Shown here: in pieces, positions 1 through 64,000 of the stretch | Position numbering within the stretch: the first letter of the stretch is position 1 | How the letters are laid out: each line of letters opens with the position of its first letter | Virus record (IMG/VR): IMGVR_UViG_3300028888_001839 | Location: 121,001 to 185,000 of that record | Strand: one strand, 5' to 3' | Length of the DNA: 64,000 bases | DNA from: a virus | Taxonomy: Duplodnaviria > Heunggongvirae > Uroviricota > Caudoviricetes | Notes under the pieces: generated by a model | Database searches by the model: none | What the model saw: the letters and a program-made list of their open reading frames with translations, nothing else | Told to the model about the DNA's origin: nothing | Program-made: the position numbers and the translations under genes

Positions 1-1
1 A

Positions 2-124
2 GGCTCGATGATGTGCCGCCTCAAGAGGGGTAGCACAAACCGCTATCAAATCGTCACGGTCTATGTTGACGATGTTTACGACGAAGACCTCTCTAACGAT
101 TCTGTCCAAGAGTCCAAGTCCTAG
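2..124 (+). CDS. 3' end of an upstream gene (partial)
   Basis: Frame 2 is open from the window edge to TAG at 122-124 and is followed by a GC-rich hairpin and T-run. Confidence 0.3.
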   Translation, partial: GSMMCRLKRGSTNRYQIVTVYVDDVYDEDLSNDSVQESKS

Positions 125-204
125 CCGTGCCGAGTGGTACGGCGGAGACGGCGGATGCGGGTTATGTGCTTACTCCCGTGTTCGCCGCCTTTTTCTATAC
201 CCCC

Positions 205-234
205 TTGAAAGCCACCCACCTTCTATGGTACAAT
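205..234 (+). promoter_or_regulatory. sigma70-like phage promoter
   Basis: TTGAAA-18bp-TACAAT, TG extension, upstream CCCC; same architecture recurs 15 times in the window. Confidence 0.75.
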
Positions 235-244
235 ACTCTCCGCT

Positions 245-712
245 ATGACAAATGAAGAAATGAAAATCATATGCAAGGCATTGGAAGATAACTTTCTTGA
301 TGCATTTGACATTACATACGACCCGCTAGATAGCACATCTGCGAGGAATCACAAGCAGAATACTGTTGCCATTGTAGCCACTCTGGTGGACTACCTTCGG
401 GGAGACATTAAGGGGCTTCCCTCTCCTCTCTCCGAACTAGCCCGCAACAATGCCGATTCATCCTACCCCTCTCCGCCACAGGACAACGGCGACCCTAACC
501 CAGAAGACACGGAAACCCTGAAGTACCTCGGCTCGCTCGGCATTCAGTCCCTAGACGAACTCACGGGCTACAAGTACGATGATGCGGGGCACATTCTCCT
601 TCGCATCAAGGGACGATTTGCCGACTCTGGATGGATGGAGGACGACCCTAGAATCACTCGCCTCATCAACATAATGGAGACATTCAAGCTGCCGTTCCCC
701 CTAATAACATAA
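245..712 (+). CDS. hypothetical protein
   Basis: 155-aa ORF directly after the promoter. Confidence 0.7.
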   Translation: MTNEEMKIICKALEDNFLDAFDITYDPLDSTSARNHKQNTVAIVATLVDYLRGDIKGLPSPLSELARNNADSSYPSPPQDNGDPNPEDTETLKYLGSLGIQSLDELTGYKYDDAGHILLRIKGRFADSGWMEDDPRITRLINIMETFKLPFPLIT

Positions 713-727
713 TATAGTAGTGTCTTT

Positions 728-3700
728 ATGGCATTGTTTGCACACAAAGGAGCAACAAATATGCCTACTAGCAAGGACTTTTCCGTAGAAGACGAAGCCT
801 ATCTCGCTACCATAGCCGCAGAGCCTAAGATGACGATGGACGAGGTAGGCGCTGACATTGAAGAGCACGGACACGTCCCAGTAACTCCCGAAACCGCAAC
901 ACAAGACCCCTTCACGGCGAAGGGTTCTCTAGCTTATGCTCTTGACGAAGCCCTTTCCGCCGATACCGATTTGGAGAAGACCATAATGACTAGGGACAAG
1001 AACGACCATCTCGATTCGCATCTTACCAACCCTACCGACGATTTCCGCGACGAGACGAAGGGAGAGGTGGAGGGTACGACCTCTACTCCGCAAGGTCTTA
1101 TACAGCCCGTAGAATCCAACAAGGTAGGCGAAGGGCTAGAGCCTACAATCCAGCAGGACAAGGCGGTGCATGTGAAGGATTCCCTTGCTGAAGCCCTAGA
1201 TGCCATCACGATGGACGGAGCGGAGGAGATAGAGGCTAAGCCCCCAATCGGGAAAGATCCCGAGCCAGACCTTTCCAAGTACAATGAGGAGGAGGCTTCT
1301 CACATTCCCCTCAAAGCCCCAAAGATTCCACCTTCTCTAGGAGGATCGGAGGATACTCCCGATGCCAATGGGCTAGTATATGTCTCCGCAACCTTCACGG
1401 TAGATCCCGACAAGTATGTGTCCAACAACTATCGTCCTACCAATATGGGGAAAGCTCCAGATGCCCTTGCTGCACTAAAGCAGAAGAGGGATGCCATGAA
1501 CTCCAAGCCCGCCGCAAATCCTGAAGAGGAGGCGGCTCTTTCCGATTTGGGTACTCCCGAAGCGAAGGAGTCTGCTGCTTCTCCCGACGAGCCTACGCCA
1601 CAACAGGAGGAGGAAGCCGCAAAGGATGCGGACAAGGAGCAGAAGGAAGAGATTGAGGTAGAGGTGAAGGAGGAGTCCGCGTCAGCAATCCCTACCCCAA
1701 AGAAAGACGACAAGCCAGCACAGGACGAAGCCCCAGAGAAGGAAGTGCTGGACTATGCAACCTTCATCGACGGCTCATCTTTCATCTGCTATGACGAAGT
1801 AGCCGACATAGACTATTCAAAGATAGCGATGGATGCCGGCCCGAAGAAAGCCCCTACAAGGGCGAACTGCCAGACCACGTTTGCGCAGTGCAGAGCAAAA
1901 AATCCGCTCTTTTGCCGTTTCCACGGCCCTAAACTACTCGAGGCGGACATCAAGACGGCCCTCAAGTCCACTGTCGGACCGGGCTGCGTGGTACAGGTTA
2001 CGAAGGACAAGAATTCAAAGAACAAGTTCACGTTCCGTCTTACCGTTGGATGCCCGCCCTCCAAGAAGAAGATGGTGGAGAAGATGGTGCATATGTTCCT
2101 TACACAGAATCCGGGAATCACATCGTCTACCGAGGACTGGAATCTTGTGGGCAAGCACAAGCAGACCCAAGAGTTCGAGATGGATATCCTTCAGGCAGAT
2201 AATCCTCCGCAAAAAAATACTTGGGCTGATCAGGCTAAAGAAGATACCAAGGAAGCAATCAAGAATCATGAGAAGCAGGCCGTTGTAGGCGAGACGGCTC
2301 CAGCATTGGAGAAGAAAGCCGCAAAAGGAGAGAAGTGGCAGACGGTAGACGAAGACGTGGAGAACGAATGGGCTGATATTATAGACAACCTACACAAGAC
2401 TGCCATTCTTAACAACAATGAGTTTTTAGTCAACTTCAACAAGATAGCGAATCAGTTTGATGCCGCTCACGATGCTGGGGATGCTAATGGCTTGAAGAAA
2501 TCCCTTGAAGCATTGAAGGAAGAGATAGGGAAGTATGACGAGATAACAGGTGCTAAGAAGCCAGAGGCGGCTACGGTAGAGGCAGAGAAGGCGGTAGAGG
2601 GTGTTGAAGAGGAGACACCAAAGGGAGATGTTACGGAGGAGGTGGCTTCGGAAGAAGTGACGGAGAAACCGACAAAGAGCGAGGGAACAGTACCGGAAGA
2701 CGACGTAGCGGGTGAACAGACACCCCAGAAGAAAGAGAGTGTGGCAAAATCGGCAGGTGGCAAATCGGGCGACATGGCATCTTTCCCGATGGCACAGGAA
2801 GCAGAGTTTGCAGAAGCCTCTAAGGGGCACAAATTTGAAGAACTCTTTACTGGGTTTGAGACGAACAAGGACGGTTCGTATACTCTTAAGGCGAACCCGC
2901 ACAAGTTGTCTAGCCATGTAGAGAATCTTGCGAAAGCCCTTCAGAAAGCGGGATATGATGCAAAGACGATTCTGAACAATAGCGACGACTTGGATTTGGT
3001 GATTAAGCCGAAAGAGGAAGCGGGGGCGGCAAGCAAAGAGGAGGGCAAGCAGGGCGGCACGGTTCTACCTGCCCCTAATGCAGTTTCAAAGCAGAATGGC
3101 GGCAATGAGGCTTCTTCGCCACATAGCGAAAAAGTAAAAGAACTCACCAACAAGATTGGAGATATGCAGCAGCAGGTAAAGAGCATGGTGGAGAATGGCG
3201 GAGATACAGACACTATTAACACCATAAACCAGACATTGACTGGTGCTATTCTCACATTGTCCAAGCTGTCGAACCAGTACGATACCATAGACGAACTGGA
3301 GGCCCAGATGATAGCCGCAGGCGAGGATTCTGACTTGTTTGAGGTAGACAAGACCTTTGGGCAGAAGCTCATAGAAGATTCCAAGAAGAAAGCGGAGGAA
3401 CAGGCGAGTGCTCTACTCGGTGAACTCGAGTCCGCTTTGTCTGGAATCGAGAAATCGTTTGCAAGCGCACAAGAGACGGCGGCCGACAAGAAGAAGGGAG
3501 AGGTTGCTAGTTCCGTGGAGCAGACGGTAAAGAACCTCAGTGCCTATGTCTTTGGTGGCAAGCGTCCTCCGCAGGGGGTTGATTCCGTTGTGGACTATCT
3601 CGACTATCTGAAGGACGAACTAGAATCGGATGCGGAGGAAAACTTCACACCCGATGAGATGGCGGAGATTGAAGGCCAGTATTTCCTAGAGGATGCATAC

Positions 3701-4264
3701 AAAGCCACGAAAGCAGCGTCCAAAGCAATGGATGATGCAATAGAGGCATTTAAGGACAAGATGGACGAAGTACCAAGCCAAGGCGAAGCCTATGGGACTT
3801 ACCAAGCGGACATAGAACAGATGCAGAAAGCGATAGCATCACAGGCGGCGGAGATTATGGCGGCATTCGGCGCTTATAAGCAGGCATTAGAGAAGTGCAA
3901 GTACGAGGCGGATGCGGCGAAGAAACTTGCCGATTCTAAAAAGAAGTTGGAGGGAGGAGGAGCGTCAGGAGGAGAAAACAAGAAGCCTGTAGAGGGGTTC
4001 GACTTCGATGCTTGGCAGAAAGCACAAGGCAATCAAGGCGGAGAAGAGCCAAAGCAATCGGCACAACCTTCGCAGAAAGCCCAACAGAAATCCACTCTCA
4101 CCGACGATGAGAAGAAGGCAAAGATAGCCGCTATGTCTCCGAAGCAGAAGGTGGAGGCGGCTGTCAAGATATTCAAGAAGAAGCTCGCCGCAAACCCGAA
4201 CGATGCGGATGCCAAGGCCAAATTGGCCAAGTACGAGGCCATGCTCGCCAAGCTCAACAAGTAG
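728..4264 (+). CDS. large acidic/Lys-rich protein, putative capsid-internal (ejected) protein
   Basis: 1178 aa; repeated (A/T)xD(A/E) motifs (TMDE, ALDE, TMDG, AMDA); CRAKNPLFCRFHG motif shared with neighbouring proteins; coiled-coil-like C-terminal half. Confidence 0.65.
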   Translation: MALFAHKGATNMPTSKDFSVEDEAYLATIAAEPKMTMDEVGADIEEHGHVPVTPETATQDPFTAKGSLAYALDEALSADTDLEKTIMTRDKNDHLDSHLTNPTDDFRDETKGEVEGTTSTPQGLIQPVESNKVGEGLEPTIQQDKAVHVKDSLAEALDAITMDGAEEIEAKPPIGKDPEPDLSKYNEEEASHIPLKAPKIPPSLGGSEDTPDANGLVYVSATFTVDPDKYVSNNYRPTNMGKAPDALAALKQKRDAMNSKPAANPEEEAALSDLGTPEAKESAASPDEPTPQQEEEAAKDADKEQKEEIEVEVKEESASAIPTPKKDDKPAQDEAPEKEVLDYATFIDGSSFICYDEVADIDYSKIAMDAGPKKAPTRANCQTTFAQCRAKNPLFCRFHGPKLLEADIKTALKSTVGPGCVVQVTKDKNSKNKFTFRLTVGCPPSKKKMVEKMVHMFLTQNPGITSSTEDWNLVGKHKQTQEFEMDILQADNPPQKNTWADQAKEDTKEAIKNHEKQAVVGETAPALEKKAAKGEKWQTVDEDVENEWADIIDNLHKTAILNNNEFLVNFNKIANQFDAAHDAGDANGLKKSLEALKEEIGKYDEITGAKKPEAATVEAEKAVEGVEEETPKGDVTEEVASEEVTEKPTKSEGTVPEDDVAGEQTPQKKESVAKSAGGKSGDMASFPMAQEAEFAEASKGHKFEELFTGFETNKDGSYTLKANPHKLSSHVENLAKALQKAGYDAKTILNNSDDLDLVIKPKEEAGAASKEEGKQGGTVLPAPNAVSKQNGGNEASSPHSEKVKELTNKIGDMQQQVKSMVENGGDTDTINTINQTLTGAILTLSKLSNQYDTIDELEAQMIAAGEDSDLFEVDKTFGQKLIEDSKKKAEEQASALLGELESALSGIEKSFASAQETAADKKKGEVASSVEQTVKNLSAYVFGGKRPPQGVDSVVDYLDYLKDELESDAEENFTPDEMAEIEGQYFLEDAYKATKAASKAMDDAIEAFKDKMDEVPSQGEAYGTYQADIEQMQKAIASQAAEIMAAFGAYKQALEKCKYEADAAKKLADSKKKLEGGGASGGENKKPVEGFDFDAWQKAQGNQGGEEPKQSAQPSQKAQQKSTLTDDEKKAKIAAMSPKQKVEAAVKIFKKKLAANPNDADAKAKLAKYEAMLAKLNK

Positions 4265-4315
4265 GGCTTTTGCTCATTCGCTATACTTTCATCTTATGGG
4301 TTAGGAGATTTCACG

Positions 4316-7300
4316 ATGGCTATCAAGAAGGATGCGGCCAAGGCAGACATAGGGCCGAAGAAGCAAGTTAAGGCGACTTTCGCAGAGTGTACGGCGGAAG
4401 AGCCGTTGAAGTGCAAGTACCATGGAATCAAGCAGTTAGAGGGGATATTAAACTCACTATTCCAGAAGCACGGAGAGCAGAACACCTCTGGGCTGGAGAA
4501 ACAGGACGGGAAGTATCTTCTGCACTTCGCTTCCGCACAGCACCCCAAACAGGTGGTATACGACTTAATGAAAATCCTAGACGGCAAGGGATTTGGATGC
4601 AAGTATCTAGGGACAGACGAATCTGGAAGCGGTATAAACTATGAGATAGCACCGAAGGACGGCAAGGGTTTTGTCACCCCGGACGGAGAGGCGGAACTGG
4701 AAGATGCCGACATTCTCTCTTCTTCAAAAGCACCAGAGAACAACACCGTATCCAAGACCACCGTCACGAAGGAAGATCCGTTCGCTGAACTAGAGAACAT
4801 AGATACAGATGCCCTTATAGCAGAGAACGAACTGGATGCCGACCTTCTTGAAAACTTCGACGATTTGGAAGGGATAGACGAAGAGGCCACGGAAGACCTA
4901 GAGGCGGAACTGTTGGGGAACAACGAGTTCGACGATGAGATATTCACGGAGATGTCGGACGAAAATCAGGCGGCTGCGAAACTCACGGACGAGGACATAA
5001 AGAACCTCGTGTCCTTCAAGGGCGTCACGGATGACCATTTTGAGCAGAATCCCGACCTTCTTGATACCTACAAGGCGATAATCACCAACGGGAGGAATCC
5101 CAATGGTGATGCGCTAAACGAGCATCAGAAGGTGTGGTGGAACGACCTGCTGTCTAAGACGAAGAATGCGAACGAGTCGGAACTGCCTGCACTTAAAGTG
5201 CTTAAGGCTACGATGGCGAAGGTAAACGGAGGAGGAGAGCAAGGAGGAAAAGGTGAAAAGGGCGCCTCTCAAACCCCGTCCGAAGAGGACTATGAGAAGT
5301 TCGTTGGGGAACTTATCAAAGACCCGTTCCCGCCATTTATCAAAACCGATGCTAAACTTCTTAAGGAACTAGTTGAAAAGGGGACGATGAACGGAACTAC
5401 CCCAAGCAAGGCGGACTTAGAGAAGTGGGAGGATGTTTACGGCAATGGGAAGGGAACGGACGGAGCGGTCAAGGATGCGGTTAATGCCGCTTTTGCAAAA
5501 CTGAAGATGGATGGTGGAGGAAAATGGAGAAAGGAATTGACAGATGACGACATCGTAGCAGCATTCTCACCTGCATTTACAGGTGGGAACTTGTCAACCA
5601 ATTCTCACTATAAGGATTTATACAAATCGGTTATCACGAACCATCTCAATCCCAATGGGAACCCTCTAACAAATGGGCAGCTTGCATGGTTTAAGGGGGC
5701 ATCGGAAAAAGCCCATGCCGCAGGTGTCAACAACTATGCCGTTGAACTGTTGGACAAGATGCTAGAAGAAAAGGGGATGATAGAGAAGAAAGGCAACCCT
5801 TCAGGAGAAAGTGAAGAGAAACCGACGAAGGAATCTCTCATAGGTGAGATGGGCAATGTGATCGCCAAGATGAAGGGTGAAGGGCTTGACCTTACCTGGG
5901 ATGCGAAGAAGGGGAATGCCCTAGGCAAGGCTTTCGAGGATGCTATTAATGCTGACGACATAGCAGGTGCGGAGAAGGCGCTGAAAGACTTCAAGGATTA
6001 TGTGGAGTTCCTAGAGAGCGGTGGAGATGCCCCGGAGGATGATGAAGAGGGCATTACGACAGAGGACATAAAGGACTTCTTCACCAAATGCGGGTACACG
6101 GGGGGAGTCATGCATTCGGAAGACAACCTTGCCGCGACGAAGGAGGCTCTTGAAACAGGGAAATTCATGGGCAAGGCTCTCACCTCAACCAACAAGAAGT
6201 GGTTTGCGGCATTAGCCAAAAAAGAACCAGACCACAAGGTTGCTAATGCCATAAACAAAATGCTTTCCGCTGACAAGAAGCCCCACAAGTCAGGGGAAAA
6301 GGGAGCTGCAAAGGAAGCACTAGTCTCAGCTTTGAGTGGAAGCAATGAATCAATGGTTACAGATGAAATGCTTCAGCCATTGGAGCATGACGATGCTAAG
6401 TTCCCGCAGAACATTACCCAGAAGGAACTAGACGAGGCTATCAAGAAGGGCAAGAAGTTAGGCGGACATGGTGGGCTAGGTACAAGGCTAGTAGAGATAG
6501 ACGGCAAGAAGTATGTGTGCAAGGCTGCAACCGGCACTGGGGCTTCCGTCATTAGGAACGGATTCAATGCGGACATGGCTTATCGTGCTGGCGGAGTGTA
6601 TGCTCCAGATGCACAGTTATATGAATTTGGGGATGGGAAGACATACAAGCTCTCGGAGTTTATTCCGGGCAAGCGTCTCATAGATGTCTGGCAGACTGCG
6701 GATGAGGCTAAGAGGGATGAAATTCGCAAGGAACTTCTTAAGGGCTATCCTCTCGATGTTCTCTTCTCCAACTACGACGTGCTTGGCACTTCGCCGGAGG
6801 ATTCCATAACGGTCACAATCCAAGGGGCTGACGGAAAACCACAGAAGACCCATGTAGCTTTCAACAACATTATGATAGGCGACGATGGCCATGCCTATCG
6901 TGTTGACAACGACGGCTCTTTTGCAATGACTGGCACAGGAGGGATAAAGCACTCTAGCGGAGGGGGATATATAACGAAGGTGGAGGCGGAGAAGTGGGGG
7001 AAATGGGAAGACAGGCAATGGATAGACGATTTCCGCACATTGAGGAGGAATGAGAAGAACCTTGGGATATTCGACCGCTACTCTACTGCGGACATATTCC
7101 TTTCGGCAGGAAACATAAATCTTGATTCGGCGGTAGGCACGTTGCCGAAAGGAATACAGAAAGCATTGGCGAAGCCACTCTTTGAGATGAAGCAGATGAC
7201 TTGGAGAGCACTGAACCTATCTTTGGGCGGATACAAGAACGATGCTTTCGTGTCTATGGCTTTGGATGCGTCTTATGAGGCTTCCAAGAGAGGGCTAAGG

Positions 7301-8758
7301 GAACTTTGCAAGAAGGAGATTTCGTGGGACGATGCTGGATTTGGAACCTATAAGGAAAGTTGGACGAACTACCAGATGCAGGAGTTCGGGGAGAATCCGC
7401 CAGAAAAACCTCAAAATCCAGCTGAGAAAATAAAAAAGAAGCTCGCGAATGACGAATACACAGGGAGCAATATCATAGGGATTTTGCTAGATGCTGTCAA
7501 GACAATCAACCATCACGGCGGGGTGAAGCAGTTGGATTCCGAAGGGAAGCCGCTTGGGAATGGTTCTGCCATGCCTAATCCAGACTATAATCCAAACCCT
7601 ATCAAGATAGCGGCATTTGAGAAGATAGACAGAGAAAAGCTAGAGGAACTTGCTAAGACAGACGAGAATGCAAAGAAGTGTCTAGGTATTTACGACACAA
7701 TTATGTATTCCAAGGAAAACGGGTGGAAAAAGCCAATAGGGCAGATTCCTACCGACTTGGAGATAAGCGCGAAACTGCCAGAAGGGTTTCAAAGCCCTAC
7801 AGAGAAGAAGATTCTTTCCGACATGGAAGGGTCAATGGCGGAATATGCGAAAGCACTAAAAGAATACGAGGAAGTGCTACTGCCAGAATATGAGGCTAGG
7901 AAGACGGCGCACATGAAAGCGGAAGAGGCTAAGGCCAGAAAGAGCGGCGGTTCTATATTCCACAATTTTAACCATTTCGCAGATGTCTTGATAACAGAGG
8001 GAGTAAGCACGGACGGAATTTCTCATAAGGTTAAGACGGCGGGAGTAAAGCCGATAGAGGATTCGATGTCAGCCCAGAAAGGCGATTCCTATAACTCGAA
8101 TGCCGTCAAGTGGAAGATTAGGGAGATGATGGCATTAGGATATTCTGCAAAGCAGATAAGAGATATGGTTAAGAATGGTGATTTGTATAACGGGGGAAGT
8201 TATTCTAAAATACTAGATAAGGCAAAAGACGGAACCACAGAAGAGTGGGGGCGTGAAATGGCATCGCAGGCGATATACTGCGGTTTGCAGATGCTCAAGA
8301 AGGAAAATGAGGTTAACGACCAGATTGACAAGGATTCGGGCGTTGTATTCCTTAACCGAAACATAGGTAATGTTCCGAATGGGTTGTCCAAGAAGGAAGA
8401 GGAACTTTATAAGGAAGAAGACAAGAGCGGCTGGGTTGGGGCTCATCTCGACAGCGCAGCCGACTGTATGCAGTTTGAGTCTAATTCGTGGCATAAGCCA
8501 TACAAACAAGTCTATGCCGTCCCGTTCTCACGGCTAGTTTGCTGCGCGAACGACCAAATGGCGAATGGGGGAGATTTTGGCTATGATAACGAGCATGAGT
8601 GGGTAGGGAATCTCCTATATCTGCCGTGCTTTGTGTACCATGAAAGCCAAGGATACACATGGAAGGGTGCTATAGATGCGGCGCAAAAGACATCTGGCAT
8701 GAAGGCATTCCTAAAGAAGTTCGCAGATAGGCTTGGCATGTTCTCGACGCACAAGTAA
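4316..8758 (+). CDS. giant multidomain protein with kinase-like (PI3/4K-HipA superfamily) and C-terminal ADP-ribosyltransferase-like domains
   Basis: 1480 aa, SD AGGAGA; LGGHGG...DGKKYVCK, DVLFSNYDV, NIM...RVDNDGSF; C-terminal LNR...S...NEHE. Confidence 0.6.
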   Translation: MAIKKDAAKADIGPKKQVKATFAECTAEEPLKCKYHGIKQLEGILNSLFQKHGEQNTSGLEKQDGKYLLHFASAQHPKQVVYDLMKILDGKGFGCKYLGTDESGSGINYEIAPKDGKGFVTPDGEAELEDADILSSSKAPENNTVSKTTVTKEDPFAELENIDTDALIAENELDADLLENFDDLEGIDEEATEDLEAELLGNNEFDDEIFTEMSDENQAAAKLTDEDIKNLVSFKGVTDDHFEQNPDLLDTYKAIITNGRNPNGDALNEHQKVWWNDLLSKTKNANESELPALKVLKATMAKVNGGGEQGGKGEKGASQTPSEEDYEKFVGELIKDPFPPFIKTDAKLLKELVEKGTMNGTTPSKADLEKWEDVYGNGKGTDGAVKDAVNAAFAKLKMDGGGKWRKELTDDDIVAAFSPAFTGGNLSTNSHYKDLYKSVITNHLNPNGNPLTNGQLAWFKGASEKAHAAGVNNYAVELLDKMLEEKGMIEKKGNPSGESEEKPTKESLIGEMGNVIAKMKGEGLDLTWDAKKGNALGKAFEDAINADDIAGAEKALKDFKDYVEFLESGGDAPEDDEEGITTEDIKDFFTKCGYTGGVMHSEDNLAATKEALETGKFMGKALTSTNKKWFAALAKKEPDHKVANAINKMLSADKKPHKSGEKGAAKEALVSALSGSNESMVTDEMLQPLEHDDAKFPQNITQKELDEAIKKGKKLGGHGGLGTRLVEIDGKKYVCKAATGTGASVIRNGFNADMAYRAGGVYAPDAQLYEFGDGKTYKLSEFIPGKRLIDVWQTADEAKRDEIRKELLKGYPLDVLFSNYDVLGTSPEDSITVTIQGADGKPQKTHVAFNNIMIGDDGHAYRVDNDGSFAMTGTGGIKHSSGGGYITKVEAEKWGKWEDRQWIDDFRTLRRNEKNLGIFDRYSTADIFLSAGNINLDSAVGTLPKGIQKALAKPLFEMKQMTWRALNLSLGGYKNDAFVSMALDASYEASKRGLRELCKKEISWDDAGFGTYKESWTNYQMQEFGENPPEKPQNPAEKIKKKLANDEYTGSNIIGILLDAVKTINHHGGVKQLDSEGKPLGNGSAMPNPDYNPNPIKIAAFEKIDREKLEELAKTDENAKKCLGIYDTIMYSKENGWKKPIGQIPTDLEISAKLPEGFQSPTEKKILSDMEGSMAEYAKALKEYEEVLLPEYEARKTAHMKAEEAKARKSGGSIFHNFNHFADVLITEGVSTDGISHKVKTAGVKPIEDSMSAQKGDSYNSNAVKWKIREMMALGYSAKQIRDMVKNGDLYNGGSYSKILDKAKDGTTEEWGREMASQAIYCGLQMLKKENEVNDQIDKDSGVVFLNRNIGNVPNGLSKKEEELYKEEDKSGWVGAHLDSAADCMQFESNSWHKPYKQVYAVPFSRLVCCANDQMANGGDFGYDNEHEWVGNLLYLPCFVYHESQGYTWKGAIDAAQKTSGMKAFLKKFADRLGMFSTHK

Positions 8759-8782
8759 TTTGGAAGAAAGTTCAGCACCCCA

Positions 8783-8812
8783 TTTACACCCTATAAGAAT
8801 GTATGATATAAT
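8783..8812 (+). promoter_or_regulatory. sigma70-like phage promoter
   Basis: TTTACA-18bp-TATAAT. Confidence 0.75.
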
Positions 8813-8862
8813 GTGCGTCAGCAAAGAAATAGGATAAAGAACAAAAACAAGGAAGAGAAAAA

Positions 8863-9384
8863 ATGAATGATTATGATGAGGAGTGCATCGACCTGCCGAT
8901 GCTTCATGGGCAGGCAAAGAAGATGGTGTGCCTAAGACCGTGGACAAATGAGGTCTATCAGGATGCGGCGTCACCGTTCGATTTGTCGGCAACGTACAAG
9001 ATTACCTACGAAGATGGAGCAGAAGTTGTAATAGGAGGGTTGCCGGCCTATGCATTGGCACAAGGTAGTTTCTGGTACAATTCTGATAGTTCCAAGGAGT
9101 ATGGCATACCAGATAGTATTTTTGCGAGGGACACTAGGGTTTTAGCTTATCTGGCTAGGGTTGGAGAGGTCTTGAAACGGGAAACGGAAGGAGCGGAGTG
9201 CGAACTCCCGTCGACTGTAGAGATTGCCGAACAGATACTTGCTGAGATAGACGTTCCATTTGAGGCATTGAAATACGGAGGGAAGCAAGCAAAGAAGAAT
9301 GCGGACAGATGGGTAGAGACTTGGAAACAGAACGGGCTAGTCGAGTGGGACGAAGAGAATCAAGCATATAGGATTACGCACTAA
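8863..9384 (+). CDS. hypothetical acidic protein
   Basis: 173-aa ORF with A-rich leader and AAGGAAG SD. Confidence 0.75.
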   Translation: MNDYDEECIDLPMLHGQAKKMVCLRPWTNEVYQDAASPFDLSATYKITYEDGAEVVIGGLPAYALAQGSFWYNSDSSKEYGIPDSIFARDTRVLAYLARVGEVLKRETEGAECELPSTVEIAEQILAEIDVPFEALKYGGKQAKKNADRWVETWKQNGLVEWDEENQAYRITH

Positions 9385-9873
9385 ATGAGGAAAACATCTA
9401 GTCCATACAAGTCTTTTAGGTGGTACGGCTTCGACCTAGACGGCACGATAGCAGACAACACCAACCATGCTTTCGGCTATGGTAACATCGGCAAGCCGAT
9501 AAAGAAGATGACCACCCTCATGAAGCATCTCAATGCGAGAGGCTTTAGGGTGAAGATAGTCACGGCGCGTCTAGGCGATGTCGGTAGTAGCCCGAAAGCC
9601 CAGGAGGAATTGCGCCAGCACATCTGGGAGTGGTGCGATAGGAATCTAGGGTTTCGTCCAGAGATTACCGACCGCAAGGATGCTTCTATGGAAGCCCTAT
9701 ACGACGATAGGGCGAAGCAGGTTGTGCGGAATCGCGGAATTACCTACGAAGAGTGCAATGAGCGGCTTGCAGAGTGCTTGGAGATGGCTATAGCAAGGAT
9801 TCCTAGGAAGAAGCCAGAAGACAAGATACTGATTGGGAAGTGTCTTAATGTGCTAGATGAGTATCGTGTCTAG
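9385..9873 (+). CDS. HAD-superfamily phosphatase
   Basis: Motif I FDLDGT, motif II IVTAR, motif IV LYDDR. Confidence 0.85.
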   Translation: MRKTSSPYKSFRWYGFDLDGTIADNTNHAFGYGNIGKPIKKMTTLMKHLNARGFRVKIVTARLGDVGSSPKAQEELRQHIWEWCDRNLGFRPEITDRKDASMEALYDDRAKQVVRNRGITYEECNERLAECLEMAIARIPRKKPEDKILIGKCLNVLDEYRV

Positions 9874-9902
9874 TTAGCGACAGTGGCATCTCTTATAGGC
9901 AA

Positions 9903-9930
9903 AGGGGCGGAAGAAATTCCGCTCTTTTGT
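9903..9930 (+). terminator. intrinsic terminator
   Basis: GGGGCGGAA-GAAA-TTCCGCTC hairpin followed by T-run. Confidence 0.65.
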
Positions 9931-9941
9931 TCTATACCCCC

Positions 9942-9971
9942 TTTACACCCTACTAGGATGTGTGGTATCAT
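9942..9971 (+). promoter_or_regulatory. sigma70-like phage promoter
   Basis: TTTACA-18bp-TATCAT followed by ATGCGCCGT. Confidence 0.75.
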
Positions 9972-10035
9972 ATGCGCCGTCACAAGGACAACAAAGAAGA
10001 AAGACAAAAAACAACAACAAGGAGCAAAGAAAAAG

Positions 10036-10962
10036 ATGAATCTGACAGAGAAAATGATGGATGAGAACTACGAAAGGCTTTCAAACGGCCCAGTCGTGGA
10101 GCAGTCCAAGTCGTTTCGGGACAAGTGCAAGGGAGCCATCTTCGGTACTATCGTAGGCGATGCCCTTTTTGCGCCGATTGAGTTTTCCTCCAAATTGGGG
10201 CACAAGTGGATTGACAAGATGGTGGGAGGCGGCTCATGGGGGCTTCCTGCTGGCTACTATACAGATGATTCGAGTATGATGCTCTGCATCATGCAGGGTT
10301 TTCTTGACAATCCAAAACACTACACGAAGAGCATTGCGGAGGCTTTCTGCAAATGGTGGCACGATGGGCTTTGGAGTTCTAATGGGCGGTGCTTTGACAT
10401 TGGGAGCAGTTGCTCTTCGGGGCTTAGTAGTTTTGAGAGGATGGGGAATCTCGTCAACGGCGGTGAGCATAGCCGTGGTTGCGGCGGCATAATGCGCTTT
10501 GCATCTTCTTGGATGGTGGAGTACAAGGTCTCTGGAGACAAGATGGCAAACCGTCGTCTTGGGGCCATGCTGGACATCAACAACATCGACCACTACAATG
10601 ACGAGTGCATCGGAGCGGTTGTGAAACTTGCAAGCATTTACAATAGCCATCTTCTGGACAATAGGAGGACGGAGGAGAAGAGCGAATACAAGAACTGGAA
10701 AGAAGCCACTGGTGGATTTGATGCTCACGGATGTCTTGAGACTGCACTCTGGGCTTTCAACACCACGAACAACTTCAGGGATGCTGTTATTGCAAGTGGG
10801 AATGTCGGAGGTGACACGGATAGCGTTGCTGCTGTTGCCGGAGGCATTGCAGGGTCGTATTACGGATACGATGCGATTCCGACTGAATGGTTATGTATGA
10901 TTCCGTACAACTACAAGATTGATGCCTTTGTAGACAAGTTCCTCGATGCTACAATAGGATGA
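10036..10962 (+). CDS. ADP-ribosylglycohydrolase (DraG/ARH family)
   Basis: G.IVGDALF.P.EF, YTDDS, GGDTDS.AAVAGGIAG; likely start ATG 10036 after AAGGAG. Confidence 0.93.
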   Translation: MNLTEKMMDENYERLSNGPVVEQSKSFRDKCKGAIFGTIVGDALFAPIEFSSKLGHKWIDKMVGGGSWGLPAGYYTDDSSMMLCIMQGFLDNPKHYTKSIAEAFCKWWHDGLWSSNGRCFDIGSSCSSGLSSFERMGNLVNGGEHSRGCGGIMRFASSWMVEYKVSGDKMANRRLGAMLDINNIDHYNDECIGAVVKLASIYNSHLLDNRRTEEKSEYKNWKEATGGFDAHGCLETALWAFNTTNNFRDAVIASGNVGGDTDSVAAVAGGIAGSYYGYDAIPTEWLCMIPYNYKIDAFVDKFLDATIG

Positions 10963-10995
10963 TGCATCTGCCTTGTCATTGCGGCATTTATTGCG

Positions 10996-12618
10996 ATGAC
11001 AGGAATACAGGGCTTTTTGGCAGGCATACTAGAAGAAGTGCCGTCTCAACCGCATGTTAATAGCGGCTCTGGGATGGTACTCGTTCGGTCTCCAAAGGTA
11101 GCACAGGACGAACTTGTTGAAGCATTCATGGAGAAGTTTGCGGCTGATGCAAAGCCTAGAAGAGAACCTACGCTAGAAGAGCACGATAGGCAGCATCACC
11201 CCGGCGGATTCAACCCGGAGACGGAGACCTGCAAGTTTCGTGAGAAGTTGAAGCAGAAGGATTCAGTAGACCTCATTTATGCGACGAGCGACGTGCATCA
11301 TAGCGGGATTGAGGGGATAACTGATAAGGAGTGCGGGACGATAGTGCTTGCCGGGGATTTCATGGAAAAGGCGAAGCATCATGCGGATTTCGGGAGCGCG
11401 GAGAAGTGGTGGAAAGACAAGTTCCTTCCGTGGTGCGAAGACCATAAAGGTCAGCAGATAGTCATTATCGGCGGGAACTGCGACAAGTGGCTCTATGAGA
11501 ATAGAGACAAGGTAGAGTGGCCGAAGAACGTTCACTATCTGGACGACAGCTTGTCAGAGGTGAACGGGATGAAGGTATATGGGACGTCTTGGTGTCCGCA
11601 CAACATGAACGGAGCTTGGGAAGTAGACAACGATGTTCTTGAGAAAGAGTTTGCCAAGATTCCAGAAGGGCTAGATATTCTAGTTACGCATGTCCCGCCA
11701 AAGGGGGAAGGGTTAGACCTAGACCACGATACGTCATTCAACAATCACTTCGGCTCGGAGGCATTGACAAAGGCTATATTGGAGAAGAAACCTAAGATAG
11801 TCTTGTGCGGTCATGTGCATAGCGGGTCTCACAAACCAGTGATGATAGGCGATTCCATTGTCATGAACGTGTCTAGGATAGATGACGACAGGTATGAGCA
11901 GTCGTTTCATGGACGTCGGATAGGAGTTGAACGGACGGACAACGGCATAGGTTTCTTGGTTGATATGGACGATGAGGGGAAAATCTCTCTAGGGAAGAAA
12001 GAGGATATACCCCCAAGCATCATAAAGATGCGTGATGCCTTACGTAGAGTTGCCAGAAGCATTGGGAGCGCTATCGACTACAAGAAGCCAGAAGGACCGG
12101 ACAAGAAACTTGTTGCGAAAGCACATAAGGCAATAGAAGCCGCCAAGAAGGACATGGAGACATTCAACCACCCGAAGAAGAAGATGCTTACTGCGGCGAT
12201 AGAAGGTTTCCTAGAGAGCGAGAAGGGCGGCTTTGCGACTCCAATGAGACGGATAGGTAAGCTCTACGACGGCGACAAGAATGGCAAGGATGAGCAGTTC
12301 CACTTCACTTGGGAATCTCCTTGGAAGGGTGGACATGGGACTTCGCATAGTAGCGGCGGGCATTATTCATTTGCTTCGGCAATGAGCGGTCATTCGCAAG
12401 GCGGATTGTTCGGCGGTGGCCCAATTCCTTATAGCCATAGTCATCATGTGAACCAGTTCGGAAAGTACAAAGACCCATGGAAGAGCGGTTCTTCAATAGA
12501 CGACATCTTGGCGGCTTGGGAAGCTGAGCATAGTGGTGGGGATTCGAGTGGAGGTTCGCAATGGGAGCCGATAGAGGAAAGCATTTTCGATGAAGATGGG
12601 CTACCGAAGCACAAATAG
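10996..12618 (+). CDS. calcineurin-like metallophosphoesterase with N- and C-terminal extensions
   Basis: SDVH, AGDF, GGNCD, VTHVPP, CGHVH; AQDE/AADA motifs in the N-terminal extension. Confidence 0.85.
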   Translation: MTGIQGFLAGILEEVPSQPHVNSGSGMVLVRSPKVAQDELVEAFMEKFAADAKPRREPTLEEHDRQHHPGGFNPETETCKFREKLKQKDSVDLIYATSDVHHSGIEGITDKECGTIVLAGDFMEKAKHHADFGSAEKWWKDKFLPWCEDHKGQQIVIIGGNCDKWLYENRDKVEWPKNVHYLDDSLSEVNGMKVYGTSWCPHNMNGAWEVDNDVLEKEFAKIPEGLDILVTHVPPKGEGLDLDHDTSFNNHFGSEALTKAILEKKPKIVLCGHVHSGSHKPVMIGDSIVMNVSRIDDDRYEQSFHGRRIGVERTDNGIGFLVDMDDEGKISLGKKEDIPPSIIKMRDALRRVARSIGSAIDYKKPEGPDKKLVAKAHKAIEAAKKDMETFNHPKKKMLTAAIEGFLESEKGGFATPMRRIGKLYDGDKNGKDEQFHFTWESPWKGGHGTSHSSGGHYSFASAMSGHSQGGLFGGGPIPYSHSHHVNQFGKYKDPWKSGSSIDDILAAWEAEHSGGDSSGGSQWEPIEESIFDEDGLPKHK

Positions 12619-12635
12619 CATAGAAGGGCATTGTT

Positions 12636-12974
12636 ATGGCAGATGAGAAGAAAGCAACAAAGAAATCAAAGGCATCGCCATTGAATGAGGCGGTGTTGAA
12701 ATTGGTGGAGGGGATGAAGCCAAAGGCGGCGAACCTTATTATAGAGGCATACAACGAAATGCCATACATAGTCAGGGATGCCTTAGACGAATACTATAGG
12801 GCTAAAGAGGGAATCTCAGACAAGGAAGGGCTAGACTCTGTTAGAAAATCTCTTGAGGCTCTTAAGGAAGCATGTGAGGCAAATCCAGAGTATATGCAAC
12901 TTTACGATGCCGCCAAGGGAGATGCCAACCAGGAGATTGCAGAACTATATGCCAATGGTGGGATGTCTGTCTAG
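12636..12974 (+). CDS. hypothetical protein
   Basis: 112-aa ORF in operon order. Confidence 0.7.
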   Translation: MADEKKATKKSKASPLNEAVLKLVEGMKPKAANLIIEAYNEMPYIVRDALDEYYRAKEGISDKEGLDSVRKSLEALKEACEANPEYMQLYDAAKGDANQEIAELYANGGMSV

Positions 12975-12986
12975 GAGCATACTTTT

Positions 12987-13196
12987 ATGGCATCTTTCCT
13001 GTGGTTCTGTCTGGGGTTCGTTGTTGCTACAGTATTGTGGGCTCTAATAGCCGTGCTTTTTGCGGCTTGCATTTGCATGCCATTCATTCCATTGTTCATG
13101 ATGTCACACTCCACGGAGTCTTCGCTTGACAACTACAAAAGAGAACACCCATGGGCTTACCGATGGTGGTCTTTCGTGGCTTGGCTTCATGGGTAA
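12987..13196 (+). CDS. small membrane protein
   Basis: 69 aa, long hydrophobic N-terminus, AGGAG SD. Confidence 0.65.
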   Translation: MASFLWFCLGFVVATVLWALIAVLFAACICMPFIPLFMMSHSTESSLDNYKREHPWAYRWWSFVAWLHG

Positions 13197-13242
13197 TGAC
13201 GATTTAGGGGCTAACGGAAATTCGCTACCTTAGGACCCTAAC

Positions 13243-13277
13243 GGCCTTTCCGCATAACCTGCGGAGAGGCTTTTTTT
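13243..13277 (+). terminator. intrinsic terminator
   Basis: GCCTTTCCGCA-TAACC-TGCGGAGAGGC followed by T7. Confidence 0.75.
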
Positions 13278-13295
13278 GTTGGACTTGATGGGCTA

Positions 13296-13325
13296 TTGCA
13301 GAACCATGGGAGAATGTGGTATAAT
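13296..13325 (+). promoter_or_regulatory. sigma70-like phage promoter
   Basis: TTGCAG-18bp-TATAAT with TG extension. Confidence 0.7.
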
Positions 13326-13384
13326 GATACCCGTTCCTCGTGGAATCGAAGAAAACAAACAAAACAGATGAAAGGACTAAAGAA

Positions 13385-13915
13385 ATGAAGTTCGGAAAGA
13401 TGATGGCGGTATTTGCTGCCGCTGCAACAATCGTCTGCGCTGGATGCAAGTCGCTTCCAACGGCAGAGGTGATGAAGACCACAGCAACCTCTATCGGGTA
13501 TGCTGCAGGACTTGTGGCTAACGAGACGAAAATCGACGACAAGGCGAGAAACACCATCGTTGAAATCGTCAATGAGGTTGCCAAGGTTGTCCCCGCGCAG
13601 GGGCAGAAGTTTGAGGAAGCATGGACTCCAGTCGCAAAGGAGATTGTGGCTAAGCTCATTGCTGACGGCAAAATTACAGAGGGAATCGGAACGATTTCTC
13701 TTGCCGCATTTGGAATCGCCGTGAAGGGTATAGACTACATTTTCGACATACGCTATCCGAAGGCGAGAGAGTATGAGGAACTTGTAGCAGCCGCAGTGTC
13801 TGGGTTTACAGATGGCTTCCTTACCGTGTTCAAGCCGGCAAACGATGCTACGAAGGGTACTGCTTACAAGGCAGATGATGCCGCATATAAGTGGCTCAAG
13901 GCGAATGTCAAGTAG
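13385..13915 (+). CDS. lipoprotein
   Basis: Signal peptide MKFGKMMAVFAAAATIVCAG-C ending in a lipobox. Confidence 0.75.
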   Translation: MKFGKMMAVFAAAATIVCAGCKSLPTAEVMKTTATSIGYAAGLVANETKIDDKARNTIVEIVNEVAKVVPAQGQKFEEAWTPVAKEIVAKLIADGKITEGIGTISLAAFGIAVKGIDYIFDIRYPKAREYEELVAAAVSGFTDGFLTVFKPANDATKGTAYKADDAAYKWLKANVK

Positions 13916-13947
13916 GAATGTTTCTATCAATATTGACAATGCCAAGA

Positions 13948-13984
13948 CAGGCCCGTTCCTCAAGGAGCGGGCTTGTGTTTTTTT
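13948..13984 (+). terminator. intrinsic terminator
   Basis: AGGCCCGTTCC...GGAGCGGGCTT followed by T-run. Confidence 0.7.
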
Positions 13985-13996
13985 GTAAAAGGGCGA

Positions 13997-14026
13997 TTGC
14001 AAGGGGATAAGGGCTTGTGGTATAAT
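13997..14026 (+). promoter_or_regulatory. sigma70-like phage promoter
   Basis: TTGCAA-18bp-TATAAT. Confidence 0.7.
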
Positions 14027-14073
14027 AAGGGCGACATCTGGGAAGTCCAGATACCAAAACAGGAGAAAAAACA

Positions 14074-14556
14074 ATGCACAAGCCTCTTACGAAAGAGCAG
14101 AAGGAAAAGATCGATTGGCTATATCGAGAGCGTGGCTGGCCAATCAAGAAGATTGCCAAGCATCTCCATATCGGAGACAAGCGGGTTTCCGCATACCTCC
14201 GTGGGAAGACTTGCGGATGCGAATGCAACAAGAAGCCCCATAAGAAGGTGAACGATTCATTTCTTGTCACGGTAAAAGGACTTGCCAAGACCTATGAGAA
14301 GGCTTGCAGCAACTTTGTGGATACCGTGTACAAGATTATCCTCGAAGAAATCTCCGATTTGCTCTCAACGAAGAAAATCACAAAGAAGGAATGTGAGAAG
14401 AGAGTCGATGGAAGGCTTGACCGCCTCTTCGATGCCTCCATGAATCTGACCTATTCGGCTGGGTGCGCAGCGATTTTCTCGATGCCACCAAAGTTTAAGC
14501 GGTTGTGGCTGGAAAGCATTCTTCGAAACCCAAAGGAAGTTATTAAGAAGAAGTAA
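14074..14556 (+). CDS. helix-turn-helix protein
   Basis: N-terminal LYRERGWPIKKIAKHLHIGDKRVSAYLR HTH pattern. Confidence 0.65.
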   Translation: MHKPLTKEQKEKIDWLYRERGWPIKKIAKHLHIGDKRVSAYLRGKTCGCECNKKPHKKVNDSFLVTVKGLAKTYEKACSNFVDTVYKIILEEISDLLSTKKITKKECEKRVDGRLDRLFDASMNLTYSAGCAAIFSMPPKFKRLWLESILRNPKEVIKKK

Positions 14557-14577
14557 GACACAAAGGAGACAAAGAAG

Positions 14578-14781
14578 ATGATTTACTCGCCAATTGAAAT
14601 CAACGTCAAGTTCGACGAAACGAAGAAGGTAAGGAAGATTCGCGGGGTTCTGCTCGAGAAAGCTGAAATCGCAAAGGTCGTGAAGCTAATAGACAAGAGC
14701 AATTCTGATGGGCTGAAAGGGAATGATGCGATTCTTCTGATGCGGCTCAAGGAGGCGGCTGCTGACTTGGCAAAGAAGTAA
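14578..14781 (+). CDS. hypothetical protein
   Basis: 67 aa, AAGGAG SD. Confidence 0.65.
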   Translation: MIYSPIEINVKFDETKKVRKIRGVLLEKAEIAKVVKLIDKSNSDGLKGNDAILLMRLKEAAADLAKK

Positions 14782-14918
14782 TTGGCTCTGTTCGAGTCCT
14801 AGACATCAAAACGTCAGCCGCTGGGGGAATGGTGGATTGTTACCTTCTCTCGGCGGTTTTCTGTTTGTCTAGTAATCATAGGCATATTGTGAGCGGAAGA
14901 AGGAAGGATTGTCGCAAT

Positions 14919-16430
14919 ATGGCAGACGAAGTTAAAAGCATACTGGTTGAATCGTTGGAGACCGCAAACAAGGATGGGACTTCAATGAAGGAGTTCCTTG
15001 CAGACTGTCTGCTTTCTTCTTTTGGCAAGGCTACCATGGATGAAAGCATCTTCAAGCGCAAGAGAGGAAGACCGAGGAAGGATGAGAATCAATTGAACGA
15101 TCTCCCTGAAGAGAGGCATGCGAGGGCAGCATTACTTGAAGAGAAGAAGGCACAGGCTAGAATGCGGGACAGGATAAACCCAGGGGCAACGAAGGAAGAG
15201 CGGCAGAAGATAGAATACAATGCTGAACTGCGGGAGATTGGGTGGGACTTGGAGGAATGTCCGGGGAAGGATTCAGAATTCGTGGAAATGGAGGAAGACC
15301 TCAAGTCTCTTCGCGATGAGGCGGGAAATCCGAGTGAGCCGTTTGGTGAGGACGAAGGTTTCAAGAAAGCCAGCAAGGAATTCAAGGACTTGAAGGAAGA
15401 AGTCGTTCTCTATTATGGCAAAGCAAAGGAGTATCTTGGGAAGAATGATTTTCGCAGAGTAGAGGAGATGGTATCATACCTGAAGCCGAAGCCAAGAGAG
15501 TTGACGCAGAAGTTTGAGACGGTAGAAAAGGCTTACGATGCCTTGTGCGAAGCATTGTGTGCAATGGCAGATGCGGATGGGAGAGGTAGAGGAGCGGCTA
15601 ACCCTGACTCATTGGAGGTGGAGAAGAAGGGTTTTGGGATGATGGATGGAGAGGACTATTCGGAATATGCGAAGAGAATGAAGTCTATAGGTCTTGGGAA
15701 AGAGATTCCAAAGACTATAAGGAACATAGACAACATTGTGGAGAATACGGAACGGCGCTGGCGGAGCGTCGCCGGGATTTCAATTTCGGACTTCAAGACA
15801 ATCAAGGAGAATTGGCAGAAGACGATACGTAGGCTGCTAGGGAAGAGTTTCATATCTAGCAACCTAAAGATAGATGGCGTGAACAGGCTTCTTTCGTATG
15901 GGCTAGATTTTGGTGATTATGATGTCGGCTATGGGATTTTGCAGCCAATGAATCCATTCATGGCATCTGTGACCATGGGTGGGCAGTATGGTGAGATTAT
16001 CGTGAAATGGAAGCCATACAAGGTTGTCTCTACCATGTCATTTGCAGATAGCATATCCATGGGAAGGGGAGGATACAATTTCGTTTGTGCATCGTTTTTG
16101 ACATGTCCATCGCCATGTTCGTTCAACCCAGAAAGCAAGACTTTGCTCAATAGGCTTCGCCATGAAGTCATGGATGCAAGCATAGAAGAACTATGCGACA
16201 TGACAGATATGCCGTATTGCGAACTGCAGTTGCATGGGAACACGGAGGATTACAATGCGGAAGCAGTAGAAAGCATCATGTTCTCTTCCGAATATGAAGT
16301 ATGCAACCTGACTTCCGAGGCGCTGAAAGCAATATCGGAAAATGGGATAACAATCTTCATAAAGGGAGAACCGATAAGTATTGAAGATGGCAAGATTGTC
16401 AAGACTTCAGAGATGGGAGGGCAGAAGTAA
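14919..16430 (+). CDS. putative capsid-cargo protein with DUF3626-like C-terminal domain
   Basis: ATMDE motif near the N-terminus; C-terminal YG..YG..T.S.ADS...CELQLHG pattern, recalled as DUF3626/ART-like. Confidence 0.5.
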   Translation: MADEVKSILVESLETANKDGTSMKEFLADCLLSSFGKATMDESIFKRKRGRPRKDENQLNDLPEERHARAALLEEKKAQARMRDRINPGATKEERQKIEYNAELREIGWDLEECPGKDSEFVEMEEDLKSLRDEAGNPSEPFGEDEGFKKASKEFKDLKEEVVLYYGKAKEYLGKNDFRRVEEMVSYLKPKPRELTQKFETVEKAYDALCEALCAMADADGRGRGAANPDSLEVEKKGFGMMDGEDYSEYAKRMKSIGLGKEIPKTIRNIDNIVENTERRWRSVAGISISDFKTIKENWQKTIRRLLGKSFISSNLKIDGVNRLLSYGLDFGDYDVGYGILQPMNPFMASVTMGGQYGEIIVKWKPYKVVSTMSFADSISMGRGGYNFVCASFLTCPSPCSFNPESKTLLNRLRHEVMDASIEELCDMTDMPYCELQLHGNTEDYNAEAVESIMFSSEYEVCNLTSEALKAISENGITIFIKGEPISIEDGKIVKTSEMGGQK

Positions 16431-16903
16431 TGCAGTTGAAATACAAGTTCTACTATGGGGGGAACCACAACCCTTTCAAGCAAGAGGCGGAAGATGCCTA
16501 TCGCAAGGTATCTGAAGAGAGGAAGATTGCAGATGGAGACAATGTAGAGCCAACAGAGAAGGTTCTCCCTACTCTTGCATCTTGGCCGCAGTATGTAATA
16601 GCCGAAAGCAAGTCAACGTTCTGGAAGATGGAACGTGCAATTGGCATGAATGCCGAAGCAAAGGCAGGAGAGGTTGAGACGATTTGGAGAGAGGCAGTAG
16701 GGCAGCGGAAGGTTGACAAATGGATCCTGTCGGCGGAAGGAGACGAGACGGAGAAGGCGATGTGCTATTACATCAAGGTGCTGCATGGCATGTTCGCTCC
16801 TAACGATAGGACAGTAGATTTTAGATTGTACTTCTCTGAAGGTGGCAAGGCAAAAAGGCTAGACATGGACGATGGATTTACATTGTCACCTTATGAAGAG
16901 TGA
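16430..16903 (+). CDS. hypothetical protein, possible partner or immunity protein of the upstream gene
   Basis: 157 aa; TAATG stop/start overlap; YKFYYGGNHNPF N-terminus. Confidence 0.6.
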   Translation: MQLKYKFYYGGNHNPFKQEAEDAYRKVSEERKIADGDNVEPTEKVLPTLASWPQYVIAESKSTFWKMERAIGMNAEAKAGEVETIWREAVGQRKVDKWILSAEGDETEKAMCYYIKVLHGMFAPNDRTVDFRLYFSEGGKAKRLDMDDGFTLSPYEE

Positions 16904-18296
16904 GCGAGAAAACACAATCCTTCAGGTTTGTGATGAAAGCGAGCTGGGATGTTGATTAATAGGCAGGAATTAGATAGGAAGCGAAACCCCTATGCAAACA
17001 AACCATAACCATTTTTACCGCATTCAGGTGTCTTGGCTGTTGTCCAAGGTTTCGCCATCTGTCTGCGGTTTTTGATTTGGCTATGAAGGTATACAAGTTC
17101 AAGGCATACGACAGGGCGAAAGACGGGGTTCAAGACCGTCTCATCACCCGCTTTGGATTTGTGAGGAACTATGCCGTCCGAATGATGGAAGGGTACTACA
17201 AGTTCTATAGGAAGACCCTATCTGCATTTGAACTTTCCAACCACATAGCGAAGAAGAAGAAAAGAAATTGCCGCACTGCTAAAATGGTAGAAGGCTTGCC
17301 GTCACAGGCAGTTCAGGAGTGCATAGGGAGGGTGTACAAGGGCTTGCGGAACTTCTTCTCCTACTGCAAGAGGAAGAAAGTTGGAAAGACTGTTGACAGG
17401 GTTAGACCTCCAAAGATGAGGAAAGCAAGCCACAACAAGTCCTATACTCTTCTACAGGCAGGGTACAAGATAAACGGAAACCATGTTGTACTTCAAGGAC
17501 GGAGATACGGCTTTCACAAGTCACAGGAAATCAAGGGAAAGGTAAAGAGACTGACGATAAAGAGGGACAGGTGCGGAGACATCTGGTTCATCGTGCTGAC
17601 GGACTGGAACGATGTCCAAGAGATACCAATGACGGGTAAGGCTGCTGGGTTTGACTTTGGACTTAAGACGTTCCTGACGAGACACGACGGAATCAAGGTG
17701 GAGATGCCCCTGTTCTTCAAGAGAAACATGAATGAACTGGCGAAAGCACAGAAGCGAATGGCAAAGAAGGTAAAGGGAAGCCACAACCGCCACAAGGCTA
17801 GGCTTGCCGTGGCACGGCTCTACCGCCGCATAGAGAATCTTAGGAACGACTGGCAATGGAAACTTGCTAACGAGATAGTCAAGGAGTTCGACATCATCTG
17901 CATAGAGGACTTGAACCTTGAAGGAATGAAGAGGCTCTGGGGACGGAAGGTAAGCGACTACGGTTTTGCTGACTTTGTAGCCAAGCTGGAGTATCTAGCG
18001 GAGAAGAACGGAAAAGAAGTCCGCAAGGTAGACCGGTGGCTTGCCAGCAGCCAGACTTGCCACAAGTGCGGGCATAAGAATCCCGACACAAAGAACCTTC
18101 AGGTCCGAGAGTGGGTATGTCCCAATTGCGGAGCAAGGCACGACCGCGACGTGAATGCGGCGATAAACATTCTTACGGCAGGGACATCTGCCGATTGGCG
18201 AGGCTCAAGTAAGACCAGAAACTCCATGGAGGAGTTGGTGGCATGAACCGCTTGTAGCCAAGAATCCCAACAGCTTTAGCGTTGGGAGTATGTCAA
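16904..18296 (+). mobile_element. IS200/IS605-family element, TnpB only; left end uncertain
   Basis: tnpB plus a typical right end GAATCCCAAC-AGCTTTAGC-GTTGGGAGTATGTCAA ending in TCAA at 18296; no tnpA seen. Confidence 0.8.
17083..18246 (+). CDS. tnpB: RNA-guided nuclease TnpB
   Basis: RuvC I GFDFGLK, RuvC II IEDLN, zinc finger CHKC...CPNC, RuvC III DRDVNAA.NI. Confidence 0.95.
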   Translation: MKVYKFKAYDRAKDGVQDRLITRFGFVRNYAVRMMEGYYKFYRKTLSAFELSNHIAKKKKRNCRTAKMVEGLPSQAVQECIGRVYKGLRNFFSYCKRKKVGKTVDRVRPPKMRKASHNKSYTLLQAGYKINGNHVVLQGRRYGFHKSQEIKGKVKRLTIKRDRCGDIWFIVLTDWNDVQEIPMTGKAAGFDFGLKTFLTRHDGIKVEMPLFFKRNMNELAKAQKRMAKKVKGSHNRHKARLAVARLYRRIENLRNDWQWKLANEIVKEFDIICIEDLNLEGMKRLWGRKVSDYGFADFVAKLEYLAEKNGKEVRKVDRWLASSQTCHKCGHKNPDTKNLQVREWVCPNCGARHDRDVNAAINILTAGTSADWRGSSKTRNSMEELVA

Positions 18297-18346
18297 GAAG
18301 GGTGAAGTGATAGATTGAAAATGGGCTTGTGAAAGAAGGAAAGTAG

Positions 18347-19375
18347 ATGGAAAGGCCAAAGACAACATGGAGGGCTAAAAGCATCAAGGTGGCTGATGAT
18401 GCAAGAGAGCCTAGATGGGTTGCATGCAAGATATGCGGGACGGAAAACCTAACGTTCGCCACTTCTTCGGAAGATGGAGAATATGTTTGCAATAGTTGCA
18501 AGAAAGAAGATACGAGTCCTATATCTATGAGATGTTTGCGGCACAAGAAGAGATTCAATGTGCCGAGATGGTGGACAGATGTAAGCAGGTGGCTATGTCC
18601 AGCCTGCTATGATAGGCTTTCGGAAGAGGAACGTTCCAAGTATGCTCCTAAAGGGATAGAGCCTCCGACAAGGAGCGCCGAAGAAGGAAAACAAATAGTA
18701 TTACCTTCTAAAAACAAAAATGAGTATTGCCAGCCAAGTATAATCTCTTATCCTCAATATGATGAATCTAAGGAACTTGGTTCTCCTGATGTGTCATCGC
18801 CAGAATCGGTAGAACGAGCAGATGCCAAAGATACGAATCATGATAGCGACACTCCACTTAACTTTTCAAAATGGAAATGGAGCAGGAAAGAGACAAGGAT
18901 TGCCGACAACCCATCTTTTGCCGGGCTTCTTCCGAGATACAAGATAGCCTGCCAGAAGTGTGGAGAAGTTGTCCCATGCCATTATGTGTGGTTTGAGAAA
19001 AGCACGGTATTATGCCCTTCCTGCTATGGGCAGATGAACGATTTCGAGATTAAGAAGTTCCATGAGCAGCATAAGTTAGGAAAGCCAAGATACGAGCAGG
19101 ATGTACGCCCGTTTGTTTCGCTTCCGAAATCGGTATTGCAGAAAGTCGAAGTCCCACGATATAACTGGACTAGGCAATCGCAGCTAGTGAACAGTGGAGG
19201 GTACTGGTCTAATGCTCGAATCATGAGTGCTAGCGAAAAGGAACTGATAGATGCTGCGAGAAAAGGAATAGTTTCAAAGGCTAGGATGCGAATAGAACTA
19301 AAGCGGAGAAAACATTCCGAATACTTCGATATGTTGTCCGAAGAAGTCGGCGTAACTCCAATTCCTATGTTTTAG
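18347..19375 (+). CDS. multi-CxxC zinc-finger protein
   Basis: CKIC, CNSC, CPAC, CQKC and CPSC motifs. Confidence 0.65.
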   Translation: MERPKTTWRAKSIKVADDAREPRWVACKICGTENLTFATSSEDGEYVCNSCKKEDTSPISMRCLRHKKRFNVPRWWTDVSRWLCPACYDRLSEEERSKYAPKGIEPPTRSAEEGKQIVLPSKNKNEYCQPSIISYPQYDESKELGSPDVSSPESVERADAKDTNHDSDTPLNFSKWKWSRKETRIADNPSFAGLLPRYKIACQKCGEVVPCHYVWFEKSTVLCPSCYGQMNDFEIKKFHEQHKLGKPRYEQDVRPFVSLPKSVLQKVEVPRYNWTRQSQLVNSGGYWSNARIMSASEKELIDAARKGIVSKARMRIELKRRKHSEYFDMLSEEVGVTPIPMF

Positions 19376-19393
19376 ATTTCTGGCCACCCCCTC

Positions 19394-19423
19394 TTTACAG
19401 CCGTCCTGATTGTATGGTAGAAT
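19394..19423 (+). promoter_or_regulatory. sigma70-like phage promoter
   Basis: TTTACA-18bp-TAGAAT followed by ATGTGCCGT. Confidence 0.75.
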
Positions 19424-19447
19424 ATGTGCCGTCCGAGGACAAGGAAG

Positions 19448-19795
19448 ATGAAGAGAGTAGCCGCAATAGCAAGAATATGTTTTTTATCCCTCATGGAGGG
19501 ATGTGCTACTGCATATGTTGCGAATCTTCGTAGCGAGTATTCTGACAAGGGTGAGATTTATGGAGTATATCATGGAGACGATGAGTATCCGTGCATCTAT
19601 CCAGCAACAAGGATTTCCTTTTTTGTAGAAGTTCCTACTTGGTGGTGTCCGAGTGAGACGGAGATAGGAAGAGGGTATGAGGCATGGCTATGGCCGATTG
19701 GTGCTCCTCTATCCATAGTCGATGTTGTCTGCTCTATAGCAACCGATACGATAATGCTTCCATACGACTATTACACAAAAAGAATGGCAAGGTGA
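19448..19795 (+). CDS. YceK/YidQ-like lipoprotein
   Basis: Lipobox-like MEGC; IYPATR; C-terminal D..CS...DTIMLPYD. Confidence 0.6.
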   Translation: MKRVAAIARICFLSLMEGCATAYVANLRSEYSDKGEIYGVYHGDDEYPCIYPATRISFFVEVPTWWCPSETEIGRGYEAWLWPIGAPLSIVDVVCSIATDTIMLPYDYYTKRMAR

Positions 19796-19946
19796 CAAAT
19801 GAGTTCTGGACATGACAAGCGAGACAAGAGCACAAAGGATTCTCTAGTAGAAGCCTTGGAGGAAAAAAGTCTTGGGATTCCTGACAATCCAACGTTACCT
19901 CTTGTAGGTTCGGAAAATGTGCCTATTTCAGAAGAGGAGGAGAAGG

Positions 19947-20147
19947 ATGTTGAATGATAGCATAATGGATGAAGACCCAAAGTGGATGAGCGAGGCATCT
20001 GAGGAGAAGTTAAGAGAGTTTGTGAAGGTGTTAGATGCAAATGAAAATCACCCACGACATGAGTTGCTTGTGAAAGCATTTGATAAAGAGTGCAATCGCC
20101 GAACTGCGGAATACTATGAATCCAGAAATGGAGGTGAATGGATATGA
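19947..20147 (+). CDS. hypothetical protein
   Basis: SD AGAAGG; overlaps the next gene. Confidence 0.55.
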   Translation: MLNDSIMDEDPKWMSEASEEKLREFVKVLDANENHPRHELLVKAFDKECNRRTAEYYESRNGGEWI

Positions 20148-20455
20148 GAAAGCAGAACAAGAATATGTCCATAGACATGGCTAAAACAATAGTTCGTGCG
20201 GCAATGAAGGTTATTGTGGACTTCATGGTAGGAGAAGACTCAGGTACAGAGTCTTATCAAAAGAAGTATGACAAGGTTGATGCTGTCGATGATAATGTCA
20301 TACAAGCACTTGGGCTAGCAGATTTCAATGACAACAAGATAGCTCAGGAATTTTATCGCCTTGCAAAGAACATCAAAGATTGGAAGGCAGACCATCTGTC
20401 ATTCCTTTGTGGCGAACCATGCCCCGAACGATGGATGTTTAAGACAATGATTTGA
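20138..20455 (+). CDS. hypothetical protein
   Basis: 105 aa, GGAGG SD. Confidence 0.7.
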   Translation: MDMRKQNKNMSIDMAKTIVRAAMKVIVDFMVGEDSGTESYQKKYDKVDAVDDNVIQALGLADFNDNKIAQEFYRLAKNIKDWKADHLSFLCGEPCPERWMFKTMI

Positions 20456-20471
20456 GAAAGGAAAAAAAGAA

Positions 20472-20792
20472 ATGTTATACAAAAGTGAAAGAGCAACGGA
20501 TGCGGGATGCGTGACTACCTTTATTGTAAAAGGGAAAGACACTTCTACATTCCGTATTGTGTCGTTTTCCATGTCGGATGCTTTCGCAGCGAAGCAACAC
20601 ATTAATCGCGTAGAGAGAAGCATAGAGATAAGCATCTTCGACTCTGATTCGCTAGAGTGGAAGGTGGTGGTTCCATCTAGTGTATTCAATCATGGAGACT
20701 GTTTAGAGATGCAGACGAGGGATAGCATGTTCCTTCTCAGAAAGGTGCAGGAATTCCTAAGAGACTATTTCGGGATTGCATTCTCATGGTAA
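20472..20792 (+). CDS. hypothetical protein
   Basis: 106 aa, AAGGA SD. Confidence 0.7.
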   Translation: MLYKSERATDAGCVTTFIVKGKDTSTFRIVSFSMSDAFAAKQHINRVERSIEISIFDSDSLEWKVVVPSSVFNHGDCLEMQTRDSMFLLRKVQEFLRDYFGIAFSW

Positions 20793-20967
20793 TGCTCGGC
20801 TCGCCATCATGCAATAGAGGATCGTCCAATCCTCCGTGGGCAACGTGGCCGAAGAGCTTGGCGAGGGGCGGTTTTGCTCATTCCCGCCTTGATTATTGGC
20901 TCTTAGCGGACTAGAATTTGCCTCAATAGCGGCATGGTACGAAAAGCCGCCGCACTATTTCAAGTTG

Positions 20968-21171
20968 ATGAAACGAATCGTCATAGGAGTAGACGGATAC
21001 AATCAGAGCATTACGGGAGATGTCTCGAGGACAGTGACTTGTGCCGCAACGGACTGCGATCATATTCCTCTTGTAATCGTAGAAAAAAGGACAATGAGTA
21101 ACGATGGAACTGATGACAGAAAAGGCATTAGGCAAAGAAAAGGTGAGAGGGGCTGCCTATTCTCTTCTTAG
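20968..21171 (+). CDS. free-standing C5-methyltransferase repeat mini-protein
   Basis: GVDGYNQSITGDVSRTVTCAATDCDHIPLVIV resembles the repeat units at 56.3 kb and 59.6-62.2 kb. Confidence 0.45.
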   Translation: MKRIVIGVDGYNQSITGDVSRTVTCAATDCDHIPLVIVEKRTMSNDGTDDRKGIRQRKGERGCLFSS

Positions 21172-21397
21172 AGACATTCAGCATGGCCTGAATACTACTG
21201 CTAATTCATACTGGGAATTTTTGCGCTATGGTCACAAGAAAGAGTTCGATGATTATAACAAGAAGAACTCCAACGAGCGGCTAGAAGTTATCATAAAGGA
21301 AGATTACCAATGCATGCGCAATGCTATTATGGCGGATGCAATTCGCTTGTACATTGCCAGACTCGAAGAAGGGAACGTAAGCAATGAATCTCACTAA
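21104..21397 (+). CDS. hypothetical protein
   Basis: 97 aa; overlaps the next gene. Confidence 0.6.
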   Translation: MELMTEKALGKEKVRGAAYSLLRDIQHGLNTTANSYWEFLRYGHKKEFDDYNKKNSNERLEVIIKEDYQCMRNAIMADAIRLYIARLEEGNVSNESH

Positions 21398-21704
21398 CGA
21401 AGAGAAGAAAAAGATAGGAGATGCGGCATCGGCTATGATGCAGGCTTTCTGTGAGTTCAGGCTCGCAGAGGATAGGCTAAACATCGCAAACTCATTGTCT
21501 GGGAATCTTGCGAAGATAAGAGTTCCAGACGAACTTATTAAAAATGCTCTAACACCGTATGTTGGAGCATTCAAGGAGATGCAGTGCAAGTTTTTCGAGG
21601 CCTTGGAAATTCCTCTGACGAACAATGAATTTTGGGATTGGTACAACAAGCAGCCTCCGAGCATGGAACAATTGAAGCATAAATGGAAAGAAGTTATGGG
21701 ATGA
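21384..21704 (+). CDS. hypothetical protein
   Basis: 106 aa. Confidence 0.65.
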   Translation: MNLTNEEKKKIGDAASAMMQAFCEFRLAEDRLNIANSLSGNLAKIRVPDELIKNALTPYVGAFKEMQCKFFEALEIPLTNNEFWDWYNKQPPSMEQLKHKWKEVMG

Positions 21705-21734
21705 AGTTATGGCATTGAGTAGGAGAACGATGCC

Positions 21735-22277
21735 ATGAATTTCTTTCAATATCTATACGGTGAAAAAGTTGCAGAAGACAAGAAGAGCGAATACAATGAG
21801 AGGAAGTATTATCTTGTCAAATGCAAGGATGGAGAGCATGAACTGCGGAAACTCATTGACTACATAGGGAGAAACGGAAATGGCGGACATTCGTTCGACA
21901 TAGTAGTAGACCCTGGTAGCAAAGATCAGGAACGGCATTTCTTCTGGGATGGGGACGGCCCCGATCGAATAGATTCTATCGTTGAAACAAAGACTAGTGA
22001 CGATAAGGAACTTGTTGGGATTCTTCTTACGGCATTGGAAAGAGTTCAAAGGCTAACATTCGCAGAGGGCTCTTCAAGCGATGATGAGGCCAAAGTCCTT
22101 AAGACTGCATTGAATAATATCCATGATATAATTGAGCCGCTTCTTAGTGGTGTGGAATATGAAGATGACTTGAGGGATTCATTGAGAGAAGTTCTTTTCG
22201 CAGTCAATAGTAGCGATGATTCAGCAGAAAAGAAATTAGACCATATCAAATACATTGTTGAGGCAGCATTAAAATAG
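21735..22277 (+). CDS. hypothetical phage protein
   Basis: 180 aa, AGGAG SD, GHSFDIVVDP...DGDG.DRI motif. Confidence 0.7.
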   Translation: MNFFQYLYGEKVAEDKKSEYNERKYYLVKCKDGEHELRKLIDYIGRNGNGGHSFDIVVDPGSKDQERHFFWDGDGPDRIDSIVETKTSDDKELVGILLTALERVQRLTFAEGSSSDDEAKVLKTALNNIHDIIEPLLSGVEYEDDLRDSLREVLFAVNSSDDSAEKKLDHIKYIVEAALK

Positions 22278-22317
22278 ACAGATGCCATTCTCTTTGCCAA
22301 TTTTGGCATATTTTAGA

Positions 22318-24732
22318 ATGGCAGACATTTCGTATAAGGATTTGATAGCACCATCGTTCTACGGGCTATGGAACGATGTGGTAAACCAGAAGTACCCAGA
22401 AATCTGGTTGGCAGGTGGTCGTGGATGCATAGACGGCGACACTCTTATTGACACACCAAAAGGGTGTGTGAAAGTTCGAGACTTCGATGGCGGACTCATA
22501 TATTCTATTGGTGAGTATGGACAGGTTGTTGAAACGATAGCTTGTAGGCCGATACGATACACTAAAGAAGACCTGTTTCGTGTTAATGTAGGTAGCAAGT
22601 CTATTTTAGTGACGGATGAACATAAGTTCCTTACTAAGAATGGGTGGAAGCGAATTAAAGACATTAGCGAAGGAGAGGCTATTGCTTTCTACGACTCTTC
22701 CTATTGTCAAAAACCCCGTCAGCCCATTCCTTCTTCAATAATTCAGACTGCTTCTTTCGATGTTCCTCAGTCCAAGGTTTGTAGATGCCGTTCTTCCATC
22801 GTTCCTTTGCATTTGAAGAAAGACTCGCTCTACCACTTTCTGAGACATTGTGCCGAATCCCCTGAAGTGTCGCACGAAGATGCTCTCCGTTTGATGAGAA
22901 CACTTCTAGGTTTGATATATCGTTATTGGCAGGATTTCCATCTTTGTGATGAACTACCTCCGAAGGAAGGAGAAACCTACCTAGATGTTTTTCAACAACT
23001 AGCCGATGTTCTTGGATATAACCGTTGTCGTTTGCATTCGGATGGTCAGGAACACGAACAAAAATATATCCATTATGAGCAACGAATCTACCACCGTTCC
23101 AAGAAGGATTGTCGCACCCTTTCCTTGGGCAAACATTCTGTAAGCAAGGGAAATGGAATCTTACAAAGGCTTTCTGGATTGCTTTTGGAGACCTTCCCAT
23201 TAGTTGAGCAATCTCAAAGGAACGAAGACCTTGCTTACAGTATTCTGCTAATTGTAAGACTTGTTCTTTCGTCCATTTCACATTCGGATTCTTTGGAGGA
23301 CGGTCTTTCCGAATCGGATGCTTACGCCCCTCCCAAAGGTTATCGGGGGGCTTCCAGCCTTCAAATGCTTTCCGACATGCTTCGGCATACTGTTCACGAT
23401 GAGTCATATAGTGATTCCTTTCTAATAAAAGAGAATGAGTGTTTGCACGACCTCCATTATACCACATGGATGCCCATTCGGTCAATTAGATTTGAGAAAA
23501 AAGATTACTATTACGATTTGTTCGTTCCAATCTACAACAATTATATTGCAGAAGGATTTGTAAACCACAATTCAACGAAGTCATCGTTTGTCTCTACTTG
23601 CATACCGCTTCTAATGGAGATGAATCCACGTCTCCACTGCTGTTGCTTCCGCAAGTTCGGAACTAACCTTGCTGATTCAGTCTACTCTCAATTCGAGTAT
23701 ACTATCAATGAGAAACTACGTCCGATAGCCGACCATTGGGTGTTCAAGCGTTCACCTCTAAAGATAGTGAACTCACGAACGGGGCAGCAGATTCTATTCC
23801 GCGGATTGGATGACCCGCAGAAGGTGAAGTCGTTAAAGGCACCGTTCGGGTACTTCGGCCTGATTTGGCTGGAAGAATTGGCTGAGTTTGATGGGATTGA
23901 GGAAGTCAGAAACGTCCTGCAGTCGTTGCGCCGTGGCGGTCACTACTTCCAAACCTTTTGTAGCTACAACCCACCTGAGACTAGCTCAAATTGGGTAAAC
24001 CATGAGGCAAGCGTTCCACAGATAGTAGATGGGAAGCTCTATCGGTATGTCCACCATTCAGATTACAGAACTGTTCCTCGCGAATGGTTAGGAGATGATT
24101 TCTTTACTTCCGCCGAACTCCTGCGATCGACAAATGAGAGAGCATTTAGACATGAGTACCTAGGAGAAGTCACTGGAAATGGCGGAGCGGTATTCCCGAA
24201 TGTGGTGCCGCTAGAAATGTCGGATGAGATGATTTCCCATTTCGACAGCAGACGTTTTGGGCTTGACTTTGGTTTTGCACTAGACCCGCTACACTATTCG
24301 GCTTCTCACTATGACAAAAAGCATAGAGACCTCTATATTTGGGATGAGATAAACGAACTGAACTGCACCAACATTGCGCTTGCAGAACTATTGAAAGCAA
24401 AGAAGGATGATATCGGCTTCAACTACATAATGTGCGATGCAGCCGAGCCGAAGTCGATTGCCGAACTAGAAGGATTGGGAGTAAATGTTCTGCCCGCTCA
24501 GAAGGGGCCAGATTCAAGAAGATTCTCATATCGTTTCTTGCAGAGCCTTGCTCATATTTACATCGACCCCATTAGGTGCCCAAAGACTTACAAGGCATTT
24601 GTACAGTGCGAATACCTGAAAAACAAAGCTGGGGAGTTTATTTCACGATACCCTGAAAATGGAGGAGACGATCCAATCGACTCCGTAAGATATGCCTTGA
24701 TGGATGATGCAATCGACGCAGGACTCTTCTAA
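22318..24732 (+). CDS. terL: terminase large subunit (PBSX family), intein-containing
   Basis: Walker A GGRG|STKS split by an intein; FRGLDDPQKVKS; Walker B IWLEE; YNPP; nuclease GLDFGF, CDAAEPKSI, DPIDSVRYA. Confidence 0.93.
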   Translation: MADISYKDLIAPSFYGLWNDVVNQKYPEIWLAGGRGCIDGDTLIDTPKGCVKVRDFDGGLIYSIGEYGQVVETIACRPIRYTKEDLFRVNVGSKSILVTDEHKFLTKNGWKRIKDISEGEAIAFYDSSYCQKPRQPIPSSIIQTASFDVPQSKVCRCRSSIVPLHLKKDSLYHFLRHCAESPEVSHEDALRLMRTLLGLIYRYWQDFHLCDELPPKEGETYLDVFQQLADVLGYNRCRLHSDGQEHEQKYIHYEQRIYHRSKKDCRTLSLGKHSVSKGNGILQRLSGLLLETFPLVEQSQRNEDLAYSILLIVRLVLSSISHSDSLEDGLSESDAYAPPKGYRGASSLQMLSDMLRHTVHDESYSDSFLIKENECLHDLHYTTWMPIRSIRFEKKDYYYDLFVPIYNNYIAEGFVNHNSTKSSFVSTCIPLLMEMNPRLHCCCFRKFGTNLADSVYSQFEYTINEKLRPIADHWVFKRSPLKIVNSRTGQQILFRGLDDPQKVKSLKAPFGYFGLIWLEELAEFDGIEEVRNVLQSLRRGGHYFQTFCSYNPPETSSNWVNHEASVPQIVDGKLYRYVHHSDYRTVPREWLGDDFFTSAELLRSTNERAFRHEYLGEVTGNGGAVFPNVVPLEMSDEMISHFDSRRFGLDFGFALDPLHYSASHYDKKHRDLYIWDEINELNCTNIALAELLKAKKDDIGFNYIMCDAAEPKSIAELEGLGVNVLPAQKGPDSRRFSYRFLQSLAHIYIDPIRCPKTYKAFVQCEYLKNKAGEFISRYPENGGDDPIDSVRYALMDDAIDAGLF
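22679..23407 (-). CDS. HNH homing endonuclease nested antisense inside the TerL intein
   Basis: NPSWNGG...GYIQEHRLVVEKHLGR.L...EVVHHKDGNPANNDISNL; own SD AAAGGA and own promoter. Confidence 0.9.
   Translation of the reverse strand: MTHREQYAEACRKAFEGWKPPDNLWEGRKHPIRKDRPPKNPNVKWTKEQVLQLAEYCKQGLRSFEIAQLMGRSPKAIQKAFVRFHFPCLQNVCPRKGCDNPSWNGGRFVAHNGYIFVRVPDHPNANDNGYIQEHRLVVEKHLGRFLLPSEVVHHKDGNPANNDISNLEVFSSNGEHLRATLQGIRHNVSESGRASLSSNAKERWKNGIYKPWTEEHRKKQSELLKKEWADGVFDNRKSRRKQ
23456..23485 (-). promoter_or_regulatory. promoter of the nested HNH gene
   Basis: TTGACC-18bp-TATAAT with TGTGG extension, matching the phage consensus. Confidence 0.8.
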
Positions 24733-24772
24733 TATCCTCGTTGGCATTTTCCGTAAAGGAAAAGGATAGGAT

Positions 24773-25351
24773 ATGAAAGGTAAAGCAATAAGCATAATTG
24801 CGGGAGCTGCCGCTATTGCGACTATCGGAATAACTACATTATCCGATGATGATAGTATTGGTTCATCTCACGAATCTAAAATATCCACACGGGCATCAAA
24901 AAACACCTGCCGTCTCGAGACTGCATATGCCGTGGGATTGATTCAAGGTTGGCCCGTTATGATATTCGTCAATGAGGATGCAAGCAAGACGAATGCCGCC
25001 GATAGACTAGAATCGCATGTTGGTAAGGGCATATCTAGGATTCTCTCATACAACAAGATTGAAACCCCTCCAACCGATTGTACTCTAACCTTATTCACTT
25101 CCACTAATAGCGGCTCTGGATGGAACATAGCCTATCCTACGGCGGAAGAAAAGCAAGCGGCAACAAATGCTTTGATGGCTTCTCATGCCTGCCAAGTAAG
25201 GGATGTAGAAAACCTTCCAGATGGATGCATTGTCTCTATTGGATGGCTTTGTTATGTGACTAATGGTTTCTGGAATGTCCACACGACACCGGTTTCCTTT
25301 TCTGATATAGCCGCTCTTAAGGGAGGATGGCTTTATCGAGAGAGGCGCTAG
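24773..25351 (+). CDS. membrane-anchored or secreted hypothetical protein
   Basis: Hydrophobic N-terminal segment, 192 aa. Confidence 0.65.
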   Translation: MKGKAISIIAGAAAIATIGITTLSDDDSIGSSHESKISTRASKNTCRLETAYAVGLIQGWPVMIFVNEDASKTNAADRLESHVGKGISRILSYNKIETPPTDCTLTLFTSTNSGSGWNIAYPTAEEKQAATNALMASHACQVRDVENLPDGCIVSIGWLCYVTNGFWNVHTTPVSFSDIAALKGGWLYRERR

Positions 25352-25375
25352 TAGAGATTTCTTTAGAATGGAGTC

Positions 25376-25408
25376 GGCATCGCCTTTGAATAAGAGGCGA
25401 TGCTTTTG
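25376..25408 (+). terminator. intrinsic terminator
   Basis: GCATCGCCT...AGGCGATGC followed by TTTT. Confidence 0.7.
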
Positions 25409-25421
25409 TTCCTACACCCCA

Positions 25422-25451
25422 TTGCAACCCGAAAGCGGTCTATGGTATAAT
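25422..25451 (+). promoter_or_regulatory. sigma70-like phage promoter
   Basis: TTGCAA-18bp-TATAAT followed by ATGTGCCGT. Confidence 0.75.
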
Positions 25452-25481
25452 ATGTGCCGTCAACGACAAGGAAGAAAAGAA

Positions 25482-25841
25482 ATGCTAGAAGCGGAAATAG
25501 ACAAAGCAGGGAATCGTATATGCAAGCGATGTCCTTTTATAATCGCAGCACAGAACGAATATCATAAGTTGTGCATGCAAGTGAACCGCAAGTTTGGAGG
25601 GATTAAAGGAGTTACGTGTGGGGTAAACGGCTGGGATGAGAAACTAGCGGAAGAATTTTACAATCGGATTGGTCTTGACATTGAGACAGGGCTTCCGGTA
25701 GGGGTTGGAGTGGACTCAATACTAGAAGAACTAGAGAAGAGGCTTTCAGATGATTTTGTTTATTATGACAATGTTTGTGTAAGAGGTATTTCACCAACGC
25801 ACATGGCTATACGAAATTATGCGCATGAGTTGCTTGAATGA
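25482..25841 (+). CDS. hypothetical protein
   Basis: ATG after an AAGGAAG leader. Confidence 0.65.
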   Translation: MLEAEIDKAGNRICKRCPFIIAAQNEYHKLCMQVNRKFGGIKGVTCGVNGWDEKLAEEFYNRIGLDIETGLPVGVGVDSILEELEKRLSDDFVYYDNVCVRGISPTHMAIRNYAHELLE

Positions 25842-25866
25842 ATAAAAGAACGGACTCCGAAAAAGG

Positions 25867-26388
25867 ATGAAGACATTAGAGGGAAAGACGATGAAGCAGA
25901 ATAGACCAAGACTGCAGATAATTAGAGGGCTACCTGGGAGTGGTAAGACTACTCTTGCATTGAAAATGTATCCTCATCTTCTACGGCTAGAGACGGATAT
26001 GTACTTCTATTCCAAAGGGGCATACCGGTTCACGCTTTTGAGGAATGAACTCGCAGTAGACTGGTTTAGGGAAGAAGTAATGAGACTCTGCGGCCATGAC
26101 ATTGATTTCGTTGTTACTGGCGTTTTCGCAGCCCATACTGAAAGACTGGATTTTGTAATAGAGGTGGCACTTTTCGCTGGATATGATGTGTACATCAAGA
26201 CCCTTACAACGCAGTTCAAAGGTATTCATGCTGTTCCAGAGGAGCACTTTAATGCGATGAAGGCGAACTTCCTTCCTGAGAAGGAACTCAAGAAGATGTT
26301 TCCTCGAAAAGACTTTCCTCAAATCCATTTTGGGCTAATGGACAAGGGAATGGAACTAACCCATTTGAAGAAACCAAGAAGGAAATGA
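25867..26388 (+). CDS. P-loop kinase (AAA_33 / polynucleotide kinase-like)
   Basis: IIRGLPGSGKTTLA. Confidence 0.8.
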   Translation: MKTLEGKTMKQNRPRLQIIRGLPGSGKTTLALKMYPHLLRLETDMYFYSKGAYRFTLLRNELAVDWFREEVMRLCGHDIDFVVTGVFAAHTERLDFVIEVALFAGYDVYIKTLTTQFKGIHAVPEEHFNAMKANFLPEKELKKMFPRKDFPQIHFGLMDKGMELTHLKKPRRK

Positions 26389-26392
26389 TTTT

Positions 26393-26983
26393 ATGGGATT
26401 ACTTTCAGTAATATTCAATACAAGGTATAGCAAGTATCCGATGTTCCTACAGTATGTAAGCGGAACACATCATGTAAGCGGTGAAGACTATCTTTGTGCG
26501 AGGGGGATGCTACAGGAGGGAGACATAATCCTTAGAGGACATGATAACTATCTGAGCAAGTTTATTGTTCCTGGCAAGTATAGCCACAGCGGTATTTATC
26601 TAGGCAACGACAGAATTATACATTCGACGGTTGAAGATGGTGTGCATGAGTCCAATCTGATAGATTTCATGAGATGCGATCGGTTTTTGGCATTGCGCCC
26701 TACCTGTGGTCAGAACGGAATATTATTTGCCGCAAAGAAGTATCTTGGGAAGCTATATGACAATGAACTCGAGGATGATGATGATGAATACTATTGTCAT
26801 GAGTATGTCGCTACAGTTCTTAATGAATGCAATTTTGAGATAGAGAAAATCCATGCTTCTACGCTATTGGGGTTAGTCAAGAAAGACATCTATTGCGAAG
26901 AAAGTTTTGTCAACAACTGTCATCTGTTCAAGCTACTTGAAATCGACTGGAAAAAACAAACAAGAGAGAAAGAATACAACTGA
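26393..26983 (+). CDS. permuted papain-like (YiiX/YebB NlpC/P60) hydrolase
   Basis: GDIIL, YSHSGIY, IIHS, YYCHEYV with His preceding Cys. Confidence 0.8.
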   Translation: MGLLSVIFNTRYSKYPMFLQYVSGTHHVSGEDYLCARGMLQEGDIILRGHDNYLSKFIVPGKYSHSGIYLGNDRIIHSTVEDGVHESNLIDFMRCDRFLALRPTCGQNGILFAAKKYLGKLYDNELEDDDDEYYCHEYVATVLNECNFEIEKIHASTLLGLVKKDIYCEESFVNNCHLFKLLEIDWKKQTREKEYN

Positions 26984-27207
26984 TGAAAGATCGCGACAGC
27001 ATTATCGAGGTCAAAGGGACAATAGCAAAAATCCTTTCTGGCTCCATGTACAAGGTGCAGATGGATAATGGGCTTGAAATCCTAGGTCATCTGTCTGGAA
27101 AGATGAGGAAGTTTGGCATTAAAATCGCACTGGGCGACATGGTTCAGGTTGAACTCTCTCCATATGACCTGACAAAGGGACGAATCACATATCGGCTTAA
27201 ATCATAA
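26983..27207 (+). CDS. infA: translation initiation factor IF-1
   Basis: IEVKG.I...L...YKVQMDNG..ILGHLSGKMR...I.I..GD.V.VELSPYDLTKGRITYR. Confidence 0.95.
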   Translation: MKDRDSIIEVKGTIAKILSGSMYKVQMDNGLEILGHLSGKMRKFGIKIALGDMVQVELSPYDLTKGRITYRLKS

Positions 27208-27983
27208 TGTTAAGCGAACTGTATTTAGGTGATTGCCTCGAAATTTTGCCGTCTATACCAGATGGAAGTATAGACTGCATCATCGACGATTTGCCATATG
27301 GAGTCACAAATAGGGGGAGCGAAGCTGGAAGATGGGATAATGTGATTCCGCTTGATGAACTGTGGAGGCAGTTCCTTCGAGTGGCAAAAGAAGATGCTGC
27401 GATTATACTCTTTTCTCAGGGGATGTTTACGGCTCAGTTAATGATGTCGCAGCCTAGGCTCTGGAAGTATAACCTAATCTGGCATAAGAATAATCCAACA
27501 GGATTCCTCAATGCAAATAGGATGCCGCTTCGGGAGCATGAGGACATCTGCGTGTTCTACCGCAAGCAGCCAATCTTCAATCCGCAGATGAAGCCATGTT
27601 CTAAGGATGATGTTGTCCATAGTAGAGGAAGACTAGCGAACCCTATAACGAACAATGTCTATGGGAAGAGGGTAGAACTTCCAAGCAAGGTGAGAACTGA
27701 AAAATGTCCGACGTCGATATTGCATTTCAACAAGCCACACTACAAAGGGCAGCACCCGACAGAGAAACCGGTTGAATTGTGTAGATGGCTCATTCGTTCT
27801 TATACAGACGAATGCGACACTATTCTCGATGCTACTATGGGGTATGGGACAACAGGGGTAGCGGCGGAGATTGAGCATCGTGGGTTTATAGGTATCGAGA
27901 AGGATGTAGCATATTTCGAGATAGCAAAGAATAGAATGGAAAAAGCCATTGCAACACCAAAGCAAGGAAACTTGTTCAGATGA
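27207..27983 (+). CDS. DNA methyltransferase, N6A/N4C beta class
   Basis: DLPYG catalytic motif, HPTEKP, ILDATMGYGTTG. Confidence 0.9.
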   Translation: MLSELYLGDCLEILPSIPDGSIDCIIDDLPYGVTNRGSEAGRWDNVIPLDELWRQFLRVAKEDAAIILFSQGMFTAQLMMSQPRLWKYNLIWHKNNPTGFLNANRMPLREHEDICVFYRKQPIFNPQMKPCSKDDVVHSRGRLANPITNNVYGKRVELPSKVRTEKCPTSILHFNKPHYKGQHPTEKPVELCRWLIRSYTDECDTILDATMGYGTTGVAAEIEHRGFIGIEKDVAYFEIAKNRMEKAIATPKQGNLFR

Positions 27984-28213
27984 GGATAACGACCCAGAGA
28001 CAGAATCAGTTTGGAGGAAATGACTTTTTTTATAGCATACAATGCGATGTGTGCGGAGAGTTCCTAAAGACAATTCCGAGGAAGAACAAGCCTATGGAGA
28101 TTATCGAGTTCCGCACTTGCGGAGAAGAGACTTTAAGTGCAATTGCTAGAGGATGGCTAGTAGAAGGCAACACCGCTATCTGCGAAGTGTGCTTGAAGTC
28201 GATAGGAGAATGA
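27980..28213 (+). CDS. small zinc-binding protein
   Basis: CDVC and CEVC motifs; ATGA overlap. Confidence 0.6.
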   Translation: MRITTQRQNQFGGNDFFYSIQCDVCGEFLKTIPRKNKPMEIIEFRTCGEETLSAIARGWLVEGNTAICEVCLKSIGE

Positions 28214-28896
28214 AGATGAATGGCAAAATAGGAATAGCGGTTTGTTCATTGGCATGCTCAATGTCCATGCTTGCTAACAATGCTCAGTTGTGGACAAAGG
28301 AAGACATCGTATATGCGGTAGCACCAAAGACTGCAATAGGGTTTTCTCAGGAGAACCGCATAGGGATAAATGAATGGAATGATGGGAAGAAGCACCTTGA
28401 TGAAATACATGTTGCTCCGTCAGTTGACTATCTAGTTCTCAACTGGCTCTCAATTGGAGCAAATTACCGACATGTTCTCATACGGAACGGGAGCGATGCT
28501 AGATATACGAACGACAGACGCCCCGGTATAGACATAGCATTGAAGAAGTCTGTATACGGAATATCGCTGCTCAATCGCTCTAGGTTCATTTGCCGCATTC
28601 CAGAAGGTGAGAACCCATACTTTAGATATCGTAACCTATCCAAGGTGTCATATTCTCTTGGTGACTTCTCCCCATTTGCATCTTACGAATGGTACTACGA
28701 TGAGGGAAGCCATCAGCGCCCATATCGGAAGAACGATAGGTTCAGCCAGCAATGGATTTCGTTCGGAATCGACTACAAAGTGTGCAAGAACATTAAAGCC
28801 ACTCTGTACTATATGCTCACAGAGAACAAGAATAGAATAGAACACAACTGGTATCCGGGGCATGTGATTGGGATAGGAATAGCGATGTCTTTCTGA
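28210..28896 (+). CDS. outer-membrane beta-barrel protein (DUF2490-like)
   Basis: Signal peptide, alternating aromatic beta strands, RYRN motif, C-terminal Phe. Confidence 0.7.
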   Translation: MKMNGKIGIAVCSLACSMSMLANNAQLWTKEDIVYAVAPKTAIGFSQENRIGINEWNDGKKHLDEIHVAPSVDYLVLNWLSIGANYRHVLIRNGSDARYTNDRRPGIDIALKKSVYGISLLNRSRFICRIPEGENPYFRYRNLSKVSYSLGDFSPFASYEWYYDEGSHQRPYRKNDRFSQQWISFGIDYKVCKNIKATLYYMLTENKNRIEHNWYPGHVIGIGIAMSF

Positions 28897-28911
28897 TAGA
28901 GGATAGACTAG

Positions 28912-29358
28912 ATGTTGGTTCATAGGTTTATAGGGCTGTCGGAGATAAAAGCACTTCTCCAAGAAGGAGTTGTAAGACCATTACCAGAGAATGGAAGAAG
29001 ATGTCTTTACTTTTTTGACAGCGAAGAGCATGAGTGTCCTAGCTATCAATTGGAATATTTCTATGGTGTAGTAGGTGAGATATACTCTCACAACCAAAGA
29101 GAGAGATATTTCTTCTTGATTCATTGCGATATCCCAGAAGATAGATTTCAGGTTGTGTGTGAAACTTATGCAGATCCAGAAGGTAGTTGGTTTGACACGA
29201 TAGGTGTTGAAGAACTACATCTGTTTGGTGAGTATAGGAAGGAATCCGTAAAGGCTATTGAACTTTATTCCGACCACTATTTTGGATTCAAACTACATTC
29301 GTCTTATGAGACGATAGAAGAAGCTTATAAATTCTTGAAGGCCAACAATGTGGATTGA
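28912..29358 (+). CDS. hypothetical protein
   Basis: 148 aa, GAGG SD. Confidence 0.7.
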   Translation: MLVHRFIGLSEIKALLQEGVVRPLPENGRRCLYFFDSEEHECPSYQLEYFYGVVGEIYSHNQRERYFFLIHCDIPEDRFQVVCETYADPEGSWFDTIGVEELHLFGEYRKESVKAIELYSDHYFGFKLHSSYETIEEAYKFLKANNVD

Positions 29359-29376
29359 TTTGGAAAAAAATGAGGT

Positions 29377-29450
29377 TGGTTGTCCCTCCCCGATTCGAAC
29401 GGGGAACATGGGGATCAAAGCCCCGTGAGTTGCCATTACTCCAAGGGACA
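29377..29450 (-). tRNA. tRNA-Gln(TTG)
   Basis: Cloverleaf, anticodon loop CT-TTG-AT, encoded CCA. Confidence 0.9.
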
Positions 29451-29456
29451 ATAGAT

Positions 29457-29533
29457 TGGTGGAAGTGGCGAGGCTCGAACTCGCGACCCATGCATTAAAA
29501 GTGCATTGCTACTGCCAACTGAGCTACACTTCC
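29457..29533 (-). tRNA. tRNA-Lys(TTT)
   Basis: Cloverleaf, loop CT-TTT-AA, CCA. Confidence 0.92.
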
Positions 29534-29536
29534 AAA

Positions 29537-29615
29537 TGGTAGGCGTGGTGGGACTTGAACCCACAAAATCCCCGGATTAAGAATCCGGTGCATTGACCAG
29601 TTTTGCTACACGCCC
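29537..29615 (-). tRNA. tRNA-Lys(CTT)
   Basis: Cloverleaf, loop TT-CTT-AA, CCA. Confidence 0.9.
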
Positions 29616-29622
29616 ATTGAAA

Positions 29623-29697
29623 TGGCAGGGAATACTCGATTCGAACGGGTACTAAAGGATTCGTAGTCCCTCGTGCTATCCATTACACCAATTCCCC
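29623..29697 (-). tRNA. tRNA-Arg(ACG)
   Basis: Cloverleaf, loop CT-ACG-AA, CCA. Confidence 0.88.
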
Positions 29698-29699
29698 AT

Positions 29700-29774
29700 T
29701 GGGGAGACACCTGGGGGTTGAACCCAGAATTGAAGAGTCACAATCTTCCGTGTTACCGCTACACTAGTGCCGCC
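29700..29774 (-). tRNA. tRNA-His(GTG), G-1 encoded
   Basis: Loop TT-GTG-AC, C73, CCA. Confidence 0.88.
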
Positions 29775-29835
29775 ATTAAAATTCAAGTGCAACCTTATAT
29801 GGTTGATTCATGCTCTTTCAATCATAAAAGGTTGA

Positions 29836-29911
29836 TGGTGGCGGAAGGTGGATTCGGACCACCGACCAACGCCTTATGAAGACGCTGCACTAACCGCTGT
29901 GCTACTCCGCC
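29836..29911 (-). tRNA. tRNA with CAT anticodon (Met or Ile2)
   Basis: Loop TT-CAT-AA, CCA. Confidence 0.88.
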
Positions 29912-29987
29912 AAAGCGGATGCCGCAACTGGACTTCTCCAACAACGGCATCGGATTCTCTTCCTACAACATGGTAGGGGAGACGATA

Positions 29988-30062
29988 TGGTGGCCAGTCG
30001 TGGGATCGGACCACGGACGCCCTGCTCTTCAGGCAGTCGCTCTACCACTGAGCTAACTGGCC
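29988..30062 (-). tRNA. tRNA-Phe(GAA)
   Basis: Loop CT-GAA-GA, CCA. Confidence 0.9.
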
Positions 30063-30074
30063 TCTAAATTAGAA

Positions 30075-30151
30075 TGGTTGGAGCGGTCAGACTTGGACTG
30101 ACGAATGCTGCCTTATCAGGGCAGTGTGTTAACCAACTTCACCACGCTCCA
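30075..30151 (-). tRNA. tRNA-Ile(GAT)
   Basis: Loop CT-GAT-AA, CCA. Confidence 0.88.
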
Positions 30152-30163
30152 ATAAAATAAATT

Positions 30164-30238
30164 TGGAGGTCGGTCACGGTTATGCTCCGCACTATGAGGT
30201 TTTGCAGACCTCCGCCTATGCTACTCGGCCAACCGACC
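30164..30238 (-). tRNA. tRNA-Cys(GCA), atypical T-loop
   Basis: Loop CT-GCA-AA, U73, CCA; T-loop AGCATAA. Confidence 0.8.
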
Positions 30239-30244
30239 TTAAAA

Positions 30245-30318
30245 TGGCTGCCCACCTAGGGTACGAGCCTAGAACCTTCGGGGTCAGAACCCGATGCACC
30301 GCTTTGTGCTAGTGGGCA
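30245..30318 (-). tRNA. tRNA-Gln(CTG)
   Basis: Loop TT-CTG-AC, CCA. Confidence 0.82.
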
Positions 30319-30354
30319 CTAAAAAAGTTACAAAGAGATTGTTTCAAATATGGG

Positions 30355-30897
30355 TTAATTAAGACCTGCAATTTTAGATGCTCTTCTGTAATTGAAAGAC
30401 TTTGGTAACCGTTTTAGGGAAGGGACCTGATATGTCTCATCTACATTCAACCATCTCCATAGGAAATTCCGGTAAGTCTTCAATATCCCATTACAACACT
30501 TCATCACACAAACCCTTTCAAAGCCATAATCTCTTGTAGCTGTAGCACTCTCAAAACACACGATAGGGATTCCATCCAATGTTGACATCATTACACGTTT
30601 TGCATGGTTATTTGTGTGAATGTTCCAGTAATTCCTAGACCTCTTAATTTTGGAATATACAGTTTCAGGGGATTGTTTCTTCCCCTTGAAATGGTTTCTA
30701 GTGTGCTCACTTCGATCAATTAGTTCTAGGTTCTCAATCCGATTATCGCTTTTGATTCCATTTTTATGATGAACATCTTTCCCTCTTACTGCATCTTCTC
30801 CCCAGTATTTAATTGCAATCAGGCGATGCTCATCAATTCTCTTTCCGTGAATTTTGAGACTTTTGTATTTGTTTGGTGTTCCGTCTTTCTTTTTCAT
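30355..30897 (-). CDS. free-standing HNH homing endonuclease with NUMOD-like C-terminus
   Basis: RIDEHRL...DVHHKNGIKSDNRIENLEL. Confidence 0.9.
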   Translation of the reverse strand: MKKKDGTPNKYKSLKIHGKRIDEHRLIAIKYWGEDAVRGKDVHHKNGIKSDNRIENLELIDRSEHTRNHFKGKKQSPETVYSKIKRSRNYWNIHTNNHAKRVMMSTLDGIPIVCFESATATRDYGFERVCVMKCCNGILKTYRNFLWRWLNVDETYQVPSLKRLPKSFNYRRASKIAGLN

Positions 30898-31075
30898 GTT
30901 GCACCTATAAAATTACCGCTGCTATGCGGTAAGATGCAGAACGATAAGTTCTGGGCGCATAGCAGACGGCAAAAAGAGTGTTACTGTTTCTCATAGCATC
31001 TTACCTCTAATGAGTGGAACAGACAAAAGTATATCATATTCAGATTGTGCTGTCTATGATGAATCCAAAAAAAAA

Positions 31076-31152
31076 TGGTGGCCTCGGTCGGATTCGGACC
31101 GACACTGTAATGTTCCTAAGACATTCGACTCCTGCCGTTGGTCTACGAGGCC
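31076..31152 (-). tRNA. tRNA-Leu(TAG), short variable loop
   Basis: Loop CT-TAG-GA, A73, CCA. Confidence 0.85.
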
Positions 31153-31158
31153 GTGAAA

Positions 31159-31235
31159 TGGTGGAGAAGGACGGATACGAGCCGCCACTTGTAGCATTCT
31201 GAGTGCTATGCCTCTGCCAGTTGGGCTACTTCTCC
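31159..31235 (-). tRNA. tRNA-Leu(CAG), short variable loop
   Basis: Loop CT-CAG-AA, A73, CCA. Confidence 0.82.
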
Positions 31236-31414
31236 AATAGGAAGCCTATAGGGAATCCGCTAGACATCATAGCCTTTTATGGGGATTCGAACCACCACCG
31301 CACGGCTTTATTGATTATAACCGTGTCCTTCTCATATAGGGACATTAGATGTCATTGCCCCCAGGAGACGTGACTGCCTTTTCACCAATTCTCATTCCTA
31401 TAGACAACCGAAAA

Positions 31415-31492
31415 TGGTAGGAGTGGAGGAAGTCGAATCCCCAAATCCGTGTTATTTTGAGTAACACCGCTCTGCCATTGGCGTACACTCCC
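31415..31492 (-). tRNA. tRNA-Leu(CAA), short variable loop
   Basis: Loop CT-CAA-AA, CCA. Confidence 0.82.
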
Positions 31493-31618
31493 ATAATGCT
31501 CATCATGGTCAACCACTCGCTGCCCACCATACTCTGACTTCAAGTAATGCCATGCTTAATGCAGCACCTCTAAAATCATTTCTGCCTTAGCCTTGTCCGT
31601 TGCGATGAGCAAAATCGT

Positions 31619-31696
31619 TGGTAGGGGCAGTGGGACTCGAACCCACACTGTACGGGGTTTAAGCCCGTTGCCTGCTGCCGATTGGGCTATGCCCCC
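31619..31696 (-). tRNA. tRNA-Leu(TAA), short variable loop
   Basis: Loop CT-TAA-AC, canonical T-arm, CCA. Confidence 0.88.
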
Positions 31697-31721
31697 AAGT
31701 GATAAACTTGGGCAGATTTCA

Positions 31722-31793
31722 ATGAGTTCTGACGGGGGAATCGAACCTCTTCTCGACCTTAACGAGAACTAGCCACCAGGCTTCAGAACTCAT
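31722..31793 (-). ncRNA. tRNA-like RNA with an 11-bp closing stem and no encoded CCA
   Basis: ATGAGTTCTGA/TCAGAACTCAT stem, D-like hairpin AGCC-TGGT-GGCT, 6-bp stem with loop TT-AAG-GT, T-loop TTCGATT. Confidence 0.55.
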
Positions 31794-31825
31794 CACGGCT
31801 CTGCTATGACCGTCTTGCAAGAAGA

Positions 31826-32037
31826 ACTCAAATGGTGTGCTGTGACGCTAAAGGATACCTGCTAGCTCACCCGGTAAGTCTGTACGATTAGACCTTAATC
31901 TCTATGCATCATCTCACAGTTTACCCCAAATCGGGACTGCGAACGTCCGTCTCCTCTCACTGTCTTTAGGTTTGCACCGATGCATAGAGTCCACTCATTA
32001 TAAGATGGCTGCCTCTAAGCCTACTTTCCATTTGAGT
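31826..32037 (-). ncRNA. 212-nt structured RNA containing a 23S rRNA H42-H44 (L11-binding / GTPase-associated region) mimic
   Basis: 10-bp closing helix ACTCAAATGG/CCATTTGAGT; GUAGGCUUAGAGGCAGCCAUC...UAAUGAGU and GCGUCACAGCACA flank a 144-nt structured insert. Confidence 0.75.
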
Positions 32038-32042
32038 AAAGA

Positions 32043-32120
32043 TGGCGGGGTGTACGGGATTCGAACCCGTGAAATACCGGATCGACAGTCCGGCGGCGTA
32101 GACCACTGGCCCAACACCCC
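32043..32120 (-). tRNA. tRNA-Asp(GTC)
   Basis: Loop CT-GTC-GA, G73, CCA. Confidence 0.9.
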
Positions 32121-32124
32121 AAGA

Positions 32125-32211
32125 TGGCGGAGAGGACACGTTCCGACCGTGCGTGGGAGTTACCCCGCTTCGTTTCCAGCGAAGCCTGTTTGCCAATTCC
32201 AGCACCTCTCC
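32125..32211 (-). tRNA. tRNA-Ser(GGA)
   Basis: Loop CT-GGA-AA, long variable arm, G73. Confidence 0.85.
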
Positions 32212-32222
32212 TAATATCAAAA

Positions 32223-32318
32223 TGGCGGAGTTGGGTGGATTCGGACCACTACGGGGACTTTCGACCCCTACTGGCGGTTTAGCAAACCGCTGCCTTACCA
32301 GATTAGGCTTACAACTCC
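32223..32318 (-). tRNA. tRNA-Ser(GCT)
   Basis: Loop TT-GCT-AA, long variable arm. Confidence 0.88.
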
Positions 32319-32323
32319 AAGAA

Positions 32324-32417
32324 TGGCGGAAGAGGAGAATTCCGAGATCTCACACGGCATCGCTACCGTTACTAGCGGTTTTCAAGACCGCCCCCTTGCC
32401 TTTAGGGTTACTCTTCC
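32324..32417 (-). tRNA. tRNA-Ser(TGA)
   Basis: Loop CT-TGA-AA, long variable arm. Confidence 0.85.
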
Positions 32418-32420
32418 AAA

Positions 32421-32514
32421 TGGCGGAAGGGAGGGATCTTGAAACCCTACACGAGGTTTCCCCCGCTACTAGCGGTGTTCGAAGCCGCTTCCTTGCCTTT
32501 AGGATTACCCTTCC
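32421..32514 (-). tRNA. tRNA-Ser(CGA)
   Basis: Loop TT-CGA-AC, long variable arm. Confidence 0.82.
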
Positions 32515-32518
32515 AAAA

Positions 32519-32602
32519 TGGTGGGCCTGAGAGGATTCGAACCTCCACGCCGAAGCACTACCACCTCAAGGTAGCGTGTACTGCCAATTTCACCACAGGC
32601 CC
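32519..32602 (-). tRNA. tRNA-Leu(GAG)
   Basis: Loop TT-GAG-GT, variable arm GC-TTCG-GC, A73. Confidence 0.9.
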
Positions 32603-32615
32603 ATGAAAATCACGA

Positions 32616-32691
32616 TGGCATCTCCATTGGGATTCGAACCCAAGTTATCTGGCTGAGAACCAGATGTACTAGACCCCTATACGATGGAGAC
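32616..32691 (-). tRNA. tRNA-Glu(CTC)
   Basis: Loop TT-CTC-AG, CCA. Confidence 0.9.
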
Positions 32692-32697
32692 TTCTTA

Positions 32698-32783
32698 TGG
32701 CACGGGCGACGGGACTTGAACCCGCATTGCATTTCTGCTCTGCCTTGAAAGGGCAGTGGCTATACCAATTTGCCTACACCCGC
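32698..32783 (-). tRNA. tRNA with Glu(TTC) anticodon and long variable arm
   Basis: Loop CT-TTC-AA; 14-nt variable region with GCA-GAAA-TGC hairpin. Confidence 0.82.
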
Positions 32784-33269
32784 ATTAGAAATAGCATTGA
32801 TTCGTGTCTTAAGCTCTATAGAAGGAGGAACTTTATCAACATATTTCCAGATAAATCCTTTTTCCTTCTTACGGATTCCTTTGCAACAGTCCTTTACATG
32901 AGGTCTGTCGAACCCATAGTATGACACAGCAGAACAAGACTCATAGACGGCTAGCAGGACACCCGATAATGAAAACTGTCCTACCATCTTCTTATTATTC
33001 ATTGTATGTGTTTTGAAGTAATTCAATGTTGCGATAGACAACTTCTTTCTAGTCTCTTCGGGAAGTGTTCGCCCTAACATATGCTTTTGTGAATGGCGAG
33101 AACGAGGAATCAATTCAAGATTTTCAATCCTATTGTCTAACTTATCCCCATTCTTATGATGAACGTCCATTCCTTTGCAGGCTTCCTCTCCCCAGTGCTG
33201 TATAGCCACAAGACGATGTTCGTCAATTCGTTTGCCGTTGACTTTTCTTGCTTTGTATTGGTATTTCAT
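32760..33269 (-). CDS. free-standing HNH homing endonuclease, paralog of 30355-30897
   Basis: RIDEHRL...DVHHKNGDKLDNRIENLEL; likely start MKYQYK; stop codon lies inside the tRNA-Glu gene. Confidence 0.88.
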   Translation of the reverse strand: MKYQYKARKVNGKRIDEHRLVAIQHWGEEACKGMDVHHKNGDKLDNRIENLELIPRSRHSQKHMLGRTLPEETRKKLSIATLNYFKTHTMNNKKMVGQFSLSGVLLAVYESCSAVSYYGFDRPHVKDCCKGIRKKEKGFIWKYVDKVPPSIELKTRINAISNAGVGKLV

Positions 33270-33422
33270 AACGAAAAATAAAAGTCCGTAATGCGATGAG
33301 AGCCGCATTGAATGCGGGCGCATAACGGACAAATGGTTGTTGAACTTCATAGGGCTCTCATCTCCTATTGGTAGAACGAGTGGTAGTATACCACAAACCA
33401 TGCCGTGATGGCAACTACAAAA

Positions 33423-33515
33423 TGGTCGTAGGGGGAGGATTTGGACCTTCGGTGTTTACCACATGGGTAGCAGTTTTACAGACTGCCCTGTTCGGCCAAC
33501 TACAGAAACCCTACG
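33423..33515 (-). tRNA. tRNA-Tyr(GTA) with C1-G72
   Basis: Loop CT-GTA-AA, long variable arm, acceptor CGTAGGG/CCCTACG-A-CCA. Confidence 0.85.
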
Positions 33516-33521
33516 AAAAAA

Positions 33522-33608
33522 TGGCACGCATCGCAGGACTCGAACCTGCACTCCCTTACGGGCTCATCGGTTAACAGCCGAGGCCGATACCATTCCGGAC
33601 AGATGCGT
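33522..33608 (-). tRNA. tRNA with Asn(GTT) anticodon and long variable arm
   Basis: Loop CT-GTT-AA; variable arm CCC-GTAA-GGG; G73. Confidence 0.82.
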
Positions 33609-33780
33609 ATTAGAAAGTCCCAATCAATTTGCTGCGGTATCCTCTACAACCCATTAGACGAACGGCTTTGTCAAATGAGCAAAAACAATAGCCGTGACGG
33701 TTTTGACCCGACATCTCCGCAAGCTACGCTAGACAAGGGCGATTGGGTGTCCCTTACCTAGGTTATTCATCTTCTTCCAA

Positions 33781-33846
33781 TTTTCAAAGAGCTAGTAGTA
33801 GAAACAATCAGAGCGGTTCCGCTTTCTTTTCTTGCGGGGCCGCTCT
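33781..33846 (-). promoter_or_regulatory. rrn-type boxA with upstream hairpin (antitermination site)
   Basis: GCTCTTTGAAAA (33781-33792) preceded by an AGAGCGG/CCGCTCT hairpin in the leader of the tRNA array. Confidence 0.6.
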
Positions 33847-34091
33847 TCGCTTCTTGCTACATTTGGATGACTTACTCACCTAGAATGTTCGCGACCCCGC
33901 ACAGGCACTATCTTCGCGATAGGACAACTGGCAGCGCTCAATGCTATTAAGGCAAAACGATAGATGCTGCCGGTTGTCCGACAGTTTCCATGACTTGTTT
34001 TGCTTCATAGCGAACATAGTAGGTTTTCTTTCTTCTTTATCCATGCCAACCAGACAATCGGGTTGCACCCGCAAACCTTCTTGTGTGGTCA

Positions 34092-34129
34092 ACGGCGCAT
34101 ATTGTACCACAGTCAGATTTGGATGACAA
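34092..34129 (-). promoter_or_regulatory. promoter of the tRNA array
   Basis: CCCC-TTGTCA-17bp-TACAAT-ATGCGCCGT on the minus strand. Confidence 0.75.
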
Positions 34130-34183
34130 GGGGGTGTGTAAGTTTTTTTTCTTTTTTTTTCAATGAGCAATTTTCATACCCTC

Positions 34184-34213
34184 TTGAAAGCCGGATGAGG
34201 GATGTGGTATAAT
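34184..34213 (+). promoter_or_regulatory. promoter of clpX, divergent from the tRNA promoter
   Basis: TTGAAA-18bp-TATAAT. Confidence 0.75.
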
Positions 34214-34253
34214 GTCGGCCGTCAAGGACCAACAAGGAAGACAATAGACAAAA

Positions 34254-36521
34254 ATGAACATGAAAGACTTAAGAGAGATGAGGAAAAGCAAGGAAGCCCC
34301 TAAGTGTGGGTTCTGCGGGAAGTCTACAAATGATGGTGCAAACGTAGTCGTGGCCTCAAATGGGTTGTCAATCTGCGACCAGTGTGCAAGGAAGGTTATT
34401 GGGATAGTAGAGGCAGAAGAGGGAAAGGGGAAGAGCATCAAGGAAGAAAAAAGTGGGTTTCCTCTTACAGAAACAGCAGAGAGTGGAAAGAAGGAAGGAA
34501 GATTCGCTCTTGGGAGGATTCCTACGCCTAGAGAAATAGTTGCATTGCTTAATGAGCATGTAATAGGACAGGATGATGTAAAGAAGACTCTTGCAACTGC
34601 CGTGTACAACCATTATAGTAGATTGCGGAGCAGGAAGAGCATCTATGAGGATGACCTAAAGGATGTACAGGTAGAGAAATCAAATATTGTCATGATTGGG
34701 CCTACAGGATGCGGAAAGACTTTGCTCGCAAAGACAATCGCCAAGATTCTCAACGTGCCGTTTGCTATCGCAGATGCGACAACACTCACGGAAGCCGGAT
34801 ATGTCGGAGAGGATGTTGAAAACATTGTAAGGTATCTCTACAACAATGCGGATGGTGATGTGGAGAAAACACAAAACGGGATTATTTGGATTGACGAATG
34901 CTTTCCGGGTGATACAGAGGTGATGACTGAACATGGATTTAAGCAGTTTGACTCACTCTTGCCGACAGATAGAATCATTCAATGGAATGAAGATGGAACT
35001 ATGTCGGTTGTGGATTCAGAACGAATTGTGAAGAAGCCTTATAGTGGGGATTTGTTAACAATACGACATCGGAATGGTGATATAATTCACACGTCAACAC
35101 CTAATCATAATCGTGTTGTCATAGGGAGGGGAAAACACGGCGATAAATGGTATGTGAAGAAGATGGAGGCTATTAAAAGTCTTAATGGTGGCTACTTTGT
35201 TCCAGTTGTTGGGAAATATGATGGCCCAGGCTTTCCAATGTCAGATGCGGAGATTCAGTTCCATGTTGCATTTGCGGCGGATGGAAGTATCAAAAATGGC
35301 AAGTATGGATATATGAGTTTCAAGAAAGACAGAAAAAAAGAACGACTTGATGATATTCTTTCTCGACTTCCAAATCTAAAGTTTTCATATCGGTTTGATG
35401 CAAGGCGGAACTACCATAGTTACTACTTCGGAGACATTTCGAAAATGTCGTTTGTCAATGGGGAGAATAAAAAGTCTTTAGTTATAGACGGATTTATTCA
35501 TGCGACACTTGAGCAGAAGAAGTTATTCATTAATGAACTCCGTTATTGGGATGGACAGATAACATACGGTAGAAAAAACCCTTCTAATTCTATCTTTTTC
35601 ACATCTTCTAAAAAAGAAGAGATAGACTTCGTTCAGACTATAAGTCACCTTTGTGGTTTTTACTGCACATACTTTGAGCGAAAAAAGAAAGGTTATGCCA
35701 ATAGCTATGCTTGTGTATGCCGAGAAAAATCTTATCAAACCCAGCAACACACAACAGTGCAGAAAGAGAATTTCATCGGTGAGGTATACTGTGTGACAGT
35801 TCCGAGCCACATGATAATGATTCGACAGGAAGGGCGAGTTTGTATTACGGGTAATTGCGACAAGATTGCGAGCAAGACGCAGAATGTGTCTATTACGAGG
35901 GATGTAAGCGGGGAGGGAGTGCAGCAGGCATTGCTTAAGATTATAGAGGGAACTACGTGCCGATTCCCTCCTAATGGAGGTCGCAAGCACCCAGACCAGC
36001 CGCTTGTGGAAATTGATACTAGCAACATACTCTTTATCTGTGGGGGGGCTTTTGTTGGGCTTGACAAGATAGTGGAAAAGCGAGTCAAGAGTGAGAATGG
36101 GTCTAGCATAATCGGGTTTGGAGGAGATGCGACAAAGGAGAAGAGGAACCTTTCGCATAGGGTGAGGCCGGAGGATCTTGTGGAGTTCGGATTGATTCCT
36201 GAGTTCGTTGGAAGACTTCCAATCATAGCGGAAATGAGGGAACTTACTGAGGATGAACTTGTCAAGGTGCTCAAGGAGCCGAAGAACAGCATTACCAAGC
36301 AGTATCGGAAACTGTTGCGCCAGAGCGGAATATCGTTAGAGTATGAGGATGCGGCATTGAGGTGTCTGGCAAAGAGGGCAATTGAACGTAAGACTGGGGC
36401 TAGAGGTCTTAGGGCGGAAATGGAAGAGGTCATGAAGGAGATTATGTTCGAAGCACCAGACAATAGGGAGCAGGGGAAGGTTATTGTCATTACGGAAGAG
36501 ATGGTGAGGAATGCTGCATAG
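34254..36521 (+). CDS. clpX: ClpX AAA+ unfoldase, intein-containing
   Basis: C4 zinc finger CGFCGK...ICDQC, VIGQDDVKK.LA.AVYNHY, Walker A GPTGCGKT, TLTEAGYVGEDVE, RDVSGEGVQQALLK, IPEFVGRLP, TGARGLR. Confidence 0.95.
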   Translation: MNMKDLREMRKSKEAPKCGFCGKSTNDGANVVVASNGLSICDQCARKVIGIVEAEEGKGKSIKEEKSGFPLTETAESGKKEGRFALGRIPTPREIVALLNEHVIGQDDVKKTLATAVYNHYSRLRSRKSIYEDDLKDVQVEKSNIVMIGPTGCGKTLLAKTIAKILNVPFAIADATTLTEAGYVGEDVENIVRYLYNNADGDVEKTQNGIIWIDECFPGDTEVMTEHGFKQFDSLLPTDRIIQWNEDGTMSVVDSERIVKKPYSGDLLTIRHRNGDIIHTSTPNHNRVVIGRGKHGDKWYVKKMEAIKSLNGGYFVPVVGKYDGPGFPMSDAEIQFHVAFAADGSIKNGKYGYMSFKKDRKKERLDDILSRLPNLKFSYRFDARRNYHSYYFGDISKMSFVNGENKKSLVIDGFIHATLEQKKLFINELRYWDGQITYGRKNPSNSIFFTSSKKEEIDFVQTISHLCGFYCTYFERKKKGYANSYACVCREKSYQTQQHTTVQKENFIGEVYCVTVPSHMIMIRQEGRVCITGNCDKIASKTQNVSITRDVSGEGVQQALLKIIEGTTCRFPPNGGRKHPDQPLVEIDTSNILFICGGAFVGLDKIVEKRVKSENGSSIIGFGGDATKEKRNLSHRVRPEDLVEFGLIPEFVGRLPIIAEMRELTEDELVKVLKEPKNSITKQYRKLLRQSGISLEYEDAALRCLAKRAIERKTGARGLRAEMEEVMKEIMFEAPDNREQGKVIVITEEMVRNAA
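34899..35855 (+). mobile_element. intein with LAGLIDADG-type endonuclease at the ClpX Walker B motif (319 aa)
   Basis: IDE|CFPGDT...TPNHN...AFAADGS...ELRYWDG...VYCVTVP...ITGN|CDKI. Confidence 0.9.
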
Positions 36522-36685
36522 CGGAGCAACAAAGCAGTATACGAGGCGTCTTAACAGCAATGGAGGAGATGTTGCCCCGACCATATGCACTACGATATGC
36601 AAAGGCACTCAGCGGCAGTTGGACAATGCAGGATGTTATGTGTTAGACTTCTATAGGGAAAAACCTTCTAAGGTTCTATCCCCTC

Positions 36686-36715
36686 TTGAAAGCCTCGATC
36701 AAAGTGTGGTACAAT
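36686..36715 (+). promoter_or_regulatory. sigma70-like phage promoter
   Basis: TTGAAA-18bp-TACAAT. Confidence 0.75.
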
Positions 36716-36763
36716 GTATGACATCAAACCAAGAAACAAGGACAATAGAATAAGGAGACAGCA

Positions 36764-36958
36764 ATGGGAGTAAATCCAGACGGAACTCATAGTTTTCACG
36801 ACCTAGACGATACATGGTATCGGTATCTAAAGGCAGACAGGAAAGAGCGCAAGCAGATGTGCGAAGAAGCATTGGCTATAGAAGGAATAGTATATTTCTT
36901 TGGATTAGTAGTGGTGCTAGTCGGAGCCATATATGCATTATGTAAGGGGTGGATTTGA
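36764..36958 (+). CDS. small membrane protein
   Basis: 64 aa, C-terminal hydrophobic helix, AAGGAG SD. Confidence 0.65.
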   Translation: MGVNPDGTHSFHDLDDTWYRYLKADRKERKQMCEEALAIEGIVYFFGLVVVLVGAIYALCKGWI

Positions 36959-37131
36959 TGCCGAAAGAAAAACAAAAGTTTCATGGGTTTGAGTCTCCAT
37001 TGGAAGCATTGAACCATTATTACAAGCACCAGTTGAATGGGCGACATACTGACTGCTTTGAGTTTAGGCAGGAAAGAGCCTTGTTGGAATGGCTATTTGC
37101 GAGAGACTTGGATAGGAGTGAAAATGCCTAG
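36958..37131 (+). CDS. small hypothetical protein
   Basis: TGATG overlap with the previous gene. Confidence 0.5.
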   Translation: MPKEKQKFHGFESPLEALNHYYKHQLNGRHTDCFEFRQERALLEWLFARDLDRSENA

Positions 37132-37630
37132 ATTTATCAGAGTAACAAAAGACAATCGGAACAAAGACCGTGGATTCATCGCAGTAGATGCGATATGCGC
37201 AGTGTTCGAGAACCAAGATTCACACAATACGGAAATCATGACGATGGATGGTTTCTGGTATGAGGTTGTAGATGGGGTGGAAAAGGTCTATGCTGATGTG
37301 ACAGGGGTAGACAAACCTAAAGAAGGAGAAGAGAAAGAGAACCCGACCCCAGAAGTAGAAGGAGAAAAGCCTGACAAGTTCCAATTTGCGAAGCACCGGA
37401 GATTTGTCGCTCCAGCAGTCTCGGAAGATGCTTCTCCAAAGAGCCATGAGGAGTCTCGGGTTTTCAAAAGACGGAACTTCTCATATCCGAAGAAAGGGTA
37501 TGGGCAGAAGAAGTATGGCAACGGAAGGGTTTCTCGCACTAGGGATTTTCCCTCGGGTGAGGGAGAAGGGCAGCATGGTTCTAAGTTGAGGGCGGTGGAT
37601 TTCACCCCGCCAGATACCGAGGGACTGTGA
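37124..37630 (+). CDS. hypothetical protein
   Basis: AGGAG SD before ATG 37124. Confidence 0.7.
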   Translation: MPRFIRVTKDNRNKDRGFIAVDAICAVFENQDSHNTEIMTMDGFWYEVVDGVEKVYADVTGVDKPKEGEEKENPTPEVEGEKPDKFQFAKHRRFVAPAVSEDASPKSHEESRVFKRRNFSYPKKGYGQKKYGNGRVSRTRDFPSGEGEGQHGSKLRAVDFTPPDTEGL

Positions 37631-37723
37631 TGCTCGCCGCCGCCACTCCCGAACAATCCGCACAACGGGTTGTTTCATTGTAGGTTAATGGGGTGGCGGC
37701 GGCAGTTTTTCAATGAGGTTAAA

Positions 37724-38161
37724 ATGAGACTTTGGCCATTAGCGATTTTAGACCAGTTGCCAAGGCAGCAGTTGCTTGGGCAGCATCGTGAGTGCTGTGC
37801 ATTGCGTGGACAGGGATGGGGGCGAAAGCATAGTACGGTAGATTATGTTTTCCTACATCACCCTTACTTCCTCGTTAGATACCATGAGAAAGTAATGTAT
37901 GAGATGGAGCGAAGAGGGTATGCGGTGAGGGATGAGGACTGGTGGAATAGGTTTTATAGGGGAAAATCACTTGGGTATGCGGAAGGGATGAAATTCAAGG
38001 GATGGTATGGGATAATAATCTATCCTAATCCTTTCGAGGAACGGATATACCCGGAACACGATGAGAAGTATCTCGATGAGTGTATCGCCAATCTTGCGGT
38101 AAAGGGAGTTAAGATAGATAGGAACATGGCTTTGAAAAGGATGAAAGGTGCTTGTCAATGA
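37724..38161 (+). CDS. TIGR02328 / pyrimidine-dimer glycosylase (endonuclease V-like) family protein
   Basis: MRLW...LPRQQLLGQHRECCALRG.GWG.KHSTVDYVF...YH..VM.EM..RGY. Confidence 0.88.
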   Translation: MRLWPLAILDQLPRQQLLGQHRECCALRGQGWGRKHSTVDYVFLHHPYFLVRYHEKVMYEMERRGYAVRDEDWWNRFYRGKSLGYAEGMKFKGWYGIIIYPNPFEERIYPEHDEKYLDECIANLAVKGVKIDRNMALKRMKGACQ

Positions 38162-38418
38162 GTCTTTATCATGTAACTCCTAAAGAAAATGTGGAATCTA
38201 TTTTGAAATCAGGATTACTGCGTTGCCATGGAGACCACAAGTCTGCATTTGTTTTTTTGTCTGAAAAGCGTGATAGTTGGTTTGTAGATGGGCTTGTGCT
38301 TCTTGAGGTTAACATAGAAGGATTGAATTGTAGAGTTACTTTGCCATGCATAGATAACACGGATGAGGTTTGTGTATGGGGGGACATTCCTCCAAATAGA
38401 ATAAAGGTGGTAGCATGA
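38152..38418 (+). CDS. minimal ART-fold / Tpt1-like protein
   Basis: LYHVT...V.SILKSGL...VFLS. Confidence 0.5.
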   Translation: MSMSLYHVTPKENVESILKSGLLRCHGDHKSAFVFLSEKRDSWFVDGLVLLEVNIEGLNCRVTLPCIDNTDEVCVWGDIPPNRIKVVA

Positions 38419-38813
38419 CACGAGATGAGAGGCATAGATGGCTTTTCGCCCACAAAGACGGGAAGAAGATTACCTTCACTCAGGGAGGGATGCCTTTCCG
38501 CATACTGAAGGATGGAGCTCGGTTTGGGGGTGTCGTACACATTGGAGATACTAAGTGTAGGATTCGGATTTTGAGGAATCAGAAAGCAGAGAGAGGAAAG
38601 AGGAATGAAGTCAGGTTCCCTGATGTTGAATGGAAATGCCTTGAAGATGGTGTGGGGGATGGACTTTGGACAAACGAAGTCGAAGACTGTGATAGTACCC
38701 TTGTTGGATACATGGAAATCACTGGGAATTGGAAAGAGGGGACTGGGAGATGTATCTTCCACCCAGTTGGAGAGAAGGAGGAAAGCGATAGATTGGGTAA
38801 AACACGTACATGA
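38415..38813 (+). CDS. hypothetical protein
   Basis: 132 aa, ATGA overlap. Confidence 0.6.
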   Translation: MTRDERHRWLFAHKDGKKITFTQGGMPFRILKDGARFGGVVHIGDTKCRIRILRNQKAERGKRNEVRFPDVEWKCLEDGVGDGLWTNEVEDCDSTLVGYMEITGNWKEGTGRCIFHPVGEKEESDRLGKTRT

Positions 38814-39100
38814 GATTAAAGAAATGACACGGGACTATTACAACCTTTGCGAAGCATCACGGCAAACAGAAAATCGTTTTGATGGATTTGGCATAAAGTA
38901 GGATGAGTGTCAGACAATCCAGTATAATGTGTTGCATGATGTTTTCTCTAGCAATGGATTTGCAAGGGATGTAGACAGTTATGACGATGGAGAACGACAC
39001 ATTCCTCAAAAAGAGCGATAGTGACTATGCCTGACTATAGAGGGATTGCTGTCGTATGTAGTTGGTAATAAAGTGTCAAGAAAAGTCAAAGGAAAACACA

Positions 39101-41062
39101 ATGAATGCTTTATGGAATAGGTTTGATTATATCGGTCTTGTCTGTTATACTGGGTATACGGATAGATTTCGCGAGCTAAAGCCGGAACTAGAAAGAGTTG
39201 GCCTATTGGGTAAGGTTAAACTACATTGGGATTTCCCCTCAGTATATAGGGATAAATTATTCAATGCCGTAGGCAAGAGTAGTTATAATGCCAAAGGTGG
39301 TTCTTTTTATATGGGGGTAAACCATTACAATATCATCAAGACCGCACAACAGCTAGGATGTAATTCCGTCCTTGTAATGGAAGATGACATTAGGTTTTTG
39401 ACCGATTTGAATCTACTTAAAAAGATTGTTGAGACGATTCCGGAAGATTATGACATCGCCCTTTTCGACAGAAGCAAGCCTGGTGATGAAAGCATAGATG
39501 AGTTCGTATCTGATGTGCAAAATCGGATGGTGAGTACATATTGGAGAGAATACGATAAGGCATCTTCTTGTGGGATGTATGCGCTATCAAAAAAAGGAAT
39601 GGATAGGTATCTAACTATCCTTGAAAAAGAGGTAAATAGAGGAGCGATTCGGAACTCTGATTTCTATTTCAAGAGGAAATGGAATGGAGAGACTTATTGG
39701 GATGATAGCTCTCGCCTTTACTTTGCTTTCCCTAATATAGCAGTGCAGGTTGTCGCAGGAAAGCATGGGGCTCACTGTGATATGAGTTCTTACTGGGAGC
39801 GGAATGAATTGTGCGGGCTTAAACAAGAGGACTATAACATGAAACCAGTAGTGACAAAAGGGTCGTTCTTAAAGGATCTTTATAAGGCTGCGGATAGAGA
39901 AGTGAACGAAAAAGCAGTGCTAACCACGGAAAGCAATGGCATAGGGTTCTGTAAGTGTGGTCTAAACAAGATCATACCATCTGTTTTTAGGCGGATGGAT
40001 ATTAAAGATACATATAATGCAGGCAAGTACGACTGGTGTTTTATCTGGGGAAACGGGAATACACAAAAAAACACGGATTCATTGACAATTGCATATCGTG
40101 ACGAAGCTCCGATAGTTTTATGCGAAGACGGTTTCATTAGAAGCTATGATACATTTGTGAATGGAGGTATTGCATGGAAGTACCGACAGAGTCATTCTCT
40201 ACTATTCGATACAAGAGCATATTATTTCGATGCCACAAGGATTAGTACGATAGAACTTATGCTAAATGATAAAAATCTAAAATGTACCGAAGAGCAGAAA
40301 AGCGAAGCCAAGCGATTGATTGAGAAAATAGTAACGAACAAAATATCCAAATACAATCATCAGGAAATTTTTGTGCCAAGAATAGGGCGAAATGGTGTTA
40401 GAAAAGTTCTTGTAGTAGATCAGTCATACGGAGATTTCTCAATAAAGAGAGGTCTCGCTGATGATTCAACATTTGACAAAATGTTGCAAGCCGCCGTAGA
40501 AGAGAATCCTGATGCAGATGTTCTAGTGAAAACACACCCGGACACTATGGCAGGGAAAAAGGCAGAAAAAAAAGGGTACTATCAAGATTTGGTAGAGCAT
40601 GATAATATCTACAAGGTAACTTTTCCGATAAATCCATACTCTCTGCTTGAAGTGTGTGACAAGGTTTATGTGTGTTCTTCGCAGTTCGGGGTTGAGGCCC
40701 TTATGGCAGGGAAGGAAGTCCATGTGTTTGGTATGCCGTTTTATGCTGGATGGGGTCTTACGATAGATGCCCAGCATTTGGAGCGGAGAACGAACAAGCG
40801 AACACTTGAAGAACTCTTCTACATATTCTACTGTATGTATACACATTGGTTTGACCCTGAAAAAGGATGTGAGACAACGATAGATGCCGTCATTGATAAG
40901 ATGATAAGACTACGAACTGAATACAAGAGTAGGAAAGTGGCAGCTATGATGTCATGCGAAGATGATGGTTTTGGGTATAGGGCCCCTTCAAATAATGTTA
41001 GGACACCGTTTGCACCCCAAATATCTACAAGAACAAAACTAGTTGTTCTTCCAAGAATTTAG
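39101..41062 (+). CDS. GT25-like glycosyltransferase fused to a KpsC-like (Capsule_synth) domain
   Basis: N-terminal LVMEDDI; C-terminal EDGFIRS, LVVDQ..GD.SI, KTHP, SSQFGVEALMAGK.V..FGMPFYAGWG. Confidence 0.85.
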   Translation: MNALWNRFDYIGLVCYTGYTDRFRELKPELERVGLLGKVKLHWDFPSVYRDKLFNAVGKSSYNAKGGSFYMGVNHYNIIKTAQQLGCNSVLVMEDDIRFLTDLNLLKKIVETIPEDYDIALFDRSKPGDESIDEFVSDVQNRMVSTYWREYDKASSCGMYALSKKGMDRYLTILEKEVNRGAIRNSDFYFKRKWNGETYWDDSSRLYFAFPNIAVQVVAGKHGAHCDMSSYWERNELCGLKQEDYNMKPVVTKGSFLKDLYKAADREVNEKAVLTTESNGIGFCKCGLNKIIPSVFRRMDIKDTYNAGKYDWCFIWGNGNTQKNTDSLTIAYRDEAPIVLCEDGFIRSYDTFVNGGIAWKYRQSHSLLFDTRAYYFDATRISTIELMLNDKNLKCTEEQKSEAKRLIEKIVTNKISKYNHQEIFVPRIGRNGVRKVLVVDQSYGDFSIKRGLADDSTFDKMLQAAVEENPDADVLVKTHPDTMAGKKAEKKGYYQDLVEHDNIYKVTFPINPYSLLEVCDKVYVCSSQFGVEALMAGKEVHVFGMPFYAGWGLTIDAQHLERRTNKRTLEELFYIFYCMYTHWFDPEKGCETTIDAVIDKMIRLRTEYKSRKVAAMMSCEDDGFGYRAPSNNVRTPFAPQISTRTKLVVLPRI

Positions 41063-41145
41063 ATGATTTAACACTAGGATAAAGTTGAAGAATTGGCATT
41101 TAGTAGGTAAGATTCCGCCCCGATATATGAAAAGAGAGGTGGGTT

Positions 41146-41877
41146 ATGAAGAAACTACTTGGATGCCTATGGCTCGCAATGCTCTTATGCTGGATAGCAG
41201 GAATCCCTATCATTAGCACTGCATATGCGACGGATGCGGATGAAGAAGATGCCTCTTCTACCGTAGTTGCCATCGACATATACTCATTTTGTCTCAACCT
41301 TAAGGTTCCGCAGGTGCTCGACAATACAAAGTCATTAGGATACAGGAAGTATCAAACACAACGGATAAAGGGAGATATGTATATCAAGTGGCTGGACGAT
41401 GGATCATTTGCGATAGAGTTCGGAAACTTGAAAAACAGTAGGTTTAAGGTTAATGGAGCTTATGTAACCTATAAGGGATATGAAGATTCAGATGTAGTAT
41501 ATACCAGGTACAATTACATAGGGAGCAACAAAACAGAGGCTTTCAGGACGCCGTGCCTTTGCTTTTATCTTGAACTAGAACCTTCATATGCAAAAGGTGG
41601 TAATACTGAGGATAACTCTTTCTATGTTCTTTTGGCAGGTACTGGTAGTTCATCGTTCAAAAGAACGTATGGAAGTAGGATAGCCACTAGGTTTCATGGG
41701 TATGCGGCGGGGACGCAAGGGTGTGGATGCGCAGCATATTCTCACAAGTCTCCAACTCGGAATGCTACGATAGTAGGACCTATGGATGGGGTTAGTGATG
41801 TTGTAGCCACATATGGCACATGGAGTGCAACGTGGAAGAGAAGGATGATGTGTGGTGGACTGTCAGTGCTGCGATAG
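41146..41877 (+). CDS. secreted Cys-containing hypothetical protein
   Basis: Signal peptide ending AYA; GAGG SD. Confidence 0.7.
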   Translation: MKKLLGCLWLAMLLCWIAGIPIISTAYATDADEEDASSTVVAIDIYSFCLNLKVPQVLDNTKSLGYRKYQTQRIKGDMYIKWLDDGSFAIEFGNLKNSRFKVNGAYVTYKGYEDSDVVYTRYNYIGSNKTEAFRTPCLCFYLELEPSYAKGGNTEDNSFYVLLAGTGSSSFKRTYGSRIATRFHGYAAGTQGCGCAAYSHKSPTRNATIVGPMDGVSDVVATYGTWSATWKRRMMCGGLSVLR

Positions 41878-41878
41878 A

Positions 41879-42493
41879 ATGTGCTGCGATGAAGAAGTGC
41901 CAGAGGCGGTAGCACAGGATGCTTCCGTCTCTGGCATGAAATATCCTTTGTCAGAGACGCTACGGAAAAGGATACGTAGAACGAAGTCCCTCATTGAGTA
42001 TGTTCCTAGGGAGAGAGCAAGGAAGATAATTGCAGAAGGTGTGTCTCTCATTAAGACGATACCGACAGAAGAGGATCATCGTCGCATAGCGATGTATATT
42101 ATGCGGGTATTCGATGGAAGGGCAACCAGAGATAGCCTAATCGCTTATCTAATGCGCATTGGGGGTGTGGACTATGCAAGAGCGCAGATGATAGCCGATG
42201 ACCAGTTGAATAAGGCTTCTGAAAGGTTTCTAGTGGAGAAATGGAGAGGGCAGGGATGCGAACTAGTGAAGTGGGTGCATAAGGGAGAGACAAATCCAAG
42301 GGTGTATCATCTACGGAAGTGGAATGGAGTTAGTGGGAAGAGGAATGGACGACCAAATGGGTTGAACGGATATATATTCCAGATTGACAGACCTCCAATA
42401 ATAGACCTCAAGACAAAAGAGAGAGGATACCCTGGGCAGATGATCAACTGCAAGTGTCGGCTAGAACCGATTTGGGTCAAAAAAAACAACTAG
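41879..42493 (+). CDS. phage Mu gpF-like minor head protein
   Basis: IADDQ..K, WVH...PR..H, NG.IF..D.PP, PGQ.INCKC. Confidence 0.85.
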   Translation: MCCDEEVPEAVAQDASVSGMKYPLSETLRKRIRRTKSLIEYVPRERARKIIAEGVSLIKTIPTEEDHRRIAMYIMRVFDGRATRDSLIAYLMRIGGVDYARAQMIADDQLNKASERFLVEKWRGQGCELVKWVHKGETNPRVYHLRKWNGVSGKRNGRPNGLNGYIFQIDRPPIIDLKTKERGYPGQMINCKCRLEPIWVKKNN

Positions 42494-42510
42494 GTTTTCT
42501 CTATACCCTC

Positions 42511-42540
42511 TTTACAGCCTAAATAAAAACAGGGTATAAT
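42511..42540 (+). promoter_or_regulatory. sigma70-like phage promoter
   Basis: TTTACA-18bp-TATAAT followed by ATGCGCCGT. Confidence 0.75.
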
Positions 42541-42621
42541 ATGCGCCGTGAAAAACAAGGCGAAATTAAAGAACCTAATGGCATTTCTTGATTAGTAAAA
42601 CTATGTCAAGGAGATACCGAT

Positions 42622-43434
42622 ATGGGAGTTTTTAGCGACAATTTCTATAGTTGGCTCGACAAGGAGCATGAGGCAGAAAAGGCTGCGATGGATGCTAGTC
42701 CAAACGGGTACAAGCACCCAGACGGCTCTCCATGTCGTGCGAAGTCTATTGATACATGTCCTTATTACTAGAAAGAACAGCACGAGGCAGTGAAGGTTGA
42801 TGCATTAGACCCAGTTGCTAATGTCCAATTAAAGTCTACTTCACAAGAGTACAATGGTATAAAGAAAGGTGCAGACCCTGAGAGCCAGAATGTGAAAGCC
42901 GTTCGTCTTGACGAACTTACGACAATGAAGCCTGGTTCTACTAAAAGCAAGTACAGAGAACTTAGAAATGCCGCATTCGCAGCGCTTATGAAGAAGAAAA
43001 AAGCGGGTGAGAATGTAAATGGCACTTACCCACTAGACGACCCAGAGCATAAGGTGACACACAAGGACAAGGATGGGAAGGATGTCCCTGGTTTCGCAGA
43101 CGGATGGCAGGTTTCGTTTCAGACTACTAACGGAGAGGGTTTTAACAAACGATCGAAAGATGGCAGGTTCGTATCGGATGAGGATTACGATAGGATTGTA
43201 GACGAACTTGCTGAAGAGACTCATTCAAAGCCGTATCTCGGTGTCTTCGGTGATATACCAGAGATTTCTTTTAGATGCAAGACATACAAGCAGGCAATGG
43301 AGATTGCTAAGAGGTTTAACCAAGTGTCCATTGCAAACAATGCAAGGATAGCACAAGACATCTGGGATGGGTGGACATTCCCAACTAACCACGACTACGA
43401 TTGGCGCGGAAACCAGACTTTTGTAATGAAATAA
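42622..43434 (+). pseudogene. putative capsid-cargo gene interrupted by a single in-frame TAG (42769-42771)
   Basis: SD AAGGAG + ATG 42622; AAMDA and CRAKSIDTCPYY, then TAG, then an open frame continuing into ORF 42790-43434. Confidence 0.6.
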
Positions 43435-43447
43435 AGAAAGGATAACA

Positions 43448-43762
43448 ATGAGCAACGAAAAGAAAACAAAGGCACAGTTCCAAGTTTTCCAGAAGGGGCT
43501 TGACTACTTTCTGGATAATGAGTTCTGGGCTGACTTGTACAATAGCGCACCAGATGGAGCGAAGGGGTGGCTAGAAAGCGAATTCGATGCCTCTATGCGC
43601 TTAGAGAACGGAGAGGAACCACCAAAGGGAGAAGATCCCAATATGGAGAAGGTGCGTGAGAAGATGAAGAAGTCTGATTGGGAATGGCTCATCAAGTTTG
43701 ATTGTCGTCACCCGAAGCAGAAGGAATATTTCAAGAGGATGGCAGAGAAGGCATCTGACTAG
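43448..43762 (+). CDS. small acidic hypothetical protein, possible partner of the upstream gene
   Basis: 104 aa, AAGGA SD. Confidence 0.7.
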   Translation: MSNEKKTKAQFQVFQKGLDYFLDNEFWADLYNSAPDGAKGWLESEFDASMRLENGEEPPKGEDPNMEKVREKMKKSDWEWLIKFDCRHPKQKEYFKRMAEKASD

Positions 43763-43810
43763 AGACTATATCTTTCTGGATGAATAGCAAGACTGACTTG
43801 TTTCTGACAT

Positions 43811-43843
43811 TGGCGGAATGAAAAATTCCGCCATTTTCTTTTT
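43811..43843 (+). terminator. intrinsic terminator
   Basis: TGGCGGAAT-GAAAA-ATTCCGCCA followed by T-run. Confidence 0.75.
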
Positions 43844-43851
43844 ACCCCCCA

Positions 43852-43881
43852 TTTACAGCCACCTGAATAGTGTGGTAAAAT
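43852..43881 (+). promoter_or_regulatory. sigma70-like phage promoter
   Basis: TTTACA-18bp-TAAAAT followed by ATGTGCCGT. Confidence 0.75.
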
Positions 43882-43930
43882 ATGTGCCGTTCCGAAAACA
43901 AGGACAACAACTAACAAAGGACAAAGCATT

Positions 43931-45616
43931 ATGGAAGAGCAGAAAGTAATGAAGGTGAAGCATTTCACCATGCAGAACGTCAAGGGGGTCAACCTCTTCG
44001 ACTATGAGTTCCCGCTTTCAGGAGTGACAACTCTCGGCGGAAAGAACAATCAGGGCAAGACATCAATCATCAACGGTATGCAGTATACCGCCGGTGGTGA
44101 GGCATATCGCCCGACAAACTACCACAAGGACGGCACAGAAGCGGAGTCGTTCCTTCGCATGGTGTTCTCGAATGGAATCATTGCACAGAGGGTGGGTGAT
44201 TCCGCTGACCTCAAGGTGTACGATGAAACAGGCAAGCTCTCTCGGCAGCGCCTGCTCGACCAGTTCATCACGAAGTTCGCCCTTGACCTCCCTAAGTTCC
44301 TCAATGGTTCGGACAAGGATAGGGCGGAGATCCTTCTTAAGGCCCTTCACATAGAGGATAAGGTGGAGGCGCTTGATGCGGCTATTCAGTCCGAATACGA
44401 GGAGCGCACAATCATAGGGCGAATCCGCGACCAGAAGCGAAAGGCAGGAAAGGAAATGCCTTTCCATGAGGGCGTGCCGGAAGAGGAACTTTCTCCTTCC
44501 GATATCCTTGCGAGGATGCAGGAGGTTAATGTTCGTAATGCCAAGATTCAGGCGGCGAAGCAGGAACTTGACAAGAACAATGCAGACCTTGTTCGTCTGG
44601 TAGAGGCTGGCGAGCGCATCGAGGCTGCTCTTGTGAAGGTGGATGGGGAGACCGTATCTCTTTGTGAGAAGGTTGATGCAGATTGCAAGACGAAGGTTGC
44701 CTCTATTGAGGAGCAGATTCGCAAGTTGCAGGAGAGCATCAAGGCGGCACAGGAGTTCGCCGTAACACACAAGGCACAAATTCGCAAGTCTGCGGAGGAG
44801 AACAAGAAGGCTCTCGCAGGGCAGAAGACGGAGAACGACAAGGCAGTTGATGCTCTTACGGAGAAGATTGCCTCCGCAGAAATGCAGGACTTCACTTTGG
44901 AGGACACGACTTCCTTCCAGCGCGAAATCGACGAGGTAGAGAACACGAACATCAAGGTGCGTGAGAACATCGCCCGTGCGAAGGTTTTGAAGGAAGCCGA
45001 CGAGCAGGCTCTTAAGTACGACGAGAAGACAGCGGTTATCGAAGACCTTCGCAAGCAGAAGGATGCACTCCTGCAGGGGGCTGGACTTCCGTACCCCGGA
45101 CTGTCTGTCGAGAACAAGGTTGTCACCTTGAACGGCAAGGCTTGGGACTGTATGAGCGAGTCTATGAAGATTCGTGTTGGTTGCGCCATCGTGATGCGCA
45201 TCAATCCGTCCTGCAAGTTCATGTTCGTGGACAAGTTGGAGCAGTTGGATTCAGAATCTCTTGCGGAACTCAACCAGTTTGCAATTGACCACGACATTCA
45301 GATTATCGGCACGAGGGTTACTACAAATCCTGACGATTGCACAATCATCATTAAGAATGGGTATATTGAGGGCATGGAGAACCACATGGCGGAGATTCCT
45401 AAGATTGTTCGCCGTAGCAAGGGGAAGAAGTCCGAAGATGCCGAGGTTATTGTAGATGCGGGGATCGTACCACCTGCAGCCGAAGCAAAGGATAGCCCAG
45501 TGATTGAGGCGGCCTATGCGGGAACTGAAACGGATGCCATGAAGCGTGCAAAGGAACTCCTTGCCCGTAAGCGGAAGCAGATTATCGAAAGCACCAATTC
45601 CACGGTGGAGGGCTAA
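43931..45616 (+). CDS. SMC/Rad50-like ABC ATPase with long coiled coil
   Basis: Walker A GKNNQGKT, central coiled coil, degenerate signature MSES, Walker B MFVDKLEQLD. Confidence 0.8.
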   Translation: MEEQKVMKVKHFTMQNVKGVNLFDYEFPLSGVTTLGGKNNQGKTSIINGMQYTAGGEAYRPTNYHKDGTEAESFLRMVFSNGIIAQRVGDSADLKVYDETGKLSRQRLLDQFITKFALDLPKFLNGSDKDRAEILLKALHIEDKVEALDAAIQSEYEERTIIGRIRDQKRKAGKEMPFHEGVPEEELSPSDILARMQEVNVRNAKIQAAKQELDKNNADLVRLVEAGERIEAALVKVDGETVSLCEKVDADCKTKVASIEEQIRKLQESIKAAQEFAVTHKAQIRKSAEENKKALAGQKTENDKAVDALTEKIASAEMQDFTLEDTTSFQREIDEVENTNIKVRENIARAKVLKEADEQALKYDEKTAVIEDLRKQKDALLQGAGLPYPGLSVENKVVTLNGKAWDCMSESMKIRVGCAIVMRINPSCKFMFVDKLEQLDSESLAELNQFAIDHDIQIIGTRVTTNPDDCTIIIKNGYIEGMENHMAEIPKIVRRSKGKKSEDAEVIVDAGIVPPAAEAKDSPVIEAAYAGTETDAMKRAKELLARKRKQIIESTNSTVEG

Positions 45617-45644
45617 TGCCCTCCACTAATGAGGAGACTGAGAA

Positions 45645-46556
45645 ATGAATGAAAAGCATGATAGTCTCGGTGAAAGGCTAAAATCATATGAGTTCTTGTC
45701 TACTTCTCGCCAGTTGATGCCGAACTGCCCAGTCTATGCGAGGATAGACGGGAGGGCTTTCCACACGCTTTGCAAGGGGCTAAAGAAGCCGTATAGCATG
45801 GCTTTCATTGATACGATGCAGGAAGTATGCAAGTACCTTGTAGACGAAACAGGAGCGGTTCTAGGCTATGTCCAGAGCGATGAGATAAGCCTTGGGTGGA
45901 TTGACTATTCTAAGGCACCGTTCGAGGGACGAATCCAGAAGTTGGAATCTGTACTAGCATCAATTGCAAGTGCTAAGTTCGTGCAGTATGTAGAGGCTAG
46001 CAAGTCTAGCGGTCTTCATGTGAACGATGGAGTGAATAAGTTGTGGGATAGATGCAATATGCACCTCCCATCGTTTGACTGTCGAGTATTCAACCTTCCG
46101 TCTATGGTAGAACTTGCAAATGCTTTCATTTGGCGTGAGAACGATGCCATAAAGAACAGTATCACCGGAATGGCTCTTTACTTCTTCTCTCATAAGCAGA
46201 TTCAAAACAAGAGCGGTGCTGAGAAGATTGCCATGATGAAGACATTGGGATTTGACTTTTATAGAGATACTCCATCTTCGTTTTTGAGGGGTACTTTCTT
46301 TCATCGGGAGAACTATCTAAAGGTTCTTTCAGAAGAGGAGGTCAATCGGATTCCAGAGAGACAGAGGGATAAACTCCAGAAGAAAGTTCTTGAAGACGGC
46401 AAAGTTGAATACTCATGCATTCGTTCCCATGTGGATGTTGTTGACTTGCCATATAGACTTACTGACACTGCGGATTTGGTGAATGTCCTGTTTAACAATG
46501 GGATGCCAATGCCGAACAAGGACAATCCGACATTCTGCTTGAAGTGGAAGGTGTGA
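45645..46556 (+). CDS. tRNA(His) guanylyltransferase / Thg1-like 3'-5' polymerase
   Basis: ARIDGRAFH, YVQSDEISL, FDCRVFNLP, WRENDA.KNSI. Confidence 0.92.
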   Translation: MNEKHDSLGERLKSYEFLSTSRQLMPNCPVYARIDGRAFHTLCKGLKKPYSMAFIDTMQEVCKYLVDETGAVLGYVQSDEISLGWIDYSKAPFEGRIQKLESVLASIASAKFVQYVEASKSSGLHVNDGVNKLWDRCNMHLPSFDCRVFNLPSMVELANAFIWRENDAIKNSITGMALYFFSHKQIQNKSGAEKIAMMKTLGFDFYRDTPSSFLRGTFFHRENYLKVLSEEEVNRIPERQRDKLQKKVLEDGKVEYSCIRSHVDVVDLPYRLTDTADLVNVLFNNGMPMPNKDNPTFCLKWKV

Positions 46557-46557
46557 C

Positions 46558-46920
46558 ATGAAAGAAACTGTTGAATTGTGTGGGCAAGGATTAAAGCCCA
46601 AAGAGGAAAAGATATTTATATCTGGCCCTATGACTGGGTATCCTGATTTTAACTTTCCTTTGTTTAATGCAGTGTCCAAAACACTTATACAAAAAGGATT
46701 TGATGTTGTAAATCCGGTTAATATCTGTCGGAAGTACAATCAAGAAAAAGTGCTTTCTGACAAGGATGTATTCACTGCGATGATAGATGAGCAGCAAAAA
46801 GAGGAAAGGAAATGTACAGTGTTACTCCTTCTACCTGGGTGGGAGGATTCTGTCGGGGTTCGTCTGGAGTTGCAGACGGCTATTGAGTTGAAGATGAAGA
46901 TTATCCAGTGGAGGAACTAA
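46558..46920 (+). CDS. DUF4406 (nucleoside 2-deoxyribosyltransferase-like) protein
   Basis: IFISGPMTGYPDFN...LLPGWEDS.G.RLE. Confidence 0.85.
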   Translation: MKETVELCGQGLKPKEEKIFISGPMTGYPDFNFPLFNAVSKTLIQKGFDVVNPVNICRKYNQEKVLSDKDVFTAMIDEQQKEERKCTVLLLLPGWEDSVGVRLELQTAIELKMKIIQWRN

Positions 46921-46922
46921 AG

Positions 46923-48137
46923 ATGTTGTGGGCAAAGAAGGAAGACAACTGGCGAGTGCCGGTGAAGTGTTGGGCAAGCAACCTTGAAGAAGGTGCTATG
47001 CAGCAGGGAATAAACATGGCGAATATGCCATGTGTGTTCCACCATGTTGCGATGATGCCAGATGCTCATCAAGGTATGGGAGTTTGCATTGGAGGTGTGT
47101 TGGCATTGAAGAATGCGATTTGCCCTAATGCAATAGGGGTTGACATTGGATGCGGCATGATTGCAGTCAAGACGAATGTACCTGCAGATGCCTTGTCCGA
47201 AATGTCAATTCGCAGGTCTTGGCAGACAAAGACTAAGGCTCGTATCCCTGTTGGGGAAGGGAATCATCATCGAGAGAATCAGCCTTGGGAAAAGTTTGAG
47301 TGGTATATGGACCAGCACTCCATTACATCTTTGCCGTGGCCTAATGAGATGGACAGGAAGAATCTCCACACTCTAGGTGGAGGCAATCACTTCTGTGAAT
47401 TACAGAAGGACGATGATGGCAATGTCTGGATTATGATTCACTCTGGTTCTAGGAATCTTGGGCATAGGATCGCTACATACTATCACAACATTGCAAAGGA
47501 ATCATGTAAGCGCTGGTTTGTCAATCTTCCAGACGATGATTTAGCTTTCCTTCCAGTAGAAGAGAAGATTGGAATGGACTATCTTTTCGACATGAACTTC
47601 GCATTGGAGTATGCACAGGAGAATCGACGTGGAATGATGAATGCGGCATTCGAGTCACTAGTGGAGGTTTGTGATAGCCTTGGTGTTCCTTGTACCGAAG
47701 TCTGGAGGTATGACATTCACCACAACTATGCTGCGCTAGAGAGCCACTTTGGAGAGAATGTGTATGTTCATCGGAAGGGTGCAACTTCTGCGAAGAAGGG
47801 CGAGACTGGAATCATTCCGGGGTCGATGGGGACACACTCTTATATCGTTGAGGGGTTAGGTAATCCAGAATCTTTTATGTCGTGCTCTCATGGTGCTGGG
47901 CGTAAGATGAGCCGAACTGCAGCAAGTGAACGGCTAACAAAGGAAGAGTGCGATAAGGCAATGGAAGGCATTGTCTGTGACAGATGGAGTACAATGCGCC
48001 GTGGCAAGTCTGCTGGCAAGTTGGACTTGTCTGAGGCTCCTGGTGCATACAAGGACATTGAAGAGGTGATAGCGAATGAGGCTGACTTGGTTAAGCCCAT
48101 TGTCCGCCTTACTCCGCTTGCCGTTCTGAAGGGATAA
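46923..48137 (+). CDS. rtcB: RtcB RNA ligase
   Basis: MPDAHQG, GVDIGCGM, LGGGNHFCE, HSGSR, HHNY, HRKGA, HGAGR. Confidence 0.95.
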   Translation: MLWAKKEDNWRVPVKCWASNLEEGAMQQGINMANMPCVFHHVAMMPDAHQGMGVCIGGVLALKNAICPNAIGVDIGCGMIAVKTNVPADALSEMSIRRSWQTKTKARIPVGEGNHHRENQPWEKFEWYMDQHSITSLPWPNEMDRKNLHTLGGGNHFCELQKDDDGNVWIMIHSGSRNLGHRIATYYHNIAKESCKRWFVNLPDDDLAFLPVEEKIGMDYLFDMNFALEYAQENRRGMMNAAFESLVEVCDSLGVPCTEVWRYDIHHNYAALESHFGENVYVHRKGATSAKKGETGIIPGSMGTHSYIVEGLGNPESFMSCSHGAGRKMSRTAASERLTKEECDKAMEGIVCDRWSTMRRGKSAGKLDLSEAPGAYKDIEEVIANEADLVKPIVRLTPLAVLKG

Positions 48138-48141
48138 CTAC

Positions 48142-48525
48142 ATGGAAGAAGTTATCGGCAAACTGCCTGCTCAGTCATTGTTCCTAGTCTGTCTGCTTCT
48201 GCATTTCATTGCAGATTTCAACCTGCAGGGAATGCTTGGCAACTTAAAGCAGAAGAAGTGGTGGAAGGAAAATTATCCGTCTCCGTTGTATAAATACGAC
48301 TATATAACGAGCGGGATAATCCATGCGGTTTACTGGGGCATTCTCACATTTCTCCCTTTTGTACTTAAACCTTGGTTCTGCTATGTGGTGCTTATTAATG
48401 GCTTGATACACTACACCATCGACCATTTCAAGGCCAATCGGCTCTCAATTAGTTTGATGGCAGACCAGATGCTACACATGGTCCAGATTGGAGTAACGGT
48501 CCATGGCATAGTGATATTGACATAG
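48142..48525 (+). CDS. DUF3307 membrane protein
   Basis: HFIADF.LQ, H..Y, HY.ID, DQ.LH. Confidence 0.8.
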   Translation: MEEVIGKLPAQSLFLVCLLLHFIADFNLQGMLGNLKQKKWWKENYPSPLYKYDYITSGIIHAVYWGILTFLPFVLKPWFCYVVLINGLIHYTIDHFKANRLSISLMADQMLHMVQIGVTVHGIVILT

Positions 48526-48544
48526 GTCAAAAGAAAGTAAGAAG

Positions 48545-48775
48545 ATGACAGCAGTAGAAATTCAGTACAAGGTAGAGCAGGCGAAGGAGGCACTAGACAA
48601 GTGCTTCGAATACCTTGGAGAAGACAAGCCGAACTTCATTGAGGCGGACTACTGGCTTACCAATGCTCTTGCTGAATTGAATGAAGCTAGGAAACCTCTT
48701 TCAGACCTAGCCGATGCGGAAGAGAAGGTATTGGGAGAAAGAGAAATGGCGAAAGGATATGAGATAATCCCATGA
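48545..48775 (+). CDS. hypothetical protein
   Basis: 76 aa, operon-coupled. Confidence 0.65.
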   Translation: MTAVEIQYKVEQAKEALDKCFEYLGEDKPNFIEADYWLTNALAELNEARKPLSDLADAEEKVLGEREMAKGYEIIP

Positions 48776-48999
48776 ATGGCATTCCGAAATACACCGGTCT
48801 TGCTGAATTTGCAAGAGGGGTACAGAGACTAGCAGAGATGTACGGAAACGTACCTGTGTTCCTTGAAGTCAACGGCATGGTTGCACCTTTTGGAATAGCC
48901 GTTCAAGAAGGCACTCTACTTGGAGGAGACTCTATCACCTTCTGCGGCGGCTATTCAAAACCTAGAGAAGCATTCACCAAAGGAGCAGTAACAGAATGA
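48772..48999 (+). CDS. hypothetical protein
   Basis: ATGA overlap. Confidence 0.6.
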   Translation: MNGIPKYTGLAEFARGVQRLAEMYGNVPVFLEVNGMVAPFGIAVQEGTLLGGDSITFCGGYSKPREAFTKGAVTE

Positions 49000-49409
49000 T
49001 TGAGTGGGCAGACTTGTCAACTGGCGACATTATAAAGTGGATGCCTTTTGTTAATGGCAAACAGATGACAATTTGCATTTTGCTTATGTCAAAATACAAA
49101 GAAGATGACATTTTTGGAACTATTGTTTTGGATGGTTTTTTTCGCGGGTATGATGCTAACCTAATGTATAGGCATCTATTAACACCTACAGGAGACAATT
49201 CTGGAACAACTACAATGTCTCGTCATCAATATGAAAAGTATAAATCTATCATTTCGTTCATAGATGAGACCGATGCACAAAGAATCAAGGAATACTTAGA
49301 TGGTTTTGCGAATGATTATTATGCTTTATACTTAAAGGAGAAGTCTTGGACTAATCAAATGTCGGATAAAGTCAATCAGTTTGTAAACAAAAAGGTGAAA
49401 GGAAAGTAA
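48996..49409 (+). CDS. hypothetical protein
   Basis: ATGA overlap. Confidence 0.6.
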   Translation: MIEWADLSTGDIIKWMPFVNGKQMTICILLMSKYKEDDIFGTIVLDGFFRGYDANLMYRHLLTPTGDNSGTTTMSRHQYEKYKSIISFIDETDAQRIKEYLDGFANDYYALYLKEKSWTNQMSDKVNQFVNKKVKGK

Positions 49410-49413
49410 CCAT

Positions 49414-50454
49414 ATGATTAAGGAATTCAAGACACGGACAGGAGCTATCTTCTGCGACACGGATCGATTACTGGAATGGCTCTATGTGGGAGACTACGGG
49501 AAAGAGAACAACATCAAGGCTAACTTCCTCGGGCTCACAAAAGAGATTAACTCCGTTCCGCACCATGAAGTAGACCTCGAGGACAAGATGGTTGTAACGA
49601 TTTCCACGCAGCGAGGATGCCAGATGAATTGCAGGTTCTGCGATTGCCCAAGGCTTTCTTTTATGCGCCATGAAGCATATAGAAATGGGTTTAATGCTAC
49701 AAGAGAAGACCTTTGCTTTGAAGTAGAGCAAGCAATCAAGGCTAGTGGCTGCAAGCATACAAAGCGGTTCAACCTTCATCTTGCACGTATGGGAGAGCCA
49801 GCGCTAAATGCTGAAAATGTATTTACCTTCCTTATAAAAGACTTGAGGAGTTTGGTAAGAGGTAGCGATCTTAAAGCAGATGTTATCCACCCTGTATTTA
49901 CAACAATGCTTCCTAAGTGTCTTGGGAAAGATGTACTATCGAAAGTATTGGAAGAGTTCTGTCAAATCAAAAATGCACTTTACGACGGTGAGGCTGGACT
50001 GCAATTGTCCATTAATTCTACCGATGACGAACAGAGGGATTATCTGTTCAATGGGATGTCTCTCCCTCTTAGTGAAATAGCAGAGATTGCGGCATATCTT
50101 CCGATGCCGAAGGGGAGGAAGTACACTTTGAACTTCCCTGTTGCCGCCGACACGATTCTTGATGCAGCCGTCCTTGACAACTTGTTCGAGAAGGACAAGT
50201 TTATCGTGAAGATAACTCCTATTCATGAGACTGTTACAGCGAACGACAACAACATCTCGACGCCAGGCGGATATGAAACATATAATGCATACAAGAGGTT
50301 TGAGCGTCCGCTGCTGGACAGAGGATGGGATGTCATAGTTTTCGTTCCGTCAAAGGAAGAGGATGAGGATAGGATTACTTGCGGCAATGCACTTTTGAGC
50401 TTGGATAAAAATCCTAACCTTCCATGGAAAGTATGGGGTGATTACGATGTCTGA
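49414..50454 (+). CDS. RlmN/Cfr-like radical SAM enzyme
   Basis: STQRGCQMNCRFC, MGEP, LQLSINS, C-terminal TCG. Confidence 0.8.
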   Translation: MIKEFKTRTGAIFCDTDRLLEWLYVGDYGKENNIKANFLGLTKEINSVPHHEVDLEDKMVVTISTQRGCQMNCRFCDCPRLSFMRHEAYRNGFNATREDLCFEVEQAIKASGCKHTKRFNLHLARMGEPALNAENVFTFLIKDLRSLVRGSDLKADVIHPVFTTMLPKCLGKDVLSKVLEEFCQIKNALYDGEAGLQLSINSTDDEQRDYLFNGMSLPLSEIAEIAAYLPMPKGRKYTLNFPVAADTILDAAVLDNLFEKDKFIVKITPIHETVTANDNNISTPGGYETYNAYKRFERPLLDRGWDVIVFVPSKEEDEDRITCGNALLSLDKNPNLPWKVWGDYDV

Positions 50455-51172
50455 CAAACTAATACAATGGCCAAAGGCCGTATACTGGACGGATACGTTC
50501 AATCCAATAATCGGATGCCAGAAGATCTCTCCTGCCTGTCAGAACTGCTATGCAGAAGCATGGGCGGAAAGGTTCAACATCTCATTTTCTCCACATGCAT
50601 CAAAGAAGAAGAATCCGCCAAAGAAAGGTATTTGCTTTTGTGGTAATGTGACAGATTTGTTTGGAGACTGGGTCTCAAGCCCCTCAAACATAATCAAGAG
50701 TGCAATCGACTGGCGGAGCGATGCCACATATCTTTGGCTTACGAAGAGGGTGCAGAACATGTGTGAAGCTCTTAATGAAGTAGAAGGGCTTACGACCTTC
50801 CAGCACTACTTCGGGTTTACTGCTGAAAATCAGGAGTGGTACGACAAGCGTATGTCAGTCATAAGAGAGTCGTTCCCATATTGGGCGAAACTTTGGATTT
50901 CCGTTGAGCCGATGCTTGGCCAGATAGATATGGGACTTCATAAGTCACAGGCTCTTCCGAAATTGGTCGTAGTTGGATGTGAGAGCGGAGCAAACCGACG
51001 CCCTTGCAGGATCGAATGGATCGAGAGTATCGTGAATCAATGCCGAGACGCTTCTGTACCAGTATTCGTGAAGCAGATTGTCTTGCCGTCTGGAAAGTTT
51101 ACGAACAAGATAGAAGAGTTTCCAAAGAACTTGCAAATTAGACAGGTGCCATGGGCCAAGGAGGAACACTAA
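50447..51172 (+). CDS. DUF5131 (phage Gp37/Gp68) protein
   Basis: WTD.FNP..GC.KISPAC.NCYA, LTKR, SVEPMLG, VGCESG..RP. Confidence 0.88.
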   Translation: MSDKLIQWPKAVYWTDTFNPIIGCQKISPACQNCYAEAWAERFNISFSPHASKKKNPPKKGICFCGNVTDLFGDWVSSPSNIIKSAIDWRSDATYLWLTKRVQNMCEALNEVEGLTTFQHYFGFTAENQEWYDKRMSVIRESFPYWAKLWISVEPMLGQIDMGLHKSQALPKLVVVGCESGANRRPCRIEWIESIVNQCRDASVPVFVKQIVLPSGKFTNKIEEFPKNLQIRQVPWAKEEH

Positions 51173-52275
51173 TGGGAACGAAGAATATAGAAGAATGGCT
51201 GTTCGCAAAATCTGGGTGCCATATTATAGACTTTTGTCGCAAGTTCGGATACTATCCTCTTGCTCTTAAGATTATGGCGCTGGATGAAAACGACGAGAAT
51301 AAGTCTAAAGCAATAATGGCGAAGGATGTTGAACTAAAAAACCACTATCTAAAGTGTGCTAAAGATCCTTATACTATAAGGAGAAAAGGGAAAAACCGTT
51401 CTTTTACACAATACTTCAAAGACGTGATATCAGGATGGGTTGTCGAAGATCTTGTGATAGAGATGCTTAAGGAACAGGGGATAGAAGTAGAACACAATGG
51501 TCACGATGCCCAGCGGAGAATAGAAATAGGAAATGATGTCACGCAGGAAGCAGACATTAGGATTAAGGTCGGGAAAGTTGTCAGGAAGGTTGAACTTACG
51601 AATGAGTGCAATTGCTTTCTTACAAAGCATGGATTCATAGAGAAAAGAGCACCAGCTCTAATTAGATTGTGGGATGAGAAAGGAATATGGATATATAGAG
51701 ACCTAGCAAATGGGAAGTATGTCCTTGTAGACTTTGCAACAGAGCCTGTGAAACTTCATTTGCGGAGGCACAACAATGTACAAGCCGATTGGGCGAAAGA
51801 TGTTCATAGGTATGTCCTAGCAGAGAATGGTAAGAAGGTGCGGGACGACAAGTTGCTAGCTGCTGAAATCATTTCTGTTGTTGGGTGTAGTATCGACGGG
51901 AGGGAGCAGCCTAAGATAGAAGAGATAGAAGACAAAGACTCACCACCGCAAGATTATGGAGTAGGTGGAAACAGGAGGAATGCAAAATCAAATGTAGAGA
52001 CAGGGATAGCATATCCAGGTATCAGAGAAACCAGAAGAGAAGATATTAAATCTATTCAGAAGGAACGATATGCGGAAGGTGCATCTTTGGGGATGCTTGA
52101 CAAGGCTATTCAGAAATCAAAAATGACAGTCGAAGAAGCGGCAAAAGTCAAGAAGCCAGAGAAGCAGAAAACGAAGGTTTCTCAATCACCAGCACCTCAA
52201 CCACCTCCGCCACAGGAGCAGGAAGAAGAAGAACTACCAGCAGACTATGACTATGGGGATGGAGATTTTGTGTGA
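51172..52275 (+). CDS. putative PD-(D/E)xK-like nuclease with low-complexity tail
   Basis: GW..ED....EADI......VEL pattern; acidic/Pro-rich tail. Confidence 0.4.
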   Translation: MGTKNIEEWLFAKSGCHIIDFCRKFGYYPLALKIMALDENDENKSKAIMAKDVELKNHYLKCAKDPYTIRRKGKNRSFTQYFKDVISGWVVEDLVIEMLKEQGIEVEHNGHDAQRRIEIGNDVTQEADIRIKVGKVVRKVELTNECNCFLTKHGFIEKRAPALIRLWDEKGIWIYRDLANGKYVLVDFATEPVKLHLRRHNNVQADWAKDVHRYVLAENGKKVRDDKLLAAEIISVVGCSIDGREQPKIEEIEDKDSPPQDYGVGGNRRNAKSNVETGIAYPGIRETRREDIKSIQKERYAEGASLGMLDKAIQKSKMTVEEAAKVKKPEKQKTKVSQSPAPQPPPPQEQEEEELPADYDYGDGDFV

Positions 52276-52293
52276 TTATTTTTCTACCCCCTA

Positions 52294-52322
52294 TTGAAAC
52301 CCGAACGGCGATGTGATATACT
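52294..52322 (+). promoter_or_regulatory. sigma70-like phage promoter
   Basis: TTGAAA-17bp-TATACT followed by ATGCGCCGT. Confidence 0.72.
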
Positions 52323-52391
52323 ATGCGCCGTAGCCCACACAAGGGAAACAAACTAACAAGGACAACAACAAAGAAAACAAGGAGAAAGACA

Positions 52392-53375
52392 ATGATAGCA
52401 ATGACAGAAACCGACAAGTGCTTCGCAATCAAGGGACTTGCGAGGGTGTTCAACACGGATGGAGTGCAGCGCACTTCGCTTGACCCTATGGAGGTACGTT
52501 CCGCTTTCGACTTCACGATTGGTAAGCGTCCATCTTATGATGCAGAAGGGCGCCCGATTCCCGGACACTTCCACCTCGTCCGTGAGGACAACAACGATTT
52601 CATTCCTTCGGCTGGAATCGGAAAGAAGTTTGAACCCGTCCAGCACATGGATGTGTTCGACTACATTACAAACAAAATTATGCCGCAGGTTCCCGAGATG
52701 TCACTTGAGACGGTTGGGACGATTCATGGCGGCGGAACCGGTCTCATCATGGCGCAGATTGGCGATGAGTACCACATCAATGGCGACAACTCTCCGAATA
52801 CGATGCGTCTGATGTTCTCAAATCCCTGCAATGGTTATGGGTCGCTTATCATTGGCTTTACGAATGTTCGCCTTTGGTGCCAGAATCAGATTCCTGCCGC
52901 TATCCGTCAGGCAAAGGCAGATGGATTCTCTATCCGCCACACGAAGAATGCGAACCTCTATGTCGGCGATGCGCTCAAGGTTATCTATGCGAGCATTGAG
53001 AAAGCCCGTGAGATTCGCCGCAAGTCTGAGGGATTTGCAAAGGTGCGCATCAACTCGGAGTTTATTCGCAATGTCATGGATACCATCTATCCGTTCAAGG
53101 AGAATAGTAGTGAGGCTGGACATACCCGCACGGAGAATATCCGCGATGAGGTTATGAAGCAGTTTGAGAGTGGCGAGACGGCCCAGACAATTGAGGGAGA
53201 CACCGCTTGGAAGCTCTTCAATGCTTTCACATACCCGATTTACAATCCGACAAGCACGAAGAAGTCGGTGGATGCGGCGGAAGTGGCCTATACTGGTGCT
53301 GTCGGAACTCGTGCACAGAAGGTTTCCAACATCTTCAATGTCATCTACAATGAGACGATGAGGATGGTGGCATAA
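52392..53375 (+). CDS. DUF932 family (phage/plasmid-like TIGR03299) protein
   Basis: G..F.PVQH...F, ETVG..HGG, TNVRLWCQNQ, IRHT, TAWKLFNAFT. Confidence 0.85.
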   Translation: MIAMTETDKCFAIKGLARVFNTDGVQRTSLDPMEVRSAFDFTIGKRPSYDAEGRPIPGHFHLVREDNNDFIPSAGIGKKFEPVQHMDVFDYITNKIMPQVPEMSLETVGTIHGGGTGLIMAQIGDEYHINGDNSPNTMRLMFSNPCNGYGSLIIGFTNVRLWCQNQIPAAIRQAKADGFSIRHTKNANLYVGDALKVIYASIEKAREIRRKSEGFAKVRINSEFIRNVMDTIYPFKENSSEAGHTRTENIRDEVMKQFESGETAQTIEGDTAWKLFNAFTYPIYNPTSTKKSVDAAEVAYTGAVGTRAQKVSNIFNVIYNETMRMVA

Positions 53376-53410
53376 GATTTACAACCCACAAGGAAGGATG
53401 AATAAAGATA

Positions 53411-53725
53411 ATGCGAAACAACGAGGCAAGAGAGAATCCTCAAATTGAGATTTTCGAGGGGACTCTCGTTAGGCTTCACAAGAAGCTCAATGGAGTGGAT
53501 TCACTGAATGCAGAGAAGGTTGCGGAGAAAACGGGAGATGCTGACGTCCTCAATCCTCCGATTGTAATCGACTTTGCTACCGTGACTTCAATTCAGAAGG
53601 ACTACAAGCATGGAGGTACTGTGGTTATGGATGCCAAGACCGCATGTATAGTGATGGAGCCTCTGGATGAAGTTCTCGATGCTTGGTGTGAGGTGAAACG
53701 AAACCTCGACCGTATCCAAGAGTAA
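53411..53725 (+). CDS. hypothetical protein
   Basis: 104 aa. Confidence 0.65.
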   Translation: MRNNEARENPQIEIFEGTLVRLHKKLNGVDSLNAEKVAEKTGDADVLNPPIVIDFATVTSIQKDYKHGGTVVMDAKTACIVMEPLDEVLDAWCEVKRNLDRIQE

Positions 53726-53764
53726 CAAAAACAAACAACCAAAAAACAAGGACAAAGACAAACA

Positions 53765-54700
53765 ATGAACAAGGAAGAAGAAAACTACAAGCCAGAAGCC
53801 GCACGGCAGTTCGCTAACCGCCACAATCGCTTCGAGAATGACATGTGTTCCGTTGAATACATCGTCACAACCAAGGCGATTGTGGATAGGCTTCTTGACG
53901 GAAACCTGCGCAACCGTAGGCTCAATGCTGGACACATGAAGAAACTGTCCATTGACATCAAGAACGGACGTTATGTGTTCAATGGGCAGCCCGTTATCCG
54001 AGACCAGAACGGATACCTTCGCGATGGGCAGCATCGGCTCATTGCAATCAAGGAGGCTGGCTATCCTGCGATTCCGCTGCTCCTCGTCACGCTTAAGGGC
54101 GATCAGTCGCACATTGAGCAGGCATACGATAGGATGGACATTAACAAGTCCCGTACCTATTCGCAGCGGCTGGAGCACAAGGGTATCGACCATGCCAAGA
54201 CTATTGCGGCTCTTCGGAAGAAGATTACGTATATCAAGACGGCATTCAACACATTCCCGGTTGTGCCTGATTCGGTGTATGATGAGATTGGGCAGATGTA
54301 TGCCTATGAAATTGAGGCAGTTGCTCCGCTCGTTAACAACGGGTTTACTGCTGACATGGGTGCTGCCGTGTGTCTCGTTGCAAAGGCTACTGGATGCCTG
54401 AAGGACTGCATTGAAATCGTCAAGAGCGCCAAGGCTGGGGAGATGCTGAAAATCTCAACCCCGGAGCATACGATGATGAAAATCATCAACAAGACGATTC
54501 GACTTAGGGCGAGCGAAGTCAAGAAGGCAGGGCGCAATTCCTACAATTTCGCAACGGTGGCGAATGCGCTTATTGCAGGCTTGCAGGGCAAGCACTATGT
54601 CTCTCCAGACCACGACTCGAACAAGGCTTGTCGCTGGATTCTCGACAAGGCTTTGGAGAACGAAGTCGCAATCCTTCCGAAGTCTATGAAGGATGCCTAA
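53765..54700 (+). CDS. ParB/Srx-like domain protein
   Basis: NRRL...DI..G....NGQP.I...LRDGQHRL.AI. Confidence 0.78.
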   Translation: MNKEEENYKPEAARQFANRHNRFENDMCSVEYIVTTKAIVDRLLDGNLRNRRLNAGHMKKLSIDIKNGRYVFNGQPVIRDQNGYLRDGQHRLIAIKEAGYPAIPLLLVTLKGDQSHIEQAYDRMDINKSRTYSQRLEHKGIDHAKTIAALRKKITYIKTAFNTFPVVPDSVYDEIGQMYAYEIEAVAPLVNNGFTADMGAAVCLVAKATGCLKDCIEIVKSAKAGEMLKISTPEHTMMKIINKTIRLRASEVKKAGRNSYNFATVANALIAGLQGKHYVSPDHDSNKACRWILDKALENEVAILPKSMKDA

Positions 54701-54773
54701 TAACTGTCGCGCTATCCTCTTGAAGGGGGGAGGATGCGCAAATGCAAAACAAAAAAAACAAAGGAAACAAACA

Positions 54774-55484
54774 ATGAGCACCCCTAATGGGCAGCATGTC
54801 AAGATTGCTGAAATATGTCCTCTCCTTCTGGAGACGATTAAGGCGGCAATAGAGAAGAACGTAAGCATCAGGAACGATGTGAACGATGTGGTCAATCGAA
54901 GGATTGAGCCAAAATCAATGAGTGAGAATCAGAAGATGCAGGATACTCTTCTGAATCGAGCAATGGAGTATGCACGTAGAATTTCAGATATCATTACTAC
55001 CGAGAATCAGACGTGCAAGGAGGCATTCTTCTTCACGCAGGAAGAGATGGCTGGGAATCATAAGCCAGATAATATCACGAAGAATACTGCACTTCGGCAC
55101 AAGGCCAAACCAGGTTCTCTTGTAGCCAAGGTCGGATATGACGAGTGTATTAAGCGGCTCAAGAAGGTAACTGCGAAGGACAAGAAAAATCGCATAGTTA
55201 CTCGTGGTGCGGCTTGCAGGTGCTTCGGGTTTACGGGTTCTGAGCATCACTTTCTTGAAGTATGGGCTTCTCTTAGAGCTTATGGGACAAATGCTCCCTT
55301 AAAGACATACGGAATCCTTCGATTTGATGCAATCAACAAGGGCTACAAGTGGGATGAACTGATGGACTTCGCCAAGGAATACTACGACAACTATCATGTT
55401 GGTATGGTTAGAAAGATTCTCTATGGCAAAGGATTCTCGATCAAGCGCATCAAAGGCGAGCCTTACCTCAAGTCTGACGATTGA
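54774..55484 (+). CDS. hypothetical protein
   Basis: ATG after an A-rich AAGGA leader. Confidence 0.65.
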   Translation: MSTPNGQHVKIAEICPLLLETIKAAIEKNVSIRNDVNDVVNRRIEPKSMSENQKMQDTLLNRAMEYARRISDIITTENQTCKEAFFFTQEEMAGNHKPDNITKNTALRHKAKPGSLVAKVGYDECIKRLKKVTAKDKKNRIVTRGAACRCFGFTGSEHHFLEVWASLRAYGTNAPLKTYGILRFDAINKGYKWDELMDFAKEYYDNYHVGMVRKILYGKGFSIKRIKGEPYLKSDD

Positions 55485-55506
55485 TCCAAGGTCATTGCGA
55501 GACACA

Positions 55507-56256
55507 ATGGAAACTAGGAAAATTAGTCAGGACGAAGTGGATTCCCTCCTTGTGAAAATCAAGGAGGGGATGTCTGGGTTTAAGTTGCCCTCCGACATGG
55601 TAGATGGCACACGGATAGTTATAATCCACCCAGAGTATTGGGAAATCTCTCTCCTTGTACCTTATAAGTCTGCAGTTGAAACAGTAAAGGGGTCTATTGC
55701 CCGCAAGGTGATAGAAACTATTCTATTCAACCAATGCGGAGCAAATCCGAGCGGGTGCGACTACTTTGGTAAGCAAACACAGAAACAGGCCTATGAATGG
55801 TACTTTAGGCACCCCAATATTCCGCAGGACGTGAATGATTTGATAGAGGCTGAAATAGAAGCAGAATTGGGCAATGAGATAGGGCTTGGTCTTCCTATCC
55901 CAAATAGGAGCAAGTCAAAGTCGGATACCGCCTTTATGACTATAAAGGATGAATTCTTTCGTGAGATCGAGAGCGGAAGGAAGACTACCGAATATCGTAA
56001 TCTCAATCAGTATTACTGCGACAAGTTCTTCTCTTCTGGAGTTAGGAAGAGATATTTGAAACTCAATAGAGGATACTTGAGCGGTGATGAGAATCGAATG
56101 GTTTTTGAGATTGCGGGGATAAACCTAGTTAGTGAAGATGGCAGGGAGATTTCTGCGGTTGACAACAATGGGAAACCAATCTGCTCATATTCACAACTAC
56201 CCAAGAAGTTCGCCCCGGTCGCATACGGCATAAAACTTGGGAAGAGAGTGGCATAA
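55507..56256 (+). CDS. protein with C-terminal ASCH/PUA-like domain
   Basis: MTIKDEFFREIESGRKTTEYR. Confidence 0.7.
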   Translation: METRKISQDEVDSLLVKIKEGMSGFKLPSDMVDGTRIVIIHPEYWEISLLVPYKSAVETVKGSIARKVIETILFNQCGANPSGCDYFGKQTQKQAYEWYFRHPNIPQDVNDLIEAEIEAELGNEIGLGLPIPNRSKSKSDTAFMTIKDEFFREIESGRKTTEYRNLNQYYCDKFFSSGVRKRYLKLNRGYLSGDENRMVFEIAGINLVSEDGREISAVDNNGKPICSYSQLPKKFAPVAYGIKLGKRVA

Positions 56257-56260
56257 CCAC

Positions 56261-56290
56261 TTGAAAGGCACACGGAGGATATGGTAGAAT
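56261..56290 (+). promoter_or_regulatory. sigma70-like phage promoter
   Basis: TTGAAA-18bp-TAGAAT. Confidence 0.65.
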
Positions 56291-56292
56291 AG

Positions 56293-59013
56293 ATGGCGCT
56301 TGGAAAGGACACATACTGCCGTGGAATCGACGTATACAACCTCTGCGACACAGAGGAGACATCAGTTGCGGTTACGACCTATGTCGGACACTCAACTTCT
56401 ACCGGACCGAAAGTGGCGATTCGCAAGAACCGCCCTTTCGACAATGATGTTATTGCGGTCGATATGGGCGGCGGTAAGTCATCTTCTAACTTCTCTGTCA
56501 ACCTGTCTCCGACCGTTACTTGCACTCATGGCGGTGAACCTGTTATAGGAACGATAGATGCATCTATCTATCGGAAGAACTCAAATCAAGACAATTTCAA
56601 GTACATTATAAGAAAGCAAAAAAGGAATGAGCCAATGAAAAAGGCGACACCAGTGGAAATCATCAAAGATGCTATCGGAAACGGAAAGGACGTTGTAGGA
56701 ATAATAAACCTTTCTGAAGCACTGCTCCGTATCATCGCAGAAGGGACGCTCTCAATTGAAGAGACTTTGGATGCTCTTGGTTATTTGAAGGAGTCTCTTA
56801 CTAGAAATGATAGTGGAAGTGTGGAATCACCTGCCGAAGAAAGTGCCGTTTCCGAAGAACCCTCCAATGTGTGTGGGAGCGATGATGAGCAAGGTGAGGA
56901 AATTTGTGTAGTACGCCGCCTAACTCCTACTGAGACTTCAAGGCTGCAGGGATTCCCGGATGACTATACCAAAATAGACGGTTCGGAGACGGCAGACGCT
57001 CCACAGTTCAAGTCACATGGAAACTCTTGGGCAACTCCTTGTGCCAACTTTGTCTCAACCCGTATGGAAATGGAACTAAGGCGTCTCGGGCATGAGGGAA
57101 CTATTCGGTATGCAACTTGCTGCTCTGGAATTGAGGCACATTCTATAGCCGTCCGTAATCTTGATTGGAGGGCGATTTTCTTCTCAGAAATTGAACCATT
57201 CCCTTGTAGGGTTCTCGAGAAGCATTATCCAAATGTGCCTAACCTTGGGGATATGACGCAGATTCATTTTGATGATGCAATTGGTGCAATCTCAAATGCA
57301 CACAAGAAGGGAGAGGAGTATTCCTTGCCGTCATGCTTCAAGGAAGCCCCGATTCAGGAGTTGCCATTCAAGGTTGGAGATTTGGAAGTGTTTTCTGGCG
57401 GAACACCATGCCAATCCGTGTCGGTCGCTGGAAAACGTGAGGGAATGGCCGAAGGGTCGGGGACGAGGTCTTCCTTGGCATTTCATTTCCAAAGAATAAT
57501 AGATGAGTTGCAGCCAAAGTTCCTCCTGTGGGAAAATGTTCCGGGCGCATTTAGTTCTAACGGTGGAGCGGACTTCATCTGGTTCGTGAATCGTTGTGCT
57601 GAGAGTGGATATGCGATGGCATGGAGAGTTCTTGATGCACAGTACACAATGACGGAGGAGTTCCCAAGGGCAGTTCCGCAGAGGCGTCGTAGAATCTGGC
57701 TTGTTGGCTATCGTGAAAACGACTGGAGGATACCTTCTCGTGTCGTGTTTGAATATGAAAAGGCACTAACAGGGAATCCACCAGAACGGATACCGGGGCT
57801 TGGATTCAAGGAACTCAATCCAGAAGCGGACGTAGAGGCTATTCGAGCGGCTAACAAGCATAAGGAGGATAAGAAGCAGGACGATGGCTTCCTCGACCTA
57901 TTCGCTGCATCAGACAATGATAAGCCGAAGGCGAAGAAAGTGTCGCAAATGATACCTCTTGATGAGATGCCAGAAGATGCGGACTTCTCCAAATTGCCTA
58001 TGGTGACGATATATGAGTTTGCCAAGAAGGTTGGTGAACCGGGGTACATAGGGCCTGTGTTTAGAACAGACAAGAAGACTGCGTTTTGTATGCTTACGGA
58101 AGATGAGCGTGAGGCTCTAGCGAACAGTGACAAAGAAGCGGTAAAGAAGTTCGATGAACTCAAGGCGAAAGAGGATGCTGGTGAACTTCAATGGGAAGGT
58201 GCGGAAAAGATTTCACCGCAGATATTGGAGAATATCGGGAATGCCGGTATCCTTTCCAACGGCAGGATTCTTACGATGAACTGTCACGAATGGACTAGTG
58301 GAATCCAGTTGTCTCCCAAGACATACAAGGCTTGGGAGGTAGTGATGCAATACAAGGATTGGCTCAAGGCTAACGATCTTCTTCCTAAAGCATACGATGA
58401 GACTGTTTGTGGATTGAGCGATGTCCTTGAAGAGAATCCGGATGAGAAGTACAACCTTTCGTGGAGGGCTTGCTTCGGGATACTCCGTAGAGCGGAGACG
58501 AGGGGCAAGGAACTTCCTAGAGCCTTGTATATTGCGCTTATCAGTACAATTCGCGAAAATGCCAGTATCGTCAAGTGGGTTGCGCTCAATGGAAAGGATA
58601 CTAAGAAGAAGGAAACCGATCTTTCGGAGAAGGAAAGTGCGAGGGTATGCTTTGAGCGCTATATCTCGCAGGTTGCCAACTTCGACGATATTATTCCCAT
58701 GCCACCGAAGCGCAAGAGCGAAGGGGAGAGCGATATCGACGATGACGATGACGAAGGGGATGATTTCGAGGTTGATGAGGATGGCAATCCGATACTACCC
58801 GAAGAAGACTTTGGAGAGCAGCAAGAACAACACTTCTCAATTGGGAAGGAACAAATGCCCGATCTCCCGAATGGCGTCATAAATGTCAGTGGGGGTGAGA
58901 CGGCGGCAACGCTCATAGCAAGCGGTGATGCCGCCGTAGGCACAACGCAGGATTCTAATGTCATAGCCACCAAGAAGGAGGGGAAATTTCGTAAGGCGGA
59001 GGAAGCCAACTAG
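56293..59013 (+). CDS. circularly permuted C5 DNA cytosine methyltransferase
   Basis: Motifs IX-X (RRLTP.E..RLQGFPD, GNSW) precede I (CSGIEA), IV (GTPCQ), VI (ENV) and VIII (QRRRR). Confidence 0.88.
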   Translation: MALGKDTYCRGIDVYNLCDTEETSVAVTTYVGHSTSTGPKVAIRKNRPFDNDVIAVDMGGGKSSSNFSVNLSPTVTCTHGGEPVIGTIDASIYRKNSNQDNFKYIIRKQKRNEPMKKATPVEIIKDAIGNGKDVVGIINLSEALLRIIAEGTLSIEETLDALGYLKESLTRNDSGSVESPAEESAVSEEPSNVCGSDDEQGEEICVVRRLTPTETSRLQGFPDDYTKIDGSETADAPQFKSHGNSWATPCANFVSTRMEMELRRLGHEGTIRYATCCSGIEAHSIAVRNLDWRAIFFSEIEPFPCRVLEKHYPNVPNLGDMTQIHFDDAIGAISNAHKKGEEYSLPSCFKEAPIQELPFKVGDLEVFSGGTPCQSVSVAGKREGMAEGSGTRSSLAFHFQRIIDELQPKFLLWENVPGAFSSNGGADFIWFVNRCAESGYAMAWRVLDAQYTMTEEFPRAVPQRRRRIWLVGYRENDWRIPSRVVFEYEKALTGNPPERIPGLGFKELNPEADVEAIRAANKHKEDKKQDDGFLDLFAASDNDKPKAKKVSQMIPLDEMPEDADFSKLPMVTIYEFAKKVGEPGYIGPVFRTDKKTAFCMLTEDEREALANSDKEAVKKFDELKAKEDAGELQWEGAEKISPQILENIGNAGILSNGRILTMNCHEWTSGIQLSPKTYKAWEVVMQYKDWLKANDLLPKAYDETVCGLSDVLEENPDEKYNLSWRACFGILRRAETRGKELPRALYIALISTIRENASIVKWVALNGKDTKKKETDLSEKESARVCFERYISQVANFDDIIPMPPKRKSEGESDIDDDDDEGDDFEVDEDGNPILPEEDFGEQQEQHFSIGKEQMPDLPNGVINVSGGETAATLIASGDAAVGTTQDSNVIATKKEGKFRKAEEAN

Positions 59014-59110
59014 GTCGTTCAATTTCGAGTTGTTCGGGCATATGAATCAAGTATGCCTGAACCTCGGAAGGTGCAACACTGACGATATGATAGTCTATTA
59101 GGAGAATGTC

Positions 59111-59629
59111 ATGGAAGAAGAATTGAGAGAAGAAGAACAAGATGAATTAGTTGTCAACAAGATTAGAGAAGACACTACTTTGACGTTTGGAGAGAATGGA
59201 CGTCCGGAACCGCTCATAACCGTAAAGGACAACAAGGTCAACGTCAAGACACTGCAGGTGTCCATGAGCCGTAGGCATCGGGTTGTCATGTTCTTAGACC
59301 TATGGACTATTGCATGGGTTTCTGGGCTTACTGTAGGAATGTCTATGGCAACTACATTGTCGCATTATGTATGGATAATCGCTCCGATAGGTTTTCTAGT
59401 GCTACTTTGTGCTATAGGAAAGACCGTTGTGGATTTCCAGAACTGGATCTTCACGATGAATATGATGCAGGCGAAGATGGGGGATTGGTATATGGATGAT
59501 GTTATTGGAATCTGCCAAGACTTCATAAATGCAGGTGCGAAGTTCGCTGCGGAGGAAGTCAAGAAAGCCGTGGAGGAGAAGACAGCAACGGAGGCTTCTG
59601 ATGGCGAAGGAGAAGCCGCCAATCCGTAA
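59111..59629 (+). CDS. membrane protein
   Basis: Two hydrophobic segments, GGAG SD. Confidence 0.7.
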   Translation: MEEELREEEQDELVVNKIREDTTLTFGENGRPEPLITVKDNKVNVKTLQVSMSRRHRVVMFLDLWTIAWVSGLTVGMSMATTLSHYVWIIAPIGFLVLLCAIGKTVVDFQNWIFTMNMMQAKMGDWYMDDVIGICQDFINAGAKFAAEEVKKAVEEKTATEASDGEGEAANP

Positions 59630-59807
59630 GGTATATGCGATAGACTCTGACAAGATGAAGTTCAGGTACACGACAAAGGAAAGAGTTGGCGGTAATGGAT
59701 TTGGCTTGTCCGACGAAGGTTGTATGTATACACTAAATACTATTGACCAGCACATGGTAGCAATCATCTATGGCAGAAGAAACCATAAAAAAGGAAGAGA
59801 GCAATAG
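59601..59807 (+). CDS. methyltransferase-repeat mini-protein
   Basis: GGNGFG...CMYTLNTIDQHMVAII followed by a basic tail. Confidence 0.55.
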   Translation: MAKEKPPIRKVYAIDSDKMKFRYTTKERVGGNGFGLSDEGCMYTLNTIDQHMVAIIYGRRNHKKGREQ

Positions 59808-59955
59808 TGTGTTCGTCAAGGTTGCTAGAGCCTGTGGAGTAGATGGTCTTAATGAGAGGTGGGCTGGCTGCGAAGTGTCACCAACCCTCAATGTTTTTGA
59901 CAACATGGGCGATGTGAGGGCCGTTGTCCTAATAGCGAGGAGAAAGAAATGCTAG
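59770..59955 (+). CDS. methyltransferase-repeat mini-protein
   Basis: EVSPTLNVFDNMGDVRAVVLIARRKK. Confidence 0.6.
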   Translation: MAEETIKKEESNSVFVKVARACGVDGLNERWAGCEVSPTLNVFDNMGDVRAVVLIARRKKC

Positions 59956-60305
59956 TGACAGGATATAATGCACATGAAGTTCCATCTGAGGACATCGCTA
60001 ATGAGGTAGGTGACATAAATGCAACATGTTCTAGTATTTTGCACTTGAACCATATCACAGTGACGAACATACATATGGCAGAAAGAATGTATGAGAGGGT
60101 TAAGAGACTTTTGATGCAGAACTATCACTATGGGATAAGTATTTCTGACTATATAACTGCAAAAGGAGAACATCTATACCTAAAGGTTGACGGAGGAAAA
60201 ACAAAGATTAAGATACAGAACAAGTATGGCGGATTGACGGCAAGACCTTGGTGGCTAACTGTTTCACCAATCGTAAATAGCGGGGACAGGTGTTTTAGGA
60301 TATGA
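59949..60305 (+). CDS. methyltransferase-repeat-like mini-protein
   Basis: Overlap-coupled; weak repeat similarity (GGLTARPWWLTVSPIV). Confidence 0.5.
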   Translation: MLVTGYNAHEVPSEDIANEVGDINATCSSILHLNHITVTNIHMAERMYERVKRLLMQNYHYGISISDYITAKGEHLYLKVDGGKTKIKIQNKYGGLTARPWWLTVSPIVNSGDRCFRI

Positions 60306-60532
60306 AAGAAATTGTGTCATATGGAATCAACACTCAGAATAGGTCTATGTACCCCTGCACAAAGGAGGTCGCGCAGACTGTGGCCGTATGCCATCAGGTT
60401 GCTACAATAGTCTTTGGTTTCAAGTACAAGCAGAGCGACAAGAGCGCAAAGCCTTGGAGCAAGGACATAGCACAAGCATTGTCTGCTGGATGCCACGATG
60501 CTTCTGTATGCATTGTTAGGGGGAAATCATAG
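60302..60532 (+). CDS. methyltransferase-repeat mini-protein (2 units)
   Basis: EVAQTVAVCHQVATIV; DIAQALSAGCHDASVCIV. Confidence 0.6.
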   Translation: MKEIVSYGINTQNRSMYPCTKEVAQTVAVCHQVATIVFGFKYKQSDKSAKPWSKDIAQALSAGCHDASVCIVRGKS

Positions 60533-60535
60533 ACC

Positions 60536-60799
60536 ATGAATGGGGAGCGCATATTTCTTGATGATCAGGGCGGTCAGGTGATGCAGGTTCTGTCAAATGA
60601 TGTGTCGCCTACGATTATGCAGAATGCGGGGAAAGCACATGCTTTGATTGTGTGTGAGCCGAGAAAGAAGGTTAATGCTTTTGCACAGAACACTAGGGAA
60701 GAGGTTAGAATGCTAGGAGATGTTGCAGGATGCGTCTCCGCAGAACCTGGGACTCACCAGACAACGTACGTCTGCATAAATAAGAGGAGGAAGAGGTAG
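60536..60799 (+). CDS. methyltransferase-repeat mini-protein (2 units)
   Basis: LDDQGG...DVSPTI...HALIV; FAQNTREEVR..GDVAGCVSAEPG.HQTTYV; basic tail. Confidence 0.65.
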   Translation: MNGERIFLDDQGGQVMQVLSNDVSPTIMQNAGKAHALIVCEPRKKVNAFAQNTREEVRMLGDVAGCVSAEPGTHQTTYVCINKRRKR

Positions 60800-60800
60800 A

Positions 60801-61028
60801 ATGGAAATCCCAAGACTAGTAATTCTGGATCTATATCGAAACTCTCTTTCAACTGTGGAGAAACTTTCTCGGGCACAAAGGGATAAGAAGGTTCATGCAT
60901 GGGCGGTAAAAGCGCGTAAAGAAGTTGGGGATTTGATTATGCAGTGCGCATACGATGAGATGGAAGATGTCGATGAGGAGGATGCGGCTGCGAAGAAGAA
61001 AAAAGCGGATGAGGACTTCTACGGATGA
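60801..61028 (+). CDS. hypothetical protein
   Basis: 75 aa, GAGG SD. Confidence 0.6.
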   Translation: MEIPRLVILDLYRNSLSTVEKLSRAQRDKKVHAWAVKARKEVGDLIMQCAYDEMEDVDEEDAAAKKKKADEDFYG

Positions 61029-61789
61029 TTGACAAGGGCAAATACTCATTGCTTTTCCCTCTTGATTTTGCAGGTACACTATGTGCAAGGGACGGAATCA
61101 AGACAGGGCCTAGCACGCCAAATGGCGAAGATGCTTACGACCGCAAACTAGTTGTGATGAAGATGAAGCGGAAGAAGAGGAAGTTCTATAGCAACCACCA
61201 GACAACTTCCGACATTAGAGAGGTGGATGTAGCACCTTGTATGGGAGCTACACACAATCTTGGTCCGTCCAATAACAACCCTCTTGTAGTTACCTGCTTT
61301 TCTAGTCCACAAGACCATTGCGTTACTAGAGGGTTCATGGAGGAGTGTGCCCCAACGATAAATGCCGCTGCCGGGATGAGCGGCAACAATCGCCCATTCA
61401 TCGTGAAGTCTTATGGTATGGATCCTGTGGCCTCTTATGACATGGCATTGGATAAGGAAGTTAGCAAGACGCTTACCTGCTCACATGGGAGAAATTGTGC
61501 AGGTGCTCTTACGATAAAAAAGATAAAGCCTAGCACTCCTATCGTACTAAACTTTCAAGGGAGCAAGGGGAATAATGTCGTTTCACAAGACGGCTCATGT
61601 CCGACAATAAACTCGATGCATGGTCATGATGTTCATGTTGTGTGTGTCCCCATCAATTCAATGGTTATAGGTAAATATGGCGGGAAAGGCGATAGGCAGA
61701 CATTTGGCATAGGAGAAGATGGAGACCCTAGCCCTACACTGCAGGCGGCACATCATCATGCTGTTGCTATAAGTAGGAGAACCGCATGA
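61025..61789 (+). CDS. methyltransferase-repeat protein (about 6 units)
   Basis: FAGTLCA, VAPCMGA, CAPTINA, VSKTLTC, SCPTINS and PSPTLQA, each followed by a hydrophobic strand. Confidence 0.7.
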   Translation: MIDKGKYSLLFPLDFAGTLCARDGIKTGPSTPNGEDAYDRKLVVMKMKRKKRKFYSNHQTTSDIREVDVAPCMGATHNLGPSNNNPLVVTCFSSPQDHCVTRGFMEECAPTINAAAGMSGNNRPFIVKSYGMDPVASYDMALDKEVSKTLTCSHGRNCAGALTIKKIKPSTPIVLNFQGSKGNNVVSQDGSCPTINSMHGHDVHVVCVPINSMVIGKYGGKGDRQTFGIGEDGDPSPTLQAAHHHAVAISRRTA

Positions 61790-62154
61790 ACCTTCTTACA
61801 GACAAAGAGAGAGAAGAGGTAAGAAGACTAAAGGAAGGTTCTTACTATGGGCAAATAGGTATTACTATTCGCTTTGGAAATCACTTCTGGCATGAGTGTT
61901 CAGGTTCTCTCCTAGCGGGAGCTTGTGGGGGAGACAACCTTCCAACTTTGATTCAAGTGAAGAAGCGTAAGAAAATAGTAGAGAGCGAAATCATGAGGAA
62001 AAAAGCAACTTCTGTTCTCGATAGGTGCGGAAACAACTGGAAAAATGGGAAGTGCGGATGCGGAATCATGTTGAACGAAGAATCAACTCCGTGTCTTGCT
62101 ACGATGTTCCAGCCATTTGTTCTTCTCACCAAGGGAAATCGCAAAGGAGAGTGA
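61786..62154 (+). CDS. methyltransferase-repeat protein (2 units)
   Basis: CSGSLLAGACGGDNLPTLI; STPCLATMFQPFVLL. Confidence 0.6.
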   Translation: MNLLTDKEREEVRRLKEGSYYGQIGITIRFGNHFWHECSGSLLAGACGGDNLPTLIQVKKRKKIVESEIMRKKATSVLDRCGNNWKNGKCGCGIMLNEESTPCLATMFQPFVLLTKGNRKGE

Positions 62155-62155
62155 A

Positions 62156-62887
62156 ATGCTACTAACCAAAATCATACCGCCAAGGGCAACTGAAATCAAG
62201 AATGCGGTCACCTGCTTTAACAGTTTCATTGAAGAGCCGCATACGAATATTGCCGAAAGATGTGAAATGTTCATCTATGGCGGAAGGGGGTGTTGCAAGT
62301 CCTCTATTGCCGCAGGGATGATGCTGAAAGGAATCAATGAACTCGATGCATGGGGAATCTGCATTCGCAAGCATGGGAGAGACTTGAAGGATTCATGCTT
62401 TGCCCAGTTGGAGTTTACTGCAAAACAACTTGGGATAGAGGATGAGCTTTGCCATAGTCTATCTAACCCTGTGCAGATAAACTATGGCTGCAGGGCGATA
62501 CGGTTCTATGGGTTGGAGAACGGACTCGACTGGTTGCAGGAGAAGACTAAGGCTATCCCTGCTCGGATAATATGGATAGAGGAGGCGGATCAACTGGAAT
62601 CTGAAGAGATGTACAAGGAACTTTTATGGGCATTGCCGCTTAGAGAGAACCCAATAATCATCAGCACCTTCAATCCGCCGCTCCGGAAGAGCCATTGGAT
62701 AAACCAGTTTGTATCAATCAACAAGAAGAAAAGCCCATACAACGGAATGCACTTCTTCGAGCCGTGCTATATTGACATGGAGAGAGATATGCTCGGAGAA
62801 GATTTCTATAGAGAGGCAGATATGCTTAGAAGAGAAAATGGTTCTGCGTATTGCCATGAATATCTAGGGATACCGCAGGAGGAATAG
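62156..62887 (+). CDS. terminase large subunit paralog, ATPase domain only
   Basis: GGRGCCKS, CIRK...LKDS.F.QL, F.GLE, IWIEEADQ, TFNPP, Y.HEYLG.P, then stop; no nuclease domain. Confidence 0.85.
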   Translation: MLLTKIIPPRATEIKNAVTCFNSFIEEPHTNIAERCEMFIYGGRGCCKSSIAAGMMLKGINELDAWGICIRKHGRDLKDSCFAQLEFTAKQLGIEDELCHSLSNPVQINYGCRAIRFYGLENGLDWLQEKTKAIPARIIWIEEADQLESEEMYKELLWALPLRENPIIISTFNPPLRKSHWINQFVSINKKKSPYNGMHFFEPCYIDMERDMLGEDFYREADMLRRENGSAYCHEYLGIPQEE

Positions 62888-62890
62888 TAG

Positions 62891-63538
62891 TTGAGTGACA
62901 TCGTGCAATACGACCTCTTCGGGAATCCGATAGAGGATAAGCCCAAAAAGGACTGGAGTGGCGACACACATTCCGTGTTCGTAACTGTTGGAGCTTCCAA
63001 CCATAGCAAGGGCGAACGGCAAAACGAAGACTTCTATGCTTCACACCCGGAGGCCGGCGAATGGCTAATGCGATTGGAGAAGTTCGATGGGCCGATATGG
63101 GAACCTTGTTGTGGGCAAGGGCACCTGTCGAAAGTTTTTGAATCGCATGGATATGATGTGAAGTCGACCGACCTTATTGATAGAGGATATGGGCAAGGAG
63201 GAGTAAACTTCCTATCACCTAGTATCACGGAATGGAATGGAGCTATCGTTACGAATCCTCCATTTGCATTTGCACAGGAGATTATAGAGAAAGCCCTATC
63301 CATAATTCCTGAAGGGCAGAAGGTTGCGATGTTCCTTCGTACGCTTTTCCTAGAAGGGCAGGCAAGGCGAAAACTATTTGATGCGAATCCGCCAAAGAGG
63401 GTATGGGTGACAAGCAAGCGGATCATCTGCGCGAAGAATGGAGACTTCGACAACAATACAGGCGGTGCGCAAAGTTACTCTTGGTTTATTTTCGAGAAGG
63501 GATACAAAGGGGACACGATACTTAAGTGGTTCAACTGA
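62891..63538 (+). CDS. DNA adenine methyltransferase (NPPF type)
   Basis: DFY.S, IWEPCCGQG, DL.DRGYG, IVTNPPF. Confidence 0.9.
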   Translation: MSDIVQYDLFGNPIEDKPKKDWSGDTHSVFVTVGASNHSKGERQNEDFYASHPEAGEWLMRLEKFDGPIWEPCCGQGHLSKVFESHGYDVKSTDLIDRGYGQGGVNFLSPSITEWNGAIVTNPPFAFAQEIIEKALSIIPEGQKVAMFLRTLFLEGQARRKLFDANPPKRVWVTSKRIICAKNGDFDNNTGGAQSYSWFIFEKGYKGDTILKWFN

Positions 63539-63551
63539 AAGGAAGATTCAA

Positions 63552-63755
63552 ATGGTTAAACACATCTACATCTGCGACGTATGCGGGAAAGAGGGGCTAG
63601 GGAGAGACATACAGAAATTAAGTCCGTCTTTAGGATACCCTCCCGCAGCCCAAATTGACATCTGCCCAGATTGCCTTAAGGAAATAGATCAAGAAATCAA
63701 ACAAGTGATAAGCAGATTGAGAATAGAAAACAAGATAAACATTGATGATTTATGA
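63552..63755 (+). CDS. small zinc-binding protein
   Basis: CDVC...CPDC. Confidence 0.6.
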   Translation: MVKHIYICDVCGKEGLGRDIQKLSPSLGYPPAAQIDICPDCLKEIDQEIKQVISRLRIENKINIDDL

Positions 63756-63774
63756 GATGAGGAGGAATAGAAAA

Positions 63775-64000
63775 ATGGCTAACGACACTCACGGTGAGAG
63801 CGGAATCAAGTGGACTGGTTTTGACTTAGACGGAACTCTAGCCGAATATGATGGATGGCATGGGATTGATCACATCGGAAAGCCGATAAAGCCGATGTGC
63901 GATTTAATGAAGAAGATTCGTGAAGAGGGTACGAAGGTAAAGATTTTAACTGCTAGGGTAGCACCGCGAAAAGATGGCTCTAATGCAGAAGATGCTCGAA
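63775..64000 (+). CDS. HAD phosphatase, partial; paralog of 9385-9873
   Basis: GFDLDGTLA...IGKPIK.M...KVKILTAR; runs off the window. Confidence 0.8.
   Translation, partial: MANDTHGESGIKWTGFDLDGTLAEYDGWHGIDHIGKPIKPMCDLMKKIREEGTKVKILTARVAPRKDGSNAEDAR

Follow-up and report, generated by a model that had tools for sequence, protein, structure and literature searches.

A terminase intein of a rumen jumbo phage with an HNH endonuclease gene on its opposite strand

In this study we find an intein in the Walker A loop of terL, the DNA-packaging gene of a rumen jumbo phage, and show that the strand opposite to the middle of this intein encodes an intact HNH endonuclease. In the usual textbook picture, an intein is one polypeptide that includes its endonuclease in frame. 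We judge it highly probable that the terL intein and the antisense HNH homing-endonuclease gene together make up a two-strand selfish element. This reading is carried by dual coding over the same DNA, by the direction of selection, by conserved expression signals, by recent exchange between alleles and by a wide distribution in one codon phase.

Results

The features of the locus are listed in Table 1, with positions counted in the window, which is the whole 64-kb stretch of DNA that was analysed. The true start of terL is probably ATG 22318 (MADISYK, 804 aa), which matches the start in all relatives. Excision of the intein in silico restores the GGRG-STKS junction and with it the Walker A loop, and leaves an extein of 434 aa, compared with about 450 aa in intein-free homologues. 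The insert has the hallmarks of a class-1 intein, namely C1 (CIDGDT), a block-B VTDEH, a block-F Asp, and VNHN followed by STKS with Ser at position +1; residues C1, block-B His66, Y362, Asp364, His381 and Asn382 are invariant among 40 inteins at the terL site. The Intein_splicing match is split over residues 94-430 of the terL ORF, and Foldseek aligns the AF2 model of the intein with the mini-inteins of Ssp DnaB, Npu DnaB and Mtu RecA (probability 1.0, rmsd 1.4-2). The intein is predicted to be splicing-competent, and its splicing would restore GGRG-STKS. The HNH gene runs at its 3' end into the last strand of the N-terminal HINT half. A blastn search of terL against GenBank phages gave no match.

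Table 1. Features of the terL locus and its intein, in window coordinates
Feature	Position	Strand	Remarks
terL ORF	22282..24732	+	816 aa from ATG 22282; Terminase_3 (PF04466) 3.8e-27; Terminase_3C (PF17288) 5.7e-6 (27.2 bits, cut-off 26.7); phrog_3717 3.5e-38
N-extein	22318..22425	+	last residues GGRG, first half of Walker A
Class-1 intein (uninterrupted ORF of 382 aa)	22426..23571	+	Intein_splicing 1.8e-12; CIDGDT to VNHN, then S
N-terminal HINT splicing half, intein residues 1-95	22426..22710	+	AF2 pLDDT 85-96
Sense-frame read-through segment, intein residues ~96-344	22711..23457	+	open; without protein conservation
C-terminal HINT splicing half, intein residues 345-382	23458..23571	+	pLDDT 89-98; HN before Ser+1
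C-extein (STKS... to stop; TerL ATPase and nuclease domains)	23572..24732	+	Pfam/PHROG matches
Co-conversion or recombination tract, ~150 extein codons (~450 bp)	23572..24021		synonymous divergence from L001
HNH_3 homing-endonuclease gene	22679..23407	-	242 aa and stop (22679-22681), ATG 23407; 268 aa from TTG 23485
Shine-Dalgarno AAAGGA	23421..23416	-	8 nt before the HNH start codon
Sigma-70-type promoter TTGACC-18-(TG)TATAAT for the HNH gene	23485..23456	-	11/12 positions; best site of the region

The protein encoded on the minus strand is a member of the HNH_3 family (PF13392, E = 8e-11, 41.8 bits, cut-off 24.8) and also matches phrog_10730, 'HNH endonuclease' (1.9e-29). It is intact and 61-93% identical in seven aligned relatives, and its core VVHHKDGN..NNDI.NLE....N.EH (HH..N..NN..EH) is invariant in the eight aligned HNH sequences. 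The top Foldseek match of the model, which was built from an 8-sequence alignment and has a mean pLDDT of 68, is the homing endonuclease I-HmuI, and this match is weak (E 0.31 over 69 columns); a phmmer search with the protein found nothing among the PDB sequences.

The promoter of the HNH gene lies opposite the first strands of the intein's C-terminal splicing half, and it is the sole match to TTGAC-N15-17-TGNTATAAT in the whole window, where 0.00 are expected. Among the aligned loci the -35 ATTGAC does not vary, five of six keep the -10 GGTATAAT (L012 has TATACT), and the spacer between them has diverged, while the Shine-Dalgarno sequence is kept as AAAGGA or AAGGAG in all six. Sense-synonymous sites are invariant at 4 of 8 positions within these elements versus 5 of 47 outside them (Fisher p = 0.019). 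Upstream of the HNH gene of Pectobacterium phage Ymer no strong sigma-70 match was found, so the mode of HNH expression may differ among clades. Short contigs 100% identical to the window occur in two sheep-gut metatranscriptome runs (three of ~200 nt in X1 at 21737-21944, 22159-22363 and 22929-23128; one in X3 at 23921-24071), but these are unstranded, of low depth and possibly derived from DNA, and are silent on strand or expression. A third RNA-library run probably holds DNA of relatives.

Most of these features had been described in an earlier note made from the DNA letters: a 382-aa TerL intein with standard splicing blocks at both ends, a sense-frame middle with no recognisable LAGLIDADG or HNH motif, a 242-aa HNH nuclease antisense to that middle with AAAGGA before it, and both strands stop-free over ~730 nt. 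All of them were recovered in our analysis. The consensus phage promoter that the note placed at 23456-23485 is present as a site, but it is of bacterial sigma-70 type and unique in the window rather than a recurring phage consensus.

Dual coding of this segment extends well beyond the window. Both frames are open in 10 diverged loci (the window, L007, L008, L010, L011, L012 and L013-L016). Given the HNH protein, 7-10 stops would be expected in the sense frame, and the probability of finding none is at most 2e-4 in each of the first six loci; in the window, synonymous resampling of the HNH gene yields a mean of 8 sense stops and P(0) of ~1.5e-4, so that the open frame is far beyond chance. HNH codons NTT, NTC and NCT are barred before a codon that begins with A, and the protein therefore lacks any Phe with Ile, Met, Thr, Asn or Lys directly after it. 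Any indel here has to keep the terL frame as well, which may shield the HNH gene from frameshift decay.

The direction of selection can be read from the substitutions. Mean per-site differences at sense codon positions 1, 2 and 3 are 0.21, 0.14 and 0.59 in the C-extein and 0.31, 0.26 and 0.58 in the N-terminal splicing half. Inside the overlap, where sense codon position 2 is HNH codon position 3, they become 0.20, 0.415 and 0.186, the reverse of the normal pattern. The sense translation of the overlap differs at 51% of residues on average, whereas the HNH protein over the same DNA stays within the 61-93% identity given above. Since the rates flip inside the overlap, it is the HNH frame that is under purifying selection, whereas the sense reading is only held free of stops.

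To see how far this layout reaches, we turn to its relatives. Among the 80 closest of at least 491 HNH relatives in IMG/VR, 66 are antisense within ORFs of at least 400 aa, all of them in one codon phase, and in these 66 loci the antisense HNH gene is intact down to ~38% HNH identity. It is also intact across TerL lineages that are merely 40-60% identical. The host ORFs belong to Terminase_3, Terminase_6N and DEAD/ResIII helicase, and all 19 that were scanned have intein and/or terminase or helicase domains, with Intein_splicing in 18 of the 19. Two cultured phages, Pectobacterium phage Ymer and Pseudoalteromonas phage PHS3, share the antisense-HNH intein layout and are mis-annotated; because terL is essential and both form plaques while carrying it, their TerL must still function. 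In annotations TerL is labelled 'hypothetical' or truncated and the HNH gene is left out, and in L016 and PHS3 terL has been split by gene callers or annotators. For PHS3, a free-standing HNH gene between terS and terL was considered and dropped, since stop-to-stop ORFs give one continuous terL ORF of 708 aa; a naive join of the annotated coding sequences of this phage gave many stops. The 'half TerL' of P0065/L016 was likewise dropped as a split intein, being a gene-caller choice on a truncated contig whose frame is open. Judged from these sequences, the antisense-HNH intein layout is common in phages and has been overlooked by annotation.

Sliding neutral-site divergence, which served as the comparison of intein with extein, points to movement of the element. 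Between the window and L007 this divergence is 0.03-0.27 in most of the intein (0.47 in one 30-codon bin) and 0.5-0.7 in the extein. Similarities of intein and extein are also incongruent, the closer extein being that of L010 and the closer intein that of L008. A mini-intein allele, L001, has exteins 99.5-100% identical to those of the window, whereas the two inteins differ at 49% of residues. Over the first 150 C-extein codons the window and L001 differ at 0.33-0.57 of third positions, and in the remaining bins at 0.00-0.20, with a sharp breakpoint ~150 codons downstream of the intein. From this pattern of synonymous divergence we conclude that the element has been exchanged between diverged terL alleles. 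Inteins at the terL site form a size series from ~380 down to 130 aa, and one locus, L105, has a decayed antisense remnant carrying a stop, which together are consistent with a homing cycle. Close database relatives all have at least a mini-intein at the terL site, so the natural target of the HNH enzyme may not be the empty allele.

Discussion

We propose that the two strands of this element work as follows. On the plus strand, a class-1 intein would be translated with TerL as a single polypeptide, with its two HINT halves (~95 and ~38 residues) linked by ~250 residues that are the reverse-complement reading of the HNH gene, and protein splicing would remove the whole insert and rejoin GGRG to STKS. 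On the minus strand, the product would be an HNH_3 endonuclease of the free-standing type, a relative of I-HmuI whose N-terminal region resembles a helix-turn-helix; in this clade it would be made from its own sigma-70-type promoter and Shine-Dalgarno sequence. When relatives co-infect a cell, the enzyme may then cleave or nick their terL alleles at the insertion site or close to it, and repair would transfer intein and HNH gene, along with part of the adjoining extein, to the broken alleles. Selection would keep the HNH protein and constrain the sense frame solely against stop codons.

If the sense-frame middle were instead a functional folded domain, such as a DNA-binding or regulatory module, both strands would be bifunctional at the protein level. 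The AF2 model does place four helices in this segment (residues 150-171, 185-204, 243-262 and 266-285, pLDDT 63-88, with an overall pTM of 0.69), and some structure may be present in it; pLDDT is below 50 over residues 96-144, 208-240 and 333-342. A real conserved fold was looked for in the insert, and none was found: the middle has no match among Pfam, PHROG or PDB sequences, and Foldseek of the intein model finds HINT only. The mean difference of about half of its residues, the fastest change at its second codon positions and the deletion variants of many sizes at the terL site also speak against a folded domain, which we regard as unlikely. Another reading takes the open sense frame to be incidental, with TerL made as two polypeptides that are joined by a split intein. 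Such a 'fractured gene' is a described outcome of a free-standing endonuclease gene landing in an intein (Dassa 2009, PMC2677866), and the division of the gene by callers or annotators in L016 and PHS3 would fit it. However, the sense frame is stop-free in every examined instance, against the 7-10 stops expected, and in those two loci the long ORF is continuous as well, which renders this explanation extremely improbable.

The other alternatives concern what the HNH protein is kept for. HNH proteins occur beside terminases in HK97-like phages, and the antisense HNH might no longer be homing, being retained for an accessory role in packaging or as a weapon against competing phages while the intein tolerates it. 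The gene is located inside terL, annotated free-standing HNH genes are present in Bacillus phage IEBH, the source of a weaker HNH_3 relative that covers 31% of the query, and in other phage records, and purifying selection is silent on which function is selected. These points are countered by HNH_3 membership, with a homing endonuclease as the best, although weak, fold match, by signatures of transfer and co-conversion that are typical of homing, and by the frequency of mini-intein and decayed alleles, from which the nuclease is dispensable for packaging; we hold a role of this kind to be quite unlikely. Very unlikely, in our opinion, is that the HNH ORF is a recent silent passenger heading to decay, intact only through its youth, in what is a mini-intein with a junk linker. 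Decayed and deleted versions do exist, and expression of the HNH gene is predicted from its signals, but a youthful passenger is hard to reconcile with an ORF that has stayed intact across such diverged TerL lineages and throughout the 66 IMG/VR loci, with substitutions that concentrate at HNH third positions, and with a conserved promoter and Shine-Dalgarno sequence.

The two-strand selfish element that we prefer is close to the composite homing element put forward in the earlier note, an intein with a separately encoded HNH endonuclease, which is supported by the double frames, selection, the promoter and Shine-Dalgarno sequence, the signatures of transfer and co-conversion, and a sense middle that resembles no known fold. 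The constraint that the note predicted on the HNH frame is borne out by the per-site differences, whose excess lies at HNH third positions. The novelty that it implied for an antisense nuclease in an intein was overrated, since the two-strand layout is already known for other nucleases. Antisense LAGLIDADG genes have been described in DnaX of Synechocystis and in a SpoVR-like protein of Chloroflexus (Gorbalenya 1998; Gogarten 2002, as cited in bioRxiv 10.1101/2025.01.02.630785), and Gosselin, Arsenault and Gogarten (bioRxiv 10.1101/2025.01.02.630785) added antisense LAGLIDADG and VSR-like nucleases from proteins of actinobacteriophages, TerL among them. Like these inteins, the present one is a contiguous ORF whose middle has no recognisable in-frame fold and reads, on the complementary strand, as an intact endonuclease ORF, and the two share occurrence in TerL, phylogenetic signs of ongoing transfer and a proposed origin from a free-standing endonuclease that invaded an intein. 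The element is set apart from the described antisense sub-types because its nuclease is HNH_3, not LAGLIDADG or VSR-like; in the 2025 actinophage survey HNH inteins are solely in-frame (bioRxiv 10.1101/2025.01.02.630785). Its hosts also differ, being rumen, gut and environmental phages and phages of Gammaproteobacteria rather than actinophages. Unlike the described antisense cases, it belongs to a large family (66 of the 80 nearest HNH relatives) that is always in one codon phase, and the nuclease gene of this clade is preceded by a conserved promoter and Shine-Dalgarno sequence, which overlap the C-terminal splicing half. A literature search on antisense or opposite-strand intein nucleases and on terminase with HNH brought up two relevant works, the 2025 preprint on actinophages and the 2009 paper on fractured genes; neither describes an antisense HNH, and no paper on the HNH version was found.

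Fractured genes resemble this element in having a free-standing-type endonuclease with its own signals at the usual endonuclease site of an intein, between blocks N4 and C2, in an essential gene of phage type, but they consist of two ORFs with a same-strand endonuclease and trans-splicing (Dassa et al. 2009, PMC2677866), whereas here the nuclease is antisense and a single ORF is present in 10 of 10 terL loci and in the 66 IMG/VR loci. Inteins with in-frame nucleases, as represented by a 1997 study cited in the 2025 preprint, share the nuclease superfamily and the internal position within HINT; in those the nuclease is described as a domain of the intein, while here it would be a separate protein from the other strand, and its expression can therefore be uncoupled from that of terL. 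In common with phage HNH homing endonucleases of the I-HmuI type (PDB 1U3E), the protein has an HNH_3 catalytic core and accessory DNA-binding modules. It differs from I-HmuI, as far as the weak match allows a comparison, in its N-terminal Myb/HTH-like region and C-terminal helical tail.

More tentatively, we speculate that one ancient capture lies behind all antisense-HNH inteins, that these form a dominant, hitherto unnoticed class among the P-loop inteins of environmental phages, and that the antisense embedding is adaptive, both as a shield against decay by frameshift or deletion and by allowing early expression from a host-type promoter, uncoupled from late terL and possibly with antisense damping of terL. 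Resident mini-inteins might also be displaced by such elements. Taken jointly, we think these proposals possible but rather doubtful. A single capture is proposed because one codon phase is used throughout, even though this phase is not the easiest to hold open.

Antisense-encoded intein nucleases have hitherto been treated as rare curiosities. The family described here occupies terminase and helicase genes in large numbers and is missed or mis-split by standard gene callers and GenBank annotators. Its ~730 nt of true two-strand coding have been held over deep divergence, and the substitutions tell clearly which strand is selected as protein; the family therefore bears on how overlapping antisense genes stay open, as well as on the idea that inteins arose 'splicing first, endonuclease later'. 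The existence of two cultured phage-host pairs, those of Ymer and PHS3, makes the proposed mechanism directly testable. Should splicing proceed as we propose, these elements would also provide intein engineering with natural HINT domains that tolerate arbitrary inserts of ~250 residues.

Results

The terL gene, in a complete virus record of 251.8 kb with inverted terminal repeats, contains the 382-aa intein that an earlier note had described, with splicing blocks at both ends (see table). In Pfam the Intein_splicing domain is split over residues 94-430 of the ORF product; the insertion site is the Walker A loop of TerL, and excision yields GGRG-STKS. Because all relatives start with MADISYK, the internal ATG is probably the real start of terL. 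The 242-aa HNH nuclease claimed for the reverse strand of the intein middle is also borne out, and its product shares 46% identity with sequences from cultured Pectobacterium phages. The structural model of the HNH protein is mediocre (pLDDT 68), with the HNH homing endonuclease I-HmuI as its weak top match in the PDB. Elsewhere the phage genome has three more weak HNH_3-like matches, at E about 5e-6 and with 35-39% core identity, which probably represent free-standing HNH genes.

Coordinates of features in the window and, where stated, elsewhere in the phage genome
Feature	Position	Strand	Description
terL ORF	22282-24732	+	816 aa; Pfam Terminase_3/Terminase_3C; PHROGs terminase large subunit
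Probable terL start	22318	+	ATG
Intein	22426-23571	+	382 aa; N-terminus CIDGDT, block-B VTDEH, C-terminus VNHN then Ser
HNH_3 ORF	ATG 23407 to 22679	-	242 aa; HNH_3 8e-11 (above Pfam threshold); phrog_10730 "HNH endonuclease" 1.9e-29
Sigma-70-like promoter	23485..23456	-	TTGACC-18-TATAAT with TG extension; best such site in region
Weak HNH_3-like match	about 30673-30840	-	open frames of 123-231 aa in all three weak matches
Weak HNH_3-like match	about 33087-33305	-	
Weak HNH_3-like match	G000:C1:97509-97706 (outside window)		

The sense-frame translation of the HNH DNA has no family match in Pfam or PHROGs and no PDB sequence match, in line with the claim that the middle carries no recognisable endonuclease motif. 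In an AlphaFold2 model built from a 40-sequence alignment, the HINT halves (intein residues 1-95 and 345-382) reach pLDDT 85-98, and all Foldseek matches in the PDB are to mini-intein HINT domains (Ssp and Npu DnaB, Mtu RecA; rmsd 1.4-2 over ~95 columns), none of them covering the middle. Long stretches of the middle have pLDDT under 50, yet four helices stand at 63-88. The insert matches no known fold, and these helices may give it some structure.

We recovered DNA for five relatives with TerLs of ~800 aa (L007, L008, L010, L011, L012; 60-91% identical) and for four more distant loci (L013-L016), among which three complete TerLs are 40-44% identical. All nine have an intact antisense HNH ORF, no stop interrupts the terL frame along its length, and the relative phase of the two frames is constant. 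When the HNH protein was held fixed and its synonymous codons were resampled (10,000 trials, six loci), 7-10 sense-frame stops were expected, and a zero-stop outcome arose in at most 2 of 10,000 trials at each locus, so that the double open frame pointed out in the earlier note goes beyond chance. In the window's HNH gene the two remaining antisense frames contain 13 and 8 stops. Free-standing HNH relatives, compared over short matched stretches, mostly have 1-14 stops in every antisense frame; three have one stop-free antisense frame, in a different phase. In the observed phase a sense stop arises from an HNH codon NTT, NTC or NCT followed by an A-initial codon, which rules out Ile, Met, Thr, Asn or Lys directly after Phe; these pairs are indeed absent from HNH.

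Averaged over pairs of sequences, the differences at sense codon positions 1/2/3 give the normal signature of a plus-strand gene in the C-extein (0.21/0.14/0.59) and in the N-terminal (0.31/0.26/0.58) and C-terminal (0.27/0.22/0.45) splicing halves, and this signature is flipped within the HNH overlap (0.20/0.415/0.186). Since sense position 2 lies opposite HNH position 3, the fast sites in the overlap are HNH wobble sites, as had been anticipated if constraint lay on the HNH frame. Aligned HNH proteins are 61-93% identical with an invariant HH..N..NN..EH core, whereas 51% of residues differ on average in the sense translation of the same DNA. Judged from these patterns, the HNH frame is under purifying selection and the sense frame is merely kept open.

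The promoter and ribosome-binding site attributed to the HNH gene are likewise conserved. The promoter is the sole match of its stringency in the 64-kb window (0.00 expected). Across the alignment of six loci the -35 ATTGAC never varies, five loci keep the -10 GGTATAAT (TATACT in L012), and an SD (AAAGGA or AAGGAG) is conserved about 8 nt from the HNH ATG, while the spacer and surrounding sequence have diverged. The first strands of the C-terminal splicing half are encoded opposite these elements, inside which 4 of 8 sense-synonymous third positions are invariant, versus 5 of 47 outside (Fisher p = 0.019). This supports, without proving, independent expression of the putative nuclease in the window's clade; any such transcription might also have an antisense effect on terL. 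Pectobacterium phage Ymer has no promoter match comparable to that of the window. About 130 nt past the stop of its HNH gene, Ymer has a terminator-like hairpin with a T-run (L103 3304-3325; on the HNH strand, which is + in this locus). The hairpin falls within the first terL codons of the other strand and is possibly the terminator of the HNH transcription unit.

An IMG/VR scan with the HNH alignment gave 491 relatives. Among the best 80 of these, examined for layout, 66 are encoded antisense within an ORF that spans at least 400 and usually 750-900 aa, and host codon position 1 is opposite HNH position 1 in 66/66. Intein_splicing matches, mostly spanning the HNH region, were found by Pfam in 18 of 19 scanned host ORFs, whose exteins include Terminase_3, Terminase_6N and a DEAD/ResIII helicase.

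Discussion

The observation in the earlier note is confirmed and its overall reading, a mini-intein with a separately encoded antisense HNH, is supported. The architecture is not unprecedented. In "fractured genes" a free-standing endonuclease gene lies on the same strand between the halves of a split intein (Dassa et al. 2009, PMC2677866), whereas the HNH here is antisense within a contiguous terL ORF. Antisense LAGLIDADG endonucleases in Synechocystis DnaX and Chloroflexus inteins (Gorbalenya 1998, Gogarten 2002) are relayed in bioRxiv 10.1101/2025.01.02.630785, where Gosselin, Arsenault and Gogarten describe antisense LAGLIDADG, antisense VSR-like and out-of-frame EndoVII-like endonucleases in actinophage inteins, including TerL. 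Inteins with an antisense endonuclease are therefore already known as a kind. In that survey HNH occurs in frame only, unlike the antisense HNH_3 of the window; its authors propose that free-standing endonuclease genes invade inteins and show in-frame middles as unstructured. The searchable literature gave us no account of an HNH_3 version, of how abundant it is, of its fixed phase or of a promoter of its own that overlaps the splicing domain.

Three lines of evidence point to transfer of the element between terL alleles and favour the mobile composite reading. Compared with L007, the window shows a neutral-site divergence of 0.03-0.27 over most of the intein (0.47 in one 30-codon bin) and of 0.5-0.7 in the rest of terL, with the same pattern for L008. 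By amino-acid difference L010 is closer in its extein (9%) and distant in its intein (41%), and L008 is more distant in the extein (24%) and closer in the intein (18%), so extein and intein similarities are incongruent in these alignments. The IMG/VR relative L001 matches the window at 99.5-100% identity in its exteins and has a same-site mini-intein of 131 aa, with only about 51% identity in the splicing parts; after the intein, the third positions diverge at 0.33-0.57 over the first ~150 codons and at 0.00-0.20 from there on. This breakpoint is the mark left by an intein exchange in which about 450 bp of flank were co-converted in an otherwise near-identical background. In its first 60 codons the flank of the window is slightly nearer to that of L007 (0.37), and the recombinant is either the window's allele or that of L001. 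Inteins at the terL site form a series of roughly 380, 350, 325, 240, 225, 185, 165 and 130 aa, and in L105 the sense frame is still open across an antisense remnant that has decayed, with a stop and lost catalytic residues; both observations fit a cycle of invasion, decay and deletion. The target of the putative nuclease would be an empty or an occupied terL allele, and TerL would have to splice through an arbitrary insert of ~250 residues.

The directly complementary phase need avoid only TTA, CTA and TCA, so the observed phase is not the easiest to hold open; its fixation argues for a single origin of antisense-HNH inteins, from which radiation and host-gene switching would have followed. 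In L067 (1278-5426; IMGVR_UViG_3300001765_000047) the antisense-HNH intein, again in this phase, has as its host a DEAD/ResIII/Helicase_C protein of 1383 aa rather than a terminase, which points to host-gene switching between P-loop proteins. A second mini-intein of ~130 aa (IDAC...VHNC then RYA) is present near the C terminus of the related TerLs P0029, P0034, P0039, P0046 and P0049, giving two intein sites in one terL gene; the window's TerL has an uninterrupted IDSVRYA there.

Cultured phages carry the arrangement as well. In Ymer (OP748252.2; L103 1107-3371), CDS0009, a 754-aa "hypothetical protein" adjoining the portal gene, is TerL plus intein and contains an intact antisense HNH ORF. 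In Pseudoalteromonas phage PHS3 (KX912252.1; L104 1224-3350) the HNH gene is annotated, and a 708-aa terL ORF continues across it. Both form plaques, so the interrupted terL must give a working terminase. GenBank records a truncated 391-aa terL for PHS3 and misses the antisense HNH of Ymer. Short contigs 100% identical to window positions 21737-21944, 22159-22363, 22929-23128 and 23921-24071 occur in two sheep-gut metatranscriptome runs; covering a small share of the window, they suggest a ruminant-gut habitat and are uninformative on strand or expression. Mycobacterium phage Bipolar gp76 (NC_028823.1; L017 761-2767) is a 668-aa N6_N4 DNA methyltransferase split into two Pfam stretches, with an HNH_3 homologue inside on the same strand in a different frame; because no intein domain was detected in gp76, it may be another read-through arrangement. 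In Mycobacterium phage Constella (MH399772.1; L018 857-2656) the annotation divides a C-5 methylase into gp104 and gp106, and the HNH gene gp105 lies within the 3' part of gp104 in a different frame; this is a fractured gene caused by HNH insertion.

Follow-up and report, generated by a model that had tools for sequence, protein, structure and literature searches.

The closest described counterpart of the element analysed here is the GTPase-associated centre (GAC) of the bacterial 23S rRNA, the 58-nt domain (E. coli positions 1051-1108) recognized by uL11 and thiostrepton and contacted by the translational GTPases, in which the roles of the conserved nucleotides in folding are partly known from crystal structures. 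Copies of rRNA protein-binding sites located outside the ribosome also occur in ribosomal protein leaders (L10_leader and the L1-binding leader of the L11 operon), i.e. cis-acting elements of cellular mRNAs placed upstream of ribosomal protein genes, whose loose mimicry of rRNA enables cells to sense free ribosomal proteins. The GOLLD and ROOL RNAs, like some other stable RNAs of phage tRNA clusters, share the niche of the element (phage genomes, beside tRNA genes), and we know of no indication that either of them copies a ribosomal site. Finally, the logic proposed below has parallels in 6S RNA (a mimic of the open promoter), an abundant structured RNA imitating the ligand of a host protein, and in the phage pseudo-ToxI antitoxin mimic (PMC3475682), for which the proposed decoy logic is the same.

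The phage element has the secondary structure of the 23S GAC and nearly identical tertiary-fold nucleotides. It differs from the rRNA domain in being free-standing and 212 nt long, in having an interrupted H44, an A instead of U at position 1101 and a generic helix in place of H42, and the copy described here additionally has G1070, C1095 and C1097. Unlike the ribosomal protein leaders, it is located among tRNAs, is an almost letter-for-letter copy and has no ribosomal protein gene nearby; none of the Rfam leader models matched it even at E ≤10, and the neighbours are tRNAs and HNH endonucleases. No match in sequence or structure was found between the element and GOLLD, ROOL or other Rfam ncRNA models. 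In contrast to 6S RNA and pseudo-ToxI, it imitates a ribosomal functional centre, and its binding of a protein is a proposal.

The earlier note on this DNA had left room for an already catalogued motif. There is no dedicated family in Rfam 15, in which the members give only weak LSU matches (16-31 bits), and no description of a family of GAC mimics was found in the searchable full-text literature. A catalogue of 10,006 candidate structured RNAs from IMG/VR (PMC10690425) reports no overlap with rRNA predictions and has no mention of such a motif, though it may contain the family unnamed. To our knowledge, a free-standing, near-exact phage copy of a ribosomal functional centre is undescribed in Rfam 15 and in the searchable literature.

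A split copy of the GTPase-associated centre in a phage tRNA array

The window, i.e. the whole 64-kb stretch of DNA that was analysed, comprises bases 121001-185000 of a 251,769-bp IMG/VR virus record, which has inverted terminal repeats and is rated complete; read-index matches place the phage in sheep, goat and bovine gut metagenomes. An array of 22 tRNA genes runs on the minus strand from 33608 to 29377 and is broken up by two HNH_3 homing-endonuclease ORFs; the same strand has two promoter-like sites (34129 and 33414), and there is a terminator-like hairpin (30913). The element is placed inside this array, within a 346-nt gap, and is single-copy in this phage, as judged by a search with covariance model R1 (described below). 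Downstream (3') of it there is a degenerate tRNA-like element and then tRNA-Leu(UAA). The genomic context assigns tRNA-Asp(GTC) and the element to the same transcription unit. The features are listed in Table 1.

Table 1. Coordinates of the element, its parts and the adjacent tRNA features in the window
Feature	Position	Strand	Basis or remarks
tRNA-Asp(GTC)	32043..32120	minus	ARAGORN + Rfam; ends 5 nt upstream of the element
Whole element, 212 nt	31826..32037	minus	ends joined by the closing helix
Closing helix, 5' strand (H42 equivalent)	32028..32037	minus	10 perfect pairs with 31826-31835
A1056 + H43 (1057-1081), 1067 loop UUAGAGGCA	32002..32027	minus	Rfam LSU alignment, motif uniqueness, covariation
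Junction 1082-1090, AUAAU-GAGU	31993..32001	minus	A1082-U1086 pair, then G1087, A1088, G1089, U1090
Insert, 140 nt, between U1090 and G1091	31853..31992	minus	sequence + minimum-free-energy fold
Insert, 11-bp helix CUCUAUGCAUC/GAUGCAUAGAG	31979-31989 with 31900-31910		
Insert, GCAA hairpin GGU-GCAA-ACC	31969-31978		
Insert, two 3' hairpins	31877-31894 and 31856-31876		predicted
Linker UUUA (family consensus UUUG)	31849..31852	minus	UUU in >90% of members
H44 hairpin + 3' strand (1091-1103), GC-GUCACA-GC-A-C-A	31836..31848	minus	A1095C, U1097C, A1101
Closing helix, 3' strand	31826..31835	minus	starts C1104, C1105
Degenerate tRNA-like element	31726..31789	minus	downstream of the 212-nt element; tRNA-Sec model 20.4 bits, below threshold

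A helix of 10 perfect pairs (ACUCAAAUGG/CCAUUUGAGU) joins the ends of the element, and the final two G residues of its 5' strand correspond to 1054-1055. The 5' part of the element matches 23S positions 1054-1090 (H43 with the 1067 loop) and the 3' part positions 1091-1105 (H44 with the 1095 loop), the order being the H43 hairpin GGC-UUAGAGGCA-GCC, AUCUUAUAAUGAGU, the insert and UUUA-GCGUCACAGCACA-CC. In the 1067 loop A1067 is kept and A1070 is replaced by G. The 3' module, UUUA-GCGUCACAGCACACC, is composed of the U-rich linker, a GC-GUNNNA-GC hairpin, A1101, C1102 and A1103, and U1090 can pair with A1101. Positions 1087-1090 read GAGU, as in the non-enterobacterial 23S rRNA used for comparison (L280); since GAGU is found at these positions in most bacteria (GAAA in E. 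coli), the insertion was placed between U1090 and G1091.

Two genuine 23S sequences, from Citrobacter (L277) and from a clostridial genome (L280), were fetched as references. The core of the element is identical to the clostridial 23S at 29/37 plus 11/15, i.e. 40 of 52 positions. Six of the 12 differences form three compensatory double changes (1054-1105, 1058-1080 and 1082-1086), and the other six are G1056A, U1061A, A1070G, A1095C, U1097C and U1101A. A search for the 29-nt H43 motif that tolerated three mismatches gave one match in the window and none (0.00 per shuffle) in 100 shuffles; a chance origin of the H43 match is excluded. In the Rfam bacterial LSU model, 31987-32026 corresponds to positions 1098-1143 (16.1 bits, E 0.0057), and the Rfam scan of the 64-kb window found no further rRNA. 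The locus is not a genuine 23S gene or gene fragment: the LSU alignment is 40 nt long and H44 is interrupted by 144 nt. As a whole, the element is more stably folded than its shuffled versions (z = -3.34, 0/200). H43 and H44 are absent from its minimum-free-energy fold, as expected for a domain held by tertiary contacts.

These results agree in most respects with the earlier note, which had been made from the sequence. The perfect 10-bp closing helix that it had drawn on the minus strand is present as described; H43 with the A1067 loop and H44, which it had recognized by comparison with an E. coli sequence, were confirmed against the fetched 23S sequences, the H43 match being supported also by the LSU model and by the 100 shuffles, from which it stands out as significant; and the A1070G and A1095C changes and the U1090-A1101 pair proved correct when checked against the fetched 23S. 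Its remark that no other rRNA sequence is nearby was borne out by the Rfam scan, and the 11-bp helix and the GCAA tetraloop hairpin that it had seen in the insert are both present in the sequence. The insert size of 144 nt holds as a total and is refined to an insert proper of 140 nt and the UUUA linker.

A covarying family of GAC mimics

The earlier note had treated the element as a single curiosity; in fact it belongs to a very large family, of which at least 159 distinct elements (100-433 nt) with the same architecture and insertion point were collected. The family was assembled by scanning IMG/VR with two motifs, by applying a covariance model made in this work and from GenBank phages; the homologues that the note had suggested looking for were thus recovered by two independent motif scans and by the model. 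With an 18-nt H43-loop pattern, at least 119 IMG/VR stretches were recovered, which have common flanks and, with few exceptions, are not rRNA, and an independent scan with the 3'-module pattern gave at least 120 more. Thirty-one short members were aligned (alignment A1) and used to build covariance model R1, which produced 200 matches at E ≤0.001 over 200 fetched loci, a number that includes a few loci with two matches and a few that are partial, weak or genuine rRNA (e.g. L057, L014, L132 and L166). The window copy, which belongs to the seed, scores 94.8 bits, and non-seed members score 45-118 bits.

Among cultured phages, R1 confirmed members in Pseudomonas phage pf16 (KU873925.1, about 29415-29605, minus strand), Aeromonas phage 4_4572 (MK813943.1, about 75080-75365) and Cronobacter phage GAP32 (JN882285.1, about 289514-289759), in all three of which the element is unannotated. 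The hosts of these carriers are Pseudomonas putida, Aeromonas hydrophila and Cronobacter sakazakii. BLAST pointed to further members in Ralstonia phage RSP15, Xanthomonas phage XacN1, a Vibrio phage, Paenibacillus phage Pd_22F and other Pseudomonas phages. A BLASTN search of GenBank phages with the entire 346-nt intergenic stretch of the window gave no match owing to the shortness of the conserved modules; matches were obtained with 65 nt of a typical member. The 3' motif (18-mer) is rare in a set of 185,579 species genomes, with 69 matches, a raw count that is unusable without R1 support: about 41 of them, mostly on MAG contigs and from many phyla, have a strong R1 score, and four are weak or incomplete. 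The remaining 18-mer matches, e.g. in Camelimonas, Thiothrix, Fluctibacter and Citrobacter, are due to chance and have no 5' module. In one carrier (L026) a GOLLD RNA is present in addition to the GAC mimic, located separately.

The shared fold is supported by covariation. In alignment A1, 92.9% of the cells are paired, as compared with 33-51% in slid controls, and the covariation score of the alignment was reached by 0 of 500 shuffles. All eight modelled pairs of the closing helix and all five pairs of the helix at the base of the insert covary across the family. A blind scan for mutual information over 159 elements ranked highest the pairs 1058-1080, 1082-1086 (second), 1054-1105, 1057-1081 and 1055-1104; all five are known rRNA pairs, and the family and the 23S GAC thus have the same covarying pairs. 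The view of the earlier note that this is a phage ncRNA reproducing H43, H44 and the base of H42 is backed by this covariation. The part of its claim that concerned L10 binding was not supported. No conserved H42 sequence or internal loops, i.e. the uL10-(bL12)n site, were found flanking 1051-1108 in the family, and the H42 equivalent is a plain helix, with a detected length of 4-14 bp, whose sequence differs in every member, so the uL10-binding region is not copied.

Nucleotide frequencies were calculated only from members found by the pattern of the opposite end, as a precaution against ascertainment bias (below, unbiased members). The positions G1059, U1060, G1071, C1072, A1073, A1077, G1093, U1094 and A1098 are each kept in approximately 94-100% of members, as are the pairs 1091-1100 and 1092-1099, and all of these fold-building nucleotides are kept in the window copy. 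Lower values were obtained for the 1067 loop: position 1067 is A in 50 of 63 unbiased members (79%), 1068 is G in 42/63, and 1070 is A in 49/63 and G, the state of the window copy, in 13/63. A1056, also the window state, is present in 21/63. In the H44 loop, position 1095 is A in 85 of 95 unbiased members (89%) and C, as in the window, in three of 95; 1096 and 1097 are freely variable, and 1095-1097 is the most variable part of the loop. The last base of the linker is G in 83/95 and A (window state) in 11/95. The window copy is therefore a member with a core typical of the family and with minority states.

A1067, A1070 and A1095 make no tertiary contacts, and A1095 touches cofactors (PMC6239185). 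Selection acts chiefly on the fold, since the fold positions are kept at approximately 94-100% and A1067 and A1095, which contact factors and drugs, are kept less. The C-terminal domain of L11 associates tightly with H43 and H44 (PMC2586802). The conservation pattern modestly favours recognition by uL11 or of the fold over factor or thiostrepton contacts.

The family also has characters of its own. A1101 is present in 93 of 95 unbiased members; A1101, the UUUG linker and the fixed insertion point are common to phages of unrelated hosts and absent from real rRNA. The three cultured phages of gamma-proteobacteria keep GAGU and A1101, whereas the fetched gamma-proteobacterial rRNAs have GAAA and U1101, a comparison of mimic and host variants that covers these three phages, the genomes of real carrier isolates being mostly without an assembled 23S. 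The family-specific characters and the contrast of GAGU with host GAAA argue for a single origin and spread among phages rather than repeated capture of rRNA.

Inserts, neighbours and RNA-library evidence

In the window copy the helix at the base of the insert has 3 bp (GGA/UCC). Besides the elements listed in Table 1, an ACAGU/ACUGU helix with inner hairpins is predicted within the insert, which by itself does not fold better than shuffled sequences (z = -1.68, 10/200). This insert has no relative among the 159 elements examined, and the only other copy found is in L283, a 223-kb IMG/VR contig; the longest word that the window insert shares with any other member is 10 nt, and it is the only one. 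As the L283 copy has the same covariance-model score and an identical printed aligned sequence, the internal helices of the insert are predictions only.

Across the family, the inserts range from a hairpin of about 41 nt in the smallest members to 318 nt and are mostly mutually unrelated. About 20% of them end in a module composed of CACCCC, a hairpin and GGUAAGG, which the window copy does not have, and another module, GUGCGAAAUG, recurs in sub-families. A strict search for a bulged-G sarcin-ricin hairpin (AGUA, a GNRA hairpin and GAA) in 114 non-redundant inserts found one, a near-perfect hairpin in a large member (L042). The window insert contains no sarcin-ricin hairpin: GUGAGAGGAG is present in it, without the bulged-G arrangement. 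Since the insert of the smallest members is a plain hairpin, the function shared by the family probably resides in the rRNA-like core; the size of the larger inserts (up to 318 nt) and the sub-motifs that recur in them suggest that many members do more than bind uL11.

No conserved neighbour gene was found, as no cluster of ORFs encoded within 4 kb occurred in more than six of 132 non-redundant loci. A tRNA gene on the same strand is present within 500 nt in 69 of these 132 members. The element is at most 30 nt downstream of a tRNA in 30 of the 132 and at most 30 nt upstream of one in 28, and no particular tRNA identity is associated with it. Forty-three members, including that of GAP32, have no tRNA within 3 kb. 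A uL11 RNA-binding domain was found neither in this phage nor in 50 further records of carriers, 18 of which have a completeness of at least 90%, and all control genomes were positive. With no recurring neighbour family and no phage uL11, the binding partner must be a host molecule, i.e. a component common to many phyla.

Six metatranscriptome runs contain part of the stretch. Four of them, representing at least three ruminant-gut samples, were aligned, and in each of these a contig matches the interior of the element with zero mismatches, the regions covered being 31715-32019 (which extends into the degenerate tRNA-like element), 31838-31990, 31856-32024 and 31879-32005. Two of the four contigs run straight into Illumina adapter sequence, a feature pointing to fragments that are short and abundant. 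The presence of the element at the RNA level, a further expectation of the earlier note, is borne out by these exact matches, with the reservation that RNA libraries can carry DNA and that the data are contigs; on these terms a stable transcribed RNA is supported. The contig depths (176 versus 2-10) are not a measure of expression level or abundance, and stretches of the array without RNA-contig cover are not readable as absence.

Proposed binding of host uL11 and alternative functions

The reading that we favour, with a probability of roughly 45%, is that the element is a stable trans-acting RNA which would fold like the 58-nt domain and bind host uL11 away from the ribosome. The element would be cotranscribed with the phage tRNA array and probably trimmed by tRNA-processing enzymes. 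The long closing helix would then join the ends, giving the compact tertiary domain of 23S positions 1054-1105 with H43 docked on H44, from which the variable domain would exit between U1090 and G1091, the one insertion site of the family. We infer from the likeness to the rRNA that such a free-standing domain has this tertiary fold and that it binds host uL11 through the C-terminal domain of the protein, like the isolated 58-nt rRNA fragment. The resulting ribonucleoprotein would compete with ribosomes for the protein and might in this way alter RelA activation, RF1 action and factor docking. uL11 is exchangeable, and both RelA activation and RF1 action depend on it. Viruses that tamper with ribosomes favour exchangeable ribosomal proteins (PMC6375957). 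A uL11 sponge of this kind would have to reach concentrations comparable to those of ribosomes. The H44 insert and the U1101A change, which are absent from real rRNA, could alter the surface read by uL11.

A broader scheme can be put forward more tentatively: a portable stalk-base RNA carried by phages of many phyla might recruit uL11, and the ribonucleoprotein might capture RelA, GTPases or rRNA-directed toxins, which, during infection, would silence the stringent response or a defence aimed at ribosomes. The insert would tune the target by lineage, and in at least one lineage a sarcin-ricin insert would complete a miniature factor-binding site.

Unlikely, in our assessment, is a decoy in which the primary target is a translation factor or a toxin, i.e. 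the RNA would trap EF-G, the EF-Tu ternary complex, IF2, RelA or a GAC-modifying toxin, with or without uL11. The location among phage tRNAs would fit such a role by analogy with the proposal that tRNAs carried by phages counter defences directed at tRNAs. [quoted passage not shown] The variability of 1095-1097, with C1095 and C1097 in the window copy, makes the element a poor fit, to a modest degree, to the precise site recognized by a factor or by a toxin of the Tre23 type. The L042 insert adds a sarcin-ricin hairpin and with it the second half of the factor-binding site, but this arrangement is limited to one of 114 non-redundant inserts and is missing here, and the docking of ribosomal GTPases also needs the sarcin-ricin loop and bL12, both of which this RNA lacks.

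We likewise doubt that the rRNA-like core, possibly coated with uL11, is mainly a very stable, nuclease-protected clamp for a functional insert (an aptamer, an antisense segment or a protein-binding module) that differs from phage to phage. This would account for the diversity of the inserts (41-318 nt, mostly unrelated), for their recurring modules (the CACCCC-hairpin-GGUAAGG type, GUGCGAAAUG and the sarcin-ricin hairpin of L042), for the invariant insertion point with its covarying base helix and for the large (140 nt), helix-rich insert of the window copy. However, minimal members (e.g. L019, 3106-3214) keep the core with a plain hairpin and no payload, loop nucleotides stay at rRNA identity across several host phyla although a mere clamp would not need them, and the window insert alone is not better folded than its shuffles.

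Considerably less probable is a cis element of the tRNA operon, i.e. a uL11-sensing or processing signal tuning the maturation or stability of phage tRNAs, in the manner of ribosomal protein leaders. In the window the element does lie 5 nt past tRNA-Asp, in one unit between the promoter-like sites and the terminator-like hairpin, and the members within 30 nt of a tRNA (30/132 downstream and 28/132 upstream) would be in keeping with such a signal; the 43 of 132 members that are tRNA-free within 3 kb, the indifference to tRNA identity and the RNA contigs covering the element by itself speak against it. A captured host 23S fragment or a decaying, functionless pseudogene, to which the 40 of 52 core positions identical to real rRNA might point, is contradicted by the data and scarcely credible, as A1101, the UUUG linker, the fixed insertion site and GAGU are common to phages of unrelated hosts, the helices are maintained by compensatory changes and no rRNA sequence flanks the element.

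The window copy adds to the family a ruminant-gut member supported by RNA-library contigs, rare changes (C1095 and G1070) at positions invariant in rRNA, and a large insert that has no relative among the 159 members examined, apart from the L283 copy, which looks identical. Recognition of the family would explain one recurrent type of unannotated gap in the tRNA arrays of phages, and a compact protein-binding RNA scaffold of natural origin would become available. As members are present in cultured phages of P. putida, A. hydrophila and C. sakazakii, the question of function is directly testable. If uL11 or the factors docking at the GAC were bound by these RNAs, they would constitute a new viral route to the manipulation of translation and the stringent response.

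Elements flanking the mimics in tRNA regions

Directly 3′ of the window mimic, a degenerate tRNA-like element was distinguished, with an acceptor-like helix of 8 bp, the T-loop GGUUCGAUUCC and a short D-arm. This element was not called by ARAGORN, and it reached only 20.4 bits with the tRNA-Sec model. One contig of the ruminant-gut RNA libraries (31715-32019) spans both the mimic and the element with zero mismatches.

The window tRNA array also carries two HNH_3 homing-endonuclease ORFs. Elsewhere in the window, a ClpX-like AAA+ protein is encoded. The ATPase segments of this protein (residues 146-215 and 535-658) are separated by approximately 320 residues, which suggests a large insertion in the predicted protein, possibly an intein.

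Other RNAs accompany the mimics elsewhere: GOLLD RNA and a compact mimic share one tRNA region of a phage contig (L026), and in the tRNA array of another mimic-carrying locus (L092) a weak, below-threshold match to YrlA (Y RNA-like) is located about 165 nt upstream of the mimic, with two intervening tRNAs.

Coordinates of the features described
Feature	Locus	Positions	Strand	Remarks
tRNA-like element	window	31726-31789	-	
HNH_3 ORF	window	32760-33401	-	213 aa
HNH_3 ORF	window	30355-30897	-	180 aa
ClpX-like AAA+ protein	window	34254-36521	+	755 aa; ClpX zinc finger, AAA, AAA_2, ClpB D2-small
GOLLD RNA	L026	685-1176	-	164.8 bits
Compact mimic	L026	4487-4597	-	
YrlA match	L092	2270-2339	+	31.6 bits
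Family member	L042	3690-4066	-	309-nt insert
Mimic pair	L055	5125-5361, 5442-5707		
Mimic pair	L234	3996-4344, 5204-5386		

Modules within the inserts

Approximately 20% of the family inserts contain a recurrent module immediately ahead of the insert-base helix (e.g., in loci L095, L022, L086, L097 and L010), in which CACCCC is followed by a hairpin of 3 bp, capped by either a GNRA or a UAAC loop and with a covarying closing pair, and finally by GGUAAGG. A near-perfect sarcin-ricin hairpin (AGUACGGGAGGAA) is present in the L042 insert, the sole strict case among 114 non-redundant inserts.

Family membership and copy number

When bacterial genomes were scanned with an 18-mer taken from the 3′ module, 69 matches were obtained, of which about one third are due to chance and lack the 5′ module; loci L212, L216, L247 and L266 of the genome contigs, among others, are such cases. 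Counts of the motif from very large collections need confirmation with the covariance model (R1) before use.

Some phages (L055, L234) carry two differing, closely spaced mimics; thus, mimic copy number varies among phages, and duplication occurs.
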